From Longimicrobiales bacterium (GTDB taxonomy: Bacteria > Gemmatimonadota > Gemmatimonadetes > Longimicrobiales > Gaopeijiaceae), in the NCBI GenBank assembly GCA_965116905.1, contig OZ220732.1, forward strand, positions 3,840,001 to 3,904,000: a stretch of DNA of 64,000 bases, in the 5' to 3' direction. This document shows positions 1 through 64,000 of the stretch, one piece after another. The notes below the pieces were generated by a model. It saw only the letters and a program-made list of their open reading frames with translations, had not been told where the DNA came from and did not search any database. The translations under genes were made by a program, and so were the position numbers. Each line of letters begins with the position of its first letter. Position 1 is the first letter of the stretch.

Positions 1-903
1 CGCGGGTCCCGGATTGCGCTTCTGCAGTCGGTGGCGGGCGGTCAGGCGCAGGCGCAGATCGGCGTCGATCGGCGTCGCGTAGTCGAAGATCGTGGGGCCG
101 TTCACACCGATCCGAGGGTCGGCGACCCGGGGGCGGTATCCGTCGTCGGGGAGACGGATGAACGAGTGGTGCTGCCGCAGGGTGACCGCCTCGGGGTTCA
201 CGGCCACGCCGCGCACCAGTCCCCCCGGGTCGTCGCCGGTGAAGGTGAGCAGCGACTCGACCTCGGTGTTCTCCGGGAACGACCTGGTGGCCGGCATGTG
301 GATCGCCGAACGCGACGCGTCCAGCCGGAACGTGCCCTGGCCGCGCTGTGCGATCTGGCCGATCGCGTTTCGCGCGTCCCGGATGAAGAACGGGGTGGCG
401 TCCACGAGCACGCGGTCGCCCGTCCGCGCGGCGATGTCGAAGCCCCAGTACACCGAAGGCGCAAAGGCGTCGCGCACGGCCTGCACCTCGGTGGCGTTGT
501 CGCTCCGGGCCTGGAACTGGTAGTTGGGCTCCATGAGGAGCACGCGGGGCCCAACGCGCTTCGCCTCGAGGATATGGGTGCCGCGCAGCTGTCCCCGATC
601 GATCCCCACCGGGTTGGAGCCCAGGCCGGAGCCCATCGAGATCTGATACAGGAACTCGCCCCCCGCGAGATCGAGTTCCCAGTAGAGCGCTCCCGCGCCA
701 TCGTCCCAGTACATGTTGAAGAACCCCTCCATCGCCGTCATGCCGGCGGTCCTCTCGGCGATCGTGGGGGGCGTGGGGGGCGCCTGCTGCGCATTGGCCG
801 GGGCCGTGCCGGGCCGCGTGAAGGCCGCTGCCGCGACGAGCAGCGGGAGGACCGGCGCGAGCGCGTTGCGGAGGGATCGTGTTCTGGCTGATGAAGCGGA
901 CAT
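1..903 (-). CDS. Secreted zinc-dependent metalloprotease (DUF5117/DUF4953, EcxA-like), 3' end runs off the window
   Basis: Manual translation from ATG at 903: MSASSARTRSLRNALAPVLPLLVAAAAF..., then GFFNMYWD, GLGSNPVGIDRGQL, SFPENTEVE, HHSFIRLP, PRVADPRIG, typical of this family. Absent from the ORF track because there is no stop inside the window. Confidence 0.75.
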   Translation of the reverse strand, partial: MSASSARTRSLRNALAPVLPLLVAAAAFTRPGTAPANAQQAPPTPPTIAERTAGMTAMEGFFNMYWDDGAGALYWELDLAGGEFLYQISMGSGLGSNPVGIDRGQLRGTHILEAKRVGPRVLLMEPNYQFQARSDNATEVQAVRDAFAPSVYWGFDIAARTGDRVLVDATPFFIRDARNAIGQIAQRGQGTFRLDASRSAIHMPATRSFPENTEVESLLTFTGDDPGGLVRGVAVNPEAVTLRQHHSFIRLPDDGYRPRVADPRIGVNGPTIFDYATPIDADLRLRLTARHRLQKRNPGPA

Positions 904-1085
904 GTGGCTGCCTTACCCGGAGCTTTGCCGGCGAGCGAGTTGCTTGGCCCGTCGTCGTCCTCGGATGGACGAGCGGTCGTGCGTCAGGAGACTGGAAAGC
1001 GCGACCGCCGGACGCAAGGACACCGCGCCCGGTGCCCCCGTGGGCGCCCCCGTGCATCGACCCGTCCCATGGTCACACGGTCAGG

Positions 1086-2717
1086 CTAGCGTGCCTCCGC
1101 CTCCAACTCCGGCGGGACGCGCGCCAGGGTCGCCCGTTCCAGGTCGTACGCGTACGCCAGGAGATCGGCGTCGGTCCACAGGTCCCCTATGAAGGCCGCC
1201 ACGAACGGGGTGCCGTCGTCGTAGTACCCGAAGGGCACGGTGACGGTCGGCAGGCCGATGTCGTTGACGATGTTGCTCGGCAGCTCCGCGTGGTTGTTGG
1301 GCCGGTAGTCCGGGCGCTCCGGGTCCTCCACCAGTGGCCGGATGGGCTCGCCGGCCTGGGGGAAGAACAGCCCGTCGAGCGCGTTCTCGCGCAGCACCGC
1401 CCTGAACAGGGCACGGATCTCCATCCGCCACGCCTGGAACGCGTCGCCCTCCTCGGTGGCGGTGGGCGCGGCGGGTGGACGCGCGCGGCGACCGCGACGG
1501 AACTCGCGTCCAGTGAGCGCCTCCCACTCCTCGACGCTGTGGAAGGCCGCGTCGGCCCCCAGACCCAGGAGGTATACGAGCAGGTCGTGGCTGCCGACCG
1601 AGGGGACCGACGGCCGATCCTCGTACAGCTCGACCCAGCCTCGACCCGCAAAGGGGTCCTCCACGACGCTCGCGCCGCGGCTCTCGAGCACGGCGACGGC
1701 CTCGCGGTACCGGGCCTCTGTTTCGGGAGCCAACGGCAGGTACGACTCCCGCCATCCCGGGCCCACGAGGCCGAAGCGTTTGCCGGCGAGCGCCGTGGCG
1801 CTCAACGCGGCCGCGTAGCCGTCCTCGGGGATGTGTCCCACCGCCGCGTAGGTCGCGCGGTCCTCGGGCGTCGGGCCCGCGATCACGTCCAGCGTGAGGG
1901 CGGCGTCCCGCACCGTCCTGGCGATCGGACCGACGACGTCCCGGTACGTGGCGTCCATCGGCACCGTACCCTCCAGCGGGACCAGGCCGAAGGTGGGCTT
2001 GACGCCGACCAGGGCCTGCGCGGCGGCAGGGTTCTGGATCGAGCCGCCCGTTTCGGTTCCCAGACCCAGCACCGCGAAGCTGGCGTTGACCGCGGTCGCC
2101 GTGCCGCCACTGGACCCCCCGGGTACGCGGTCCACGGCGTATGGGTTGAGCGTCTCGCCCGCGACCGAACTCCGGGTCCGGGTGCCGTGCCCGGCGAAGT
2201 CGGGCATGTTGGTCTTGCCGAGGACGACCGCGCCGGCTTCCCTGAGGCGCTCCACGGCCGCGGCGTCGTCGCCGGGAATCATGTCCACGCCGCCCGTGGC
2301 CGCACTGAAGCCGTCGAAGCCCGCCGTGGTGACCAGTCCCGCGTGGTCCAGATTGTCCTTGATGACGACCGGGACGCCGTGCAGGGGCCCTCGCGGACCC
2401 GTCGTGCGGAGTTCCTCGTCGAGCGTCGCGGCGGTGGCCAGCGCGTCCGGGTTCATCGAGATGAACGCGTTGTAACGGTCCTCGTAGCGGTCGATCCGGG
2501 CCAGGAAGGCCTCCACCAGCTGGACGACCGTGTACCGGCCGGCGCGGAGATCCTCGCCGACCTGTACCGCCGTGAGCTCCACGACGTCGATGCCGGGCCC
2601 GCCGCTCGCGCCGCGGGACGCACCCGGCGCCTGGGCATGGGCATGGGACGGACGGGGCCCCCATTGCGCCGTGGCCACCAGGGCCAGAATCAGGCAGGTC
2701 CGTCGGGTGTGCGTCAT
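1086..2717 (-). CDS. Secreted amidase (amidase-signature family)
   Basis: GPLHGVPVVIKDN, GKTNM, PGGSSGG, GTETGGSIQNPA, GVKPT motifs; signal peptide after ATG 2717 (MTHTRRTCLILAL). Confidence 0.9.
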   Translation of the reverse strand: MTHTRRTCLILALVATAQWGPRPSHAHAQAPGASRGASGGPGIDVVELTAVQVGEDLRAGRYTVVQLVEAFLARIDRYEDRYNAFISMNPDALATAATLDEELRTTGPRGPLHGVPVVIKDNLDHAGLVTTAGFDGFSAATGGVDMIPGDDAAAVERLREAGAVVLGKTNMPDFAGHGTRTRSSVAGETLNPYAVDRVPGGSSGGTATAVNASFAVLGLGTETGGSIQNPAAAQALVGVKPTFGLVPLEGTVPMDATYRDVVGPIARTVRDAALTLDVIAGPTPEDRATYAAVGHIPEDGYAAALSATALAGKRFGLVGPGWRESYLPLAPETEARYREAVAVLESRGASVVEDPFAGRGWVELYEDRPSVPSVGSHDLLVYLLGLGADAAFHSVEEWEALTGREFRRGRRARPPAAPTATEEGDAFQAWRMEIRALFRAVLRENALDGLFFPQAGEPIRPLVEDPERPDYRPNNHAELPSNIVNDIGLPTVTVPFGYYDDGTPFVAAFIGDLWTDADLLAYAYDLERATLARVPPELEAEAR

Positions 2718-2848
2718 TGGACGTCCTCTGCAAACCGGTGGAAGATTCGGCCAGCCCACAAAGATACGCGGTCGCCCTTCGCAACGCGCGCCGTGCGCCG
2801 CGTTGCGACCGTTTCGCCACCGAAGCCATTGCACTACCATCAGGGACC

Positions 2849-3730
2849 ATGGCCCGCTCAACCCAAGCCCTCATCCAACTGCTCGACCTGGAGCGCATCG
2901 AAGACAACATCTACCGGGGTCACAACCGGGACATCGGCTCCGGCCGGATCTTCGGGGGACAGGTGCTGGCCCAGGCGCTGGTGGCTGCGCGGCGCACCAT
3001 CGAGCAGGAAGACCGCGCGGCGCATTCCCTTCACGGCTACTTCATTCTCGAGGGCGATCTGGATATCCCCGTCGTGTACTTCGTGGACTGCCTGAGGGAC
3101 GGCAAGAGCTTCACCACGCGCAACGTCACCGCGATCCAGCACGGCAGGGCCATCTTCACCCTGTCGGCGTCCTTTCACCGCACGGAGACGAGCCTGTCCC
3201 ACCAGGCGGCGATGCCCGATGTACCGCCGCCGGAGGAACTGCGCTCCGAACTGGAGATCGTGCGCGAGGCACCGGAGAGGATCCCGGCGCGCCTGCGGGA
3301 CGTGCTCGTACAGGATCGGCCGCTGGACTTCAGGCCGGTGGACCCGTACCACCCCTTCGACCGGGAAGCACGGGCGCCGGTTCGCCGCACATGGGTCAGG
3401 TCATCCGGCTCGCTGGGCGACGACCCCGCGCACCACCAGGCCGCGCTTGCCTACGCTTCGGACTATGGCATTCTGTCGACAGCCCTCCAGCCTCATGGCC
3501 GAAACGTCCGGGACAGGGATCTGATGGCCGCCTCTCTCGACCACTCGATGTGGTTTCACCGCCCCTTCCGGGCGGACGAATGGCTCCTGTATGTCGTCGA
3601 GAGTCCCGTCGCACATGGAGCCAGGGGATTCGCGACGGGGAGCTTCTTCACACGCGACGGCAAGCTCGTGGCTTCGGCCGCGCAGGAGGGCCTGCTCCGC
3701 GTCATCACCCCAAGGAAGGACCGCCGCTAG
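2849..3730 (+). CDS. tesB: Acyl-CoA thioesterase II
   Basis: IFGGQVLAQAL, HSLHGYF, RDGKSFTTR, AYASD, ASLDHSMWFH, QEGLLR motifs; start taken at MARSTQAL. Confidence 0.92.
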   Translation: MARSTQALIQLLDLERIEDNIYRGHNRDIGSGRIFGGQVLAQALVAARRTIEQEDRAAHSLHGYFILEGDLDIPVVYFVDCLRDGKSFTTRNVTAIQHGRAIFTLSASFHRTETSLSHQAAMPDVPPPEELRSELEIVREAPERIPARLRDVLVQDRPLDFRPVDPYHPFDREARAPVRRTWVRSSGSLGDDPAHHQAALAYASDYGILSTALQPHGRNVRDRDLMAASLDHSMWFHRPFRADEWLLYVVESPVAHGARGFATGSFFTRDGKLVASAAQEGLLRVITPRKDRR

Positions 3731-3765
3731 GCGATCCCAGGCAATTGCCCAACCCGGACCGGCCC

Positions 3766-4305
3766 ATGCGCAACCGATTCGAATCCGCCCTCCCCTTCCC
3801 CGCCTACCTTGAGACCGTCCGCCGGAACGAGGAACTCTGGCACGGACTGTACGACCGGGTCCGGGTTCCCGCGGGCGCCGTCGACGACGCGCGCTCCATT
3901 CCCGGCACCTGGCACCTGCTCGCCCTCAGCGAGGACTGGTGCGGGGACGCGATCAACATCCTGCCGGTGCTGGCCCGCCTGACCGAGGGCGTCGACCACA
4001 TGGACCTGCGGGTCCTGACCCGCGACGACAACCTCGACATCATGGACGCGCACCTGACCAACGGGACGAGCCGGTCCATCCCGGTGGTGATTCTTCTGGA
4101 CGAGGAGTACAGGGAGCGCGGGTGGTGGGGCCCGCGGCCCACCGATTTGCAGAAGTGGGTGATGGAGGAGGGCATGAAGATGGACCCGGGGCCGCGCTAC
4201 GCACGCGTCCGCCGCTACTACGCGCGTGACAAGGGGAAGGCGATACTGAAGGAAGTGCTCGACCTGATCCGCTCCGGAGGCGCGTCCGGAACCGCGGCTC
4301 GCTAA
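3766..4305 (+). CDS. Thioredoxin-like protein (Thioredoxin_9 type, WCGD motif)
   Basis: C-terminal part of ORF 2530..4305 from MRNRFES; EDWCGDA, RSIPV, WGPRP. Confidence 0.85.
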   Translation: MRNRFESALPFPAYLETVRRNEELWHGLYDRVRVPAGAVDDARSIPGTWHLLALSEDWCGDAINILPVLARLTEGVDHMDLRVLTRDDNLDIMDAHLTNGTSRSIPVVILLDEEYRERGWWGPRPTDLQKWVMEEGMKMDPGPRYARVRRYYARDKGKAILKEVLDLIRSGGASGTAAR

Positions 4306-4411
4306 CCTCCGCCGTTCAGATGGCGTCCTCGCCGCAACGCCCGGCCGGATTTTGCGTCGAATCCACGCGCATCTTAATGTCAGTACTGCAAATACCCTCT
4401 CCCGGCCCTCG

Positions 4412-5263
4412 ATGAGACCACTCACCCGCACTCCACTCACAGCGGTCGCCGCAGCGTGCACGGTCCTGGCGATTCCAGGATCCGGTGCATCGCAGGTCCC
4501 CCTCGGGATCCGCACCGCGAGTGGTCTGACGGTCACACCCGTCTACGAGGGCTGGTACGAAAACCCCGACGGGACGCTGAGCCTTTCGTTCGGCTACTAC
4601 AACCGGAACTTCGAAGAGATCGTCGAGCTGCCGCACGGCGCGGCCAACCACCTGGAGCCCGCGGCTTTCGACGGCGCGCAGCCCACCCGCTTCCACCCGC
4701 GGAGGCATTGGGGCGTCTTCACCGTGACGGTCCCGGCGGACTTTGGCGACCAGGCGGTCGTGTGGACCATCGATTTCCGCGGCGAGCGCAACTCGATACC
4801 GGGCCGCCTCCATCTGGACTGGCGGATCGATGCGCTCGATGGCGAGGCCGAGACCGGCAATACGCCGCCCATGCTGGCCTTTTCGGAGGACGGGGCGAGA
4901 GGCGCCGGGCCCGGAGGCCCGTGGGGCAAGCCGGTCGAGGCCGTGGTGGGCGAGTCCGTGCCGCTGACCGTCTGGGCCTGGGACGACGGCCGTTCGCGGG
5001 GCAGTGTGGTCAGGGCGGGACGCACCGGCGTTCCGGTCACGCTGACCTGGTTCAAGCACCACGGGCCGGGTGACGTGACGTTCGACGAGGACACGGCGAG
5101 GGTGCCGGTCGAGGGAGGCATGGCGACGACCAGCGCCACGTTCATGGAACCCGGCGACTATGTGATTCGCGTGAGAGCAAACGACGCATCGGGTGTGTCC
5201 ACTGCGGGCCACTCCCAGTGCTGCTGGACCAACGGATTTGTACGGGTGACCGTGACCCGCTGA
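4412..5263 (+). CDS. Secreted hypothetical protein with C-terminal Ig/PKD-like domain
   Basis: Signal peptide MRPLTRTPLTAVAAACTVLA; PVYEGWYENPDG...FGYYNRN; ends QCCWTNGFVRVTV. Confidence 0.7.
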   Translation: MRPLTRTPLTAVAAACTVLAIPGSGASQVPLGIRTASGLTVTPVYEGWYENPDGTLSLSFGYYNRNFEEIVELPHGAANHLEPAAFDGAQPTRFHPRRHWGVFTVTVPADFGDQAVVWTIDFRGERNSIPGRLHLDWRIDALDGEAETGNTPPMLAFSEDGARGAGPGGPWGKPVEAVVGESVPLTVWAWDDGRSRGSVVRAGRTGVPVTLTWFKHHGPGDVTFDEDTARVPVEGGMATTSATFMEPGDYVIRVRANDASGVSTAGHSQCCWTNGFVRVTVTR

Positions 5264-5277
5264 CCGAAAGAGAAACG

Positions 5278-6666
5278 ATGCACCGACATCACCGCCTGTT
5301 CCGGAATGCCGCGGCAAGTGGCGTGCTGGTGGCCGCCGCCATGTTGATCGCACGCGCGCACGCTGCGGCCCAGGATCATCCCACCTTCGCCCGCGACGTG
5401 GCCCCGATCATTCAGCAGAACTGCCAGGTCTGTCACCAGCCCGGCTCGATCGCGCCGATGTCGCTCACCAGCTATGAGGCGGTCAAGCGGTACGCCCCCC
5501 GAATCCGCGAGAAGGTGGCGGCCCGCATCATGCCCCCGTGGCACATCGACCGTTCCGTGGGAATCCAGGAGTTCAAGAACGACCGGGGCCTGAGCGATGA
5601 GGAACTCGAGACGCTGGTCACCTGGCTCGACGGCGACATGCCCTTCGGCGACGAGGCGGACATGCCTCCCCCGCCGGTGTTCCCGGACGGGAGCGAGTGG
5701 CAGTACGAGGCGCAGTTCGGCCCGCCCGACCTGGTCGTCCGGTCAGACCCGTACACTTTGCCCGCGCAGACCCAGGACAAGTGGTTCCGGCCCGAGACTC
5801 CGACCGGCCTGACCGAGGAGCGCTGGGTCAAGGCGATAGAGATCCGGCCGTCCTGGCCCGACGGACGGCGGATCGTCCATCACACGCTGGCGTACCTGGT
5901 GCAGGACGAGGACCCGGACGCCATGACCGCCGAGACCGCGGCGCTCAGCACGAGCAGCCGGGCGATGGGCGGGCCCGGGCTCTTCATGGAGTGGGCCGTC
6001 GGCAAGGTCGGCGAGATCTTCCCCGACGGTGCCGGGAAGCTCATGCTGCCGGGTTCGAAGATCCGGTGGGAAGTTCACATGCACGCGATCGGCCAGGAGG
6101 TGAAGGACAGTTACGTGGAACTCGGCATCTGGTTCTACCCGAGGGACCAGATCCCCCAGAACCGGACGCGCCTGGCGTTTTTCGACGCGACCGGTGACGA
6201 TCTCGACATCCCGCCGGGCGAGATCGCGGTCACCCAGGACTTCCACGTGCTCAAGTGGCCTTCCCGGCTGGAGAACTACCAGCCCCACATGCACATGCGG
6301 GGCAAGGCCATGGCCATGGAGGCCATCTACCCGGACGGCCGCAGGGAGATCCTGAGCCAGGTCAACAACTTCCAGTGGCAGTGGCACATCAACTACATCT
6401 ACGCCGAGCACGCGGCGCCCCTCCTCCCCGCGGGCACCACGCTGGTCTTCACCGCGTGGCACGACAACACGGCCGAGAACCCCAACAACCCCGATCACAC
6501 CCAGTGGGTCGGCTGGGGCGACCGGACCGTCGACGAGATGGCCCACGCCTGGGTCGACGTGACCTACCTCACCGAAGAGCAGTACGCCGAGGCTGTGGCC
6601 GACCGCGAGGCGGCCAGGGCCGACGACGAAACGAAGGACGGGCCGAAGGACGGGACGCACCGGTAG
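5278..6666 (+). CDS. Copper type II (PHM/DBH-like) monooxygenase with N-terminal c-type heme motif
   Basis: Signal peptide; CQVCH and MPPW; IVHH, VHMH, PHMHMRGK and DEM copper-site motifs. Confidence 0.75.
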   Translation: MHRHHRLFRNAAASGVLVAAAMLIARAHAAAQDHPTFARDVAPIIQQNCQVCHQPGSIAPMSLTSYEAVKRYAPRIREKVAARIMPPWHIDRSVGIQEFKNDRGLSDEELETLVTWLDGDMPFGDEADMPPPPVFPDGSEWQYEAQFGPPDLVVRSDPYTLPAQTQDKWFRPETPTGLTEERWVKAIEIRPSWPDGRRIVHHTLAYLVQDEDPDAMTAETAALSTSSRAMGGPGLFMEWAVGKVGEIFPDGAGKLMLPGSKIRWEVHMHAIGQEVKDSYVELGIWFYPRDQIPQNRTRLAFFDATGDDLDIPPGEIAVTQDFHVLKWPSRLENYQPHMHMRGKAMAMEAIYPDGRREILSQVNNFQWQWHINYIYAEHAAPLLPAGTTLVFTAWHDNTAENPNNPDHTQWVGWGDRTVDEMAHAWVDVTYLTEEQYAEAVADREAARADDETKDGPKDGTHR

Positions 6667-6693
6667 GGTCCTCCCCTCCGCGCATAGATCCCC

Positions 6694-8244
6694 ATGGCGG
6701 TCGAACGACAATCGACCTCGAAGGGCCGCGCGCTCGGCCTCTGGCTCGGCCTTGGCGCCTTCGTCCTTCTCCTCGTGTTCCCCGTGGACGCCACGAACGT
6801 GCCCGCCAGCCGCCTGGCCGCGGTGGCCCTTCTCATGGCGATCTGGTGGGTCACCGACGCGATTCCGCTGTTTGCGACCGCACTGCTGCCCCTGGTCCTG
6901 TATCCGCTGCTCGGCATCATGTCCGGAGGCGACACCGCCCCGATCTACTTCAACAGCACGATCGTGCTCTTCCTGGGCGGCTTCATGATCGCCCTGACGA
7001 TGGAAAAGTGGAACCTGCACCGGCGCATCGCGCTCAACATCATCCACGCGGTCGGGGGCGGACCGGCGCGAATCGTTCTCGGATTCATGGTCGCGGCCGC
7101 GTTCCTGTCGATGTGGATTTCGAACACCGCGACCGCCGTCATGATGGTGCCGATCGGCCTCGCCATCTGCCTGCAGATCGAGAGCGAGGCAGGCCGCGAC
7201 GGCGCGCGCCACCTGTCGGTGGGCCTGATGCTGGGGATCGCGTACGGCTGCACGGTGGGCGGGCTCACGACGCTGGTGGGCACGCCTCCCAACCTGTCCT
7301 TCGTGCGCATCTTCGAGATCCTTTTCCCCGACGCGCCACCGATCGCCTTCGGACAATGGCTCATCATGGCGTTCCCGGTGGGCCTGATCATGCTGATCGT
7401 GTCCTGGTTTCTCATCACGCACGTGCTTCACCGCGTCCCGGAGGGCGTGACCATCGATCACGGGGTGGTGGAGAGGGAGCGTCAGGGCCTGGGGGCCATT
7501 TCGTTTGAGGAGCGCGCGGTGCTGGGGGTCTTCGCGGCCACGGCGCTGCTGTGGGTCTTCCGGGTCGACCTGCAGCTGGGCTTCCTCACGGTTCCGGGCT
7601 GGTCGCGCATCCTTCCCGACCCGGGCATGATCGATGACGGAACCGTTGCGATCACGCTCGCGTCCCTGCTCTTCTTCATCCCCGCGAAGAACCGGAAGAA
7701 GGGCGCGACGCGCGTCATGGGACCCGACGTGATCCCGCGCCTGCCCTGGAACATCGTGCTGCTCTTCGGCGGCGGTTTCGCGCTGGCGGCGGGCTTTCAG
7801 GAGACCGGGCTCGCGCAGCTCATCGGCAGCCAGTTCGAGGTGCTCGGCAGCCTGCCCGTATTCGTGATGATCTTGCTGGTGTGCGCGGCGCTGACCTTCC
7901 TCACGGAGTTCACCAGCAACACGGCCACGACCGAGATGGTCCTGCCGATCCTCGCGTCGGTGGCCGTGGTGACCGGCACCCATCCCCTCGTGCTGATGAT
8001 CCCCGCCACCCTGTCCGCGTCGTGCGCGTTCATGATGCCGGTGGCGACCCCGCCCAACGCGATTGTCTTCGGCAGCGACCGGATCACCGTGGGCGAGATG
8101 GCGCGCGCGGGCATCTTCCTCAACCTGATCGGCGTGCTGGTCATCGCGACCGTCGTCTTTACGGTGGGCCTGCACGTCTTCGACATCGACCCTGCAATGG
8201 TGCCGGAGTGGGCGCGGTCAATGGCGGAGGGGGCGCACGAGTAG
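6694..8244 (+). CDS. SLC13/DASS family Na+:dicarboxylate/sulfate symporter
   Basis: SMWISNTATA, GTPPN, LTEFTSNTAT, AFMMPVATPPNAIV; many TM segments. Confidence 0.92.
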   Translation: MAVERQSTSKGRALGLWLGLGAFVLLLVFPVDATNVPASRLAAVALLMAIWWVTDAIPLFATALLPLVLYPLLGIMSGGDTAPIYFNSTIVLFLGGFMIALTMEKWNLHRRIALNIIHAVGGGPARIVLGFMVAAAFLSMWISNTATAVMMVPIGLAICLQIESEAGRDGARHLSVGLMLGIAYGCTVGGLTTLVGTPPNLSFVRIFEILFPDAPPIAFGQWLIMAFPVGLIMLIVSWFLITHVLHRVPEGVTIDHGVVERERQGLGAISFEERAVLGVFAATALLWVFRVDLQLGFLTVPGWSRILPDPGMIDDGTVAITLASLLFFIPAKNRKKGATRVMGPDVIPRLPWNIVLLFGGGFALAAGFQETGLAQLIGSQFEVLGSLPVFVMILLVCAALTFLTEFTSNTATTEMVLPILASVAVVTGTHPLVLMIPATLSASCAFMMPVATPPNAIVFGSDRITVGEMARAGIFLNLIGVLVIATVVFTVGLHVFDIDPAMVPEWARSMAEGAHE

Positions 8245-8250
8245 GGGAAC

Positions 8251-8300
8251 TTGACAGCGTGCGACTCGCCCCCGCACTTTGTTCGGCAACCGAACAAAGT
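8251..8300 (+). promoter_or_regulatory. Promoter with TTGACA -35 box and palindromic operator ACTTTGTTCGG-CAA-CCGAACAAAGT (putative ROK repressor site)
   Basis: TTGACA at 8251-8256; perfect 11-bp inverted arms at 8276-8300; identical 25-mer at the same spacing at 19827-19876 on the minus strand. Confidence 0.8.
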
Positions 8301-8373
8301 CAGGGAAGTGGTGCTCCGGGACTCAAGGCATCGGGCGGTCCCCGGAGGTATCCGCTCAACGCGGGATGGAAAC

Positions 8374-10326
8374 ATGACAGCGAGCGCCTCAGATCGGCCG
8401 ACAGTCGCGCCCCGGTCAACCTACGGCGGAATGCGCGTCGCCATTCGAGCGGCCGTGCCGGTCATGGTCCTCATCGGCGCCGCCAGCTGTGAACGGGATA
8501 TCGCCACGCTCGATCCTGCTCCGTTTCCCCCGGAAGCGGAGGTCTTCTACGACGGCTTCGGTCCCGGAGTGCAGTTCTCGGCCTTTGGCGGCTCCAAGGT
8601 CGACGCCCTGGCCATTGAGCACGACGAGGTCTACCGCGGGACCGCCGCACTCAAGTTCACGATACCCGCGCCCACGGATCCCTCCGGCGGCTACGCCGGC
8701 GGCGTCTTCTACTCCGAGGTGCCCCGCGACCTCACCGGCTTTGACGCGCTCACCTTCTGGGCCAGGGCAAGCACTGCGGCCACGGTCAACACCATCGGGA
8801 TCGGCAACGACAACACCGGCGGTTCGCGCTATCCCGCCACGATCGAGGGGCTTCCTTTCTCCACGCGCTGGACGAAGTACGTCGTCCCCTTTCCGCTTCC
8901 GTCCAGGTTGGGCCAGGAGACCGGCCTCTTCCTGATCGCGGAGGGTTCCGAGTACCCGGTCGGCTACGACATCTTCTTCGACGACGTGCAGTTCGAGCGG
9001 CTCGGGACGATCATCAACCCGAGGCCCGCCATCGCGACACAGACGGTAAACGGTGAAGTGGGAGGGACGCTGTCGGTCGGCGGCACGCAGGTGACCTTCG
9101 ACGTCGGCGGCAAGGACCAGACGGTTCTTGCGGCTCCGGCCTACTTCACCTTCACCTCTTCCAATTCGGGAGTGGCCTCGGTGACCCCGGACGGCTCGAT
9201 CTCGCTGATTTCGTCGGGCACCGCCACGATCACCGCCACTCTGGGCTCCACCGCCGCCGCGGGTGCGGTCACCGTCAACGTCACGGCGCCCCCCACGGGC
9301 GCGCCTCCCACTCCCGCGCATCCGGCCGGAGACGTGATCTCCCTGTTCAGCGACGCCTACGATGATGTCCCGGTCGACACCTGGTCGGCGGTCTGGGACC
9401 AGGCGGACGTCGAGGACATCCGGGTCGCCGGCAACCCGGTCAAGAAGTACACCAACCTGGCCTACGCCGGCATCGAGTTCACCTCGCAGCCGATCAACGC
9501 AGCGTCCATGACCGAACTCCACGTCGATCTCTGGACCAACGATCCTTCCGCTTTCCGGATCAAGCTGGTCGACTTCGGAAGCAACGGGGTCTTCGGAGGC
9601 GGCGACGACACGGAACACGAGATCACCCTCGATCAGGGCTCGATGCCACCCATCGCCGCCGGAGCCTGGAACACCCTCGACATCCCGCTCTCGGCCTTTA
9701 CGGGTCTCCTGAACCGGGGCAACCTGGCGCAGATGATCATCTCCGGATCCAGCCCGACCGTCTACCTGGACAACATCTACTTCTTCACCACCAAGCCGCC
9801 TCCGCCGAGCGCGCCCAGCGAGGCCGCCCCGACGCCGACGCACGCCGCGACCGACGTTGTGTCGCTCTTCAGCGACGCCTACAAGGACGCGGCCGTCGAT
9901 ACGTGGTCGGCTTCCTGGGACCAGGCCGATGTCGAGGATGTGCAGATCGCGGGCGACGCCGCCAAGAAGTACAGCAACCTGGTCTTCGCCGGCATCGAGT
10001 TCACCTCGGCGACGCTCGACGCCACCGGGATGACGCACTTCCACATGGATCTCTGGACGCCGGATCCAACGGCAGACCCGTCGGCCTTCCGGATCAAGCT
10101 CGTCGACTTCGGTCCCGATGGCGGCTTCGGCGGAGGGGACGACACCGAACACGAATTGACGTTGAATGCAATGTCCGATCCGCCGCTGGCGACGGGAATG
10201 TGGGTGAGCTACGACATTGTCCTGACGGCGTTCACGGGGCTGACGACACGCGGGCACCTTGCCCAGATGATCATCTCCGGTGATCCGAACACGGTGTTTA
10301 TCGACAACGTGTACCTGCACAAGTAA
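8374..10326 (+). CDS. Carbohydrate-binding lipoprotein (CBM-like domain, Ig-like domain, two tandem galactose-binding-fold-like repeats)
   Basis: Lipobox-like IGAASC; FTSSNSGVASV Ig-like motif; two ~165-aa repeats DVISLFSDAY...FRIKLVDFG...DNIY. Start could be 8431. The TTG at 8251 is the -35 box. Confidence 0.75.
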   Translation: MTASASDRPTVAPRSTYGGMRVAIRAAVPVMVLIGAASCERDIATLDPAPFPPEAEVFYDGFGPGVQFSAFGGSKVDALAIEHDEVYRGTAALKFTIPAPTDPSGGYAGGVFYSEVPRDLTGFDALTFWARASTAATVNTIGIGNDNTGGSRYPATIEGLPFSTRWTKYVVPFPLPSRLGQETGLFLIAEGSEYPVGYDIFFDDVQFERLGTIINPRPAIATQTVNGEVGGTLSVGGTQVTFDVGGKDQTVLAAPAYFTFTSSNSGVASVTPDGSISLISSGTATITATLGSTAAAGAVTVNVTAPPTGAPPTPAHPAGDVISLFSDAYDDVPVDTWSAVWDQADVEDIRVAGNPVKKYTNLAYAGIEFTSQPINAASMTELHVDLWTNDPSAFRIKLVDFGSNGVFGGGDDTEHEITLDQGSMPPIAAGAWNTLDIPLSAFTGLLNRGNLAQMIISGSSPTVYLDNIYFFTTKPPPPSAPSEAAPTPTHAATDVVSLFSDAYKDAAVDTWSASWDQADVEDVQIAGDAAKKYSNLVFAGIEFTSATLDATGMTHFHMDLWTPDPTADPSAFRIKLVDFGPDGGFGGGDDTEHELTLNAMSDPPLATGMWVSYDIVLTAFTGLTTRGHLAQMIISGDPNTVFIDNVYLHK

Positions 10327-10387
10327 CCCGCCCGGCCGAACGGCTGCGCGAGGCCGGGGACGAGCTGGCGGCAAGGAGGCCGGCGAC

Positions 10388-11605
10388 ATGGAGGAGACGA
10401 GATCGGTACGGGCTGCCCCCCCTGCCTCGGACGGGAACCTTGCGACCACGGTCCTCAACCTCGTATGGAAACGTCGCGAACTCTCACGTGCCGAGATCGC
10501 CCGCCACACCGGGCGCTCGCGTTCCACGATCTCCGAAGTCGTCGCGCGGCTGCTCGACACCGGGCTGGTCGAGGAGGTGGGCAGCGGGGAGAGCAGGGGC
10601 GGACGGCGCCCCATCCTGATCGGGTTCCGGGACGGCGCCGGGGTCATTCTCGGCGTCGACCTGGGCGCGACCCACGTCTCCGTCATCCTGACCGATCTGC
10701 GGGGATCGGCGCTGGCGTGGCACGACCGAGCCTACCCGGTGCGCACCGATCCCGGCGGCGCGGGGAAGCTCGTGGTGGAACTGTGCCGCGACTGCGTTAC
10801 GGAGTGGAACGGGGACAGCCGACTGTTGATGGGCATCGGGGTGGCCGTGCCAAGTCCGGTCGATCCGGAATCTCCGGATCGCGTGCTGGAGCGCATCCAC
10901 CCGGCATGGCGGGGGCGCGCAATCCTGGACAGGCTCGACGCATCCTTCGGCGCACCCGTTTTCGTCGACAACGACGCCAACCTCGGTGCGGTGGCCGAAC
11001 GCTGGTGGGGCAAGGCGCAAGGCGTGGACGACTTCATCTACCTGAAGGTCGCCACCGGGGTAGGTGCCGGTCTCATGATCGGCGGGGAGATATACCGCGG
11101 CTCGACGGGAGTGGCCGGCGAGATCGGCCACATCGTGGTCGACCCCAGCGGCCCCGAATGCGTGTGCGGGAGTCATGGCTGCCTGGCCACATTCGTGGGC
11201 ACCGGGGCCTTGGTCGAAAGGACCAGGGACCTTCTCCGAAGCTCGCCCCCAAGCACCCTGGCCGGCATGGACCTGAACATCAGGATCATCGAAGAAGCGG
11301 CGCTGCGGGACGATCCGGTGGCTCTCCGGGTCGTGCACGAAGCAGCTCATCACCTGGGCATCGCCCTGGCGGGCCTGCTCAATCTGCTGAATCCCGGATC
11401 AGTTGTAGTTGGGGGCAGCCTCGCCCGCGCCGGAGACCGGCTGCTGCTTCCGCTACGCGAGGCCGTGCTTCGGCGCACCCTCGTCACTTCGGCAGCCGCC
11501 GCCGAAATCGTCGTGAGCGAACTGGGGCCTCGCGCCACGGCATTGGGCGCGGCGACACACGTCCTGGTCGCCGCCCTCGCCGACCCCAGCCTCTTTCCGA
11601 AGTGA
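10388..11605 (+). CDS. ROK-family transcriptional repressor (XylR/NagC-like)
   Basis: N-terminal HTH LSRAEIARHTGRSRSTIS; GGRRP; DNDANLGA; GEIGH; CVCGSHGCL zinc motif; AGGAGG upstream. Confidence 0.92.
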   Translation: MEETRSVRAAPPASDGNLATTVLNLVWKRRELSRAEIARHTGRSRSTISEVVARLLDTGLVEEVGSGESRGGRRPILIGFRDGAGVILGVDLGATHVSVILTDLRGSALAWHDRAYPVRTDPGGAGKLVVELCRDCVTEWNGDSRLLMGIGVAVPSPVDPESPDRVLERIHPAWRGRAILDRLDASFGAPVFVDNDANLGAVAERWWGKAQGVDDFIYLKVATGVGAGLMIGGEIYRGSTGVAGEIGHIVVDPSGPECVCGSHGCLATFVGTGALVERTRDLLRSSPPSTLAGMDLNIRIIEEAALRDDPVALRVVHEAAHHLGIALAGLLNLLNPGSVVVGGSLARAGDRLLLPLREAVLRRTLVTSAAAAEIVVSELGPRATALGAATHVLVAALADPSLFPK

Positions 11606-11611
11606 ATTGGC

Positions 11612-12466
11612 ATGATCGCCATCCAATCCGAACGGTGCCGCGGCCTCCGTGATCCGGGGGGCCCGCGCGGTCTGGTCATTGTTCCTTTGCTCGGTATGGC
11701 TCTGACCGCCTGCGACGATGGCACGACCGTAAACGAGGTTTCCTGGGAACTTGCCTGGAGCGACGAATTCGAGGGTCCCGCCGGCCAGCTTCCCGACCCG
11801 GCCAAGTGGGCCTTCGACATCGGCACCGACTGGGGCAACGCCCAGCTGGAATTCGACACCGACCGGCCCGAGAACGTGTCTCTGGACGGGAGCGGCAACC
11901 TGGCCATCACCGCACGCCGGGAATCCTATCAGGGCAGCGCGTACACGTCCGGCCGGATCAAGACGCAAGGGCTCTTCGAGCAGGCGTATGGCCGTTTCGA
12001 GGCACGGATCCGGCTCCCCACCGGGCAGGGTATCTGGCCCGCCTTCTGGATGCTCGGCAACGACATCGACGCGGTAGGCTGGCCGCAGTGCGGCGAGATC
12101 GACATCATGGAATACCGGGGTCAGGAGCCGAGTCTGGTGCTCGGCACCGTGCACGGACCCGGCTACTCCGCGAGTGCGGGAGTCACCGGCCGCTACGCCC
12201 TGTCCGGAGCGCGCTTCGACACCGGCTTCCATGTTTTCTCGATCGAGTGGACGGACGAGGACATCAAGTGGTTTGTCGACGGTGAGCACTACCACACCGT
12301 GGGTCCCGGCGACACCGGCGGCGAATGGGTCTTCGACCATCCCTTCTTCATCCTCCTCAATGTCGCGGTGGGCGGTGGCTTCGTGGGACCGCCCAACGAA
12401 TCCACGTCCTTCCCCCAGACCATGCTGGTCGACTGGGTGCGCGTCTACCAGAGCGACCGGGAATGA
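11612..12466 (+). CDS. GH16 beta-1,3-glucanase (laminarinase-like) lipoprotein
   Basis: WSDEF, YTSGRIKT, GIWPAFWMLG, WPQCGEIDIME catalytic motif, VDWVRVYQ; lipobox-like ALTAC. Confidence 0.92.
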   Translation: MIAIQSERCRGLRDPGGPRGLVIVPLLGMALTACDDGTTVNEVSWELAWSDEFEGPAGQLPDPAKWAFDIGTDWGNAQLEFDTDRPENVSLDGSGNLAITARRESYQGSAYTSGRIKTQGLFEQAYGRFEARIRLPTGQGIWPAFWMLGNDIDAVGWPQCGEIDIMEYRGQEPSLVLGTVHGPGYSASAGVTGRYALSGARFDTGFHVFSIEWTDEDIKWFVDGEHYHTVGPGDTGGEWVFDHPFFILLNVAVGGGFVGPPNESTSFPQTMLVDWVRVYQSDRE

Positions 12467-14571
12467 CCTCTCGCGGCGACACCCGGCCCCGGGACCGCAT
12501 ATCATTCCCGCACAAGGTCGCCTATGGGATTGGCGGGTTCGTCAACAACCTGCTGGCCTCGGCGATCGGCGGGATGACGATCATACTCACTCTGGCTTTG
12601 GGTGTCAGTCCCGCGCTCGTCGGACTGTTGGGGGCCCTTCCACGCATCTTCGACGCGATCACCGATCCCCTCGTGGGATTCATTTCCGACAACACGAAGT
12701 CGCGCTGGGGGCGCCGGCGGCCCTACATCTTCGCCGGGGCCATCTTCACCGGGATCGTGTTTGCGCTCCTCTGGCAGATTCCCGCCCCGGCACAGTTTCG
12801 CCTCAAGCTCGTGGACTACGGCGCGGACGGCATCTACAGCGGTCCACACGCGGTCCAGGAAACCGAGACGGTGGGTGTCGCACAGGCCGTTCGAGGCCGA
12901 ATGGGGGGTGCCCGGCGAATGGACGATGTCGAGCACGAGGTGACCATAATCCCCCCGACCCTTGTCACGGGCCAGTGGGTCGGCATCGACGTCCCCCTGG
13001 CAAGCTTCGACCAGTTGACCACGCGCGACCACCTCGCCCAGATCCTGATCTCGGGCGATCTGGAAAACGTCTACGTCGACAACATCTATCTCTACCGGGA
13101 AGAAGATGCAGGAGAGGGCGCGGCCGCGCCGGCGCTCGAAGACGTAGAGGGAGCGACGGAGCCGACGACCGCCGCGCCGGAGCCCACGCGACCGGCCGAG
13201 GACGTCATTTCCTTCTTCAGCGACGCCTACGACGATGTCCCGGTCGGGTATTTCTCCACGGACTGGGACCGGTCGGACGTGGAAGACGCGTTCGCGGGCG
13301 GCGATCCCGTCAAGCACTACTACAACCTTCGCTTCGCAGGGATCGACTTCGGCGAGCAGACGGTGGACGCCACCGCAATGACGCACGTGCATCTCGACAT
13401 CTGGACGCCCGACGCGACGCCCGAGGGCCGGAGCGACATGTACTACTTCTGGTACTTCCTGATCGGGTCGCTGATCTTCTTCCTGGGCTACACGGTCTTT
13501 GCCACGCCCTGGGTTGCGCTCGGCTATGAGCTGACGCCCGACTACAACGAGCGCACGCGGCTGATGGGCGTCCAGAACTTCATCAGCAACTTTGCGTTCA
13601 TCATCGCTCCGTGGTTCCTGGTGATCATGACGAATCCGGACTGGTTCCGTAACCAGATCGACGGCGCCAGGTTCCTCGCACTGATGATCTGCATCGCGAC
13701 GGTCGCCCTGGGCGTCCTTCCCGCCGTCTTCCTGCGCGAACGCCTTGCGCCGACGCCCGAAGCCACCCGGGCTCGAGCCGACGCGCCAGCCGGAAGCAAG
13801 GGGCTCGGCGCGAACGTCACCGAGTTCCTGTCAGGCCTGTTGAAGACCGTCAAATCCGGGCCGTTTCTGCTGCTGTGCCTCGCGACCTTCCTGATCTTCA
13901 ACAGCTTTATCATGATCTCGTCGTTCCAGATCTTCGTGTTCATCTACCACATTTCCGAGGGAAGCCAGGTGAACGGCGCCTGGCTCGCCGGCATAGTGGG
14001 TACGGTGGGGATGGTGGCGGGTTTCGGGGCCATCGTTGTGGTCACCTGGCTGGGCACCAGGATCGGAAAGCGGAGGGCGTTCTTCGTCTCGACGGCCATT
14101 TCCATGCTCGGCTACGCGTTGAAATGGTTCTGTTACCGCCCCGAGTACCCCATGCTGGCTCTCGTGCCCGCGCCCTTCCTCGCGTTCGGCCTGAGCGGAC
14201 TCTTCACCCTGATGGGTTCGATGATCGCGGACGTGGTGGATCTGGACGAACTCGGGAACATGGACGCCCAGGGACGAAGCCAGCGACGGGAAGGGATGTT
14301 CGGCTCCATCTACTGGTGGGTCGTCAAGGTCGGTCAGGCGGCAGCGATCGGACTCGGCGGACTCCTCCTGGTCGCAACCGGATTCGATGTCGACCTGGGA
14401 GCCAACCAGGGGGCGCAAACGCTCGTCCTGATGCGCGTCTTCGACGCCTTCATCCCCCTGGCCGCATCCGGTCTCGCCATCTACGCGATCGCCAGGTTCC
14501 CGATCACGGAACAGATGGCGCTCCGGACACGCGAGGAACTGGAGCGGCGGCGGGCGGGCGCGGCGGCGTAG
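12463..14571 (+). CDS. GPH/MFS sugar:cation symporter with inserted carbohydrate-binding-like domain
   Basis: DAITDPLVGFISDNTKSRWGRRRPYI, ELTPDYNERTRL, SMIADVVD, RREG motifs; ~210-aa soluble insert at ~12790-13430; ATGA overlap with the GH16 gene. Confidence 0.88.
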   Translation: MTSRGDTRPRDRISFPHKVAYGIGGFVNNLLASAIGGMTIILTLALGVSPALVGLLGALPRIFDAITDPLVGFISDNTKSRWGRRRPYIFAGAIFTGIVFALLWQIPAPAQFRLKLVDYGADGIYSGPHAVQETETVGVAQAVRGRMGGARRMDDVEHEVTIIPPTLVTGQWVGIDVPLASFDQLTTRDHLAQILISGDLENVYVDNIYLYREEDAGEGAAAPALEDVEGATEPTTAAPEPTRPAEDVISFFSDAYDDVPVGYFSTDWDRSDVEDAFAGGDPVKHYYNLRFAGIDFGEQTVDATAMTHVHLDIWTPDATPEGRSDMYYFWYFLIGSLIFFLGYTVFATPWVALGYELTPDYNERTRLMGVQNFISNFAFIIAPWFLVIMTNPDWFRNQIDGARFLALMICIATVALGVLPAVFLRERLAPTPEATRARADAPAGSKGLGANVTEFLSGLLKTVKSGPFLLLCLATFLIFNSFIMISSFQIFVFIYHISEGSQVNGAWLAGIVGTVGMVAGFGAIVVVTWLGTRIGKRRAFFVSTAISMLGYALKWFCYRPEYPMLALVPAPFLAFGLSGLFTLMGSMIADVVDLDELGNMDAQGRSQRREGMFGSIYWWVVKVGQAAAIGLGGLLLVATGFDVDLGANQGAQTLVLMRVFDAFIPLAASGLAIYAIARFPITEQMALRTREELERRRAGAAA

Positions 14572-14578
14572 GTCGGCG

Positions 14579-16498
14579 TCAGCGCGGCCCGGCGCCCCGC
14601 CGCTCCTGTCGCGGTCGCAGTGTCTCGCCTCGGACCGCCAGCCCATGGCCCCGGGGAAAGAGGATGTTCTCCCCGCCCGGCCCGGCACCGTTGCCGGTCG
14701 GGTCCGTCGGTGTTCTGCCCGGCCAGGTGGACGACAGCCGCCCCGTGAACTCGTGGTCGCCGAAGAGCACGTCGGCCACGCCCGCGCCCTCCGAGCCAGG
14801 CAGCCACGCCGCGACGAAGGCCGCCGATTCGGCGAGTTCCGCGTCCACCACGAGGGGGCGGCCCGAAATGAGGACCGTGACCACGTGTATGCCGCGCGCT
14901 GCCAGTCTGCGAATGGTGGCGAGGTCCTCGGGGTGCAGGGTGGCAAGCTCCAGGGTCTGTCCATACGGCATGAGCACACCAGGACCTGCGGGCAGGTGGT
15001 TGGCGCCGGGGCGAACGGGGCTCGGGTCCCGGATGTCACCCACCCCCTCGGCGTATGGACGCTCGCCGATGACCACCACAGCCGTATCGAAGTCGTCGGC
15101 CTCGGCGACTGCTCCACCGTTACCGCAGAGCACAGACCCCGGCGCCACATCCCGAATACCCTCCCAGATCGAGGTGCCGCCCGGAACCCTCTCGTTGCCC
15201 GAGATGCCCTGCCATTCGACGGTGAAGCCGCCGCACTGCCGCCCGCGGTCGTGCGCGTTGCGGCCCGTGACCAGAATGCGCGCGCCGCGGCGGAGGGGCA
15301 GGGCGCCGCCCTCGTTCTTGAGGAGCACGAGGGACTTGCGCACCGCTTCCCGGGCGACCTCGCGGTGCTCGCGTGACCCGAAGCCCGCGCCGTCGGCCCT
15401 CCCGCGCAGCGCCGGGCGCGCCTTGTCGAACAGGCCGCTCGCGAGCTTGACCCGCAGGATCCTCGTCACCGCGTCGTCGATCCGCTCGATGGGCACTGCG
15501 CCCCGTTCGACCTGTGAGATCAGCCCCGAGATGAGCTCCCGCCACGTCTCCGGCACCATGAACATGTCGACGCCCGCGTTGACCGCCATCGCCGCGGCCT
15601 CGCCGTAGTCGTCCGCCAGCGGATCGACGCCGTTCCAGTCCGAGACGACGAAGCCGGCAAAGCCCAGTTCACCCTTCAGCACGTCCCGTATCAGGTATCG
15701 GTGTGCGTGGCACTTCGAACCGTTCCAGCTGCTCAGCGAGGCCATCACCGTGAGGACGCCGGCATCGAGCGCGGGGAGGTAGGGTGCGACATGGAGGCGG
15801 CGCAACTCCACCTCGTCGGCGAGCGTGTCGCCCTGGTCCACGCCGGCATCGGTGCCGCCGTCTCCGACCCAGTGCTTGGCGCAGGCCAGAACGCTGTCCG
15901 GACCCGGTCCCGCGAGGCCGTCTCCGCGGCCCGCCTCCTGCAGTCCACGCACGATCCGCGCCGCGTACTCCGCCACCAGCGCGGGATCCTCCGAGTAGCT
16001 CTCGTAGGTGCGCCCCCAGCGCGGATCGCGCGCGACGGCAAGCGTGGGCGCGAAGGTCCAGTCCACGCCGGTGGCCAGCACTTCCAGCGCCGTGACCCGC
16101 CCGATCCGTTCGACGAGATCCGGGTCGCCCGCCGCCCCCAATCCGATGTTGTGTGGGAAAACCGTCGCGCCGAGGACGTTGGCGTTGCCGTGGATCGCAT
16201 CGACCCCGTAGAGGATCGGTATCGCCATGTGGTCCTCGTCCTCTTCCATCGAGGCCGACCAGTACGCGTCGTTCATCGCCACCCAGTCGGCCGGGCGGTT
16301 GCGGCCCGGGCACGAACCGCCGCCGCTCAGCACCGAACCGATGTGGTACGCCTTGACCTGCGCGGGGCTGACGTGCTGCCGTTCCGGCTGCGTCATCTGC
16401 CCGATCTTCTGCGCAAGCGTCATGCGCACGACCAGGTCGCCGGCACGCTCCGCGATCTCGGCCGTGTGGCCGTGGGCGACGCTTGTGAACCCGTTCAC
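14579..16498 (-). CDS. GH3 beta-glucosidase (exo-beta-glucosidase-like), probably cytoplasmic
   Basis: KIGQMTQ, DAIHG, RDPRWGRTYESYSED, AKHWVGDGG, GFVVSDW, AAWLPGSEG; no signal peptide. Confidence 0.92.
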   Translation of the reverse strand: MNGFTSVAHGHTAEIAERAGDLVVRMTLAQKIGQMTQPERQHVSPAQVKAYHIGSVLSGGGSCPGRNRPADWVAMNDAYWSASMEEDEDHMAIPILYGVDAIHGNANVLGATVFPHNIGLGAAGDPDLVERIGRVTALEVLATGVDWTFAPTLAVARDPRWGRTYESYSEDPALVAEYAARIVRGLQEAGRGDGLAGPGPDSVLACAKHWVGDGGTDAGVDQGDTLADEVELRRLHVAPYLPALDAGVLTVMASLSSWNGSKCHAHRYLIRDVLKGELGFAGFVVSDWNGVDPLADDYGEAAAMAVNAGVDMFMVPETWRELISGLISQVERGAVPIERIDDAVTRILRVKLASGLFDKARPALRGRADGAGFGSREHREVAREAVRKSLVLLKNEGGALPLRRGARILVTGRNAHDRGRQCGGFTVEWQGISGNERVPGGTSIWEGIRDVAPGSVLCGNGGAVAEADDFDTAVVVIGERPYAEGVGDIRDPSPVRPGANHLPAGPGVLMPYGQTLELATLHPEDLATIRRLAARGIHVVTVLISGRPLVVDAELAESAAFVAAWLPGSEGAGVADVLFGDHEFTGRLSSTWPGRTPTDPTGNGAGPGGENILFPRGHGLAVRGETLRPRQERRGAGPR

Positions 16499-16534
16499 AA
16501 TTCGAATTGACGAAGGCGGCAGCCGGTCGTCCCG

Positions 16535-19500
16535 CTACATCCCGATGTGCAGGTAGGTCCGAATCTCCCACTCGCGTCCGTTCTCGCCGCCGAGGTCGGG
16601 GTTGCACTCCATCCTCCCGAAGTCATCGGGCGAGAGCCCCGGACAGTAGCGGGGCGAGAACTCGTTGAGGGTGCGCATCGCAGCCCGTACGCCGAAACGG
16701 GTCTGCGGCATGTCGAACCACTCGGGAGGACCGAGGGTGTACGAGACGTCGCCCACCAGCTGCAGCGGGAAGGTGTGGTTGAAGTCGCGGTGGTAGTCGT
16801 ACGGGCCCCAGTCGTTGATCCGCGCCATCGACTGGAACTTGATCGAGCCGGCGATCAGACGCAGGTCCAGCCCGGCCCGGTTGATCACGCGCTCGTCGCT
16901 GCCGTTGGGTTCTCCCTTGCCCACGAAGACGTTGGCGACAACCCCTGCCGCGGCCGAGCGCTTCGAGACGATCCGCGCCTTGACCTCCCACAGGTCGCGC
17001 GCAGGAGGTGCACCGGGGAACGCGAAGGTCGAGCGGCCGTCGGCGAAGATTCCGATCCCGGCGTCCTGGGTGGTGGGGAAGCTGTAGTACACGAAGCCGA
17101 ACGAGGTCGCGAAGCGCGCGTCCTCGCGAATGTCGCTGTCCCAGGTGTACATCCAGGTGGCGGGGGTCGGGTCGTAGGTGAAGAGGATTTCGGCCGCGCG
17201 GGTCTCGCGGTTGCCCCGGACGGCAAAGGGGTCGTCCAGGATGTTGCGGGGACGTCCCGGGGCCGGGGCATCGGCCGGCACCGGACCCACCAGAGGTTTC
17301 CGCCACAGGAAGTTCGGCGCGACCTGCCAGTTGCCCGAGGTGATCGCGAACCCGGTGATGACGTTGCGCTGGTTGCCGTGCCCCGTGTCCTTCAGCGTCC
17401 ACCCGGTGAAAGTCTGAGTCTGGGTGAAGCCGCCGTCGGCCACGAGGCCCATCGCCGCACCCTGCAGATACCAGCTCAGCCGCCCCCGGGTGAGCGTGAT
17501 CCTGGCCTTCGCCCCCAGTGCGTCCGACGGCTTGATCTCGTCGTGGAGCACCCGGTAGCTGCCGGGCGATCCGTCGACGACCTGGAAGGGCTGCCCTTCC
17601 TTGGTGCTCCCCGACCAGATGCCGCCGACATCGACGATCATGTTGCCGCGGGTCGCGGTCATGTGCAGGGTCGCCTTGCGCGTCGGCGGGAGCGGAATGG
17701 CGAACGAGCTGGCCGCCTTCCCCGCCGCGGCCAGGTCTTCCTGGTAGATGGCCGTCGTCTCGAAGGGCCCGATATTCGTCTGGTACTTGGCCAGGATCGC
17801 CGGGTTGGCTCCCCACCAGAGCTCCGGGCCAATCGCCACCTTCCACCCGCTGAAGGAGCGCTTGCCGGTGATCTCCATCCCGACCGGCGCAACCCCGTTG
17901 TAGATGTCCATGTTGGGCCCGTAGTTGGCCTCCGGGTACAGCCCGAAGAAGTCGCCCTCGTAGCCCCAGTGGTAGTGGCCGGTGCGGTAGAAGCCCTCGA
18001 GGTTGAACCAGCGGTCGTCCCACGAAAAGCTGGCGTTGTAGACCTTGAGCCGCTCGATGTCCTGGAGCTGGAAGGTCTCGCCGTTGTCGGCCTCGATGAC
18101 GCGCGAGCGGCCCCTGTTCTCGTAGAAGAGTTCGTCGATCGGATTCTGGGGAACGTCGCCGAGGATGTTCAGAGAGACGTTCGCGACCATGCTCTGGACG
18201 GGCCTGGCGGCCATGTCCGCATAGAACGACTGCATCTTGTCGAAGCCCCGGTGACTGGGGAAGGAGCGGTTCCGTTCCGGAGCCTCCTCGGGCGTGCTCA
18301 CCAGGCGGCCGCCGGTGCTGAAGGTCTCGAGTTCCGCCCGGATTCCACTCAGGTGAACGCGGTCGCGCGCGGTGGCCAGCAGGGCGGCGCGGTCGCCCAG
18401 GGCCTGCAGGGCGACGTTGGCTGGCTGGATCGAGGCGAAGTGCTGCCGGATGGCCGCAACATCCGTTCCCGGCCCGTACGGATCGAGCCTGTACGCTTCC
18501 TGCAGCGCGTAGTAGGCGGCGCGCGGGTAGAGTTCGTAGAGGTTGTTGTGGTCGGTGGGGCCCTTGGCGACGATCCCCCACCACTCCTCGTTCATGTTGT
18601 TGTCGCCCTCGACGAAGTCCTCCGGATAGGCGTCGTTCGCCCACGAGGCGTTGGTGTCCTGGATGTCCAGCCGGTCCTCCTGGCCGAACTTCCACCACCC
18701 GTCGGTCCACTGGAAGGTGAGACCCCCGATCGAGTTGCCCACGCCCCCCTTCCCGGCGGATTCCTCGTAGATCTCGCGCCACTGCTCGATCAGGTACTTC
18801 GCCTGCGTGACCTGGTCCTCGCGCATGTTCTTCGCGTCCCAGACATCCGCGCCGAACTCGGTGAACATGACGGGGCGGTCGAGCTTGTCGTGCACCTCCT
18901 GGAAGAGGTCCCTGAAGGAGATGCCGCGGTAGACGTTGGTGCCGAAGACGTCCAGGTCGGGGATCTCCTCGGCGATGATGTCGATGTACTGGAGGTCGCC
19001 GTTGGCCATCGCGATCGGGCGCGTGTCGTCCATCTCCTTGATGCGGGCAGCCACATCGCCGAAGAGCGAGTACATGTAGCGCGCGCGCACGGCGTCCGCC
19101 TCGCCTGCGGGCAAGTCCTCGGTCTCGGCCGAACTCCACACCAGTCCGTAGTTGTTCTCGTTGCCCAGCAGCCACATCAGGACGCCGGGAGTGTCCTTGA
19201 AGGCGCTGACCATCTCCTCGATCTCGCCCATCACCACCGCGCGGGCCCGCGGATCCGAGTAGTCCGTGTTGGGGTTGAAGACGCCGCCCACGGTCACGCC
19301 GTAGCGCGCGACCGCGTGGTTCAGGACCGTGTAGATCCCGTACGTCTCGTAGATATGCCGCACCCACTTCGGCGTGATCCCCACATAGGCGCGGATCGCA
19401 TTCCCGCCCATCGCCTTCAGCAGCGACATCTCGCGTTCGAGCGCCGCCTCGATGATGTGGTCGGGCTCGGTCCAGAAGTTGTAGTTGTAGGTGGTGCCGC

Positions 19501-19795
19501 GCGGGAAGTAGTCCCAGTTGACGCCGAGCACCATGATGTCGTCGCCGTCCACCTGGAGACGGGTGCCCGAGTCGTCCGTGACGAGCTCGATGACCGGCAT
19601 GTCGGGCTCGGCGTCCTGCGCCGCACCGGGCGTGGCGGGTGCGAGCGCGAGAACGAGCGCCAGGGCGAGCGCCAGGGCGAGCGCCAGGGCGGAGGCAAGA
19701 GCCGGCGATTCCATCAAGCCGCGCGCGGTGAGCCGCCTCCCCGCGGCTGCGAGCCCGCTGGCGACTCGGGTGATCGGATGGCGGATCGAACTCAT
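16535..19795 (-). CDS. Secreted clan GH-A glycosidase (GH2-TIM-barrel-like) fused to a large C-terminal probable beta-barrel domain
   Basis: GGAGGAG RBS before ATG 19795; signal peptide; NAIRAY, WLLGNENNYG, FTEFGAD, DGWWK, NEEWWGI; C-terminal ~600 aa with alternating beta-strand pattern ending EIRTYLHIGM. Confidence 0.75.
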   Translation of the reverse strand: MSSIRHPITRVASGLAAAGRRLTARGLMESPALASALALALALALALVLALAPATPGAAQDAEPDMPVIELVTDDSGTRLQVDGDDIMVLGVNWDYFPRGTTYNYNFWTEPDHIIEAALEREMSLLKAMGGNAIRAYVGITPKWVRHIYETYGIYTVLNHAVARYGVTVGGVFNPNTDYSDPRARAVVMGEIEEMVSAFKDTPGVLMWLLGNENNYGLVWSSAETEDLPAGEADAVRARYMYSLFGDVAARIKEMDDTRPIAMANGDLQYIDIIAEEIPDLDVFGTNVYRGISFRDLFQEVHDKLDRPVMFTEFGADVWDAKNMREDQVTQAKYLIEQWREIYEESAGKGGVGNSIGGLTFQWTDGWWKFGQEDRLDIQDTNASWANDAYPEDFVEGDNNMNEEWWGIVAKGPTDHNNLYELYPRAAYYALQEAYRLDPYGPGTDVAAIRQHFASIQPANVALQALGDRAALLATARDRVHLSGIRAELETFSTGGRLVSTPEEAPERNRSFPSHRGFDKMQSFYADMAARPVQSMVANVSLNILGDVPQNPIDELFYENRGRSRVIEADNGETFQLQDIERLKVYNASFSWDDRWFNLEGFYRTGHYHWGYEGDFFGLYPEANYGPNMDIYNGVAPVGMEITGKRSFSGWKVAIGPELWWGANPAILAKYQTNIGPFETTAIYQEDLAAAGKAASSFAIPLPPTRKATLHMTATRGNMIVDVGGIWSGSTKEGQPFQVVDGSPGSYRVLHDEIKPSDALGAKARITLTRGRLSWYLQGAAMGLVADGGFTQTQTFTGWTLKDTGHGNQRNVITGFAITSGNWQVAPNFLWRKPLVGPVPADAPAPGRPRNILDDPFAVRGNRETRAAEILFTYDPTPATWMYTWDSDIREDARFATSFGFVYYSFPTTQDAGIGIFADGRSTFAFPGAPPARDLWEVKARIVSKRSAAAGVVANVFVGKGEPNGSDERVINRAGLDLRLIAGSIKFQSMARINDWGPYDYHRDFNHTFPLQLVGDVSYTLGPPEWFDMPQTRFGVRAAMRTLNEFSPRYCPGLSPDDFGRMECNPDLGGENGREWEIRTYLHIGM
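19655..19690. repeat. 12-bp tandem repeat x3 (gagcgccagggc) encoding Ala-Leu repeats in a signal peptide
   Basis: Read directly from the sequence. Confidence 0.8.
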
Positions 19796-19826
19796 GGCTG
19801 CACTCCTCCCCGGCGGGCCCCGAATT

Positions 19827-19876
19827 ACTTTGTTCGGTTGCCGAACAAAGTGCGCGGCGGTTCGGGTCTCTGTCAA
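19827..19876 (-). promoter_or_regulatory. Second promoter/operator copy: TTGACA-N19-ACTTTGTTCGGCAACCGAACAAAGT
   Basis: tgtcaa at 19871-19876; palindrome at 19827-19851, identical on the minus strand to 8276-8300. Confidence 0.8.
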
Positions 19877-19940
19877 GAAGGGGGAGTTCAGAACGTCAAG
19901 TCCCGTTACTTGGAAAAATCGGTCTCGCCGTCGCGCCCAC

Positions 19941-21314
19941 TCAAGAGCGTGTTCGGCACATCGCCCCAGGCGGATGCCTGATCTGGGCTCTACCAGCCGC
20001 TGTGATGCGGAAACGCTGCTTCGGGCTGCGTGGCTTTTCGGGGGTCGTCATCTCTATCCAACCTGCGCCCAGGCACGGATCCAAGTACCGCTCCTTAAGG
20101 TTCCCCCGACTTCTGAGACCCAAGGCAGCAAGGATATCCTTTCGCGTCATCTCCCCGGACATCTCACGGAGCAGTCGCATGGGCAACTCCCCAGGGACGG
20201 GCCCGTCTGCCTGGGATACATAGCCGGGTTCCGAGACACTCTTGTGGTCGCTTTCCGTCGGCACACCCTCTCGGACGGCGGATACACCTGGACCGGCTTC
20301 GTGCTCGGAAGCGAAGAGCGGCAAATCGTCAGTCGGCTCGATGGGCCTCGAAACCGGTGATTCGTCGTAGCACAGGAGCGCTTGGAGTTCAGATGGATCC
20401 TTCGGCTCCGGCCAAGGACGAGCGTCCCGCTCAACCAGCGCATCAAGTCCCGCGCACGGCTCTCCACCACGCCGGACATATACCGGCACGTAACCAAGCT
20501 TGTCCAGCTGCTCGGTCGCCCCCGTCCAGGTGCCACCATGCCCATGATCCGATTTCACAACCAGCGCCGCGTCCGCCAGCGCATAGATCTGCTTGTTGCG
20601 TTCCATCGCCTGCCAACCCCGGAACCGGACTGCCGGATCGAAGGAAGAGACCATCACCAGGCGCCCGTCCATCAGGGGCTCTCGATTCCCTCGGTGCAGC
20701 GCCGCACGCTCCAGGCCATTCCCCAGTACGCCGACCGCGCGGCCACCCTCCTTCAAGGATCCTCGCATCGCAGCCTGATCGACGCCTCGGGCGCCGCCCG
20801 ACACGATCGGCACATCCGCCTCAGCTGCCAATTGCCCAATGCGCTCCGCGTAGTCAACGAGCTCATCGTTCACGTTTCTCGAGCCCACGACCGCGAGCCC
20901 GCCCTCGTCCAGGCAACCCCGTTCGCCGCAGCCGTACAGGACCGGTGGCGCCTTTCCCTTCATCTTCCTCTTCAGCCGACTTGGATAATCGTCATCGGCC
21001 CTCGTGACCACCCAGATCGCACGTGCACCCCAACGCTCCAGCGCATGAGCCACTAGAAAACCCCGGTCAAGCAGTCGATAAACATCTTCCAGGGTTCGCC
21101 TGATCCCCAACCTGGACCACGAGTTGTCCAGCTCCCTCAAACCTTCGGAATGAAGAAGATCCGCGGGCTGCATGTGGGCGTCGCGAAGGTGCCGCACCAG
21201 ACTGTTGTAGGCACCCAGGGGCAGGGGCTTCACGGAGGTCGGGGATCTGCCGACCAGGAGCGGCGCCGTCAGGAGAAGGATCGCCTGGCCGTTGGCACTG
21301 AGTCCGCCGTTCAT
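19941..21314 (-). CDS. DprA/Smf-domain protein, RqlI-like, with C-terminal winged-helix
   Basis: YPSRLK, PPVLYGCG, AVVGSR, VSGGARGVD, AMERNKQIYALAD, GGTWTGA; C-terminal YLDPCLGAGWIEMTTPEKPRSPKQRFRIT. Confidence 0.85.
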   Translation of the reverse strand: MNGGLSANGQAILLLTAPLLVGRSPTSVKPLPLGAYNSLVRHLRDAHMQPADLLHSEGLRELDNSWSRLGIRRTLEDVYRLLDRGFLVAHALERWGARAIWVVTRADDDYPSRLKRKMKGKAPPVLYGCGERGCLDEGGLAVVGSRNVNDELVDYAERIGQLAAEADVPIVSGGARGVDQAAMRGSLKEGGRAVGVLGNGLERAALHRGNREPLMDGRLVMVSSFDPAVRFRGWQAMERNKQIYALADAALVVKSDHGHGGTWTGATEQLDKLGYVPVYVRRGGEPCAGLDALVERDARPWPEPKDPSELQALLCYDESPVSRPIEPTDDLPLFASEHEAGPGVSAVREGVPTESDHKSVSEPGYVSQADGPVPGELPMRLLREMSGEMTRKDILAALGLRSRGNLKERYLDPCLGAGWIEMTTPEKPRSPKQRFRITAAGRAQIRHPPGAMCRTRS

Positions 21315-23647
21315 CAGCTACGCCCTAAAGTCGAGAGTGCGAATGGCCAGACCGTGCCGCCACCGTTTTTGCGCAACAACCAAGCCCCGACCGTCAGGGT
21401 CCAGCGCGAACTGACTATGTCGTCCACGAGCAGCACCGGAGTTGGTCGAACGTGTGGAGCAGAGACCGCGACGGAGTCGTCGACGTTCCGGGCCTGTTGC
21501 ACGGTGTTCTCCATTTCCTTCTGCGGACGACGATCCTCGGTTTTGACGAGAACCGGACGAAACGGCAACTCGAGCTTTCTCGCCAGTCGCTCTGCGAAGT
21601 CGGGCACCAGGTTCGGATTCCGGCGTGATGGAATGCAGGTTACCCAGGTTGGCCGCGGATTCGGACCCCAGCGACTCACCAGCGAAGCGCTTGCGTCAAC
21701 GAGCTCGTCGGCGAATCGTCGGTCCTCCTGTTTACCGCGCTTTACCATCTCTCCCCATCCTCCGTCTCCCCACCGGCACAGTGCTCTTCCGGCTTCGGCT
21801 CGCAATTCCTCCGGAATCTGACCTTCAACGTCGTAGCCCGACAACCCGCCTGTTGGCCACCTCAACCTTGGTTGAATCGGCAGATCGAGGCGGCGCAGAA
21901 AGGCCAGAGCGTCGAGCTCGGTTTGCTGGCTGACCTCGGTTGGAAGCAGTGGCAGCCCCTGAGACCCAATCCCCTCTGGGTCACCGTCGAGTGCACGAAT
22001 CAGAAACTCCATGTGACCGCGTTCCAAGCGCACATACTCCTGCATCTGGCGCTGCTCGTCATAGCGCAGATCGGTCAGACGTTTCACTCGCTCCCAGAAC
22101 GTACTCCTCAGATCGGCAGCAGTCAGCTTCCAATTCGCACCATCCTTCACAATCGGAGGCGGCCGCTCCAGAGACAGCAGCTTCAGAGTAATCGCGATGC
22201 GACCGCTGGTCATGTTCACCTGGTGCTGAAGCCCGTACCGTGACAAACCGTCAGAAGTCGTCTCCAGCGCTCCGATCAGCTGTTTCACCTCTTGGGGCGT
22301 GGGAAACGAGCTAGTGATGAAGTAGTCGGTGATGTCGGTTTCCTCGTCGCCGCTCAACAGGACGCCATAGGCATTATCGAGCGCCCGGCCGGCACGACCC
22401 ACCTGTTGATAGTATGCCACCACGGACGCTGGTGTCTGGTAGTGGATGACAAAGCCCAGGTCTGGCTTGTCGAAACCCATCCCCAGAGCGACGGTGGCGA
22501 CGAGGGCTTTCACACGGTTGTCTAGCAGTTCCTGCTCAAGCTGTTCGCGTTCCTCTGGCTCCATTCGCCCGGTATATGCTTTGGCATCGATGCCTCGCGA
22601 CTGGAGCCAGTCCGCAACCTGTTCGGCATCGCCCACGGTCAGCGCGTAGATGATTCCGTGACCGGGAATCCGAGGGAGTTGCTCGGCCAGCCACGCCAGC
22701 CGCTGGGCCTGCGGTGGCAGACGTATGGTCTGTAGGGTAAGCGACGGACGCGCCAGGGGCCCCCGCTGGACCCTTAGATCGCGTCCAAGCAACTCGTGCA
22801 GGTCGGCCATCACGCGGTTGGTGGCCGTGGCCGTAGTTGCCAGCAGTCGCATGTTCGCCGGCAGTGCCCGGGCCGCACGCTCTATGAGTTGATAGTCCGG
22901 CCGGAAGTCGTGTCCCCAGTCCGATATGCAGTGACATTCGTCGATCACAAGCAGGGAGATGCGGCCGGCAATCCCCGCAAGTACCTGGTCTCGAAAGCGC
23001 TCATTGGCAAACCGTTCCGGCGCGATGAGCAGGATGTCGACCTCGTCGCGGTCCAATCCGGCCTCGACCTCAGGCCACGCTTCCGTGTTGTCCGATGTAA
23101 TTCTGGCCGCACGGACTCCCATTCGCTCAGCGGCCAGAATCTGGTTGCGCATCAAGGACAGCAACGGCGAGACGAGCAGGGCCGGACCTCTCCCCGCTTC
23201 CCGAAGAAGCCTGGTCGCAATGAAATAGACGAAGCTTTTTCCCCACCCTGTCCTCTCCACAACCAGCAATCGGCCTCGGCCGTCTACCACATGGCGGATC
23301 GCCTCTTCCTGGCCGGGGCGGAAGCTGGCATCCGCAATGCCGGTGCCCCGCCGCAGGAGGTCGAGGGCTCGCAACGGACGGTAGGTCACCGGCTTGCTGC
23401 CAGCGATGCTACGGAGAGCTTGCTCAATGTCGCGAATGTCGTCGGATGACAATTCGCTGGGCAGCGCCTCGAGGTTGGGCCGGACGACCCGTTTCAGGAA
23501 GGTTGCGATCCTCGCCTCGGACGCGACCACCAGACGGACCCTGTCCTCCGGCACCGAGCCCTGCCAGCGGTCCGAATGAACGATCAGGCCCAGCGTACGA
23601 TGGCGACCCACCCAGTACTCGTGTCCGTCAATCTCTACCCCTTGCAT
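21314..23647 (-). CDS. RecQ-like DExH helicase with C-terminal phosphoribosyltransferase domain (RqlH-like)
   Basis: RTGWGKS, SPLLSLMRNQ, DECHCISDWGHDFRPDY, GMGFDKPD, YYQQVGRAGR; C-terminal VLLVDDIVSSRWT PRTase motif; TGATG coupling to the DprA-like gene. Confidence 0.88.
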   Translation of the reverse strand: MQGVEIDGHEYWVGRHRTLGLIVHSDRWQGSVPEDRVRLVVASEARIATFLKRVVRPNLEALPSELSSDDIRDIEQALRSIAGSKPVTYRPLRALDLLRRGTGIADASFRPGQEEAIRHVVDGRGRLLVVERTGWGKSFVYFIATRLLREAGRGPALLVSPLLSLMRNQILAAERMGVRAARITSDNTEAWPEVEAGLDRDEVDILLIAPERFANERFRDQVLAGIAGRISLLVIDECHCISDWGHDFRPDYQLIERAARALPANMRLLATTATATNRVMADLHELLGRDLRVQRGPLARPSLTLQTIRLPPQAQRLAWLAEQLPRIPGHGIIYALTVGDAEQVADWLQSRGIDAKAYTGRMEPEEREQLEQELLDNRVKALVATVALGMGFDKPDLGFVIHYQTPASVVAYYQQVGRAGRALDNAYGVLLSGDEETDITDYFITSSFPTPQEVKQLIGALETTSDGLSRYGLQHQVNMTSGRIAITLKLLSLERPPPIVKDGANWKLTAADLRSTFWERVKRLTDLRYDEQRQMQEYVRLERGHMEFLIRALDGDPEGIGSQGLPLLPTEVSQQTELDALAFLRRLDLPIQPRLRWPTGGLSGYDVEGQIPEELRAEAGRALCRWGDGGWGEMVKRGKQEDRRFADELVDASASLVSRWGPNPRPTWVTCIPSRRNPNLVPDFAERLARKLELPFRPVLVKTEDRRPQKEMENTVQQARNVDDSVAVSAPHVRPTPVLLVDDIVSSRWTLTVGAWLLRKNGGGTVWPFALSTLGRS

Positions 23648-23691
23648 CCAATTACTCCGAAGGGGAGAACCAGGTCGCTATCCCACACCCC

Positions 23692-25980
23692 TCAGAACGC
23701 CTTCATGTACGTCAGCTTTACCACGCCGGTCCGCCGCTGCCAGCGCTCCGTCCTGGGGTCCAGCAGGTCCCCTGTCAGGTACCCCGTGTCGAACACCACG
23801 AAGAGGTCGCTGCCGGGCGTGTGGATCCAGTTGATCCGGACGTTGGCCTGGACCTGGTTCGAGACGTCGTCGTACTGGACCAGGGCGTTGGCAAAGAGCG
23901 ATCGGCTGACCGCGGCCAGGACGGTCAGGCTGAAGAGGCTGGTGGTGAAATCGCCGTCCTCGACGGGGAGGCTGATGTCGTTGCGCGTGTAGTCGCCGCT
24001 GAGCGTGAGGTAGGGCCCCGTCTTCCACATGCCGCCGACCGCCACCTCGGTCCCCGTGCCTCCCCAGAATCCGCCCCTGGAAAAGCCTCCGCGGGCCGAG
24101 AACTCGCGGCTGTCGTTGGTGTTGAACCGGATCTGGGCTCCGCTGAACACGTAATCGCCGGGAGCCAGCTCGCGTCCCTGAATCCGCACCGGCTGGTGGA
24201 GAACCTCTCCCCGGCGGGTGATGTTGAGCATCATGCGGTCGCCGCTGTCGAAGGTCAGCATGTTGTGCGACAGGAGGAAGGTGCTCTGCTTCTCCCCGTC
24301 CATCCCGGCGATGTGGTCGCCGCTCACGACCGTGATCAGCTGGCGCGCCCAGTCGCTCTGCTCGAAACGGGGGAACACGGCGACGGAACCCGAACGCGTG
24401 CGGATGTCGCGGCGGCGCACGAAGCCCAGCGCGGGGTTGAATCCGCCGGGCACCTGCGCGAAGCTGCCTCCCGCCGAGAGCAGATCGTTGCGCAGGTCGA
24501 CTTCGATCGTCCCGGCCGTGGCGCCGCCCGCCGAGGTGCCGCCGCCCGCCGAGGTGGCGCCGCCCGCCGAGTTGCCGCCGCTCCCGGACGACATGCTGGC
24601 GCTCTCCGTCGACATGCTGCCGCTCTCCGTCGACCGGGCCATCCATCCCCTCACGGTGGACCCGCCGAACCGGATCTGCATGTCGCCCCCGACGACTCTG
24701 CTGGCGCCGTCGTCCGTGTCCAGCGACGTGAAGATGCCGCCGACGGTCGTCCGCGGGAACGGGTCGGCGCGCAGCCGCAGCACCGAGTTGAGGCCGCCGG
24801 CGATGAGCTGGCCCCGGGCGTCCCGGGCGTCGTCGGTAAAGAGGCTGAGCGCGCCCACCGAAATCGGGCCGGCCTGACCCGTCAGCCGCGTGCCTCCCGC
24901 AATGTCGTTCGTGATCCCGATTCGGCGGCTGAAGAACACCTGCGTCTCCTCCGGGTCGCCGAAGTCGAAGAGCCCGGCCCGCTCCAGGAAGAACTCCCGC
25001 TTCTCGGGGAAGAAGAGGCCGAAGCGCGTCAGGTTGATCTGGACGTTGTCGGCCTCCACCTGGGCGAAGTCCGGGTTGAGGGTCGCATCCAGCGTCAGAT
25101 TCGAGGTGATCGAGTACTTGAAGTCCAGCCCGAGGTCGTTCAGCGTCTCGGTGCCGCCATCCGCCTCGCCCTGCCGTCCCGTCACCGAGCGGCCCGTGAT
25201 CGCGAACGGCTTCACCTCCATGTAGCGGCCGCGGCGCAGCCCCTCCAGTCCGGTCAGCGTGGCGTACTGCGACACCTGGCTGAGCGCGCGGCTGAACTCC
25301 TGGCCGATGTGCGGGAAGTACACCATCTCGTTCTTTCGCCGGATGGTGCGCTCCATGAGGATCCCCATCTCGAGCGCGTCCGCGTCGTCGAAGCGGATCG
25401 TCGTGAACGGGACGGCGGCCTCGACCACCCAGCCCTCGTCCGTAATCCGCGCCTGACTCTCGTAGACCCCCTCCCACCACCAGTCCGAGAGCGTCATGGA
25501 CTCGTCGGTGATCAGCGCGTCGCCCTGGGTCCCGAACGGGTTGATCTCGAAGATGTAGGCGTTGCGCCGGTCGTGGTACGTGTCCAGGCCGATGCGGATG
25601 TTGTCGTCCTGATCGATCCGTCCCTCACGGTGCAGGATGCTGCGCCGGATCCCGGACGGGTCCGAGTCGTGGAGCACGACGGCGAAGTAGAGGTTGTTGT
25701 CGTCGAACGCGACCCTCAGTTCGGTGCGCTCCGACGACGGGGCGCCGTCGACGGGGACGCGCTGGCGGAAGTCGGTGACGGGCTCGATTTCGAGCCAGAA
25801 CGGCTCGTCGAGTATCCCGTCGATGGTCGGCGGCTCGCTGGCGCGTACGGCCCGGACCGTCGGGTCGTCGAGCACCGCGGCCTCGGCCGACTGGCCGGAA
25901 GCAGCGCTCTGCCCGTGGACGAGGCCGTGGAGCAGGGCGGCGCCAAGGGCCGCCAGACACACCGGGCGGACTACGCGCAC
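23692..25980 (-). CDS. CBM9-like + DUF5916 outer-membrane protein
   Basis: PTIDGILDEPFW, EAAVPF, LDATLNPDFAQVEAD, FFPEKREFFLE, FFSRRIG; ends KLTYMKAF. Confidence 0.85.
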   Translation of the reverse strand: MRVVRPVCLAALGAALLHGLVHGQSAASGQSAEAAVLDDPTVRAVRASEPPTIDGILDEPFWLEIEPVTDFRQRVPVDGAPSSERTELRVAFDDNNLYFAVVLHDSDPSGIRRSILHREGRIDQDDNIRIGLDTYHDRRNAYIFEINPFGTQGDALITDESMTLSDWWWEGVYESQARITDEGWVVEAAVPFTTIRFDDADALEMGILMERTIRRKNEMVYFPHIGQEFSRALSQVSQYATLTGLEGLRRGRYMEVKPFAITGRSVTGRQGEADGGTETLNDLGLDFKYSITSNLTLDATLNPDFAQVEADNVQINLTRFGLFFPEKREFFLERAGLFDFGDPEETQVFFSRRIGITNDIAGGTRLTGQAGPISVGALSLFTDDARDARGQLIAGGLNSVLRLRADPFPRTTVGGIFTSLDTDDGASRVVGGDMQIRFGGSTVRGWMARSTESGSMSTESASMSSGSGGNSAGGATSAGGGTSAGGATAGTIEVDLRNDLLSAGGSFAQVPGGFNPALGFVRRRDIRTRSGSVAVFPRFEQSDWARQLITVVSGDHIAGMDGEKQSTFLLSHNMLTFDSGDRMMLNITRRGEVLHQPVRIQGRELAPGDYVFSGAQIRFNTNDSREFSARGGFSRGGFWGGTGTEVAVGGMWKTGPYLTLSGDYTRNDISLPVEDGDFTTSLFSLTVLAAVSRSLFANALVQYDDVSNQVQANVRINWIHTPGSDLFVVFDTGYLTGDLLDPRTERWQRRTGVVKLTYMKAF

Positions 25981-26016
25981 ACGCCGGGCACGGTGGCAGA
26001 GCCGTCCCGCACCGGC

Positions 26017-26349
26017 TTATTCCTCATCCGCCTCGATTTCACATGTGTCCTGGTCGCAGCACGGCTCGGCCGACTTCCGCACCTGACAGCGACAGCCGCC
26101 GCACGTGCAGCCACACGGCGCGCTGGCGCGGTCGCCGGAGTCATCCTCGGGGCAACCCCAGGAACTCCCACCGGTGCCGCAAGACCAGATCCAGCAGCAG
26201 GACTTCGAACAGGACTTGCCGGACCCTTTCCGACGCAGCCAGCAGATGAGAAGGATCACCAGCAGGATTTGCGGGAGGCCGATCCGGATGGCCGAACTCC
26301 AGAACTCTCCGAGAGAGGTCAGGTAGAAGCTGAAGAAGTCTCCCAACAT
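26017..26349 (-). CDS. Small membrane-anchored cysteine-rich protein
   Basis: GGAGG RBS before ATG 26349; one TM segment; 14 Cys including CC and CxC motifs; acidic tail. Confidence 0.65.
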   Translation of the reverse strand: MLGDFFSFYLTSLGEFWSSAIRIGLPQILLVILLICWLRRKGSGKSCSKSCCWIWSCGTGGSSWGCPEDDSGDRASAPCGCTCGGCRCQVRKSAEPCCDQDTCEIEADEE

Positions 26350-26436
26350 GGCGTCCTCCGTGTAATGTCTTGCTCCGTCCATGAAATGTACTGTCCCGCG
26401 GCCCTCATTGTTTCGCGCGCGCCGGGTCGGGCGAAT

Positions 26437-27876
26437 TCACTCCTCGCCGTCCGCCCGGTTTCTCACCAGGGCAATCCTCGCACCGTCGGGGCTCACCGCG
26501 ATGCGCGAAATGTCGCCCGAGCCCGCGCCCAGGTCCGCGATTTCCCGCCATCCGGTGTCCTCGGACCACGCAAACAGCACGGCCCCGTCGCCCATCAGGA
26601 TGTCGCCGGCGGGGGTCCACGCATGGTCCTCGCGAGCCGGCAGCGTCCGCACGATGCGCTCGCTGTGGCCCGACGCGGGATCCAGGCGCTCGATCCACCA
26701 TTCCTCGTCGTCGACCTTGCGGACGAAGGAGATCTCGCCCGATCCGGGAATCCGGTGGATCGAACGGCCCGGGTTCTCGGCCACGACACGGATCTCGCCG
26801 GAGAGCGCGTCGCCGACCTGGAGCGTCGGCGGACTGCCGAGGATGAACATCGCCACGGTCCGCTCGTCCGCCCACGCGTGGTATCCGACCGGCTCGGCCG
26901 TGGCGAAGATCGGCCCCAGCTCGGACCCGTCGGCGCCGTACCGCCACAGGTACTGGAAGCCGTTCCTCTCGTGGATGGCCGAAAACGCATCCTGTGCGGG
27001 AATGGGCGTGGGCGAAAACTCGCTGGCGTCGGGCGTATGCGTGACCCGTTCCGTCGTGCCGTCCTCCGCCCGGTGGCGGAAGGTGTCCGTCTGCGTCGAA
27101 TCCATCGCGGCCGTGTAGTACAGGGCGTCTCCGGCGGGGTCGAAGGCCGGCTGATTGTCGTAGCCGTCGCGGTCGGTGGCGTTCGCGAGACCGCTGACGA
27201 CGAGGTTGCCGTGCTCGTCCCGGTCGAGCCGGCCCAGCCAGATGTCGGTGGACGGGGCCCCGGCCGCAGTGGGCACATGGTCGGGCGGAGCGGGACCGAT
27301 CGGCGGGAACGTGCCGTCGGCGGGCGTCGCCGCGAAGGGATCTCCGGTGTCGTGTGCAGGGTCCGGGGCCGCGTCGCCCGTGCACCCGAGCGCGAACGCG
27401 AGCATGAGCAGCAGTGCCGGGCCGGCCGTGGGCGTGGCCCCCACCGCGTCGGAGTCGTCGTCGGGTTGAGGGGCCAGCGCAGCCGCGAGGGCGTCCTCCG
27501 CCAACCCCCACTCCTCCAACGCCTGCCGTGACGATGCGTCGCCGGCACGCGCCACGCCCAGGAGGAGGTGGCTGCTGGTGGTCGCGCCCCCACCCGATTC
27601 GGACGCCGCGGTGACCGCAGCGGCGAGCACTTCGTGGGCGTCCGGTGTGAAGGGGAGGTGTCCGTGATAGGTCTCGGGCAGGTCGCGCATGTCCTCCGGG
27701 AGGGCTTCGAGTTCCAGTCCCAGCGGATCGAGAAGCTCCAACAGTCCGGGGGCGCGCTGAGACACGACCCCCGCCAGGATGTTGTGCGGCGAAATCGCTT
27801 CCGCCCCATCCCGGGCGGCCGCAGCGGAAGCGCGGTTCAGCGCGTGGACGGCGTCATCGGCTAGGTTAATGCTCAT
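26437..27876 (-). CDS. Clp N-terminal-domain + TolB-like beta-propeller fusion protein
   Basis: Two Clp_N-like repeats (PHNILAG, LPFTPDAHEVL...HLLLG); internal hydrophobic LLLMLAFALGC; GYDNQPAF, SEFSPTP, ISRIAVSPDG. Confidence 0.7.
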   Translation of the reverse strand: MSINLADDAVHALNRASAAAARDGAEAISPHNILAGVVSQRAPGLLELLDPLGLELEALPEDMRDLPETYHGHLPFTPDAHEVLAAAVTAASESGGGATTSSHLLLGVARAGDASSRQALEEWGLAEDALAAALAPQPDDDSDAVGATPTAGPALLLMLAFALGCTGDAAPDPAHDTGDPFAATPADGTFPPIGPAPPDHVPTAAGAPSTDIWLGRLDRDEHGNLVVSGLANATDRDGYDNQPAFDPAGDALYYTAAMDSTQTDTFRHRAEDGTTERVTHTPDASEFSPTPIPAQDAFSAIHERNGFQYLWRYGADGSELGPIFATAEPVGYHAWADERTVAMFILGSPPTLQVGDALSGEIRVVAENPGRSIHRIPGSGEISFVRKVDDEEWWIERLDPASGHSERIVRTLPAREDHAWTPAGDILMGDGAVLFAWSEDTGWREIADLGAGSGDISRIAVSPDGARIALVRNRADGEE

Positions 27877-27928
27877 GGTGAAGCAATCTGTACGCGGTTC
27901 GGACCATCGTTCAAGGCCCCGGCGCCGG

Positions 27929-28348
27929 ATGCCGTTGCGGCTGACCCGCTGCGCGGCGCAGTTCGCATGCCTGCTCGCCCCCGCGCTCTTCGCGTGCGTC
28001 CCGACGCCCACGCGCAATCTCGAGGAGCTGATCATCCGGGACAGCACCTATCTCGATCCGGCCTCGATGCTGCCCTATTCGGGCCGGGTCGTCCGCCACT
28101 TTCCGGGGGAAGACAGCCTCCTGCAGCTGGAGGCCAGTCTCCGCGACGGCACCTGGGAGGGCGAGTTGACGGTGTATCACGAGAGCGGCCGCGTGCGGTA
28201 CCAGGGCGAGATGTCCGGTGGCGCGCAGTGCGGCGGCTGGATCGAGAACGAGAATCCGGCGGAGCCCGAGACCGTCTACCAGGCGATCACCGAGGACCTG
28301 GAGTCGCTGGTCATCTATCCGGAGTGCCCGCGCGCAGCCAGGCGATGA
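27929..28348 (+). CDS. Small lipoprotein, MORN-variant-like
   Basis: Lipobox ALFAC; PYSGRV, DGTWEGELTVYHESG motif. Confidence 0.55.
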   Translation: MPLRLTRCAAQFACLLAPALFACVPTPTRNLEELIIRDSTYLDPASMLPYSGRVVRHFPGEDSLLQLEASLRDGTWEGELTVYHESGRVRYQGEMSGGAQCGGWIENENPAEPETVYQAITEDLESLVIYPECPRAARR

Positions 28349-29219
28349 GGCGCCCCCCGATCCTGTCCGGGTCGAACGCCGGCACGTGGGCGCCCTGCTC
28401 GATGGTCCACAATTCGACGGTGACCCCTGCAGCGCATCCCGCACGGTAGCGGAGCGGCTGCGTTTCCGGGCCCGACAGCGTGAAGTCGAGGTCGATCGGT
28501 TCCAGCATTTCCGCGGCGGCGAGATCGCACCCGGCGCGGGCAGCCCACCGGCGGACGGTCTCCTCGGCGCCCGGGTAGTGGGTGTCGCCCGTGTTGCTGC
28601 TGCCGCCGCCGTACTGGATCACGACGTCACCAGTGCCGTGAATGTGAAGCACCGAGACGGGCGCGGCCCCTGCACACCGCTCCGGATCGTCGAACGTGGT
28701 GCCGGCGACCGCTACGATTCCGCGCAGCCCCGGCATCGATTCGCAGGCCATGCGGTAGGACATGAAGGCGCCGTTGGAGAGCCCGACGAGATAGACTCCG
28801 TCCGCGACGACGTGCTCGCCCGCCTCGACCACGAGCTCGTTCAGGTACGCGACGTCGTCCACGCCGGTGCCCCAGAAGTCGCAGCAGTAGTCCGTCGCGT
28901 TCCAGAAGTTGGCGCCCTCGGGGTTGCGGGTGCCGTTGGGCAGGATCAGCGCAAACCCGTCCTGCGTGACGCGTTGCGACAGTCCGAAATACCGATTGGT
29001 GTTGGCGGAATTGCTGGTGTAGCCGTGGAGCGCGATCACGACGGGAAGAGGAGTGCCGGCCGTGTAGTCCAGGGGACGGACGAGGGTCGCCGGACGATCG
29101 CCGCCGATGATGAAAACGGACGGGGCGGCCGGCGTCTCGCTCGAGGAGTCGGTGGACGAGGCGTCGCATGCGGCCGCGCCCAGCGCGAGGAATGCCAGTA
29201 GCCGGGCTGGTCGAGTCAG
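28311..29219 (-). CDS. PHB-depolymerase/LpqP-like alpha/beta esterase lipoprotein (probable CTG start)
   Basis: VIALHG, WNATDYCC, DDVAYL, GLSNGAFM, HIHGTGD; the frame stays open upstream of 29039 through lipobox LGAAAC to a CTG at 29219 with GGAGG upstream. Confidence 0.8.
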   Translation of the reverse strand: MTRPARLLAFLALGAAACDASSTDSSSETPAAPSVFIIGGDRPATLVRPLDYTAGTPLPVVIALHGYTSNSANTNRYFGLSQRVTQDGFALILPNGTRNPEGANFWNATDYCCDFWGTGVDDVAYLNELVVEAGEHVVADGVYLVGLSNGAFMSYRMACESMPGLRGIVAVAGTTFDDPERCAGAAPVSVLHIHGTGDVVIQYGGGSSNTGDTHYPGAEETVRRWAARAGCDLAAAEMLEPIDLDFTLSGPETQPLRYRAGCAAGVTVELWTIEQGAHVPAFDPDRIGGRLIAWLRAGTPDR

Positions 29220-32200
29220 AAGTCCCCTCCGTCCCCGTTGTAGGACACGCGCGCCTGCTCGCGGGTCACGAAGCCGTCGACCACGTCTTCCTCGACTTTC
29301 TGCGGGTCGCGCCGGCGCGGATCTCCCAACCCCCCGCCTCCAGGCGTCTCCAGAACGATCCGGTGGCCGGGCGGCACCACCTCGCGACCCTTGACCCGCA
29401 TCTCGCCGGCACCGGGAACGTAGACCCTGCCTCGGGATCCCTCGCCACCCCCTTCCCTGCCCCGCGCTGCGTTGCGGACGCGTTCGAACATCTTGGACAC
29501 GGCAAAGGGTGCGCCCTCGGCGTGCGAGATCTCCATGACCTGGCCCAGGCCTCCGCGATACTCGCCCGCACCGCCGGAGTCGGGAATGTACTCCTTACGC
29601 CAGAAAATGAGGGGCGATACGGTCTCGGTGATCTCGATCGGCGTACTGCGCACGCCCGACGGGAACGAGGTCGCGGAGAGCCCGTCCTTCCCCGGCCGCG
29701 CGCCGGTGCCGCCCGTGTGGAACGGGTTGACGACGAAGGGTTCCGCGTCGCCGTACGGATGGGATCCCGTGAGCCCCGGCCCTCCCATGAGCACCGGATT
29801 CCACAGGCACGAAGCCCCTTCGGCCGGCACGGATCCCGGGGGCATCGCCTGGGCCAGGCACCCGAGCACCACATCGGGGAGCATCTGGCCGATCGAATGG
29901 CGCGCGGACACGGCAGCCGGAGGCGGCGCGTTGAGGAGGGAGCCCGACGGAGCGGTGACCTCGATCGTGTCCAGCGAGCCCGCGTTGTTGGGGACTTCGG
30001 AGCCCACCACGCAGCGCACGCCGAACGACGCGTATGCGCGGGTGTACGTCTCGGGGACGTTGATCCCCCAGGGCGACATGGGCGAGGTGCCGTCGAAGTC
30101 GATGCGGATGCCGTCCGGAGTCACCGTGAGCGCACACACCAGCTCCAGGTCGTGGTCGTAGCCGTCGATCGTCATGCGGTGCCTGTACGTGCCGGGCCGC
30201 AATGCGCGAATCCGCTCCACCATGGCGCGGCGGGACGCGACCACGATCATTTCGGCCAGTTCGTCCAGCGAGTCCAGGCCGAACTCGGTCATCATCGCGA
30301 TCAGGCGGTCGCAACCGGTGCGATTGCACGCCGCCAGCGAGTACAGGTCGCCCTGCGCCACGTCCGGTTCGCGCACGTTGGCCCGCACCATGCGCATCAG
30401 CGTGCCGTCCACCTCGCCGGCGCGGATGAGGTAGCCGATCGGGATCCGGAGTCCCTCCTCGTACACCTGGTTGGCGTCGGCGCCGAAGCCGCGCCCGCCG
30501 ACGTCCGCGATGTGGCTGGTGGCCGCGAAGAGCGCCACCGGACGGCCCTTGAGGAAGGCCGGGGTGACGACGGTGAAGTCGTTGAGGTGGCCCGTGCCCT
30601 CCCACGGATCGTTGGTCACGAGCACGTCACCCTCTTCCAGGGTCTCCACGGGGTGGTCGCGCAGGAAGAAGCCGACCGAGGCCGCCATGGCGTTGACGTG
30701 TCCCGGCGTGCCGGTCACCGCCTGCGCCAGCATGCGTCCCGAGAGGTCAAAGACGCCCGCGGAGAGGTCGCCCGCCTCGCGCACCGGCGTCGAGAAGGCC
30801 GTGCGCACGAGCGTCCGGGCCTGTTCCTCGACCACCGAGAGCAGGCGGCTCCACATGATCTGGTCCTGCAGCGCCGAGATCCCCGCGGAGGCGACTTCCC
30901 GGCCGCGGCGTTCCGCCAGCAGATGGCCACCGGGCAGCACCCGCGCCTCCCATCCGTCCGGGATCACCGTGGTGGTCTGGGTTTCGGCGATGAGCGCGGG
31001 GCCCCGGACGCGGGTGCCCACAGCAAGGGTGCGGCGCTGGTGAACCGCGGCGCTCGAGACTCCGTCGCCGGTGCCGTCGAAGAGTTCGGCGCGTGCCACG
31101 GGACTGGGGGTCGGCGAGGCCTGCACCGGGTCGGGGACCGCCGAGGCCGCCAAGGTCTGCGCCGGGTCCGGCGCCGGCGTCGCGGCTGCCACCGGCGGGC
31201 GCACCGGGGCCGAGACCACCAGCGTCCAACTGAGCACCTCCACGTCCAGTCCCGGAATCGTGCGGCCATACACGGCGTGGTAGGCGCGATCGAACGCGGC
31301 GCGCAGGGCAGCCGCCGGATCGCCGCCGGCCCGGCCATTCGCCCCGTGTGGCGAAGCGCCCCCGGCGGTCCCCGCCATCACCTCCGGCGGCAGCTCCACT
31401 CCGATCTCGTGTCCCTGTCCCACGTACCGCATGTAGGCGTGGGCCCGTTCCGTAGTGGCAATGCCCGGGGCGCCTTCCGCGACCACGGCCACCGCCTCCT
31501 CTCTCATGCCGGCGAGTACATCGCCCACGAGGTCCGCATCGAACCCGGACAGTCGCATGTACCGGCTGCGAACCACCTCGTACGCGATCGGCGCCAGGAG
31601 GAACCCCACCGCCGAGCCCACGCCCGCGTCGCCCGGCACGATAAAGCGGTCCAGTTCCAGCTTGTCGGCCAGCCGCGCGGCGTGAATCGGCGCGGACCCA
31701 CCGAACGCCACGATGGTGCGGCCCGCAAGCCCCTTGCCCCACTCGATCGCGTGGGTTCGGGCGGCGTTGGACATGTTCTCGTCCACCATCTCGCTCACCC
31801 CCAGCGCGGCCAGGCGGGCGTCGAGCCCCAGCTCCGCACCCACGCGGCCGCGGATCGCCGCCTCGGCCCTGCCCCGGTCCAGCGCGATCGCGCCATCGGC
31901 GAACAGCTCCGGCTCGATCCGCCCCAGCACCACGTCCGCATCGGTCACGGTGGGCTGGTCCCCCCCCCGCCCATACGCCGCCGGACCCGGCTCCGACCCC
32001 GCGCTCTCGGGACCCACGTGTATGCGATCCAGGTCGTCCACCCCCGCGATCGACCCGCCCCCGGCCCCGATCTCGACCATCTCGATCACCGGAATCCGCA
32101 CGGGCAGCCCGCTGCCCTGCTTGAAGCGGTAGCTGCGCGCCACCTCGAAGGTCCGCGAGTGGAGCGGCTCGCCCCCGTCGATCACGCAGAGCTTGGCGGT

Positions 32201-33088
32201 CGTGCCCCCCATGTCGAACGAGAGCACGTCGCCCAGCTCCAGCTCGCGTGCCAGATGGCTCGCAAGGATCGCACCCCCGGCGGGACCGGATTCCACCAGA
32301 CGAACCGGTGCCGCGACCGCCGTCTCGAGCGTCGTCAGGCCGCCCCCCGAGGTCATGAGCAGGAAGGGGCAGTCGAGCCCCGATTCGCGCAGCGACTCCG
32401 CCAGCCCCTGGAGATAGCGCGACATGAGGGGCTGGACGTACGCGTTCGTGCAGGCCGTCGAGAGACGCTCGTACTCCCTGACCTCCGGACAGACATCGGA
32501 GGCCAGCGTGGTGAAGAGATCGGGACGCTCCTCGGCGAGGATCGCGCGGATCCGCTGTTCGTGCGCGGGGTTGGCGTACCCGTGGATCAGACCCACCGCG
32601 AGGGACTCGATCCCGTGTTCGTCCAGGACCGGCACGAGCGCCCGGACGGTGTCTTCGTCCAGTGGAACCAACACGCGTCCGTGTCGGTCCACGCGCTCGC
32701 GTACGGGCAGCCGCAATCGCCGCGGTACCAGCGGGGGCGGCCGGTCGACGCCGATGTCGTACTGCTCGAAGCGGTTCTCCTGGGCCATCTCGATGGCGTC
32801 GCGGTGCCCCTCGGTGACGATGAGCGCGGTGCGCGCGCCCTTTCGCTCGATGACGGCGTTGGTCGCCAGGGTCGTGCCGTGAATGACCAGCCGCACGGCC
32901 GATGGAGGAACCGCGGCGATGCCCATCACTTTGTGAATGCCTTCGAGCACGCCTTGCTGGGGCGCGGCATGGGTCGTGAGCACCTTGGTGGTCACGAGTC
33001 GGTTCCCCGTCTCCAGGGCGATGTCGGTGAAGGTCCCCCCGATGTCGATCGCCAGTCTCGCGGCAGGCCCGTCCGCGCCGCCGCTCAC
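29216..33088 (-). CDS. Fused hydantoinase A/B (5-oxoprolinase/N-methylhydantoinase family)
   Basis: IDIGGTFTD, HGTTLATN, ESGPAGG, DMGGTT, GAGGGS; B half REAGD, NDPWEGTGHLND, SGGAGEYRGG, TPGGGG. Confidence 0.92.
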   Translation of the reverse strand: MSGGADGPAARLAIDIGGTFTDIALETGNRLVTTKVLTTHAAPQQGVLEGIHKVMGIAAVPPSAVRLVIHGTTLATNAVIERKGARTALIVTEGHRDAIEMAQENRFEQYDIGVDRPPPLVPRRLRLPVRERVDRHGRVLVPLDEDTVRALVPVLDEHGIESLAVGLIHGYANPAHEQRIRAILAEERPDLFTTLASDVCPEVREYERLSTACTNAYVQPLMSRYLQGLAESLRESGLDCPFLLMTSGGGLTTLETAVAAPVRLVESGPAGGAILASHLARELELGDVLSFDMGGTTAKLCVIDGGEPLHSRTFEVARSYRFKQGSGLPVRIPVIEMVEIGAGGGSIAGVDDLDRIHVGPESAGSEPGPAAYGRGGDQPTVTDADVVLGRIEPELFADGAIALDRGRAEAAIRGRVGAELGLDARLAALGVSEMVDENMSNAARTHAIEWGKGLAGRTIVAFGGSAPIHAARLADKLELDRFIVPGDAGVGSAVGFLLAPIAYEVVRSRYMRLSGFDADLVGDVLAGMREEAVAVVAEGAPGIATTERAHAYMRYVGQGHEIGVELPPEVMAGTAGGASPHGANGRAGGDPAAALRAAFDRAYHAVYGRTIPGLDVEVLSWTLVVSAPVRPPVAAATPAPDPAQTLAASAVPDPVQASPTPSPVARAELFDGTGDGVSSAAVHQRRTLAVGTRVRGPALIAETQTTTVIPDGWEARVLPGGHLLAERRGREVASAGISALQDQIMWSRLLSVVEEQARTLVRTAFSTPVREAGDLSAGVFDLSGRMLAQAVTGTPGHVNAMAASVGFFLRDHPVETLEEGDVLVTNDPWEGTGHLNDFTVVTPAFLKGRPVALFAATSHIADVGGRGFGADANQVYEEGLRIPIGYLIRAGEVDGTLMRMVRANVREPDVAQGDLYSLAACNRTGCDRLIAMMTEFGLDSLDELAEMIVVASRRAMVERIRALRPGTYRHRMTIDGYDHDLELVCALTVTPDGIRIDFDGTSPMSPWGINVPETYTRAYASFGVRCVVGSEVPNNAGSLDTIEVTAPSGSLLNAPPPAAVSARHSIGQMLPDVVLGCLAQAMPPGSVPAEGASCLWNPVLMGGPGLTGSHPYGDAEPFVVNPFHTGGTGARPGKDGLSATSFPSGVRSTPIEITETVSPLIFWRKEYIPDSGGAGEYRGGLGQVMEISHAEGAPFAVSKMFERVRNAARGREGGGEGSRGRVYVPGAGEMRVKGREVVPPGHRIVLETPGGGGLGDPRRRDPQKVEEDVVDGFVTREQARVSYNGDGGDF

Positions 33089-33882
33089 GCCTTCTCTCCG
33101 TCCTCGCGAACCGGTACGGTGTAGTTGAGGGACAGCCGGCCGCCGTCCGGGTAGATCGTCTCGCCGGTCAGGTAGGAAGCGTATTCGGAGGCCAGGAAGA
33201 CGGCGACGCTGGCGACCTCGGCGGGATCGCCGATCCTCCCCATGGGCGTGCGCGACAGAATCGTTCGCCGGGCTTCGTCGTTGGCGATCACCACCTTGAG
33301 CATGTCGGTGAGGATCGTGCCCGGCCCGATCGCGTTGACGCGGATGTCGTGCGGCGCGAGGGCCATCGCCATCGCCTTGGTCATCTGCGCGACGCCGCCC
33401 TTCGAGGCCGCGTACGCCATCTGGTCAGGAATCGTGACGACGGCGTTGGTCGAAGACATGTTGATGATGACGCCCTTCGTCCCCCGATCCACCATGTGGC
33501 GCGCGACCTCCCGGCTGACCAGGAAGGTACCGCGGAGGTTTACCGCGATGACGCGGTCGAAATTCTCCACCGTGGCGTCCAGGATGGAGCCCGGAACGAT
33601 GATCCCGGCGTTGTTGAGCAGGATGTCACAGCCGCCGAAGCGGTCGACGCACGCCTCGAGCAGCGCCGCACAGTCCCCCTCGTCGCTGACGTCGGCGCGG
33701 ACGGCGAGGGTGGCCGCGCCGGTCTTGTTGGCCACCTGCCTGGCGGTCTCCGCGCACTGTTCGGCGAGAACATCGGCCAGCACCACGGCGGCACCGTGTT
33801 CGGCAAACGCCCGGGCGCACGCGGCGCCGATCCCCCTGGCCGCGCCGGTGACGACGGCGGTCCTTCCCTCGAGCGAAATCAC
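33085..33882 (-). CDS. Short-chain dehydrogenase/reductase
   Basis: TGAARGIG, NNAG, YAASK, IRVNAIGPG. Confidence 0.92.
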   Translation of the reverse strand: MISLEGRTAVVTGAARGIGAACARAFAEHGAAVVLADVLAEQCAETARQVANKTGAATLAVRADVSDEGDCAALLEACVDRFGGCDILLNNAGIIVPGSILDATVENFDRVIAVNLRGTFLVSREVARHMVDRGTKGVIINMSSTNAVVTIPDQMAYAASKGGVAQMTKAMAMALAPHDIRVNAIGPGTILTDMLKVVIANDEARRTILSRTPMGRIGDPAEVASVAVFLASEYASYLTGETIYPDGGRLSLNYTVPVREDGEKA

Positions 33883-33919
33883 GGGATGAGCAGAATCACG
33901 GGATGAGCAGAATCACGGG
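33877..33919. repeat. 17-bp tandem duplication (about 2.5 copies) at the SDR 5' end
   Basis: aatcacgggatgagcag x2 followed by aatcacggg. Confidence 0.85.
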
Positions 33920-33946
33920 CTGCCATGGGCTCCGAGGCGTCGGGGG

Positions 33947-34417
33947 TCAACCGTAGGGCATCGGCGACACCTTGCCGAGGAGCCGCGCGTAGACCGTCAG
34001 CGCTCCCCGGTGGTGGGCCGTATGATCCGCGATGGCACCGACGATGGCGGCGCGTGGCGCACCCCGCATGATGCGCTCGTCGGGGATGGGAGCATGGAGG
34101 ACCTCGTCGGGCGCAGCCTCGATGGCGGAGATGGCCGCGGCGTAGGCGCGGTCCAGCCACGCGTTCGCGTCGGCCAGGGACGTGACGGCCCTGGCGGCCG
34201 CGATGAGGCCCTCGAAGTCCATGTTCCAGCCCTCGCCGAACGCCCCCTCCACGAACCAGTCGACCGAGTCGGCGGCGTGCGCGATATGACCCGCCACCGT
34301 GTAGAGCTCGGGTTGGGGCGCGAACCCCGAGTCATCTTCGTCGAAAACCGATATCGTGGTCTTCATGTACTTGAGTGACGTCTGAAGCTGGGTGACCAGG
34401 GGGGCGGCGGCCGACAT
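33947..34417 (-). CDS. DinB/YfiT family protein
   Basis: TVAGHIAH and DHTAHHRGALTVYARLLG motifs. Confidence 0.85.
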   Translation of the reverse strand: MSAAAPLVTQLQTSLKYMKTTISVFDEDDSGFAPQPELYTVAGHIAHAADSVDWFVEGAFGEGWNMDFEGLIAAARAVTSLADANAWLDRAYAAAISAIEAAPDEVLHAPIPDERIMRGAPRAAIVGAIADHTAHHRGALTVYARLLGKVSPMPYG

Positions 34418-34536
34418 GTTCACCTGTCCTGTGCGATCGCGAAGGTTGCAGGAACGGGCGGCGGAGTTGTCGCCCGGGGTTGCCAAGTCTAGCTTGCCGA
34501 CTTGCCGACGCCAATCCCCTCAGCCCGGCCGGTTCC

Positions 34537-35859
34537 ATGAAGCGCACGCCATCGCCCCGCAGGCCGCTCTCCGCGGCCTCGTTCCCGCTCCTCACCGCCC
34601 TCGCCAAGCTCACCACGCTTGCGACGCTCGCGACCCTCGCCCCGATCGCGGGCATCGCCCAGGAGCTGCCGAGAATCGCTCCCGAAGAGGCGGGCTTCGA
34701 GGCAGACCGCCTGTCGCGGATCGAGGAGATCCTGCACGACTACGTATCGCAGGGCGAGCTTCCCGGCGCGGTCGTGGCCGTCCTCCGCAACGGGGCGGTC
34801 GTGTACGAGCAGGCCGTCGGCTACAGCGACGTGGAAACGGGCGCGCCGCTCGCGACCGACGCCGTCTTCCGCATCGCGTCGCAGTCGAAGGCCGTCGTCA
34901 GCGTCGCCGTGATGATGCTTCAGGACGAAGGCGCGCTTCTGATCAGCGACCCGGTCGGCAAATACCTTCCCGCATTCGCACAGACGACGGTGGCCGTGCC
35001 CGGAGAGGACGGCGCGTACAAGGTGGTGCCGGCGGACCGAGCGGTCACGATCCGCGACCTCCTGACCCATACGGCCGGCATATCCTACGGCTACGGACCG
35101 GGCGGCGACCGCTGGCAGGAGGCGGACATCACCGGGTGGTACTTCGCCCACCGGGACGAACCCGTCCGCGAGACCGTGGACCGCATGGCGGCCCTGCCGT
35201 TTCAGGCCCAGCCGGGGGACCGGTTCGTGTACGGCTACGCCACCGACATTCTCGGCGCCCTGGTGGAAGAGGTCTCGGGCCTCTCGCTGGACAGGTTCCT
35301 CGCGACGCGCCTCTTCGAGCCCCTGGACATGCGCGACACCCACTTCTATCTGCCACCCGGCAAGGAAGACCGGCTGGCCGCGGTGCACGGCCACGACGCC
35401 GCCGGCAAGCTGATTCGCTCGCCCGAGGGACCGGGGATGGACACGCAGGGACAGTACGTGAACGGACCCCGCGCGAGCTACTCGGGTGGCGCGGGCCTGC
35501 TCTCCACCGCGCGCGACTACGCCCGCTTCCTGCAGATGATGCTGAACGGCGGCTCGCTCGGAGACGCCCGCATTCTGTCGCCCGCGAGCGTGGCACTCAT
35601 GACCGCCAACCACGTCGGCGACCTGCTCGGTCCCGGCAGCGGCTTCGGCCTGGGTTTCCAGGTGCGCCTGGATCTGGGGGCGTCCGGCCAGCCCGGTTCC
35701 GTCGGCGACTACGGTTGGGGCGGCGCCTATCACACGACGTACTGGGTCGATCCGGCAGAGCAACTCGTGGTCGTGTACTTCACTCAACTCCGCAGCGTCC
35801 GGCAACCGGACGACCACGCCAAGCTGCGTGCGCTCGTTTACGGCGCGCTATCGCGATAA
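34537..35859 (+). CDS. Serine hydrolase, beta-lactamase family (secreted)
   Basis: FRIASQSK (SxxK), LLTHTAG, YGYATD, WGGAY. Confidence 0.9.
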   Translation: MKRTPSPRRPLSAASFPLLTALAKLTTLATLATLAPIAGIAQELPRIAPEEAGFEADRLSRIEEILHDYVSQGELPGAVVAVLRNGAVVYEQAVGYSDVETGAPLATDAVFRIASQSKAVVSVAVMMLQDEGALLISDPVGKYLPAFAQTTVAVPGEDGAYKVVPADRAVTIRDLLTHTAGISYGYGPGGDRWQEADITGWYFAHRDEPVRETVDRMAALPFQAQPGDRFVYGYATDILGALVEEVSGLSLDRFLATRLFEPLDMRDTHFYLPPGKEDRLAAVHGHDAAGKLIRSPEGPGMDTQGQYVNGPRASYSGGAGLLSTARDYARFLQMMLNGGSLGDARILSPASVALMTANHVGDLLGPGSGFGLGFQVRLDLGASGQPGSVGDYGWGGAYHTTYWVDPAEQLVVVYFTQLRSVRQPDDHAKLRALVYGALSR

Positions 35860-35910
35860 GTTGTCTGCGTAAGTCTCCAACTCGACTTCGGGCAGGGAGA
35901 ACAGGTCAGG

Positions 35911-37017
35911 ATGATTCTCATTGACCGGCATACGAGCACCGGCAAGGGTCCGTTCCAGGCCACGCTGCGGATCAAGCCGGCGTCACGCGTGCAGCTGATC
36001 GACGTCCGGGGCAGGCTGCGTGAGGAATTCGGAGACGAGTTCACCCGCTTTACCAAGTCCTTCTACATATCAAACCACACCACCGCCGGGTATCTGGACC
36101 AGCGCCTCGCGGAGCTCCTGGAGCACGACGGCCAGGGGATCGAGGGCTACCTGCAACTCTTCCAGCATCTCTTCCCGCCGGGCGCGGACTACGTGCACGA
36201 CACGATGCACCTGCGGACCGAGCTGACGGAGGAGCAGCGGGCCAACGAGCCGCTCAACGCCGATTCCCACCTGACGTTCATCGGCGCGGGTCTGCGGAAC
36301 TCGGCTTCGTACGAGCTCGACGGGCCCGAGCCGGTCTGGTTCGTGGAGCTTGACGGCGTTCATGTCGGGGGCACGCGCCACCGGCGCACGACGGTCGTGG
36401 CCTACGACGGCGAGGACGAGGTCGTCCGCCTCATGGTGCCCGTCAAGTCGTCGCCACACCCCATCGATGCGCAGAATCTCCGCGACGCCGAGCTGGGCTT
36501 CATCGGCGAACTGGAGGCGCTGGTGGAGAAGCACGGGGTATCGTTCGGACGGTTCGACGTGCTCCTGCCCGACGAGGAGCAGGACGCGGGACTGACGGTG
36601 AACGAATACGAGACCCTGCTCATGAATCACGACCTGCGCGAAGCCCTGAAGAACCCCTTCCGCTTCATGGCCCGGACCGGGAGGGACGTGACCGGCGCGC
36701 TGCGCGACCCGCGGACCCTGCCCGCCAAGGCGCTTAACTTCGCGCAGTTCGATGCCCTGCAGGTCCTCAACAAGCTGATGGACACCACGCGCCTGCGGGA
36801 ATCGATGGTGGAACGCGTGGTCAACCGGGCACTGGCGCTCCCGGTGTCACACTTCCTGCGCATGAAGCGCGGGTTCAGCCTGCCGGTGCTGGACCGAACG
36901 GGCGACGGGAGCGGCGAGATCGGCTGGGGCACCTACCAGAGCCCGATCCTTGTCCAGTGGAAGGCGCCCCCGCGCCCGATCCGGGAGTTGGAGGTCAGGC
37001 TGGTGAGGTTCGTGTAG
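35911..37017 (+). CDS. YjbQ/UPF0047-like protein, apparently two fused copies
   Basis: HTTAG, YVHD, NADSHL, ELDG in the first half; AGLTVNE and GTYQ in the second half. Confidence 0.55.
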   Translation: MILIDRHTSTGKGPFQATLRIKPASRVQLIDVRGRLREEFGDEFTRFTKSFYISNHTTAGYLDQRLAELLEHDGQGIEGYLQLFQHLFPPGADYVHDTMHLRTELTEEQRANEPLNADSHLTFIGAGLRNSASYELDGPEPVWFVELDGVHVGGTRHRRTTVVAYDGEDEVVRLMVPVKSSPHPIDAQNLRDAELGFIGELEALVEKHGVSFGRFDVLLPDEEQDAGLTVNEYETLLMNHDLREALKNPFRFMARTGRDVTGALRDPRTLPAKALNFAQFDALQVLNKLMDTTRLRESMVERVVNRALALPVSHFLRMKRGFSLPVLDRTGDGSGEIGWGTYQSPILVQWKAPPRPIRELEVRLVRFV

Positions 37018-37024
37018 CGGGGAT

Positions 37025-38299
37025 TCAACCCTCGCCGGGAAGACGCAACTCGTGCATGACGACCGTCTCGATCCCGAGATCGCTGGCCGACACTCCGAGC
37101 GCGTAGTCGGCCCCGAACTCCCAGACCGAGAAGCCTGCCGCCTCGCCGGGGCGTTCGAGGTGGCAGAGGAACTCGCCGTCGCGGGAGAAGGCCATGGCGC
37201 GTGTCGGGCCCGCCCCCGGCCGCCGGTACGGCCAGACCCAGAGACGCCCATCGCGGCCGACCTGCACGTCTGAGATGGCCGGCATCACGTCGGCTATGGG
37301 TCGCTCGGGGCTGATGTTCGGACCGTCGTAGTCGTCGTCCCAGATGTTGCTGCCCGTGCTGCGCCGCCTGATGTATTCCTCGCGCCAGGTGCGCACGTCG
37401 GCGGGGGTCACTTCCTGATCAGGAACTTGCCAGCGAACGATGGAGCGGAGGTTGAACGCCTCGTCCAGCAGCCGCACCTCGGCGGTCGCGGTGTGCGCGA
37501 GCGCGATCGTCCGCTCCCTGGCGTCGACACGGGCAAGGGGATCGAACAGGACACCTATGTAGTAGTTGTAAGCCTCGGTGTCCGGAGCCGGTCCGAGCCT
37601 TCGCGTCGGGAGCCGCGAGAGAACCCCGACCCGGTTGCCGTCCCGGTCGTGAACCTCAACGACCGCAGTGTCGGGTTTCGTGAAATCACGGCTGCGCGGC
37701 GACTTTTCGAGCGAGTTCACCGACACGCCGTTGTCGAGCACCCCGCCGCCGCGCGACGGGTTCGGGTAGATCGGGTCGAGCGCGACGTTGCGGACCCACT
37801 CGCCCGCGGCTGTGAAGACGACGTAGCGGTAGGGCCGGTAGTCCCCGACCCAGATCGTGTCGCCCGGCAGCACCCAGAGTACGAAGGGATCCTGGAATTC
37901 GCCGGGCCCCTCGCCGTGACGGCCCATCGAACGCAGGTGCCGCCCATCCGGAGCGAAGATCCTCACCTCGGCGCTCGTCCGGTCCGCGACCGCTACCGAG
38001 CCGTCCGCAAGCCGGCCCACGCCCCGAACGCTCGAGAACCACTGCGTGTCGTCGTTCTCATCGTCCCCAACACTGAAGATCGGCGTCTCGCTCAGTGTGC
38101 ACGCCGCCGTGTACGTCGCAGGGTCGCTCGTCACGATCCGCACCCCCGCGCTGTCGATCGCGATCATGGGGACCGGCGGCTCTCCCGCGTCGCAGGCAGC
38201 GGCGGTCAGGGCCGCGAGGAGGAGGACCGGTGCGCGGGGCGGAAGGCGCAGGTCCGGGGGAACACGCGCCGTCCGCTGTTGTCCGACCGTTCCGTTCAT
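37025..38299 (-). CDS. 6-bladed beta-propeller lipoprotein (DUF5128-like)
   Basis: Lipobox LTAAAC; DSAGVRIV; GRHGEGPGEF; start uncertain. Confidence 0.75.
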   Translation of the reverse strand: MNGTVGQQRTARVPPDLRLPPRAPVLLLAALTAAACDAGEPPVPMIAIDSAGVRIVTSDPATYTAACTLSETPIFSVGDDENDDTQWFSSVRGVGRLADGSVAVADRTSAEVRIFAPDGRHLRSMGRHGEGPGEFQDPFVLWVLPGDTIWVGDYRPYRYVVFTAAGEWVRNVALDPIYPNPSRGGGVLDNGVSVNSLEKSPRSRDFTKPDTAVVEVHDRDGNRVGVLSRLPTRRLGPAPDTEAYNYYIGVLFDPLARVDARERTIALAHTATAEVRLLDEAFNLRSIVRWQVPDQEVTPADVRTWREEYIRRRSTGSNIWDDDYDGPNISPERPIADVMPAISDVQVGRDGRLWVWPYRRPGAGPTRAMAFSRDGEFLCHLERPGEAAGFSVWEFGADYALGVSASDLGIETVVMHELRLPGEG

Positions 38300-38404
38300 G
38301 GTGCGCGTCCTTCGGATCCCTGGCATGATCGTGGTTTGCGTCGACACCGCCCGACCGCAAGTTACATCAGGTGTAACCATGCCGCATCCGAATCCGGAGT
38401 CGTG

Positions 38405-38839
38405 ATGGCCCAACTGCAGAACTACGCGAACCACGCCAGGCGCCCGCCACTGCTGTTCCTCGCGGGGTGCTACCTCTCAACGGCCGCTACGCTGGGCATC
38501 GGCTACCTGCTCGTCGTGGATTTCAGCGCAGGGACCCTGGCCCTGTTCGTGGTCGCGGCCTGTACGGCGATCGGTCTTCTCTATGCGCGGCGCTTCTCAA
38601 CCGGCGTTCAGGACCGGGTGATCCGCCTGGAGGAGCGCCTCCGGCTGGAGAGGATTCTGCCGGACGAACTGCAGGGCGAAATCGGGCAGCTGACGACGGA
38701 CCAGCTCATCGGTTTGCGCTTCGCCTCCGACGCGGAGCTGGCCGGATTGGTCCGCCGGGTCCTCGCGGGCGAACTGACGGACCCGAAGTCCATAAAGCAG
38801 GCCGTCGAACACTGGCGCGCCGACCATCAGCGCGTCTGA
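38405..38839 (+). CDS. DUF6526-like membrane protein
   Basis: QNYANH, VQDRVIRLEERLR, QLIGLRFASDAEL, IKQAVEHWRADHQRV. Confidence 0.75.
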   Translation: MAQLQNYANHARRPPLLFLAGCYLSTAATLGIGYLLVVDFSAGTLALFVVAACTAIGLLYARRFSTGVQDRVIRLEERLRLERILPDELQGEIGQLTTDQLIGLRFASDAELAGLVRRVLAGELTDPKSIKQAVEHWRADHQRV

Positions 38840-38856
38840 AAAGAGGGCCGCAAGCG

Positions 38857-39633
38857 CTACACCAGCGACCGCCCCTGTGCCCCGTCCACCGCCACGCACG
38901 CCCCGGTGATCAGGCTCGCGCGCTCCGACGCCAGGAAGGTCACCACATCCCCCACCTCCTCACCCTTCCCGAACCGCCCTAGCGGCAGGTTCGCCCGCAC
39001 GAACGCCCGCATCCCGTCCGGGTCGGCCTTCACCCGCTTGTCCCAGCTGCCGCCCGGGAACTGGATCGACCCGGGCGCCACGCAGTTCACGCGGATCGCG
39101 TCCTTCGCCAGCTCCAGCGCCATGATCCCGGCTGCCGAGATCAGCGCCGTCTTGGTCGTGTTGTAGATCGACAGCCCGGGTCCGCCCTTTTCCCGCCCGA
39201 AGACCGACGACACAAACACGATCGAGCCGCCACCCGCCTCGCGCATCAGCGGAATCGCCAGCCGCGCGGCCCGGAAGCCCGACAGCACGTTCAGCTGGAT
39301 GATGTCCAGCCAGTCCTGGTCGCTCGTCTCCTCGAAGCGGCCGCGCCGGTTGCCGCCGACGTTGTTGACGAGGACGTCGAGGGCGCCGAAACGGCCGCGC
39401 ACGGCGTCGACCAGCTCGGCCGCGCCACCCTCTTCGGCGATGTCGCACCGCACGGGCAGCACCTCGGCGCCCTCGCCCCGCAACGTCTTCGCCGCCGCCG
39501 CCAGCCCCTCCTCGCCACGCGCGCAGATCGCCAGCCGCGCGCCCTCGGCCGCCAGCGCCCGCGCACTGTAGAAGCCGAGGCCGCGGCTGCCGCCCGTGAC
39601 AACCGCGACCTTTCCGGCAAGTCCCAGGTCCAT
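38857..39633 (-). CDS. Short-chain dehydrogenase/reductase
   Basis: TGGSRGLG, NNVG, YNTTK, IRVNCVAPGSI. Confidence 0.92.
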   Translation of the reverse strand: MDLGLAGKVAVVTGGSRGLGFYSARALAAEGARLAICARGEEGLAAAAKTLRGEGAEVLPVRCDIAEEGGAAELVDAVRGRFGALDVLVNNVGGNRRGRFEETSDQDWLDIIQLNVLSGFRAARLAIPLMREAGGGSIVFVSSVFGREKGGPGLSIYNTTKTALISAAGIMALELAKDAIRVNCVAPGSIQFPGGSWDKRVKADPDGMRAFVRANLPLGRFGKGEEVGDVVTFLASERASLITGACVAVDGAQGRSLV

Positions 39634-39637
39634 GCCG

Positions 39638-42600
39638 TCAGCGCCCCGCGCCGTCGTCCGAGATGTTCGCGCGCAGCAGCCGCTCCAGCCGCGCCACGTG
39701 CCCTTCCAGCGCCGTGTTCAGCTGGTCGTACCGCACGATCGCGTCCTGCCCCGGCTCCTGGTCGGCGCGCGTGAGGTTGCTGTACAGGTACTGGAGCTGA
39801 TCCACGAGCATGGGACGCGAGTAGCGGATCGGCGCCGTGACGAGTTCGCGCTCGATCGCCTCGATCTCGGCCGCCAGGTTGCCGCCGCCCCGCTCCCGCG
39901 CCTCGTTGATGCGGTGAACGGCGAGCCGGCCCTCGCTCAGCGCGTCCCGCGCCTGCAGCGCCAGCTCCACCTGCCGCTGAACCACGTCCTCGCCGATCCC
40001 CTCGGCCACGACGCGCGGGTCGAGCGTGACCTCGAAGGTACGGCTCGCGTTCCAGTCCCCCGCCGACAGTCGGGCGGTGTAGGTCCCCGGCGGCACCATC
40101 GGACCGCCCCGCCCCGAGCGGATCGGGTTGGGATCCCACGGGCCCGGGTACGAGAGGTCCCAGGTGAAGCGATGGGTCCCGGCGCCGGAAGGCAGCCTCG
40201 GGGTGCCGAAACGCTCCAGGCGCCACTCCCGCATGCCGGGCTCGGCCGGGACCGTGTACTCGCCGGGGCCCTCGTTGGAGAAGGAGCGCACGACATCGCC
40301 GCTCGAGGCCACGATGTCGAGCGTGATGGGTCCCGCCACTTCGTCCGTCAGCATGTAGTCGATGTGGGCGCCGGCCGGCGGATACTCGGGCTCATGCGGG
40401 TCGCGCGCGCGGAAGCCGCCGAAGCCGCCGCCGTAACGCAGACGATGAGCATCGCGGATTTCGAAGAGGTGCGCGCTAGCGCTGGCTACACGGTCGCTGA
40501 GTTCGTGCAGCGGCGTGACGTTGTCCAGGATCCAGAATCCCCGGCCCATTGTCGACAAGACCAGGTCCCCGTGCACCACCTTCATGTCCGTGATGGGCGT
40601 CACCGGAAGGTTCAGCTGGAAGGGCTGCCAGGATCCGCCGTCGTCGAACGAGGCGAACATCCCGAACTCGGTGCCGAGGTAGAGCAGGCCCTCGCGGTCG
40701 GGGTCCTCGCGCACGACGCGGACGGGGTGGTTGTTCGGCACGCCGTTGTCGCCGGTCGTGATCCGCGTCCAGGTCGCACCGTAGTCGTCGGTGCGGTAGG
40801 TGTGCGGGGTGAAGTCGCCCATCATGTAGCGGAGAATGGCCACATAGGCCTTGGCCGCGTCGTGATGGGACACTTCGATCGTCTGCACCCGCCCGTAGGG
40901 GCCGATGCCGGGGGGCGTCACGTCGGTCCAGCTGCGGCCGCCGTCGCGGGTGATGTGCACCGGCCCGTCGTTGGCCCCCGCCCAGATCACGCCCGGCTCC
41001 AGCACCGACTCCTGGATGTCGTAGAGGACCGAGAAGTGCTCCTCGCCGGTGACGTCGATGGTGATCGGCGTGCCCGAGACGACCTGCGTTTCGGGGGTGA
41101 AGGCGGTGAGGTCGGGCGAGATCGTCTCCCAGAGCTGCCCGCCGTTGGTGGTCACGTGCACGAACTGCGACCCGTGATAGACCTTGTTCGGGTCGTGCGG
41201 CGAGACATGGATGGGCACCACGCGCTGGAAGCGGAAGTCCAGGTCGCGCGGGTTGTGCCCGTACAGGTTCCCGAAGCCGACGTAGTACTGCGCCTCCTGT
41301 CCCGTGCGCCGGTTGTAGAGGCCGAAACGACCCTTGCAGTTGGCGTAGACGATGTCCGGATCGCCGGGCTTCGGCACCACCGGCCCGGTTTCGCAGCCTC
41401 CGTGGGCCTCCCACGCCGACTGGGAGCCGCCGGGCTCCGAGCGCTCGGGCAGGGCGGGCACCGAGATCGTCGAATTGTCCTGCTGGCCCGCGTAGAGGCG
41501 GTAGGGGAAGTCGTCCGAGACATCCACCTGGTAGAGCTCGGCGGTCGGCTGGTTGTACTGGGTGGACCACGTCATGCCGCCGTCGAGCGAGACGTTGGCC
41601 CCGCCGTCGTTCGACTGGATCATGATGTCCGGGTTCTCCGGGTTGATCCACAGGTCGTGGTTGTCCCCGTGCGGCGTCCGCTCGGGATTCCAGCTCACGC
41701 CTCCGTCGACGGACTTCCAGTGCCCTTCGGCCATGCCCCAGAGGATGTCGGGATCGGTCGGGTGACCCTCCAGGTTGTTGTAGTAGAACGGCCGGTTGCG
41801 GATCGGCTGGAAGTCGGTGACCTGCCGCCAGGTGGCGCCCCGGTCGTCGGAGCGGTAGACGCCGCCCGCGTCGCCAGGCGCCTCGATGAGTACGTACACA
41901 CGGTCGGGATCGGCCGCGCTGACCGCGAGGTCGGACTTGCCGCGCAGGCCGGTGGGCAGCCCGTCGGTCGCGCGGTCCCAGCTGTCGCCCCCGTCGCGCG
42001 AAATGAAGACGCCACCCTGCATGCCGCCGGAAATGATCGTCCACGGCTTGCGCTCCGCCTGCCACATGCTCGCGTAGATGGTGTTCGGGTCGTCGGGCGC
42101 GAACTCCAGGTCGACCGCGCCGGTGCTGTCCGACACGAAGAGGACGTTCTCCCAGCTCGCACCCCCGTCGCTGCTGCGGTAGATGCCCCGCTCGTCATTC
42201 GGCGTGAAGGGGTTGCCGATTGCGGCCACGTAGACCAGGTCGGGGTTGTCGGGGTGAATGAGGATCGCGCCGGAATTCCCGGTGGCCTCAAGCCCCACAT
42301 GCCGCCAGGTGGCCCCGGCGTCGGTGGATTTGTAGACCCCGTCGCCGATGATCACGTTGCTGCGCAACCCGTCCGAGCCGGTCGACACGTAGACGATGTC
42401 CGGGTCCGAGTCGGCCACGCGAATCGCGCCAATCGAGCCCGTCCCGAAGTACCCGTCCGAGATGTTGTGCCAGCTGTGGCCGTTGTCGGTCGTCTTCCAC
42501 ACGCCTCCCCCGGTGGCACCCATGTAGAAGGTCGTCGGGTGGGCGACGTGGCCGGCGACCGCAGTGACGCGGCCACCCCGTGACGGCCCGACGTAGCGGT

Positions 42601-42796
42601 AGCGCAGGCTGCCGAAGAGGTCGTCGTCGAACGTTGCGGTGGCGCTCCGCGCGGCGGGGGCGGCGCTCTGCGCGCTGGCACCTCCGCTCTGCGCGCTGGC
42701 GCCTTCGCTCTGCGCGGCAGCGGGCGCGGGCGGGAAGAGGGCGGCGCAAGCGGCCGCGGCGGCGGCGAGGGTCGTGATGCCCAGAAGCCTTCTCAT
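39638..42796 (-). CDS. Secreted VPS10/BNR-repeat glycosyl hydrolase-like protein
   Basis: GPSRGGRVTAVAG, GGVWKTTD, multiple SxDGGxxW Asp-boxes, HGDNH, NDGG. Confidence 0.88.
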   Translation of the reverse strand: MRRLLGITTLAAAAAACAALFPPAPAAAQSEGASAQSGGASAQSAAPAARSATATFDDDLFGSLRYRYVGPSRGGRVTAVAGHVAHPTTFYMGATGGGVWKTTDNGHSWHNISDGYFGTGSIGAIRVADSDPDIVYVSTGSDGLRSNVIIGDGVYKSTDAGATWRHVGLEATGNSGAILIHPDNPDLVYVAAIGNPFTPNDERGIYRSSDGGASWENVLFVSDSTGAVDLEFAPDDPNTIYASMWQAERKPWTIISGGMQGGVFISRDGGDSWDRATDGLPTGLRGKSDLAVSAADPDRVYVLIEAPGDAGGVYRSDDRGATWRQVTDFQPIRNRPFYYNNLEGHPTDPDILWGMAEGHWKSVDGGVSWNPERTPHGDNHDLWINPENPDIMIQSNDGGANVSLDGGMTWSTQYNQPTAELYQVDVSDDFPYRLYAGQQDNSTISVPALPERSEPGGSQSAWEAHGGCETGPVVPKPGDPDIVYANCKGRFGLYNRRTGQEAQYYVGFGNLYGHNPRDLDFRFQRVVPIHVSPHDPNKVYHGSQFVHVTTNGGQLWETISPDLTAFTPETQVVSGTPITIDVTGEEHFSVLYDIQESVLEPGVIWAGANDGPVHITRDGGRSWTDVTPPGIGPYGRVQTIEVSHHDAAKAYVAILRYMMGDFTPHTYRTDDYGATWTRITTGDNGVPNNHPVRVVREDPDREGLLYLGTEFGMFASFDDGGSWQPFQLNLPVTPITDMKVVHGDLVLSTMGRGFWILDNVTPLHELSDRVASASAHLFEIRDAHRLRYGGGFGGFRARDPHEPEYPPAGAHIDYMLTDEVAGPITLDIVASSGDVVRSFSNEGPGEYTVPAEPGMREWRLERFGTPRLPSGAGTHRFTWDLSYPGPWDPNPIRSGRGGPMVPPGTYTARLSAGDWNASRTFEVTLDPRVVAEGIGEDVVQRQVELALQARDALSEGRLAVHRINEARERGGGNLAAEIEAIERELVTAPIRYSRPMLVDQLQYLYSNLTRADQEPGQDAIVRYDQLNTALEGHVARLERLLRANISDDGAGR

Positions 42797-42972
42797 GCGG
42801 GATCTCTTTCGGGTTGGGGCGTGGGGATCGTGATTCCTGGCTCTTGCGTTCGTGGGCTCGTGCCCGGAGGCTCGCGCCCGGAGCCAGCCGGTTCAAGGTA
42901 TCGCGCCGGGTGGCGCTGGTACAGCCGGTGAAACGCAACAGGCCGGACCGGGCGCCGCCGGACCCCGTGCGT

Positions 42973-43563
42973 TCACCGCCGCCCAATCGGAATCCCGCGC
43001 AGCGCCACTCTGAGCACCGCGAGTTCCGCGTTCTCGCGGACCCGCCACCTCCCCTCCTCCAGGACGAGGGTCGTGGTCGGCGCGGCCTCGATGATGATCC
43101 CCATGTGGTCGGTGGTCTCCCTGTACACCACGTGGCGGATCGTGTCTCCCTCCGGCACCGTGCCGAGGATGCGGAAGTCGGTCATGACCTGCGACTCCAT
43201 CAGGCCGCGGGCGTAGCGCGTCAGCCCCGCCATCGAGCGCTCGAAGACCTCCCGGCTGGACCAGCTCGCCCACTCTTCGCGCGTAGCGTCGTAGAGCTGG
43301 ATCAGGACGCTGTCGCCCCGCAGACTCTCGACCAGCTGCCGCGAGATGAGGTGGAACTCGTCGAGGGCGGCGGTGTGCAGCTCCGCCGAGACTCGCTCCC
43401 AGCGCAGACGGCTGAGCGCGTCGAAGAAGCGCTGGGCGGTCCCCTCGGGGGTGCTCCCGGGGGCGTCCTGGGCCGTGGCGGGGAGCGGTGCGGCCGCGGC
43501 GAGCACGGTGGCCGCGAGAATCGGACGGAGAGCCCACGTCCTGCGGCGCGGGATGGTGCGCAT
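42973..43563 (-). CDS. Secreted hypothetical protein (NTF2-like fold possible)
   Basis: Signal peptide MRTIPRRRTWALRPILAATVLAAAA; TPEGTAQRFFDAL; LEEGRWRV. Confidence 0.65.
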   Translation of the reverse strand: MRTIPRRRTWALRPILAATVLAAAAPLPATAQDAPGSTPEGTAQRFFDALSRLRWERVSAELHTAALDEFHLISRQLVESLRGDSVLIQLYDATREEWASWSSREVFERSMAGLTRYARGLMESQVMTDFRILGTVPEGDTIRHVVYRETTDHMGIIIEAAPTTTLVLEEGRWRVRENAELAVLRVALRGIPIGRR

Positions 43564-43579
43564 CAAAAAATGATGCGCG
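43564..43579. repeat. 16-bp direct repeat, left copy (caaaaaatgatgcgcg)
   Basis: Identical to 44593-44608; the pair flanks the TA module. Confidence 0.75.
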
Positions 43580-43604
43580 TGTGTCGAGAGCACCGGCGAC
43601 GGCA

Positions 43605-44168
43605 TCATGGTGGCAACCGCATCCCGAGCGCGGCGGCCGCTCCGTGGAGCGCCGGAGTTTCAGCTGAAACCTCCTGCGGCTCCCCGAAGTGCAGGCGTCC
43701 CTCCAGGCGCGCCGTAAAGAGGACGACGCCGTGCCAATCGCCCCAGAAGCTGGACCACCACCGGAGTCCGATGTTCCCGCTGTCCCAGATCGACGCGGCG
43801 ATCGGCTGGGTTCGGCGGCGGTGTCGGGATGCGATTCGGTCCGGCCCGATGCGACGGCGGCGCAGCGTCGCCGGATCGCAGAGGTCAACAAGCTCCGCCG
43901 CCTCATCGACCTCCAACTGCACGTCGACCAGTGCAAGAGGTCGTCCGGCCCGGCGAAGGTGAGCCCGGCGGAGCGGTCTGTTGCGCCAGGGTTGAAGGGC
44001 CTCGGCAACCGCGTGGGCGGGCGATTCGGCCAGGTAGAGGACCGGGGAGCAGGCCACGGGCAGGTCGAAACGCCCACGGCCCGTGGTCGGAGGGATCCAG
44101 GAAGGCGAAAAGGGGGATCCGTCGCGTACATCGTGATCCCAGGGGAAGACGCGCCAGAAGAGAGTCAA
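43605..44168 (-). CDS. RES-domain toxin
   Basis: FWRV, GRFD, VLYLAESPAHAVAE, GLRWWS; start taken at TTG 44168 just after the antitoxin stop (uncertain). Confidence 0.8.
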   Translation of the reverse strand: MTLFWRVFPWDHDVRDGSPFSPSWIPPTTGRGRFDLPVACSPVLYLAESPAHAVAEALQPWRNRPLRRAHLRRAGRPLALVDVQLEVDEAAELVDLCDPATLRRRRIGPDRIASRHRRRTQPIAASIWDSGNIGLRWWSSFWGDWHGVVLFTARLEGRLHFGEPQEVSAETPALHGAAAALGMRLPP

Positions 44169-44182
44169 GGTCAGAGCACTGG

Positions 44183-44557
44183 TTACGCGAAGACGCCGGC
44201 CTTCATCGCCTCGAGGGCGCCCACCACCTCGGCCAGCTGACTCTGCTGGATGTGGTACGCCGGCGTGGCGCCATCGAGATGGGCGTTCGCTCCGGTCAGC
44301 CACTCCTCCACGATGTCGGGCTCCAGCCAGCGAAGCAGCATCTCGACGACCAGCGCCAGTCCGGCAAGCCGGTCGGCGTTGTCCCGGTCCGGCCGCTGAC
44401 CGCTTCGCCACCGCGAGACCTGCGACTGTGACACGCCCAGAATCTCCGCCATCGCGCGGTCGGAATGCACCACCGCGCGAATCATGTCCAGGTGGCTTCG
44501 GGCTCTTGCGGAGCGACGGTCGGGTGTTTGCACGACGACTTCGGCGGCTTGACTCAT
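44183..44557 (-). CDS. Xre/MbcA/ParS-type antitoxin
   Basis: HTH MAEILGVSQSQVSRWRSG; C-terminal WLTGANAHLDGATP; ends GVFA. Confidence 0.85.
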   Translation of the reverse strand: MSQAAEVVVQTPDRRSARARSHLDMIRAVVHSDRAMAEILGVSQSQVSRWRSGQRPDRDNADRLAGLALVVEMLLRWLEPDIVEEWLTGANAHLDGATPAYHIQQSQLAEVVGALEAMKAGVFA

Positions 44558-44592
44558 GGGGTCAAGCTACCGGGACGAAAACCGGCGCGCAA

Positions 44593-44652
44593 CAAAAAAT
44601 GATGCGCGGCTACCGCGGATGCGTGGCTACCGTCAGATGCGCGGCTACCGCA
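44593..44652. repeat. Right 16-bp direct repeat overlapping three imperfect 17-18-bp tandem repeats (gatgcgYggctaccg)
   Basis: Units start at 44601, 44618 and 44636; the last contains the stop codon of the upstream serine hydrolase. Confidence 0.75.
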
Positions 44653-46105
44653 GCGTCGGCTTGTCCAGGGAGTCCCAGCCGTAGGCGCGCTGGATGCGCT
44701 CCATGACCTCTCGGAAGACCTGGCCGCCGCCCGACGCGTTGGTCATGACGGCGGCTCCGTACCCCTTGGCCTTGTGGGCGATCAGGAAGCAGGTGAAGCC
44801 CCAGTTGCCGCCCGAGTGGCTGAAGTACCAGCCCTCGCCCTGGCGCATGATGTTGAAGCCCACCGCGAAGTCGCCCACGCCGATCGGGCTGAGCATCTCG
44901 GCCGCCGAGGCGGCGGTGATCACGCGGTCCGCGTCGCCGCGCGCGGCCTTCTGCACCTCGATGGCGAAGCGTGCCAGGTCCCGGGCGTTGGTCCAGAGCC
45001 CGGCCGCGGCCATGGCCGAGTACACGTGCCACTTGGGGTCGCCCAGGGCCCGGCCGCCTGCGTGGGCGCGAGCCGCGTTGGCGTCGCGGTCGGGGGGGAG
45101 CGGCTGGGCGAAGGTGCTGGTGGTCATCCCGACGGGCTCGAGGACGGTCTTCCGCATGAGTTCCGGGAAGGACTCGCCGAAGACGTCGGTGAGCGCGAGC
45201 TGCATGATCGTGGTGCCGCCGCCCGAGTAGTGCATGGCCGTGAGCGGCGGCCGCACCATGGTCACGGCCTCCACGTTGGACGGCTCATCGCCGTCGAGGA
45301 TCTGCACCGCGGTGGGACGCGGGACGCCGGGGTCGTAGCCGGGGAAGCCGTGCCCGTCGCCGAGGCCCGCGGTGTGGCTGAAGAGCAGGCGCGGCGTGAC
45401 CGGCCGCCCGTTTGTGAAGCCGTTGCCGTCCAGCTGCCAGGACGTGAGGACCGTGTTGATGTCGTCGTCCAGCGAGAAGCGGCCGTCCTGCACGGCCACC
45501 ATGGCCGCCATCGCGGTCACGGGCTTGCTGATCGACGCCGCCTGGAAGAGCGTCTCGACATCGACCGGGGCGCCGGTCGCCACGTCCGCGATCCCGTAGC
45601 CCTTGGCCCAGTGCACCTCGAAGTCGTGGATCACGGCCACGCTGATGCCCGGCACGCCGAACCGTTCCATGACCTCATCGAGCGTCAGCACGTCCAGGCC
45701 CTGGCGGTTCGGCGTCTGGACGCCCTCGATGATGGCCTGCATCTCGGCGGGGGTCGCGACCTGCGCGGCTGGTGCGACCGCGGCGACCGGGGCGACGGGC
45801 GCGACCGGGACGGCCTCGCGAACGCGCTGCTGGGAAGCCACCGGCGCTGGCACGGTCACCGAGGCCAGCACGGCCGCCGCGATGGCCAGGAGTCCGTGGA
45901 TAAAGCCGCCCGAGCACCGAGAGCGGCGAGGCGCCGGGCCGGCAGGGCGCGACGAAGGGCCAGTAGCAGCGCTACGGGCCCGAGGAGCAACGCAGAGCGA
46001 AGCGGCCCGGCCCGGATGCATCGCCGGGCGAATGCCGGGGGGATTTTGTCCACGGGCTCCCGGCGTCAGCGCCGTACGGTGGACCTTGCCGGCAAGTCTT
46101 ATCAT
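44645..46105 (-). CDS. Serine hydrolase, beta-lactamase family (secreted); true start probably downstream of 46105
   Basis: FQAASISK, SHTAG, YSGGG, HSGGNWGF, VMTN. Confidence 0.85.
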   Translation of the reverse strand: MIRLAGKVHRTALTPGARGQNPPGIRPAMHPGRAASLCVAPRARSAATGPSSRPAGPAPRRSRCSGGFIHGLLAIAAAVLASVTVPAPVASQQRVREAVPVAPVAPVAAVAPAAQVATPAEMQAIIEGVQTPNRQGLDVLTLDEVMERFGVPGISVAVIHDFEVHWAKGYGIADVATGAPVDVETLFQAASISKPVTAMAAMVAVQDGRFSLDDDINTVLTSWQLDGNGFTNGRPVTPRLLFSHTAGLGDGHGFPGYDPGVPRPTAVQILDGDEPSNVEAVTMVRPPLTAMHYSGGGTTIMQLALTDVFGESFPELMRKTVLEPVGMTTSTFAQPLPPDRDANAARAHAGGRALGDPKWHVYSAMAAAGLWTNARDLARFAIEVQKAARGDADRVITAASAAEMLSPIGVGDFAVGFNIMRQGEGWYFSHSGGNWGFTCFLIAHKAKGYGAAVMTNASGGGQVFREVMERIQRAYGWDSLDKPTLR

Positions 46106-46109
46106 CCTG

Positions 46110-46997
46110 CTACCCCTCCTTTGTGCTCCCCGGCTTCACCGCCTGGATCGTACCGCCGTAGATCGCATCCACGAAGCTGTGGACCTCGGCCGCGCGCGCG
46201 GGATCGCGGCGGATGACCTCCTGCACCCGCGGATCCGAGAGGATGTGCTCGGACGGATAGCGCTGGCGCTTGTCGACGCCGATGGCCGTGAATCCGGCGG
46301 CGGCCAGATCGGCCTGGTACTCGGCGATCCCGACCGGCAGGCAGCCGACCAGCGACTCCCGGGAGTTCCCCACGAAGTCGGGCATGGGCCGGTCCGACAC
46401 CAGGTCCGAGACCATGACGCGGCCACCGGGCCTGAGCACCCGCATCGTCTCGGCCAGAACGCGTGGACGGTCGGCCGAGAGGTTGAGGACGCAGTTCGAG
46501 ATGACTGCGTCGACGGTGGCATCGGCCACCGGCAGGGCCTCGATCTCGCCCAGCCGGAACTCGACGTTGGCGAAGCCGCCGCTGAGGGCGTTGGCGCGGG
46601 CCTTTTCCACCATCTCGGGCGTCATGTCCACGCCGATGACCTTGCCGGTCGGCCCTACCCGCTCTGCGGCCAGGAAGCAGTCGAATCCGGCGCCCGAGCC
46701 GAGGTCCAGCACGGTCTCGCCGGGAGCCAGCGACGCCAGCGCGACGGGGTTTCCGCAGCCGAGACCCAGGTTGGCTCCCTCGGGGACGCGGCTCAGTTCG
46801 TCCTGGTCGTACCCGACGGCACAGCTGATCTCGTCGGCGACGGAGGTGGTTGTGGCGGTAGCCGTGGCGCCGCTGCCGCCTGGGCTGGTCGAAGGGGCGC
46901 CGCAGTCCGAAGGCCCGCAGCAGCCGTCGCCCGTCGTGGCGGCCCGCGCGTAGCGTTCGCGCACGGCGGTGCGCCGTTCGGTGGCGTTGATGGTCAT
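46110..46997 (-). CDS. arsM: Arsenite S-adenosylmethionine methyltransferase-like
   Basis: VRERY, GCCG, LGLGCGNP, VLDLGSGAGFD, GVDMTPEM, ISNCVLNL, VGC. Confidence 0.8.
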   Translation of the reverse strand: MTINATERRTAVRERYARAATTGDGCCGPSDCGAPSTSPGGSGATATATTTSVADEISCAVGYDQDELSRVPEGANLGLGCGNPVALASLAPGETVLDLGSGAGFDCFLAAERVGPTGKVIGVDMTPEMVEKARANALSGGFANVEFRLGEIEALPVADATVDAVISNCVLNLSADRPRVLAETMRVLRPGGRVMVSDLVSDRPMPDFVGNSRESLVGCLPVGIAEYQADLAAAGFTAIGVDKRQRYPSEHILSDPRVQEVIRRDPARAAEVHSFVDAIYGGTIQAVKPGSTKEG

Positions 46998-48235
46998 GTG
47001 GTCGCTCCTTCAGCGGTGGGGGCCTTGGGGTCGCGCACCCGCTGCAGCAGTATGAGCCCGATCAGGAAGAGTGCGGTCAGAACGAGGAGGCCGGGTCGCT
47101 GGTTGCCGGCCGCCAGGTAGGTGACCCCGCCGAAGAGCAGCGGGCCGAGGACGGAGGAGGACTTTCCGCAAAGCGCGTAGAAGCCGAACATCTGTGCCTC
47201 CCGTCCGTCGGGGATCAGCGACGCCATGAACGCCCGGCTGGCGGACTGCGCTACACCCAGACCAATACCGGCAATGACCGCTAGCACGTAGAACGCGGTC
47301 TGGCTTTCGATGAAATACGCCGTGATGCCCGCGAGCACCCACAGCACCAGCACCCCCGTCAATACCTTCTTCGGTCCGAGGCTGTCGGTCGGCTTCGCGA
47401 GCGCAAGGGCCCCGGCCAGCGCCGAGAACTGCACGATGAGGAACAATGTGATGACGCCCTGCAGCGTGAAGCCGAAGGTCCCCATGGCGATGACCCCGGC
47501 CATCGCGATGATCGTGAGTACACCGTCGATGTAGAAGAAGTACGCGAACATGAATCTGCGCATGTCCCGGATCTGCCACACCTCGGCCGCAATCTTCCTC
47601 AGGTTGGATATCCCCCAGCGGGCCGCCTTGCCGATGCTCATGACCCCCGGCCGGTCACGCGGGAGGCGTCGGAAAGCCGGGATTGAGAAGATCAGGAAGA
47701 ACGCCACGACCGTGGGCCAGATGAACTCGTATCTCTCCTGCATGCCGAAGGGGAGTACGAGGAGCAGACCGAGCGCGGATCCGAGGTATCCCCAGCCGAA
47801 GCCCTTCCCCGATACCTCGCCGAGTCTGTCGACAGGTGCGATGTCCGGGAGGTAGGCGTTGTAAAACACGACGGCGCTCTCGAATCCTACGTTTGCGATG
47901 ACGAAGAAGAGAAAGCCGGCGAGGATCATCCCCTCTTCCAGCGTCGTCATGAGCGCAACGCCCACGAGGCAGGCTGCGACATAGAACCCGAAGAACTTCT
48001 TTCGCGAGCCGCCGCGGTCGGCGATCGCGCCCAGCAACGGAGAACTGAACGCTACCAGCAGCGCGGACGCGGAAACCGCCGAAGTCCACCACAGCTCTCC
48101 CCGGCCCCCTTCATCGGCGACGATTCGGTTGACGTAGAACAGCGGAAACACCGCCGTCGTCACCACCGCCGGATAGATCGAGTTCGCGAAGTCGTAAAGC
48201 ACCCATGAACGGACGGTGCGCTTGTCGTAGCTCAA
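46994..48235 (-). CDS. MFS transporter, UMF1/ATG22 family
   Basis: WVLYDFANS, VFYNAYLP, GWGYLG, QSASRA, FGFYALCGK. Confidence 0.88.
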   Translation of the reverse strand: MSYDKRTVRSWVLYDFANSIYPAVVTTAVFPLFYVNRIVADEGGRGELWWTSAVSASALLVAFSSPLLGAIADRGGSRKKFFGFYVAACLVGVALMTTLEEGMILAGFLFFVIANVGFESAVVFYNAYLPDIAPVDRLGEVSGKGFGWGYLGSALGLLLVLPFGMQERYEFIWPTVVAFFLIFSIPAFRRLPRDRPGVMSIGKAARWGISNLRKIAAEVWQIRDMRRFMFAYFFYIDGVLTIIAMAGVIAMGTFGFTLQGVITLFLIVQFSALAGALALAKPTDSLGPKKVLTGVLVLWVLAGITAYFIESQTAFYVLAVIAGIGLGVAQSASRAFMASLIPDGREAQMFGFYALCGKSSSVLGPLLFGGVTYLAAGNQRPGLLVLTALFLIGLILLQRVRDPKAPTAEGATT

Positions 48236-48295
48236 GGGGTCGCCCTCAGACCGGTTGCCGGAGGCTGGTGGAAGTCCGCATGGGGTCGCGGCCGG

Positions 48296-48568
48296 CTATT
48301 CCCCCCGTGCCTTCTTGATGCCGAACCCCACCCCGGATCCCACACCCAACCCGATGAGGGCGGCCGTGCCCCATCCCAGGCCCACGAGGGGAACCAGGCC
48401 CACCAACGGCGTGGCGACGATTGCGGTCGCCGCACCCGCAGCCAGGCCCATCCCGCCGGGCGACTTCTCCGCAACCTTGGTGTAACGCAGCTTGCGGCGT
48501 ACGAATTCCTTGCACTTCACGTGCCCCAAAGCCCCTACCGTTCCCCCCACGAGCGTCTCGATGATCAT
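48296..48568 (-). CDS. Small glycine-rich membrane protein
   Basis: 90 aa; FVRRKLRY followed by two Gly-rich hydrophobic segments; lies in the same-strand gene run. Confidence 0.65.
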   Translation of the reverse strand: MIIETLVGGTVGALGHVKCKEFVRRKLRYTKVAEKSPGGMGLAAGAATAIVATPLVGLVPLVGLGWGTAALIGLGVGSGVGFGIKKARGE

Positions 48569-48652
48569 CTTCTCTGTCCTTTCCCGGGGCTCAACCCCGT
48601 TTTCCGCTCAAATACGGTCCCAGCAACCGCAACGTTTCCGGGCCGGCCACCG

Positions 48653-49165
48653 TCAGGAGGGCCTTCCCATTTCGGCGAACACCCTGCTGACGTGCGTCGA
48701 CACGTCCTGCAGGGCAAAGATCGACGCCGCGTCGAGCTTCCTGCTGATCTTTCGACCGACCAGCCTCCGCAGGAAGCGCAGCGGCTCTTCGAAGTCGGCA
48801 TCGAACAGCGGATCCGAGCCTCGATTGAGGTTTTCGAGGATGCGCAGGGCCAGGTAGGTGTCGTCGAGAAGCCCCGCCATGCCCTGGGTCATCTCGGGAA
48901 TCAGATCGACGGGATTGACGAAGTAGCGCGCCGCGTGCTCGAGCAGCGGCATGACGACCACCTTGAGGCCACGCTGGTCCGCGGCCTGGGCGGCCCTGGC
49001 CAGCAGTACGGGGACGGTCTCCACGACCTCGATCGCGACCGAGGCCGCCTCGGCTACCTCCTGTTCGGTCGCGTTCGGCGCGGTGCCGCGGATGAACTCC
49101 TCCAGCATCCCGTTGTCCCGGACCTTCGCGCTGTCGATGACAGCCTGAACGTCTCTGAGGTCCAT
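48653..49165 (-). CDS. DUF1232/YkvA family protein
   Basis: YFVNPVDLIPEMTQGMAGLLDD motif. Confidence 0.75.
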   Translation of the reverse strand: MDLRDVQAVIDSAKVRDNGMLEEFIRGTAPNATEQEVAEAASVAIEVVETVPVLLARAAQAADQRGLKVVVMPLLEHAARYFVNPVDLIPEMTQGMAGLLDDTYLALRILENLNRGSDPLFDADFEEPLRFLRRLVGRKISRKLDAASIFALQDVSTHVSRVFAEMGRPS

Positions 49166-49172
49166 CCGACTC

Positions 49173-51050
49173 CTATCGTCTGCGGTAGACCGTGATTCCG
49201 CCCCCTACGCCACCCGATACCAGGTCGCGGTCCCCATCCCCGTCGATGTCGACGAAGACGGGTGCGGTGAATGTGGGGACTGCGGGCGCAAAAGGCACGG
49301 TCTCGACGAAAACCGGCGCGCCGGGCGAACCCTCGTTCAGGTAGAACAGAAGCCCGGAGGCCTCCGTTCCCACGGCGAGATCCAGGTCGCCGTCGCCGTC
49401 CAGATCGAGAATGGCGGGAACGCTCCGGCGGCCGACATCGATGTCCTGGAATTCGTCCGAGACGAGCACGAAGTCGGGCGAACCCGGGCCGCCGTCGTTG
49501 CGGTAGTAGTTGAGCATGCCGGACGACTCGCCGACGATGAGGTCGAGGTCGCCGTCCGCGTCCAGGTCTCCCAGCGCGGGAGTGGTGTTGCGCCCCCGCG
49601 TGAGTGTGGCCGCCGCCGAATCCACAAGGGTCCAGCGCGGCAGCACGTCCTCCGGACCGCGGTTCCCGGCCGCACCGCCACCGCGGCCGCCGTCGTTGCG
49701 GTAGTAGGCGACACGGTCGCGCCACTCGCCCAGCAGCATGTCGTCGTCGCCGTCGCCGTCGAGATCTCCGAACGCGGGGGCATAGTGATACGCCTCCGGG
49801 AGGCCCGGCACCGGACCCCGCGCGGTGAAGGCGGGTGCGGTGGGTGAACCGGTGTTCTCGAACACGAAGAGCCGGCCGCTGCGGGTGTCCCCAGGCTCGA
49901 TCTTGTTGGACACCAGCAGATCCAGGTCGCCGTCGCCGTCGAGATCGGTGAACGCGGGAATCGACTCGCTGCCCACGTCGAGGCTGCGGATGAGGCGTTT
50001 TGTGGTCTCGGTGAACCCGCCGTCGGCACCCTGTTCGAACTGGTGAAGGTTGTCGACGGTGGTGAGATTCGGGTTGAAGGCCCCGCCCAGCACCCCCATG
50101 ATCAGGTCCATGTCGCCGTCCTGGTCGACGTCCCCCAGCGCGGGGGCGTTGTAGCCCGACGTGCCCACCGGGTCGCGCAGCGGGAACGGCCTCGGCACGC
50201 CCCTGAGCACGGGACGGCGACAGCTGCCGGTGTTCTCGATGAAGAGGAGGCCGGGCTCGAAGAAGTCGCCCCAGAAGAGGTCGTGGTCGCCGTCCGCGTC
50301 GACGTCGCCGAGCGCCATGGTGTTCGCGCCGTGCAGACTGCCCTGGAACGCGCCGACGATTTCGATGTCCTCGAACGAGTCCGTGACGTGACGGAAGAGC
50401 GGCACGCCGTCCTCGTCGATCGACTCGGCTTCGTAGCGCGTAATTGTGCCGGTGAGGCGGCCGATCAGGAGGTCGAGCATCCCGTCGCAGTCGATGTCCG
50501 CCGCGTTGGGAATGTTCTGGCGGTCGGAGAAGACGGGTTCCCCCGCGACATCCTTGATCGTGTCGGTCGCCAGGACGTAGGCGGCCGGCCCCGTCCCGCC
50601 GTCGTTGCGGTAGTAGCGGATGTAGCTGAAGGGCTCTTCGGCGAGGAGGTCGAGGTCTCCGTCGAGATCCACGTCCACGAACCGGAACCATTCGCCCACC
50701 GGCAGGTCCTCGAAGGCGTCGGTGACCCAGCGGTAGACCGGGGGACCGCCTTCGGACTCGTTGCGGAAGAACATCACCCGGTTCGACCGCTCCTGGATGA
50801 AGAGGTCCAGATCGCCGTCGCCATCCGCATCGGCGAGCTGGGGACGGGGGAGGTTGAAGCCGCCCAGGAAGGGATGATCGACCGGATCCCCCGCCTCGTC
50901 CGTGACTGCGATGCCGGTGACGACGCGCTCCCAGTCGGAGGCCGAGGCGGACGATACCGGAGCCGGAGGCGGCGGGGCCGGCGCCGGGGCACAGACGCCG
51001 ATGAACCCCGAAAGGATCAGGACGGCGGCGGTTGTGCGGCCGAGGGTCAC
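49173..51050 (-). CDS. FG-GAP/VCBS-repeat secreted protein
   Basis: Many DxDGDGDLDL repeats; GTG start overlapping the upstream stop; hydrophobic N-terminus. Confidence 0.85.
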   Translation of the reverse strand: MTLGRTTAAVLILSGFIGVCAPAPAPPPPAPVSSASASDWERVVTGIAVTDEAGDPVDHPFLGGFNLPRPQLADADGDGDLDLFIQERSNRVMFFRNESEGGPPVYRWVTDAFEDLPVGEWFRFVDVDLDGDLDLLAEEPFSYIRYYRNDGGTGPAAYVLATDTIKDVAGEPVFSDRQNIPNAADIDCDGMLDLLIGRLTGTITRYEAESIDEDGVPLFRHVTDSFEDIEIVGAFQGSLHGANTMALGDVDADGDHDLFWGDFFEPGLLFIENTGSCRRPVLRGVPRPFPLRDPVGTSGYNAPALGDVDQDGDMDLIMGVLGGAFNPNLTTVDNLHQFEQGADGGFTETTKRLIRSLDVGSESIPAFTDLDGDGDLDLLVSNKIEPGDTRSGRLFVFENTGSPTAPAFTARGPVPGLPEAYHYAPAFGDLDGDGDDDMLLGEWRDRVAYYRNDGGRGGGAAGNRGPEDVLPRWTLVDSAAATLTRGRNTTPALGDLDADGDLDLIVGESSGMLNYYRNDGGPGSPDFVLVSDEFQDIDVGRRSVPAILDLDGDGDLDLAVGTEASGLLFYLNEGSPGAPVFVETVPFAPAVPTFTAPVFVDIDGDGDRDLVSGGVGGGITVYRRR

Positions 51051-52375
51051 GGGAGGGTGGGTCCCGGCTGCGCCGGCGTTGGCACGCCTGGCGGCGCATC
51101 GGTGGGCGGCGCTCCGCCTGGCGACGCATCGGTGGGCGGCGCTCCGGTCGGCGGCGCTCCGGCCGGGCCCGACGCGGCCACCGCGCCCAGCGAGATCCCG
51201 GCCGGATACGTCCCGACCTCGATCGTCTGCACGACCTCCAGCGTCCGGGTGTCGATCTTCACCACCGTGCCCACGTCGGCGTTGTTTTCCACCCGGCGCG
51301 TGGGCGTGTAGGCGCCCTTCAGGTTCCGGTTCGACACGAAGAGGTAGCGGCCGTCGGCCGTCACCGCGCTGCCGTGCGGTTCCACGATGCCCGGCGCGGT
51401 GATCCGCCGCACGACGGACCAGCCCTCCGTCTCGACCACCACGACCGCGTCGTCGTCCTTGGCGCCGAAGTACACCCGGTCCCCGCTCGGCGAGAAGACC
51501 GGGTGCCACGGCTGGGTCCCCACATCGATCTCGGCAACGAGGCCGAGCGCCGGAGTCGTGGCGTCGAAGACCAGGAGCTTTCCGGTGAGCTGCGTCGTGG
51601 CGACGAGATGGCGGCCGTCGGGAGACAGCGCGAACTGCACGAGGGTGTGGGGCGGTCCCTCGATGTCCACCAGTTCCAGCGCCTCGGTGCCGCCTTCCAC
51701 CACCGCGACGCGGTTCTCGACCAGCGAGGCCGTGAAGATGCGGTTCGTGGCCGGGTCGATGGTCAGCGCGTGCGGCCGCGGGAAGAACACGTCCAGCTCC
51801 TGGACGGTCATGTCGTCGCGGTCGATCTCGCCGATGCGCTGGGGCGGATTGACCGCCATCATCGAACGGCCCACGTAGAGCCGGTCGCTGGACGGGTCGA
51901 TGGACAACAGCCCGGGCGTCTCGAAGGGCGCGCGGCTGACCAGTTCATTGTCCGCGTTGAAGCGGAGGACGTTGCCGCCGCCGATCAGCGAGACGTACCA
52001 GTGGCTGCCGTCCGGGTCGACCGCCGTGTGGTGGGGGCGGCAGTTGGGGTCGAAGCCGAGCTGGGTGAGGTCGATGGTCTGGAGGACCGTTCCCGACGCC
52101 GCGTCGATGACGGAAACGCTGGCGGCGGCCTGGTTGGCAACGTACACGCGCTCGGCCGTTGCGGTCTGGCCGTGCGCGACCGTCGCGGCGCCGTTCAGTG
52201 CCGCGGCAGCGAAGGCCGGCAGGACCGCGAGGAGTCCGTGGACGAGGGCGCCCGAGCGGCGAGAGTGCCGAGAGCGGCGACCGTGGCGAGGCGCCGGGCC
52301 GGCTTGGCGCGTTGCCGCGCGAGGGGTAAGCGACAAGGTCATCACTGCGCCTTTCGACCGGGAGAACACTCTCAC
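51047..52375 (-). CDS. YVTN/YncE-family beta-propeller, secreted
   Basis: VYVANQ, VSVID, PHH/PHA/PWH/PHG blades, IEVGTYPAGI; Pro-rich tail; start 52375 or 52342. Confidence 0.8.
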   Translation of the reverse strand: MRVFSRSKGAVMTLSLTPRAATRQAGPAPRHGRRSRHSRRSGALVHGLLAVLPAFAAAALNGAATVAHGQTATAERVYVANQAAASVSVIDAASGTVLQTIDLTQLGFDPNCRPHHTAVDPDGSHWYVSLIGGGNVLRFNADNELVSRAPFETPGLLSIDPSSDRLYVGRSMMAVNPPQRIGEIDRDDMTVQELDVFFPRPHALTIDPATNRIFTASLVENRVAVVEGGTEALELVDIEGPPHTLVQFALSPDGRHLVATTQLTGKLLVFDATTPALGLVAEIDVGTQPWHPVFSPSGDRVYFGAKDDDAVVVVETEGWSVVRRITAPGIVEPHGSAVTADGRYLFVSNRNLKGAYTPTRRVENNADVGTVVKIDTRTLEVVQTIEVGTYPAGISLGAVAASGPAGAPPTGAPPTDASPGGAPPTDAPPGVPTPAQPGPTLP

Positions 52376-52376
52376 G

Positions 52377-52414
52377 TCAGGAGACGGGCGTGCGCATCAG
52401 GAGACGGGCGTGCG
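52377..52414. repeat. 18-bp direct duplication of a gene 3' end (tcaggagacgggcgtgcg x2)
   Basis: Copies at 52377-52394 and 52397-52414. Confidence 0.8.
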
Positions 52415-54754
52415 GTTCCGCTTCTTGACCAGGAACAGTCCCTGTGACCCCGAAGTCACGACGATGACCCCGGATGCGAAGAACGGATAGTTGCTCCAGG
52501 AACCGTCCATCGACGGGGAGTCCTCGCCCGGCACCGTGTCGAAGAACGCGACTTCGAGCGGGTTGACCGCATCGGAGATGTCCAGAACACGCAGTCCGCT
52601 GTTGTAGTTGGACTGGTACATCAGGTCGCCGACGATGTAGAGGTTGTGATCGCTGGCCGTGTTTTCCGAAATATGCTCCTTGACCATGATCGGCTCGTCC
52701 AGGTCGCTGACGTCCCAGATGAGAGTCCGCGTCCCCTGCGTGAGCCCGCCCACCTCGTCCAGCTCGTCGTTCATGTAGAAGTAGGCCTGATCCTCGGTGA
52801 GCCAGCCCTGATGCGTGTAGGCGGCGTTGGGGTATACGCCCATCGCCAGGGCGATCGGATTGTCCTTGTCGGTGACGTCGGCGATGCTCAGCGCGGTCTC
52901 GTTGGAGCCGAAGCAGATCTCCTTGCCGGCATGCTCCTGGTCGGGTCCGTCGTAGATGACGCACTGCGCGTCATGGGAGTAGCCGGTGCCCGACCTGCCC
53001 GTGGTCGGGTCGGCGAAGCACCCCACGAAGACCGGGTCCTGGGGCTCCTGGATGTTGATCATGTGGAGCCCGCCGCCACAGGTGTCGCCGCCCCCGCTGC
53101 TGCCGACGGCGTACGCGAACCCTGTTTCCTCGTTGATCACGATGTTGTGAACGCTGTTGACCCGGTCGTAGTGCGCGTTCATGTCGAAGGTGAGCATCTC
53201 GCCGGCGAAGTCGCGCAGCCGTGTGAGGTCGAACACCTGCATGCCGTGGTCGGCCGCCCCGTCCGCCACGATGAACACGTGATCGCGATAGACCTTCATG
53301 TCCCTCCAGATGCTTCCTGGCGCCCATTCCGGCTTGGGCAGGTTGCCGACGACGACCGGGTTGACCGGGTCGGTCACATCCACGAAGGACGTGCCGTCCA
53401 TCCGTCCGACTATGGCGTAGTCGCGCTGGGAATCGGGATCCGTCCATCCCCACACGTCGTTGACGCGCACGCCGCGGCTGCCGCCCAGATCCTCGACCGG
53501 CACGAACGAGACCAGGTCCACATCGCTGCACCCGAACGCGGACGCGCTCCCCTCGGCGCAGTCGACCTGGCCGCCGAGCACGGGGTCCATTCCCGTGATG
53601 TCCGTGAAGACGGAGTAACCCTCGGTCCAGCCGTCACCGTCACGCTCGAGGATCAGTGTCGTGCCCGCGCCGTAGTCGTCCCGGGGCATCCCCGAGACCA
53701 GCACCCCGTTGCCGTAGGCCACCCTCGTGCCCATCCAGGCTCCGGGTGTGGGTGCGGGATCGGTCAGCTTCATCGCGGAGGCCCAGCCACCCGCACCGTC
53801 GCCGACAAACTCGTAGATGCCGCCCCTGCGAGTGTCCACCCCCGGAGCGCCCACCCAGAGCGTCGGTCCGTCGGTCGCCATTGTGGACCCGAACTGGTCT
53901 CCGGGAGATCCGTCGAAGGCGCCGAGCTGGCCCACCGCGGTCCACGCACCGTCGTCGCTACCGTCGCCGCGAGCGAAGACGAACACCGCCCCCGGGTCGT
54001 TCAACGTATGCCCTGCGGCCACGAGGATACGGTCTTCCATGATCAGCGCGGAGGTGCCCAGGTAGGTTCCGCCTGCTGCTGCGAGCTCGGCGGTCATGGC
54101 CCACCCGTCGGGGCCGTTTTGGTAGACGAACGCGACACCCATCGCGGAATCGGCAACCGGAGCACCCACGACCAGCAGGTCGTCGGAAAGCGCGATCGCT
54201 CCGCCGAAACCGATCCTCTCCCCTGGCCGGGGGGACTCCAGCTCGGCCTCCTGGATCCAGGAGCCGTCGACGTGGCGGAACAGCCGGACGGTTCCGTCCT
54301 GGCGCATCGAGGCCGTGGCCACCGCCGCGCGATCGCCACTCAGCGCCGCGAGGCCCATCATCGTACCTTCGGGAAACCCATCGGCGACGACCATCCCGTC
54401 ATGGGTCCACCCGGTCCCCGTGCGGACGTACGAATGGATGCCACCGCCCTGGGGCGAGCGCGGGTTCATGGCAGTCACGAGCATCCGGTCCCGCGATACG
54501 GCGATCCCGTAGCCGAATCCGTCGCCGACGGAGGGCTCCGGGGCCGTCAGCCGGCCGGCTTCGACCCAGCGGTTCCCCTCCCGAACGTAGGTGTAGATGC
54601 CCCCTTCGCTGGAGCCGCCAAACGCGGGGTCCGCCACCAGCACCTCGTTGCCCCAGACCGCCACGCTTCCTCCGAACCCCTGCGCAACCAGCGAGCCGGG
54701 GAGCAGTACCACCGCCACCAGCCCTGCGCGAACAACCGTCGACACTCTTCCCAT
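52397..54754 (-). CDS. Choice-of-anchor B family protein with N-terminal FG-GAP-like repeats
   Basis: NDVWGWTD, WRDMKVY, HGMQVFDLTRL, HNIVIN, YSHDAQC, YTHQGW, DELDE, DHNLY, GSWSNYPFF. Confidence 0.85.
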   Translation of the reverse strand: MGRVSTVVRAGLVAVVLLPGSLVAQGFGGSVAVWGNEVLVADPAFGGSSEGGIYTYVREGNRWVEAGRLTAPEPSVGDGFGYGIAVSRDRMLVTAMNPRSPQGGGIHSYVRTGTGWTHDGMVVADGFPEGTMMGLAALSGDRAAVATASMRQDGTVRLFRHVDGSWIQEAELESPRPGERIGFGGAIALSDDLLVVGAPVADSAMGVAFVYQNGPDGWAMTAELAAAGGTYLGTSALIMEDRILVAAGHTLNDPGAVFVFARGDGSDDGAWTAVGQLGAFDGSPGDQFGSTMATDGPTLWVGAPGVDTRRGGIYEFVGDGAGGWASAMKLTDPAPTPGAWMGTRVAYGNGVLVSGMPRDDYGAGTTLILERDGDGWTEGYSVFTDITGMDPVLGGQVDCAEGSASAFGCSDVDLVSFVPVEDLGGSRGVRVNDVWGWTDPDSQRDYAIVGRMDGTSFVDVTDPVNPVVVGNLPKPEWAPGSIWRDMKVYRDHVFIVADGAADHGMQVFDLTRLRDFAGEMLTFDMNAHYDRVNSVHNIVINEETGFAYAVGSSGGGDTCGGGLHMINIQEPQDPVFVGCFADPTTGRSGTGYSHDAQCVIYDGPDQEHAGKEICFGSNETALSIADVTDKDNPIALAMGVYPNAAYTHQGWLTEDQAYFYMNDELDEVGGLTQGTRTLIWDVSDLDEPIMVKEHISENTASDHNLYIVGDLMYQSNYNSGLRVLDISDAVNPLEVAFFDTVPGEDSPSMDGSWSNYPFFASGVIVVTSGSQGLFLVKKRNRTPVS

Positions 54755-54881
54755 TTTCCCTTTCCTGACCATCATCGATGACAAGGCGACAAGATAGTAA
54801 GGCTGGCACTAAAGGTGCGCGCGGACAAGACTACATTCAGGTGTCGCTGGGGAGATTCAGGCATCGGCGAGGAGACGCAAC

Positions 54882-55667
54882 ATGCATGTCACCTACTTCA
54901 TTCCGGGGCCGCTCTCGCGCGGTCCTCTCGGGTCCGGGGAACTGGAGCGGCGCCGGGCGTATCTGGAACGCCACGCGGCTCCCGGCACAACCGTTGCGGT
55001 TCAGGACAGCGAGGACGGACCGGCGTCAATCGAAAGCTCGGCGGAGGAAGCCCTGAGCGTGCCGTCCCTGCTGGCCGCGGCTCCCCGGCTCGAGTCGAGC
55101 GGAACGAATGCCATCATCGTAGGCTGTTTCGGTGATCCCGGACTATGCGCCGTCCGTGAGGTCACCGGCATTCCCGTGGTGGGTCCCGGCCAGGCGAGCG
55201 GCCACCTTGCGGCCCAGCTCGGCGATCGCTTTGCGGTTTTGACGGTGGTGGACGAGGTGGTTCCCTCCGTGTACAGGCAGATGCGTGGTCACGGCCTGGA
55301 GGGGTTCGTCTCGGAGGTGCGGGCGGTGGAGGTGCCGGTTCTGGAGCTGCGCAGCCGGCGCGACGAGGTGCTGGTCACGCTTGAAGGCGAGGGGCGCGCG
55401 GCCATATCGAACGGTGCCGACACGATCGTCCTCGGATGCATGACGATGGGCTTTCTGGACGTCGCACGGGATTTGCAAGCGCGTCTGGGCGTGCCGGTCG
55501 TCAATCCCGCCGTGGCTGCGCTCAAGGCTGCAGAGGGAATGGTCGCGTCCGGTCTGGTGCCGTCCGCGCGTGCCTATCCGACCCCTCGCAAGGAGCTGAA
55601 GGAGGCCGGCGTTGCGGCAACCTCAGGACAGCGCGACAACCAGCGGGGCAGCCACCCGCTTGAGTAG
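54882..55667 (+). CDS. Asp/Glu/hydantoin racemase family protein
   Basis: GPASIES, GCFGDPG, VLGCMTM, GVPVVNP. Confidence 0.85.
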   Translation: MHVTYFIPGPLSRGPLGSGELERRRAYLERHAAPGTTVAVQDSEDGPASIESSAEEALSVPSLLAAAPRLESSGTNAIIVGCFGDPGLCAVREVTGIPVVGPGQASGHLAAQLGDRFAVLTVVDEVVPSVYRQMRGHGLEGFVSEVRAVEVPVLELRSRRDEVLVTLEGEGRAAISNGADTIVLGCMTMGFLDVARDLQARLGVPVVNPAVAALKAAEGMVASGLVPSARAYPTPRKELKEAGVAATSGQRDNQRGSHPLE

Positions 55668-57410
55668 CCACGACGCTTCCGTGAAGCCGGCTACCACCTG
55701 GTTGACCTGGCGCCGCAGGTCGGTCACCACGAATGGAAACAGCTCCGGCTCCTCTTCCTCCTTCAGGGCGGCCAGCTCGGGCACTCTGGCAAGCCTGGGA
55801 ATGGGAACCCGAGGCGTCGCCGGATCGTGCTCGAACCGGGGTCCTGCGGCGTATCCGATGGGAACCAGGATCCGTGCCAGTCGAAGCAGCGTCTCGTTTG
55901 CCACATCAGGTTCGAGACTGCCGTCTTCGATCGTGTCGTAGAAGGCGTTCAGCCGCTCCAACAGTTCATCGTAGGCATCTCTTACCGGCGCCAGGTTGAA
56001 CACCTTGCCGAGGTCCTTGTCGATCGTTTCTTCATACGCCGCCAGAGCATCTCCCAGTTCGGCCATCGTCGCCCGGAAATCCAGTGGCAGCACTTCGTCG
56101 TCGAGGAACCTCCCGATGGCGGTCAGATAGACCCGGAGGTCGCGTTCCAGGTTGGCGCGGTCCGCGACCTCGATCCGATCCTTCTCGGTGTGCCACGCGA
56201 TGTTGCCCCCGCAGCCGCCCACGGGATAGAACCCGAGCCGGTCCCGCTCCTCCTCGGGGATGTTGGACAGCAGCATGAAAAACGAGGTAAGGCCGATCTG
56301 GTCAAACGAATAGTCCCCCGCCCTCAGGGGCCGCTGGCGGGTCGGCTCGACACCCGCCACGGAATGGATGGAGGACCGGCAGACCTCTTCCGCCTCGGCC
56401 ATCCACGGTACGGCGTCATACTCGGTCGCGCCCCAGCACCCCGGCGAGTCGATGTTGACCGCGGCCACGCACTGCCGGGAGAGTTCGAGAGCGAACTGGT
56501 CCGCGTACCAGGTCGAGCCACCGTAGCGGCCGGTGGAATGCGCAGGCCACCAGGCCACCCGTAGCGACCGCCGCAGGTCCTCCCGGTGTTGGTAGAAGAT
56601 GTGCGCCAACTCGAGCAGGGTCGCGTCGCCCACCGCATTGTCGCCGATCCCGACGTCCCACGAGTCGTAGTGGCCGTGCGCGAGGACGAACTCCTCCTCT
56701 CGGCCATCGATGCGCGCGACAGGGAGCTGGCAGGGGTACCAGCCTTCCTCGAGGTCGGTGTGGAGCGTAATCGCGTCCAGCCCGTCCGCGATCGCTTCCA
56801 CCAACTGGTTCCCGTCCCAGCGATCAATGGCTGCCACCGGGCTGGTGGGACGCTGCCCCAGCTGCGACGCACCCGGCGTACCCCACACGGTCGTGCAGAT
56901 TCCCCAGTGGACGCGGCTGCCCGGATTGATGTACACCTGGCCGGCGGCGCCCGCGGCCTCGAAGCGCGCGACGGACACGGGCATCGGCATCCCCTCGGTC
57001 ACCACGATCTTGCCGGCAATGTCGTCCGGGAGTGAACCATGCGCAGACTTGAACAGATCGGCGGCGTCGGTCGACGGGTTGGCCGGAACGTGGACGGGCG
57101 GCGCCGTCTGTCCCTTCGGGGGGGTCGACGCCGAGAACGAGGGCGGCTTGCCGGCGAAGCGCTCGCCCCCGAATTCGACCGATGCCCCCCGGGGTATGGA
57201 CAGGTAGAGGTCCGGCTCGTAGACGTCGTGGGGGATGCCCGCTTGCTGAAGGCGCGACACGATGTAGTGGGCGGCCGCACGCTCGTCCGGCGACCCGGAC
57301 TCGCGCACGAGCACCGCGAATCGCTCGATCAGGCTCCATCCTTCCGAGCCCTCCTCGAATGACACCTTTGACAGCAGAGATTCGATCAGACTGTTGGTAC
57401 CTCGGGACAT
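55623..57410 (-). CDS. M28 family metallopeptidase with PA domain
   Basis: RESGS, HGHYDSW, GIGDNAVG, NIDSPG, WHTEKD. Confidence 0.85.
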   Translation of the reverse strand: MSRGTNSLIESLLSKVSFEEGSEGWSLIERFAVLVRESGSPDERAAAHYIVSRLQQAGIPHDVYEPDLYLSIPRGASVEFGGERFAGKPPSFSASTPPKGQTAPPVHVPANPSTDAADLFKSAHGSLPDDIAGKIVVTEGMPMPVSVARFEAAGAAGQVYINPGSRVHWGICTTVWGTPGASQLGQRPTSPVAAIDRWDGNQLVEAIADGLDAITLHTDLEEGWYPCQLPVARIDGREEEFVLAHGHYDSWDVGIGDNAVGDATLLELAHIFYQHREDLRRSLRVAWWPAHSTGRYGGSTWYADQFALELSRQCVAAVNIDSPGCWGATEYDAVPWMAEAEEVCRSSIHSVAGVEPTRQRPLRAGDYSFDQIGLTSFFMLLSNIPEEERDRLGFYPVGGCGGNIAWHTEKDRIEVADRANLERDLRVYLTAIGRFLDDEVLPLDFRATMAELGDALAAYEETIDKDLGKVFNLAPVRDAYDELLERLNAFYDTIEDGSLEPDVANETLLRLARILVPIGYAAGPRFEHDPATPRVPIPRLARVPELAALKEEEEPELFPFVVTDLRRQVNQVVAGFTEASWLLKRVAAPLVVALS

Positions 57411-57590
57411 GACTTCCACGGGTTGGAGGCGTCGTGTTCCGGGAGTACAATAACCCACCCCGCAACCCCAACGACCCGTGAGTCCGCCCCGGCGTTGGCA
57501 CCGAGCCGGGAAAACAATCCCTCGGAATGACCGATTCTGTCGGATGAAGGAGCGCGGCGGTCGCAGCTCTGACGATCGACGGCACGCGGC

Positions 57591-58295
57591 TCACCAGTCC
57601 ATGGCGTCCGGCTCGGGCTCGTAGATCGCGAACCCCTTGCGGGTGATCAGGAAAGAGCCCGTCAGGACGAGCGCTGCGCCGACCAAAGCACCGCCGATGG
57701 CGATCGCCAGGGTGTGGTCGCTGGCCATGATGGCCTGGATCAACCGCAACGGACCCCCGAAGAGGCGGTCGACGAGGTACCCACCCGCCATGACCGCCCC
57801 CAGAGCAACCATCGCACCATAGGGAACCAGCAGCTTGATCTTGAAGCGAAGCACAAGCGCAAGGAGCACGGCCGACATCACCGAGAGCATGGTCCAGGCT
57901 CCCAGAAAGGCGGCGATGATGATGCGGATCAAGCCCAGGTCTCCCAGAAACGCGGGGCCCACGATACCACCAGCCGCAGCCATCGGCACTGCTCCCAGCG
58001 CCGCAATAAGGACCAGCGCCGTTAGGCGGGCTCCCGCAAGCGTCAAGGGGGTTACGGGGAGTGTGGTGAGCACCTCCAGGTTGCCCGTCATCCTGTCCTG
58101 AAGCGCATCAAACGGTATCTGCATGCCAAGTGCGCCACCAACCGCAGCTAGCCCGAAGCTCAGCACAGACGTTGGGGATTCCACCATGAGCGAGAAGACC
58201 ACAACCGCCAAGAGGAAGACACCAATTCGCACCAAGCCCTGGCGGAAACGTCGCAACTCGAGTCCCACCAGAGTCCAATAGGGTTGATCAGTCAT
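57591..58295 (-). CDS. ABC-2-type permease
   Basis: About six TM helices; DRMTGNLEVLTTLPVT motif; overlaps the ATPase stop. Confidence 0.8.
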   Translation of the reverse strand: MTDQPYWTLVGLELRRFRQGLVRIGVFLLAVVVFSLMVESPTSVLSFGLAAVGGALGMQIPFDALQDRMTGNLEVLTTLPVTPLTLAGARLTALVLIAALGAVPMAAAGGIVGPAFLGDLGLIRIIIAAFLGAWTMLSVMSAVLLALVLRFKIKLLVPYGAMVALGAVMAGGYLVDRLFGGPLRLIQAIMASDHTLAIAIGGALVGAALVLTGSFLITRKGFAIYEPEPDAMDW

Positions 58296-59004
58296 CGGAT
58301 TCCAAGGCTGAAATGAGGATTTGCGAGAGGGGAGCACCGGGATCGCGTTCCGCCAGCTCCTTCGTGGTGACGTCTTCGAGGATCCGTCCCTGCCGCATCA
58401 GGATGACGCGCTCGGCAATGAACTCCACGTCTTCGAGGATGTGACTGGAAAAGAGGACGAGACGATCACCGCCCGTGGGTGCGCAATCGCCGATGATCTT
58501 CAGTAACTCGCGGCGCTTGACCGGATCGATGGCCGTGGTGGGCTCGTCGAGTATGAGGACAGGTGGCCGGTGCGCCTCGGCCGTTACCAGAGACAGCTTG
58601 ACCGACATGCCCCTGGAAAGCGTGCCCACCTTCGACGCGCCCGGAAGCTCAAGGCGAGTGAGGAGTTCCTGTTCGTAGTCGCGGTCCCAGGTGGGGAAGA
58701 AGGTCGAGAGGAACCGCAGGTGCTCGTCGATGGTCATCCACCCGAATCCGAGCAGGCGTTCAGGGAGAAACCCGATGCGCGCCCTGACCCCCGGCAACTG
58801 GGCCTTGATGTCGCCTCCGTCCACCTCCACCCGGCCCTCGTATTCCCGAAGCCGACCCGCAATCGCCTTGAGGGTCGTGCTCTTCCCGGCCCCGTTCGCG
58901 CCAACCAACGCAACGCGTTCTCCCGGATCGACGGTCAAGTCCATCGGCTCCAGGAAGAAGTTGGAATACCGGACGCTGAATCCCCGCAGCCTCACCCCCG
59001 CCAT
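58288..59004 (-). CDS. ABC transporter ATP-binding protein
   Basis: GANGAGKST, LSRGM, LILDEPT, SSH; start MAGVRL. Confidence 0.92.
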   Translation of the reverse strand: MAGVRLRGFSVRYSNFFLEPMDLTVDPGERVALVGANGAGKSTTLKAIAGRLREYEGRVEVDGGDIKAQLPGVRARIGFLPERLLGFGWMTIDEHLRFLSTFFPTWDRDYEQELLTRLELPGASKVGTLSRGMSVKLSLVTAEAHRPPVLILDEPTTAIDPVKRRELLKIIGDCAPTGGDRLVLFSSHILEDVEFIAERVILMRQGRILEDVTTKELAERDPGAPLSQILISALESDD

Positions 59005-59048
59005 GTGGCAACCCCCACGCCGCCCGCCCACCCTCTCTCTCGTCCGCT

Positions 59049-59729
59049 CTACAATGTGACCCATGCTCGCGCTCCTGAAAAGGCCACCATCACGCCCCAG
59101 AAGAAAAGCGCCAGTCCGAGAGACGGCCGGAGCTCGGGGCCGTCGCACCGACGCAGAGCAATCACGAGGAACCCGAACCAGAGGAAATGACCCACCGAAA
59201 AACTCTGGGCGACCGCTAGCAGACCCGGGTTTGTGGCTGGGACGAAGGCAGCCACCCCCAGGTTGGCCTGGAGATCCGCGGGCGAGGTCGGGCTCCCACC
59301 TGTGGCCCAGTGCAGATAGAGGGCCTGCAACACGCCCTGCGCCGCCAAAATGGCCTCTCCATATAGCAATACGGAGAGCATCGGTCGGACGCGCCGCCGC
59401 GAGTTCGCCAGCACAAGCACAGCCCAACCCAGGGCTGTGAGAAGCCCCGCCTTGAGCAGGTGAACCAGGGGCGACATAACCGCTACTACCCCCAGTACAA
59501 AGAGAGTCCCCTGGGCAATCTCCGGTCCCTGGGTTGCCATGGCACTCAATACCAACGGCCGTAGCGAGAACGCCGCTACTACAGAGAACACCCATCCGAT
59601 CACCAGGGGTGGTACGATAGGGCGATGATCGCGAATGTCGTCCAGGCTGGGAACGAGCATGTTAAGAAAGTGCCGCAGCCGTCCCAGTATCCGTTGCATG
59701 CCTCCGGCGGCCCCCTCTTGTCCACTCAT
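59049..59729 (-). CDS. YIP1-like integral membrane protein
   Basis: MLVPS...IRDHRP N-terminus and about five TM helices; ATGA overlap with the redoxin gene. Confidence 0.6.
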   Translation of the reverse strand: MSGQEGAAGGMQRILGRLRHFLNMLVPSLDDIRDHRPIVPPLVIGWVFSVVAAFSLRPLVLSAMATQGPEIAQGTLFVLGVVAVMSPLVHLLKAGLLTALGWAVLVLANSRRRVRPMLSVLLYGEAILAAQGVLQALYLHWATGGSPTSPADLQANLGVAAFVPATNPGLLAVAQSFSVGHFLWFGFLVIALRRCDGPELRPSLGLALFFWGVMVAFSGARAWVTL

Positions 59730-60268
59730 GACTTGGATTCTCCCATTCCGGTGATTGCCGCGACGTTCTCCGCAAGCATGTTCCTGTTGCTGCGTCCGAC
59801 TCGTATGATCCGGACCGTGTCGGTCTCGTCGACCCAAAAGGTCGCCGGCACCGCGTTGACCCCCAGAGCCCTGCCCACACTTCCGTCTCGGTCGTGTACC
59901 GTCCTGGCGCGAAGCGATGGGGGAACCCACGTCGCGCTTTCCATGACCGACCTGGGAGATGCCACCACCCAGACCGCTACACCGCCCGCGTCACCACCCA
60001 CCACCGACTCCCACAATCCCAACTCCGCCTCGCAATGAACGCACCTGCGATCCACATAGATCAAAGCCGTCGCACCAGCGCCGCTCGCCCGGTATGTCCA
60101 CATCTCCGACTCGCCGATCCAACCCGAGACGGGTGGAAGCACCCAGGGCGGAGCTTCGGGGCCATCCCCTTTCCCGCCCATCCACACAAATGGCATAATC
60201 GCTAGACCCGAAACACAAGCCGCCACCACCAATGCTGCAGTCTTCTGACGTATCGATCGTTGTGGCAT
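59726..60268 (-). CDS. Membrane-anchored thioredoxin-fold redoxin (TlpA-like, CVHC)
   Basis: GGAGGAG RBS; N-terminal TM segment; APPWVL, CVHCEAE, LGVNAVPATFWVD. Confidence 0.8.
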   Translation of the reverse strand: MPQRSIRQKTAALVVAACVSGLAIMPFVWMGGKGDGPEAPPWVLPPVSGWIGESEMWTYRASGAGATALIYVDRRCVHCEAELGLWESVVGGDAGGVAVWVVASPRSVMESATWVPPSLRARTVHDRDGSVGRALGVNAVPATFWVDETDTVRIIRVGRSNRNMLAENVAAITGMGESKS

Positions 60269-60286
60269 CTCAATGACTCCTCCCAC

Positions 60287-60323
60287 AGGGGGACCCGGAC
60301 GCAGCCGCTGCCCGGGTCCCCCT
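60287..60323 (-). terminator. GC-rich stem-loop immediately 3' of the precursor genes (mRNA stabiliser or partial terminator)
   Basis: AGGGGGACCCGG (60287-60298) pairs with CCGGGTCCCCCT (60312-60323), with an inner GCAG/CTGC stem; no U-tract. Confidence 0.6.
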
Positions 60324-60341
60324 CCGCTTTCCCGTTTTGGC

Positions 60342-60641
60342 CTAGAACGCGACGTAGCAAGTGACTGCGCACCGCACCAGGTCCACAATGTCACTTTGTT
60401 GGCTGGCAGAAACGCCGACAAGGCACCGCACGCACAGTCCCTGCAATATGAACAGCGTTGGGATTGTGCCGATATACTGGCCGCCGATAACGCGCTCGGT
60501 CATCTGTGTCTCGAAGAATGTCTCCATCGAGCCCGTGTCGGAGTTCACACCGTACCCTGCACCTGATCCGCCGCTGGTCGCTAAGACTGCGACGATAGCC
60601 GTCACCCCCAAGCCTCGGACGATCCTGTTTGTTGTCCTCAT
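60342..60641 (-). CDS. Putative peptide precursor 5 (CxxC-x17-CxxxC)
   Basis: Signal-peptide-like N-terminus; ERVIGG|Q; CVRC...CAVTC. Confidence 0.7.
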   Translation of the reverse strand: MRTTNRIVRGLGVTAIVAVLATSGGSGAGYGVNSDTGSMETFFETQMTERVIGGQYIGTIPTLFILQGLCVRCLVGVSASQQSDIVDLVRCAVTCYVAF

Positions 60642-60680
60642 CTTACCCCCTGTCTTTCTCTACACAAGAAGACCAGATCC

Positions 60681-60974
60681 CTAGAGATCATCTGCAAAGG
60701 CCACGCCGCACAGGAACCCACAACCCATCAAAGCGATGGCGCCTGCTCCACCCGACACAACCGTTGTCGCTAGACCCCCTGCAGCGCATCCTATGCATCC
60801 CAACTTCTTCCACCATCCCTGCCCTTGAATCACGGTTGAAGTCGATGCTGCCACCGAACGCGTTTCCAACGCCACATCCAGTTCGGTACCGCCTCCTGCT
60901 CCTCGCAGTGACCCCGCCATCAGCACCGCGACCATTACGGCTCCCATGAACCGTCTATTCCGTAGTCTCTTCAT
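60681..60974 (-). CDS. Putative peptide precursor 4 (CxxC-x21-CxxxC)
   Basis: AGGAGG RBS; MKRLRNRRF signal; VIQGQG|WWKK; CIGC...CGFLC. Confidence 0.78.
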   Translation of the reverse strand: MKRLRNRRFMGAVMVAVLMAGSLRGAGGGTELDVALETRSVAASTSTVIQGQGWWKKLGCIGCAAGGLATTVVSGGAGAIALMGCGFLCGVAFADDL

Positions 60975-60984
60975 CGTTTTCCTC

Positions 60985-61281
60985 CTAGAAGTATGTAGCT
61001 TTTGCAAGCTTCCCACATGCAAAACCGCAAGCAATGCCCAGGAAGCCTCCAACGCCAGTTATTGTTACCAGAACGATCGTGCCGGCGATGCACCCCCAGC
61101 ACGCCAGATTGAGGCCCGTGTTCTGAGCGCCCACGACGGTTTCCTCCAACACCATGCTTGTCTCGACCGCTCTGGTACCGTCGACGGCGGCTTGTGCTTG
61201 CCGATTCCCCGCGGTTGTGGCGTTCGCCAGCGCAACCACGGTCAAGACCCGTAGCACTGTTGTAATGCTCGTACTCTTCAT
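60985..61281 (-). CDS. Putative peptide precursor 3 (CxxC-x20-CxxxC)
   Basis: MKSTSITTVLRVLTVVALA signal; ETVVGA|Q; CWGC...CGFAC. Confidence 0.75.
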   Translation of the reverse strand: MKSTSITTVLRVLTVVALANATTAGNRQAQAAVDGTRAVETSMVLEETVVGAQNTGLNLACWGCIAGTIVLVTITGVGGFLGIACGFACGKLAKATYF

Positions 61282-61319
61282 TTGCGCCTGCCTTTCCCTT
61301 TTGTCGCCAAGACCGATGA

Positions 61320-61655
61320 TCATCCGAACCCGAGTGTACAGACAAAGGAGCACGCCCCTACAGCAAACGGAGCCACCGACGCCAATGCTATTAGCCCGAG
61401 GATGCTCGCTCCGCCGCCTACTAGAATGGCTCCGGCGCACCCGAGGCAGCCTACCCTGGCAAGTGCCTGTCCGCCTTCGACCGCGGTAGCCTCTCGCTCG
61501 ACGGCCGTTCGAGCAGATCCCTGCACGTGAATGAGGTCCGCTGGCGTAGCCGCCCGCCCGCCGAGCGCATGCGGCTGCATCGAGCCGCTCGCGAGAGCAA
61601 GCAAGATCATCATCGCCGTGCCGACGTGTGCCTGTTTATGCGTTTTCATACTCAT
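61320..61655 (-). CDS. Putative peptide precursor 2 (CxxC-x28-CxxxC)
   Basis: GGAG upstream; hydrophobic signal; TAVEGG|Q; CLGC...CSFVC; start is one of several Met codons between 61649 and 61667. Confidence 0.75.
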   Translation of the reverse strand: MSMKTHKQAHVGTAMMILLALASGSMQPHALGGRAATPADLIHVQGSARTAVEREATAVEGGQALARVGCLGCAGAILVGGGASILGLIALASVAPFAVGACSFVCTLGFG

Positions 61656-61672
61656 GCTCATCTCCATGTCGA

Positions 61673-61963
61673 TCAGAAGATTGTCTCGTGACACGCGGCC
61701 ACACACCCGGCGAGCGCAACTGTCGAACCGTTTACAGCCATTGCTGCGATGATCCCGCCGGTCTTGACCAGAACGATGCCCGAGACGACGCAACCAAGGC
61801 AGATCGTGAACGCTCCCCATCCCCGACCCTCAACCGCGGTCGGTCCTCCGTCTCCCAACGCGGCGACCGGTGGCCCCCCGGTCAGCTGGGCTCCCTGTGC
61901 CGCGAGCAGCGCAAGGCAGAGCGCGTACACGGTGGCCCGCATTCGTCCTTTCCTCATCATCAT
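61673..61963 (-). CDS. Putative peptide precursor 1 (CxxC-x28-CxxxC)
   Basis: AGGAGGAGG RBS; MRKGRMRATVYALCLALLAA signal; TAVEGRG|W; CLGC...CVAAC. Confidence 0.78.
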   Translation of the reverse strand: MMMRKGRMRATVYALCLALLAAQGAQLTGGPPVAALGDGGPTAVEGRGWGAFTICLGCVVSGIVLVKTGGIIAAMAVNGSTVALAGCVAACHETIF

Positions 61964-62025
61964 CCTCCTCCTTCAGCGATTGTGAACAGAGCCGCAACGC
62001 CCCTCGCCGCGGCCGGAACCAGGGT

Positions 62026-62625
62026 CTACGCCGCGAGCACGATCGACTCGCCGGACCAGATCTCCTGGAATGCTTCTTCGCTGATCGAGTAGCGCCCCGC
62101 CGTGGGATCCACCACGGTCAGACGACCGGACGGCGATCGTCCGGTAACCGTCACGAAATGATTCCGGTTCACCCACGCGATGAACGGCGTACGCGCGTCG
62201 CGCAGGTCTGCCCGCGTGAGGCGTACCAGCGTGAGCGGCAGACCGAATCGGCCAGCGGCCCGAATCAGGCCGCCGGCGGTGGTTCCCCTCGGCCCCATGT
62301 CCGCGAGCACGGCGAGCGTGTCCGTCGAAGGGACCTCGACGCCGACCGCGCGCATCATGTTGGCGAGCGCAGCGGGTCCGCAGTCATTCAGGGCGGACTG
62401 GAAGACGACCGAGTCATCTCCCAGAAACTCCGCATTCAGCCTGGCCAGATCGACGCGTGCCGCGAGTCGCCCCATGCGGGGCAGGTCGGAGACTGCAAAC
62501 GCCGCGAGCAAGATCGTCGCGGGCACCAGCACCAGGGTCAGGATCGCTGTGCGGCGGCGATATGCGACGCGGTGCTCCGAGGGTGGTTTCGGACGGCAGG
62601 ACGCTTCGTGCCGGCTTTCAGGCAT
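62026..62625 (-). CDS. Stand-alone C39 cysteine peptidase with N-terminal membrane anchor
   Basis: QSALNDCGPAALA (Gln/Cys), NHFVTV (His), VVDP (Asp), FQEIWSG; RRR followed by a hydrophobic TM segment; no ABC domains. Confidence 0.88.
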   Translation of the reverse strand: MPESRHEASCRPKPPSEHRVAYRRRTAILTLVLVPATILLAAFAVSDLPRMGRLAARVDLARLNAEFLGDDSVVFQSALNDCGPAALANMMRAVGVEVPSTDTLAVLADMGPRGTTAGGLIRAAGRFGLPLTLVRLTRADLRDARTPFIAWVNRNHFVTVTGRSPSGRLTVVDPTAGRYSISEEAFQEIWSGESIVLAA

Positions 62626-62882
62626 CCGGGGGACTCCGTTTTCGGTGGGTCGTGACTCAATCAAGCGAGACCCACGGTACCCGCCCCGGATGTGCGTTTA
62701 CATGTCTGGTTGGGACAAACGGTTCCAGGAGCGCGATTCGCGCCCTTCAGGCACGCGATTCGGGGGCACGCCGACCCCCGAACACCCCCACGCGGCAGGA
62801 CACCCCGCCCCCACAGCCCCCCTCCGCTGGAGAGCGGCTCGCGCTGGGGAGCAGCTCGCCCGCGGCAGCGCCCCCACCCCGG

Positions 62883-63509
62883 CTACAGCGTCTTCAGGAC
62901 CTCCAGAATGTCCTCGTTGGTGGGCCGCACCCGGTAGTCCACCTCCACGAAGCGGTACCGCACGACGCCTTCCTTGTCGATCACGTAGGTGGCGGGATGC
63001 GGCAGAGGCCGGTTGGGAGGCGCGTTTTCGTTGAACAGGCCGTAGCGGTCGATCACGGCGTGGTCCGGGTCGGAGAGCATGATGAAGTCGGGGGCCATGC
63101 CGTCGCTGGCGGCCACCCGGTCGATCATCAGCTGCATTCCCTCCTCGTCATCCACCGACACCGTCACAATTTCGGTCTGGTCCTTGAGGTCGTCGGGCAA
63201 CAGGGCTCTCAGCTCCACGAGCTGACTGGCGCAGAACGGTCACCAGTGGCCCCGGTAAAAGACGAGCACGACGTTCTTGTCCCCACGGAAGCCCGAGAGC
63301 GCCACAGGGCCGCGGTCGAAGGACTCCAATGTGAACAGCGGCGCTTCGTCCCCGACAGCCACGCGCTCGATGTCGGTGCCCGGCAGGTCGTGACCGTCGG
63401 CCGGACCCAGGTCCTGTGCGCGAGTCGGGGTTGCGGTGGCAACCAGCCCCAGGAGGACCGGCAACGCGGCGAATCGCACGCCAGCCAGAAATCGAGTGGA
63501 TGGGAACAT
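62883..63509 (-). CDS. Secreted AhpC/TSA peroxiredoxin-like selenoprotein (UxxC)
   Basis: ORFs 63240..63569 and 62883..63218 are in frame, joined by TGA at 63240-63242 giving FYRGHW-U-PFC; downstream PATYVIDKEG and DYRVRP. Confidence 0.82.
63209..63225 (-). promoter_or_regulatory. Candidate bacterial SECIS hairpin
   Basis: TCAGCTC-GTG-GAGCTGA begins 14 nt 3' of the in-frame UGA, with G in the loop. Confidence 0.6.
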
Positions 63510-63582
63510 GTTTGTGGTCCGTTGCAAAGTGGCGGATTCGGACCGGGTACACGCCCGGTTCCGGGACACCTATGTTAATCGC

Positions 63583-64000
63583 ATGTGCTCAGTCCTCGCC
63601 ATCCTGGAGTTGGACCCCACGGATCCGCCGCCCCGCGACCGGGTCCTGACGCTATCGAAGCTGCAGCGACACCGCGGCCCCGACTGGTCCGGCGTTTTCA
63701 CTCACGAGCGCGCCGTCCTCGCCCACAACCGCCTCGCCATCGTGGATGTGGAACACGGCGCCCAGCCGCTGCAGAACGCCGACGGCACCCACGTCCTGGC
63801 CGTCAACGGCGAGATCTACAACCACCGCCAGCTCGAGTCCGAGCTCGGAAGCCCCTATCGGTTCCTCACCAGAAGCGACTGCGAGGTCATCCTTGCCCTG
63901 TACGCGGAGCACGGAAGCGACTTCCTGGATCGTCTGAACGGGATCTTCGCCTTCGTACTGTACGACCTGGAGCAGGACCGGTACCTCGTGGGACGCGACC
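63583..64000 (+). CDS. asnB: Asparagine synthase B (glutamine-hydrolysing), 5' part
   Basis: Manual translation MCSVLAIL...RHRGPDWSG...AHNRLAIVD...QPL...NGEIYNH...SDCEVIL...LNGIFAF...GRD. Confidence 0.92.
   Translation, partial: MCSVLAILELDPTDPPPRDRVLTLSKLQRHRGPDWSGVFTHERAVLAHNRLAIVDVEHGAQPLQNADGTHVLAVNGEIYNHRQLESELGSPYRFLTRSDCEVILALYAEHGSDFLDRLNGIFAFVLYDLEQDRYLVGRD

Follow-up and report, generated by a model that had tools for sequence, protein, structure and literature searches.

The main finding is an operon whose five small cysteine-paired hydrophobic peptides are likely exported by Sec and likely released by a membrane-anchored C39 peptidase predicted to face the periplasm, an unusual maturation for a probable two-part antibacterial toxin. 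The candidate product is a two-peptide, disulfide-stapled, membrane-active, bacteriocin-like entity that would be handled by a Yip1/ABC-2 extractor. Judged from sequence and by analogy to known systems, this assignment is somewhat favored; the maturation route alone is deduced with good confidence, while toxin function is the weaker step. The initial annotation had proposed an undescribed cluster, and the cluster is real, conserved, and apparently undescribed. The precursors matched no Pfam or NCBIfam family and no published description of such an operon was found in the literature. The precursors also matched no bacteriocin family.

Operon layout and conservation

The window, that is, the whole stretch analyzed, comprises 64,000 nt (OZ220732.1, GCA_965116905.1, positions 3,840,001-3,904,000) from a Longimicrobiales bacterium of the Gaopeijiaceae, a sponge-associated member of the Gemmatimonadota. 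The operon lies at 57591..62625 of the window. Its ten genes are all on the minus strand, within the limits and in the order (C39, p1-p5, stem-loop, redoxin, Yip1-like, ABC ATPase, and permease, 5' to 3' on that strand) that had been annotated initially:

62026..62625, minus strand, stand-alone C39 peptidase, 199 aa (PF03412, E 7.6e-23)
61673..61963, minus strand, precursor p1, 96 aa, conserved peptide A (A-profile)
61320..61655, minus strand, precursor p2, 111 aa, conserved peptide B (B-profile)
60985..61281, minus strand, precursor p3, 98 aa, lineage-specific extra
60681..60974, minus strand, precursor p4, 97 aa, lineage-specific extra
60342..60641, minus strand, precursor p5, 99 aa, lineage-specific extra
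60284..60326, minus strand, GC-rich stem-loop with no U-tract, separating the precursors from the machinery genes (folding)
59726..60268, minus strand, membrane-anchored thioredoxin-fold oxidoreductase (redoxin, CVHC; StoA/ResA PDB matches)
59049..59729, minus strand, Yip1/YknW-like multi-pass membrane protein (homologues match PF04893)
58288..59004, minus strand, ABC ATPase, exporter type (PF00005, E 4e-27)
57591..58295, minus strand, ABC-2-type permease (homologues match ABC2_membrane_5)

The C39 and ABC ATPase labels given initially proved firm, while the redoxin Pfam match of the window protein was below the cutoff (E 9e-4) and the remaining two labels were reached through homologues only. 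The window Yip1-like protein itself had no Yip1 match (PF04893 was matched by 3/34 homologues, best 5.4e-5; YknW_fam gave E 0.028), and the window permease had no ABC-2 match (ABC2_membrane_5 was matched by 15/31 homologues). The best NCBIfam model for the ATPase was PmtA (E 4.5e-37, below cutoff). Over 19 loci, mean pairwise identity was 41% for the permease, the machinery gene diverging fastest, 59% for Yip1, and 69% for the ATPase. The annotated stem-loop was confirmed (-38.2 kcal/mol, z -2.8, 0/200 shuffles as good), and a hairpin (z <= -2) of differing sequence followed the last scored precursor in 16/32 loci. The window stem-loop is likely an mRNA-stability or attenuation element.

The C-terminal CxxC..CxxxC pattern noted in five ORFs, with spacers of 28, 28, 20, 21, and 17 residues for p1 to p5, was found in 5/514 window frames (stop to stop, >=60 aa), exactly these five. 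Genome-wide it occurred in 26/36,227 frames, of which six had a hydrophobic core (p1-p5 and one isolated frame at C1:877,868) and the remaining 20 had a GRAVY of <=0.18. GC content at the operon was 0.60-0.61 versus 0.68.

Among the 41 Gemmatimonadota loci with enough sequence, the constant core was an A-then-B pair, represented here by p1 and p2. A was present in 41/41, and in 39/41 the gene right after it scored as B; exactly A+B was found in 19/41. Extra precursors occurred in the other 22/41, all in one C39 clade that includes the window. The initial annotation had suggested a possible multi-component toxin; the conserved unit is the two-peptide A+B, and p3-p5 are lineage-specific extras, so that a toxin of five components is not supported. 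Precursor p1 scored 51.7 against the A profile and 15.1 against B, and p2 scored 45.4 against B and 1.8 against A. The two classes are paralogues (hhalign, 99%) that have been kept distinct, and their order is retained across several families. Yip1, ATPase, and permease were present in 41/41 loci and the redoxin in 40/41. The precursors did not occur away from C39 and redoxin genes: all 38/38 precursor matches in 19 genomes sat at one locus each, with no orphans.

The operon was found in 20/53 genomes of the genus, at one chromosomal site, and in 19/401 genomes of a draw from the phylum. A clean AhpC-M28 empty site was seen in 2/5 genomes tested, and decaying copies occur. The precursors form 191 sequence clusters at 50% identity. 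The patchiness, empty sites, GC shift, variable extras, and fast permease are traits typical of competition loci. A parallel architecture exists in Acidobacteriota and Fidelibacterota.

Predicted precursor processing and a probable periplasmic route

All five window precursors and 140/150 members of the precursor family carry a signal-like N-terminus, as called by a simple charge/hydropathy rule rather than SignalP; a Tat consensus was found in 0/150 and a lipobox in 1/150. In p1 and p2 a Sec-type signal is followed by a pro-region and then the core. The C39 N-terminus has RRR followed by hydrophobic residues 25-48, assigned from hydropathy as a signal anchor, and the redoxin also has an N-terminal signal anchor. 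These signals and anchors were absent from the initial annotation. By the positive-inside rule, the C39 catalytic domain is predicted to be periplasmic, as is the redoxin, which is ResA/StoA/TlpA-like. Given the Sec-type signals and the two anchors, both cutting and disulfide chemistry are likely periplasmic, and export of the peptides across the inner membrane is probably not the task of the ABC transporter. On this basis the maturation is not read as PCAT-style cut-and-export.

Cytoplasmic domains of exporters are the main setting in which C39 peptidases are known. In the operon C39, Q76, C82, H156, and D173 were invariant in 38/38 homologues, and the nearest solved structures were PCAT peptidase domains (4ry2, E 5e-19). 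The operon C39s grouped in a clade of their own, separate from the PCAT rows (100/98), and the only other C39 in the genome is a PCAT at a separate locus. A fused PCAT/AMS cut-and-export system was rejected because the C39 is a 199-aa anchored frame in that separate clade.

The V/I-x-G site proposed at the outset was conserved: [VIL]-x-G was found 6-24 residues ahead of Cys1 in 132/150 precursors, compared to 55/146 in an upstream control window; V, I, or L occupied position -4 of the predicted cut in 129/143 precursors; and Gly stood at -9 from Cys1 in 95/123 A/B members. The G or A expected after it was not general, since the P1 residue was R/A/G/Q/T/S in 33/24/22/16/13/13 of 143 precursors, with G/A/S together in 59/143. 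P1 is thus relaxed, often R, Q, or T, compared to the GG, GA, or GS cut sites of PCATs (PMC10885120). Conserved hydrophobic residues at leader positions -7 and -12 were not found in the 143 precursors. A classic double-glycine leader lacking a Sec signal was rejected on the signal-like N-termini, the P1 composition, and the unconserved -7 and -12 positions.

The cuts are predicted after VEGR in p1 (49-aa core at 61676-61822, CxxC-x28-CxxxC), VEGG in p2 (49-aa core at 61323-61469, CxxC-x28-CxxxC, conserved Pro34), VVGA in p3 (46-aa core, CxxC-x20-CxxxC), IQGQ in p4 (45-aa core, CxxC-x21-CxxxC), and VIGG in p5 (45-aa core, CxxC-x17-CxxxC). The helical-hairpin cores proposed initially were supported by AF2, which placed helices at 2-21, 24-29, and 32-48 in the p1 core (pLDDT 75) and at 2-19, 23-32, and 34-48 in the p2 core (pLDDT 82). 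Comparison of the core structures, with saposin-like folds and twin-CX hairpins considered, gave generic helical-hairpin matches only (Z <=6.2). The core dN/dS was 0.70, 0.24, 0.13, 0.27, and 0.36 for p1 to p5, all below 1. The four core cysteines annotated in the five window ORFs were invariant in A and B but not universal, as 21/89 precursors of the genus had two only, spaced 18-21 apart. In the redoxin, C76 and C79 were invariant in 29/29, and the PDB matches were StoA (E 7.5e-9) and ResA (E 5.5e-8). ResA and StoA are reductases.

Proposed function and alternative explanations

It is proposed that the A and B precursors, here together with three extra paralogues, are likely threaded through Sec and likely stapled by disulfides with the aid of the membrane-anchored redoxin, and that the anchored C39 likely cuts at V-x-G-x on the periplasmic side. 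This would free hydrophobic helical hairpins of 45-49 residues, whose probable joint role is that of a membrane-active, bacteriocin-like toxin. Together, Yip1, the ABC-2 permease, and the ATPase would make up a single ATP-driven extractor, which would lift the hairpins from the producer inner membrane, giving self-protection and release. The sequence analysis shows which genes are present, the order of A before B, the signal-like N-termini, the site conservation, the intact catalytic residues of the peptidase, the co-occurrence of the genes, and the selection on the cores; topology, the exact cut position, cysteine pairing, cooperation of A with B, the role of the transporter, and toxicity are inferred. 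Three analogies were considered. SdpC combines a secretion signal and a pro-region with a hydrophobic 42-aa toxin bearing one disulfide, to which the Yip1-containing YknWXYZ gives resistance (PMC6818787; PMC4887032); Yip1 genes lie alongside circular and leaderless bacteriocin clusters (PMC11580447); and a Gram-negative bacterium has a hydrophobic two-peptide killer in CdzC/CdzD (PMC5380434).

Several data run counter to the toxin assignment. The cores are very hydrophobic and, with mean net charges of -0.15 (A) and -0.18 (B), neutral, unlike most membrane-active bacteriocins. GxxxG was not enriched (30/46 A cores versus 33.7 in shuffles; 54/77 B cores versus 54.5), and this was counted on the same side, together with the relaxed P1, the unconserved leader positions, the ResA/StoA-like redoxin, and the missing bacteriocin-family match. 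Neither a small dedicated immunity gene nor an outer-membrane channel was conserved in or beside the operon; the lack of a channel leaves exit from the diderm cell unaccounted for. That the operon keeps a single chromosomal site throughout the genus is also compatible with vertical retention for a function in the envelope. Such a function, in which A and B are matured likewise but serve as structural or regulatory subunits of the producer envelope (forming a hetero-oligomeric patch in the membrane, a filament, or a coat) delivered rather than countered by the ABC complex, was considered unlikely. It would suit the neutral, hydrophobic cores, the retained A/B order and classes, and a stem-loop behind the precursors that would permit bulk subunit synthesis, and both annotated stand-alone periplasmic C39 families serve fibers (FapD, PMC5557850, and the FilB model). 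No FapF-like barrel or usher was conserved, however, the C39 is nearer to PCAT domains than to FapD/FilB, and patchy presence, empty sites, decaying copies, and highly variable extras also argue against it.

Binding of Cu or Zn by four cysteines held reduced by the ResA-like redoxin, as in a membrane-bound analogue of the bufferin metallophores, is given little credence. The invariant cysteines, the redoxin group, and the bufferin-like combination of Sec signal and four cysteines (bioRxiv 2024.03.18.585515) would be explained, but the conserved neighbors included no MNIO/DUF692 partner, metal transporter, or regulator, the two-cysteine precursors fit a single disulfide, and five divergent cores would be superfluous for a buffer. 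A role as nonbactericidal signals or as modulators aimed at the host (in kin recognition or sponge interaction), with extras widening the repertoire, is similarly improbable: all 22 expanded operons fall in the clade of the window, whose close relatives lie in sponge metagenome contigs (habitat being checked for these relatives only), whereas plain A+B also occurs in other families and in the samples of other collections, and the operon has no conserved sensor kinase, regulator, or receptor next to it. Least credible of all, and very improbable, is a C39 transpeptidase closing the hairpins head to tail. Yip1 and ABC genes occur in circular bacteriocin clusters (PMC11580447), and the tail after Cys4 is mostly 5-6 residues (33/46 A, 63/77 B), so that the termini may lie close; against this, tails span 1-10 residues, some ending in acidic runs, no operon protein matched DUF95/SpoIIM, and the cores do not resemble known circular bacteriocins and fall short of them in length (best match E 0.31, 1/78). 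The circular class was likewise rejected, with the membrane proteins assigned to Yip1 and ABC-2.

Should the products be antibacterial, they would offer a new neutral, disulfide-stapled scaffold from Gemmatimonadota, a little-studied group, and would be a candidate factor for competition within sponge microbiomes. Since no Pfam or NCBIfam model matches the precursors, profile-based mining likely misses them. More tentatively, and leaning toward doubt, the operon may be the founding example of a cross-phylum class with an exporter-detached periplasmic C39, a two-stage leader (Sec signal, then V-x-G-x), export before maturation, Yip1/ABC-2 extraction of A+B from the inner membrane for delivery, and expansion of the pair to a polymorphic arsenal in one sponge-associated lineage.

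Comparison with known systems

The class IIb two-peptide bacteriocins, including Caulobacter CdzC/CdzD, resemble the operon in that two distinct hydrophobic precursors lie side by side, the cut site contains Gly, a C39 is present, and no tailoring enzyme occurs beyond a thiol-disulfide oxidoreductase. The operon differs in the Sec-type signal ahead of the leader, the stand-alone anchored C39 not fused to an ABC exporter, the relaxed P1, the unenriched GxxxG, two predicted disulfides, and the lack of a T1SS adaptor, TolC, or small immunity gene. In agreement with the initial annotation, no radical SAM, YcaO, lanthionine synthetase, or glycosyltransferase class enzyme was present in the operon; glycocins, lanthipeptides, sactipeptides, and other enzyme-modified RiPPs were rejected because no tailoring enzyme was found there or recognized among conserved neighbors. 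Halocin C8-like peptides (Gpos_C8_like, TIGR04450) also have a C-terminal Cys-bearing hydrophobic domain but were rejected (p4, 9.8 bits versus a cutoff of 27; 2/68 precursors at E 0.27-0.54), and the precursors are ~100 aa compared to the 240-position model.

Bacillus subtilis SdpC/SDP resembles the operon in having, behind a secretion signal and a pro-region, a hydrophobic C-terminal peptide of ~42-49 aa with a disulfide (predicted here), and SDP with YknWXYZ in tying a Yip1 protein to an ABC transporter. Neither the ten operon proteins nor 68 precursors gave a match to SdpA/SdpB, SdpI/SdpR, or SdpC. The operon further differs in C39 processing, precursors of ~100 aa rather than 203, two or more peptides, an ABC-2 permease with no membrane-fusion protein, and a host that is diderm.

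Pseudomonas FapD and the FilB model likewise place a C39 outside the cytoplasm in an operon of Sec-exported proteins. FapD, a periplasmic precedent, has a Sec signal peptide and belongs to an amyloid system with an outer-membrane barrel, with no target identified in PMC5557850. A Fap amyloid or Fil pilus system was rejected, as no barrel was conserved in 29 neighborhoods and the FilB model scored 19 bits (E 7e-4) versus a cutoff of 475. Compared to FapD, the operon C39 looks anchored, is PCAT-like in sequence, and adjoins many natural candidate substrates that carry a conserved site in which P1 is relaxed. Its specificity is therefore directly testable, and it may yield a more tolerant leader protease.

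Bufferins share the Sec signal, a length of 80-120 aa, four cysteines, and periplasmic maturation (predicted for the operon); no MNIO (DUF692) or DUF2063 was found among the ten operon proteins, which instead accompany a second leader, a dedicated peptidase, hydrophobic helical cores, and an ABC/Yip1 transporter. Sec export of RiPP precursors was called a new paradigm in the bufferin paper (bioRxiv 2024.03.18.585515), and the operon would add a second case, independent of the first and supplied in addition with a dedicated protease.

Gene content and genomic setting of the operon

The operon is a real, self-contained and conserved peptide system, and apparently an undescribed one. The window sequence bore out the initial annotation with respect to all ten genes, the gene order and the arrangement of cysteines. 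The features concerned are as follows.

55623-57410 (-): M28 peptidase (PA domain); borders the operon downstream throughout the genus and adjoins AhpC where the operon is absent
57591-62625 (-): operon (C39 peptidase, precursors p1 to p5, stem-loop, redoxin, Yip1-like protein, ABC ATPase and ABC-2 permease)
62883-63569 (-): AhpC/TSA redoxin in two consecutive frames, with a TGA directly after the motif VFYRGHW

In the window, 5 of the 514 long frames carried the C-terminal CxxC..CxxxC pattern; genome-wide, 6 of 36,227 frames combined it with hydrophobicity. A lone hydrophobic frame with this pattern at C1:877,868 (+) of the genome, with operon matches absent nearby, is probably due to chance. 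The five ORFs share four invariant cysteines, and the matching pairs among them were related at blastp E values of 1e-8 to 2e-3. The dN/dS ratios, calculated with three close orthologues each, were 0.13-0.70 for the cores (the C-terminal Cys-bearing products) and 0.27-0.56 for the pre-pro parts, and p1 to p5 are therefore real genes. The GC content over 59-62 kb was 0.60-0.61 compared with 0.68 for the genome, and a promoter scan was uninformative (two sites versus 1.0 expected). The nearest named relatives of the C39 peptidase (87-89% identity) were from Gemmatimonadota/Longimicrobiales genomes. Contigs with related operons were present in two sponge metagenome runs. A sponge RNA library likewise contains contigs of a related operon, but because it also covers a 19-kb control region in 30 of 30 bins, these contigs do not establish transcription. 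The TGA split of the AhpC/TSA redoxin was common to all seven relatives showing both halves, and this recurrence suggests selenocysteine read-through.

The Yip1-like gene was detected in 20 of the 53 genomes of the genus. The loci compared were those of all 19 other carriers and one further locus truncated by a contig end; in all 19 the operon lay at the same site, ahead of the M28 peptidase gene, and one permease among them was detected by HMM alone. Five genomes without the Yip1-like gene were compared at this site: AhpC directly preceded M28 in two, and neither AhpC nor operon genes were found within 1.5 kb in the other three. From the 20 genus operons, 89 precursors were extracted (3-6 per locus), with four core cysteines in 68 and two in 21. 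The total is a lower bound, as L035-L037 seem to carry one more short ORF each and the gene for peptide A (p1 in the window) is interrupted in L039.

Precursor structure and predicted maturation enzymes

Each precursor begins with a basic N terminus, continues through a hydrophobic stretch and a polar pro-region (median 31 aa), and then has a V/I-x-G-x site ahead of a core of 45-49 aa with a GRAVY of 1.1-1.7 and a net charge of 0 to +2. As linear peptides with two disulfides, the cores of p1 to p5 have predicted monoisotopic masses of 4746.39, 4517.35, 4588.31, 4283.05 and 4857.47, respectively. A profile was built from the 68 four-cysteine precursors, the two-cysteine members being excluded; searched against 1.84 billion representatives, it matched 191 clusters (50% identity). 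The layout CxxC-x(17-32)-CxxxC was present in all 150 profile matches listed, which is partly built in because two-cysteine members were absent from the query. A simple signal-peptide rule, used in place of SignalP, was passed by 140 of the 150. Export by the Tat route was rejected (consensus in 0 of 150), as was a lipoprotein nature (lipobox in 1 of 150).

The predicted C39 cut site, V-x-G-x, is positionally fixed relative to the first core cysteine (Cys1). Among 123 members of types A and B (p2 being conserved peptide B), V was found at -11 (70), G at -9 (95) and G at -7 (89), and [VIL]xG was present in 132 of 150 precursors versus 55 of 146 control windows. The first Gly is favored as P2 because the lineage-specific extras (p3 to p5 in the window) mostly read VVGG-Q within the genus and the Acidobacteriota precursors read xxGG/GA. 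With this choice, P1 was R (33), A (24), G (22), Q (16), T (13) or S (13) in the 143 precursors left after 7 of the 150 failed to match the site pattern. This is broader than the GG/GA/GS rule given, in the accessible text of PMC10885120, for the substrates of PCATs (ABC exporters with a fused C39 peptidase domain).

No precursor reached any Pfam or NCBIfam family cutoff, and no PDB sequence matched the precursor profile at E 5. The best ESM Atlas score for p1 was 0.76, and one Bacteriocin_IIc cluster at 0.75 is a lead only. The helical hairpins expected from the initial annotation were recovered by AlphaFold as helix-turn-kinked-helix models for both the A core (helices 2-21/24-29/32-48, pLDDT 75) and the B core (helices 2-19/23-32/34-48, pLDDT 82). 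These models place Cys8/11 in the first helix and Cys40/44 in the final one; nested disulfide pairing is plausible. Modeling cores A and B as a complex gave a score of 0.02 against a mark of 0.32, with controls not folded, and weighs neither way. A Foldseek search of the PDB with the B core gave no matches, and the wide fold search (VIA) returned generic hairpins only (Z scores of up to 5.3 with the B core and 6.2 with the A core).

The C39 peptidase (199 aa) carries RRR and one hydrophobic helix ahead of its domain, and the same anchor pattern was observed at the redoxin N terminus. Residues Q76, C82, H156 and D173 were invariant in the 38 homologues aligned out of 60 available, and the closest solved relatives were PCAT domains. 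The redoxin CxxC was invariant in 29 of 29 sequences, and the protein matches ResA/StoA-like proteins. By the positive-inside rule, which governs the orientation of membrane anchors, both domains are predicted to lie on the periplasmic side, to which Sec-exported precursors would be delivered. A precedent for an active periplasmic C39 peptidase is FapD, the target of which is unclear in the accessible text of PMC5557850.

Distribution in Gemmatimonadota and other phyla

The genome and metagenome scans used the single pattern DCGPAALA[NT] and each kept 80 of 110 relatives, which makes the range given here a minimum. Among the 80 loci kept from the genome collection, 48 were from Gemmatimonadota; 47 were tallied, L100 being excluded because its C39 lay outside the clade, and 41 were evaluated, as six ended too soon. 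Yip1, ATPase and permease were present in 41 of 41, A in 41 of 41 and redoxin in 40 of 41. A B-scoring gene immediately followed A in 39, the exceptions being L054 (below the B threshold) and L060 (insertion within A). Exactly A then B was found in 19 loci and extras in 22; with 19 of the 41 holding only this pair, a five-component toxin reading was rejected. In the C39 tree (135 columns), the operon peptidases formed one clade separate from the PCAT rows (100/98). Within it, a 24-row subclade that includes the window (98/95) contained every one of the 22 expanded operons.

The linkage of precursors to C39 and redoxin genes proposed at the outset also held. The B profile matched 19 of 401 genomes drawn from the phylum (five families), with all 38 matches at one locus per genome; redoxin was found at 19 of these 19 short loci and C39 at 18, the exception being the insertion case. 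As 12 candidates were scored per genome, unmatched genomes may still have the operon. Comparison of 29 neighborhoods revealed no further conserved gene, and flanks varied by lineage.

Several loci showed individual features. L060 (8523-11405), from the same genome as L039, has an insertion of ~2.5 kb in the A gene, and its remaining operon looks intact. L040 (4781-8680) is a decaying copy with redoxin and permease each over two frames and Yip1 broken by ~1.5 kb. In L057, L059 and L063 (~8600-9600), the extra precursors ahead of A have near-identical signal/pro regions and divergent cores, which appears to be a sign of recent tandem duplication. An additional precursor-like ORF immediately precedes the C39 gene in five two-peptide loci (L075:7467-7853, L073, L079, L087 and L067). 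L100 (5547-8396, Gemmatimonadales) encodes a classical GG-leader peptide with two Cys together with a membrane protein, an ATPase and a stand-alone C39 that lacks an anchor, and is possibly a cytoplasmic split version.

The architecture is common to Gemmatimonadota, Acidobacteriota and Fidelibacterota. Read in order, locus L143 (Acidobacteriota metagenome) carries genes for a redoxin and an anchored C39, then for two Cys precursors with signals, a 500-aa membrane protein and an ATPase, followed by a Yip1-like frame without a Pfam match. Its C39 matched 11 of 401 Acidobacteriota genomes, comprising three PCAT-length frames, the source genome of L143 and seven others. Five of the seven (L251-L255) combine two precursors with the large membrane protein, an ATPase and one more membrane gene; the remaining two, L249 and L250, show one precursor-like frame alongside a membrane protein and an ATPase. 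Yip1 was confirmed in the three of these loci that were scanned (E 7e-13 to 3e-4), and L251 and L143 both showed a thioredoxin fold; the 500-aa membrane protein (L143 and L251-L255) belongs to no known family. Matches were obtained in 6 of 201 Fidelibacterota genomes. Three loci were inspected; a signal-bearing GG/Cys precursor was present in L086 and L259 and absent from L095. The cores in L143, L251-L255, L086 and L259 are Cys-bracketed and look unrelated to those of Gemmatimonadota. The Gemmatimonadota precursor profile does not detect the Acidobacteriota or Fidelibacterota cores, so it is the architecture that is shared, with core homology not apparent.

Stand-alone C39s in Deinococcota, Halieaceae and Abditibacteriota loci lacked such neighbors when the neighbor filter was applied. 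Further stand-alone C39 clades with N-terminal signals or anchors were seen in L092, L114, L115 and L118 (Deinococcota and unclassified), L097, L108, L113 and L119 (Halieaceae), and L103, L104, L109 and L111; no Cys precursor was found near any of these twelve.

Proposed route and comparison with known systems

The precursors would pass through Sec, with the signal removed or kept as an anchor, and the core would fold into the modeled hairpin. The anchored C39 would then take off the acidic pro-region, after which Yip1, permease and ATPase may pull the hairpins out of the inner membrane. Over 19 loci, mean identity was 41% for the permease, 43% for the B core, 59% for Yip1 and 69% for the ATPase, and dN/dS was 0.41 for the permease versus 0.13 for Yip1. 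A permease divergence close to that of the B core would be as expected of a specificity subunit tracking its cargo; co-evolution is not proven by it because kin share history. A long stem without a U-tract was found behind the last scored precursor (z <= -2) in 16 of 32 loci, another ORF falling within the folded window in four; such a stem would raise precursor mRNA over machinery mRNA. A separate PCAT of the same genome was rejected as exporter of p1 to p5, as it has its own NHLP-like precursor. Its locus (C1:4,045,986-4,055,000), unlinked to the operon, presumably holds a second transporter, this precursor and a likely cyclodehydratase-type gene.

The least certain step is the last, in which A and B together might attack the membranes of competitors. 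Analogues, each as described in the accessible text, are SdpC with YknWXYZ (PMC6818787 and PMC4887032), Yip1 genes in bacteriocin clusters (PMC11580447) and CdzC/CdzD (PMC5380434). Against this step, the cores are neutral, GxxxG was not enriched in them and was rejected as support, and neither a small immunity gene nor an outer-membrane exit was found.

By analogy, its mode of working would combine that of a class II double-glycine two-peptide bacteriocin with the Sec-type precursor of SdpC. The operon departs from class IIb bacteriocins on the Sec-type signal and the PCAT, and it fell outside the SDP toxins, circular bacteriocins, Fap/Fil systems and bufferins; halocin C8-like membership was tried and likewise rejected. 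Bufferins have been presented as the earliest known case of bacterial RiPPs that carry Sec signals (bioRxiv 2024.03.18.585515, accessible text), and a marine Gemmatimonadota survey names, in its accessible text, only Nif11-type bacteriocins, lasso peptides and microcin genes (PMC11316326). No description of the operon was found in the published literature, searched without supplements and most subscription journals. The parts of the operon are known, and what is apparently new is the proposed route, with Sec first and a periplasmic C39 second, together with the precursor family. If this route and the extractor role are confirmed, the operon would represent a cross-phylum class of peptide systems.
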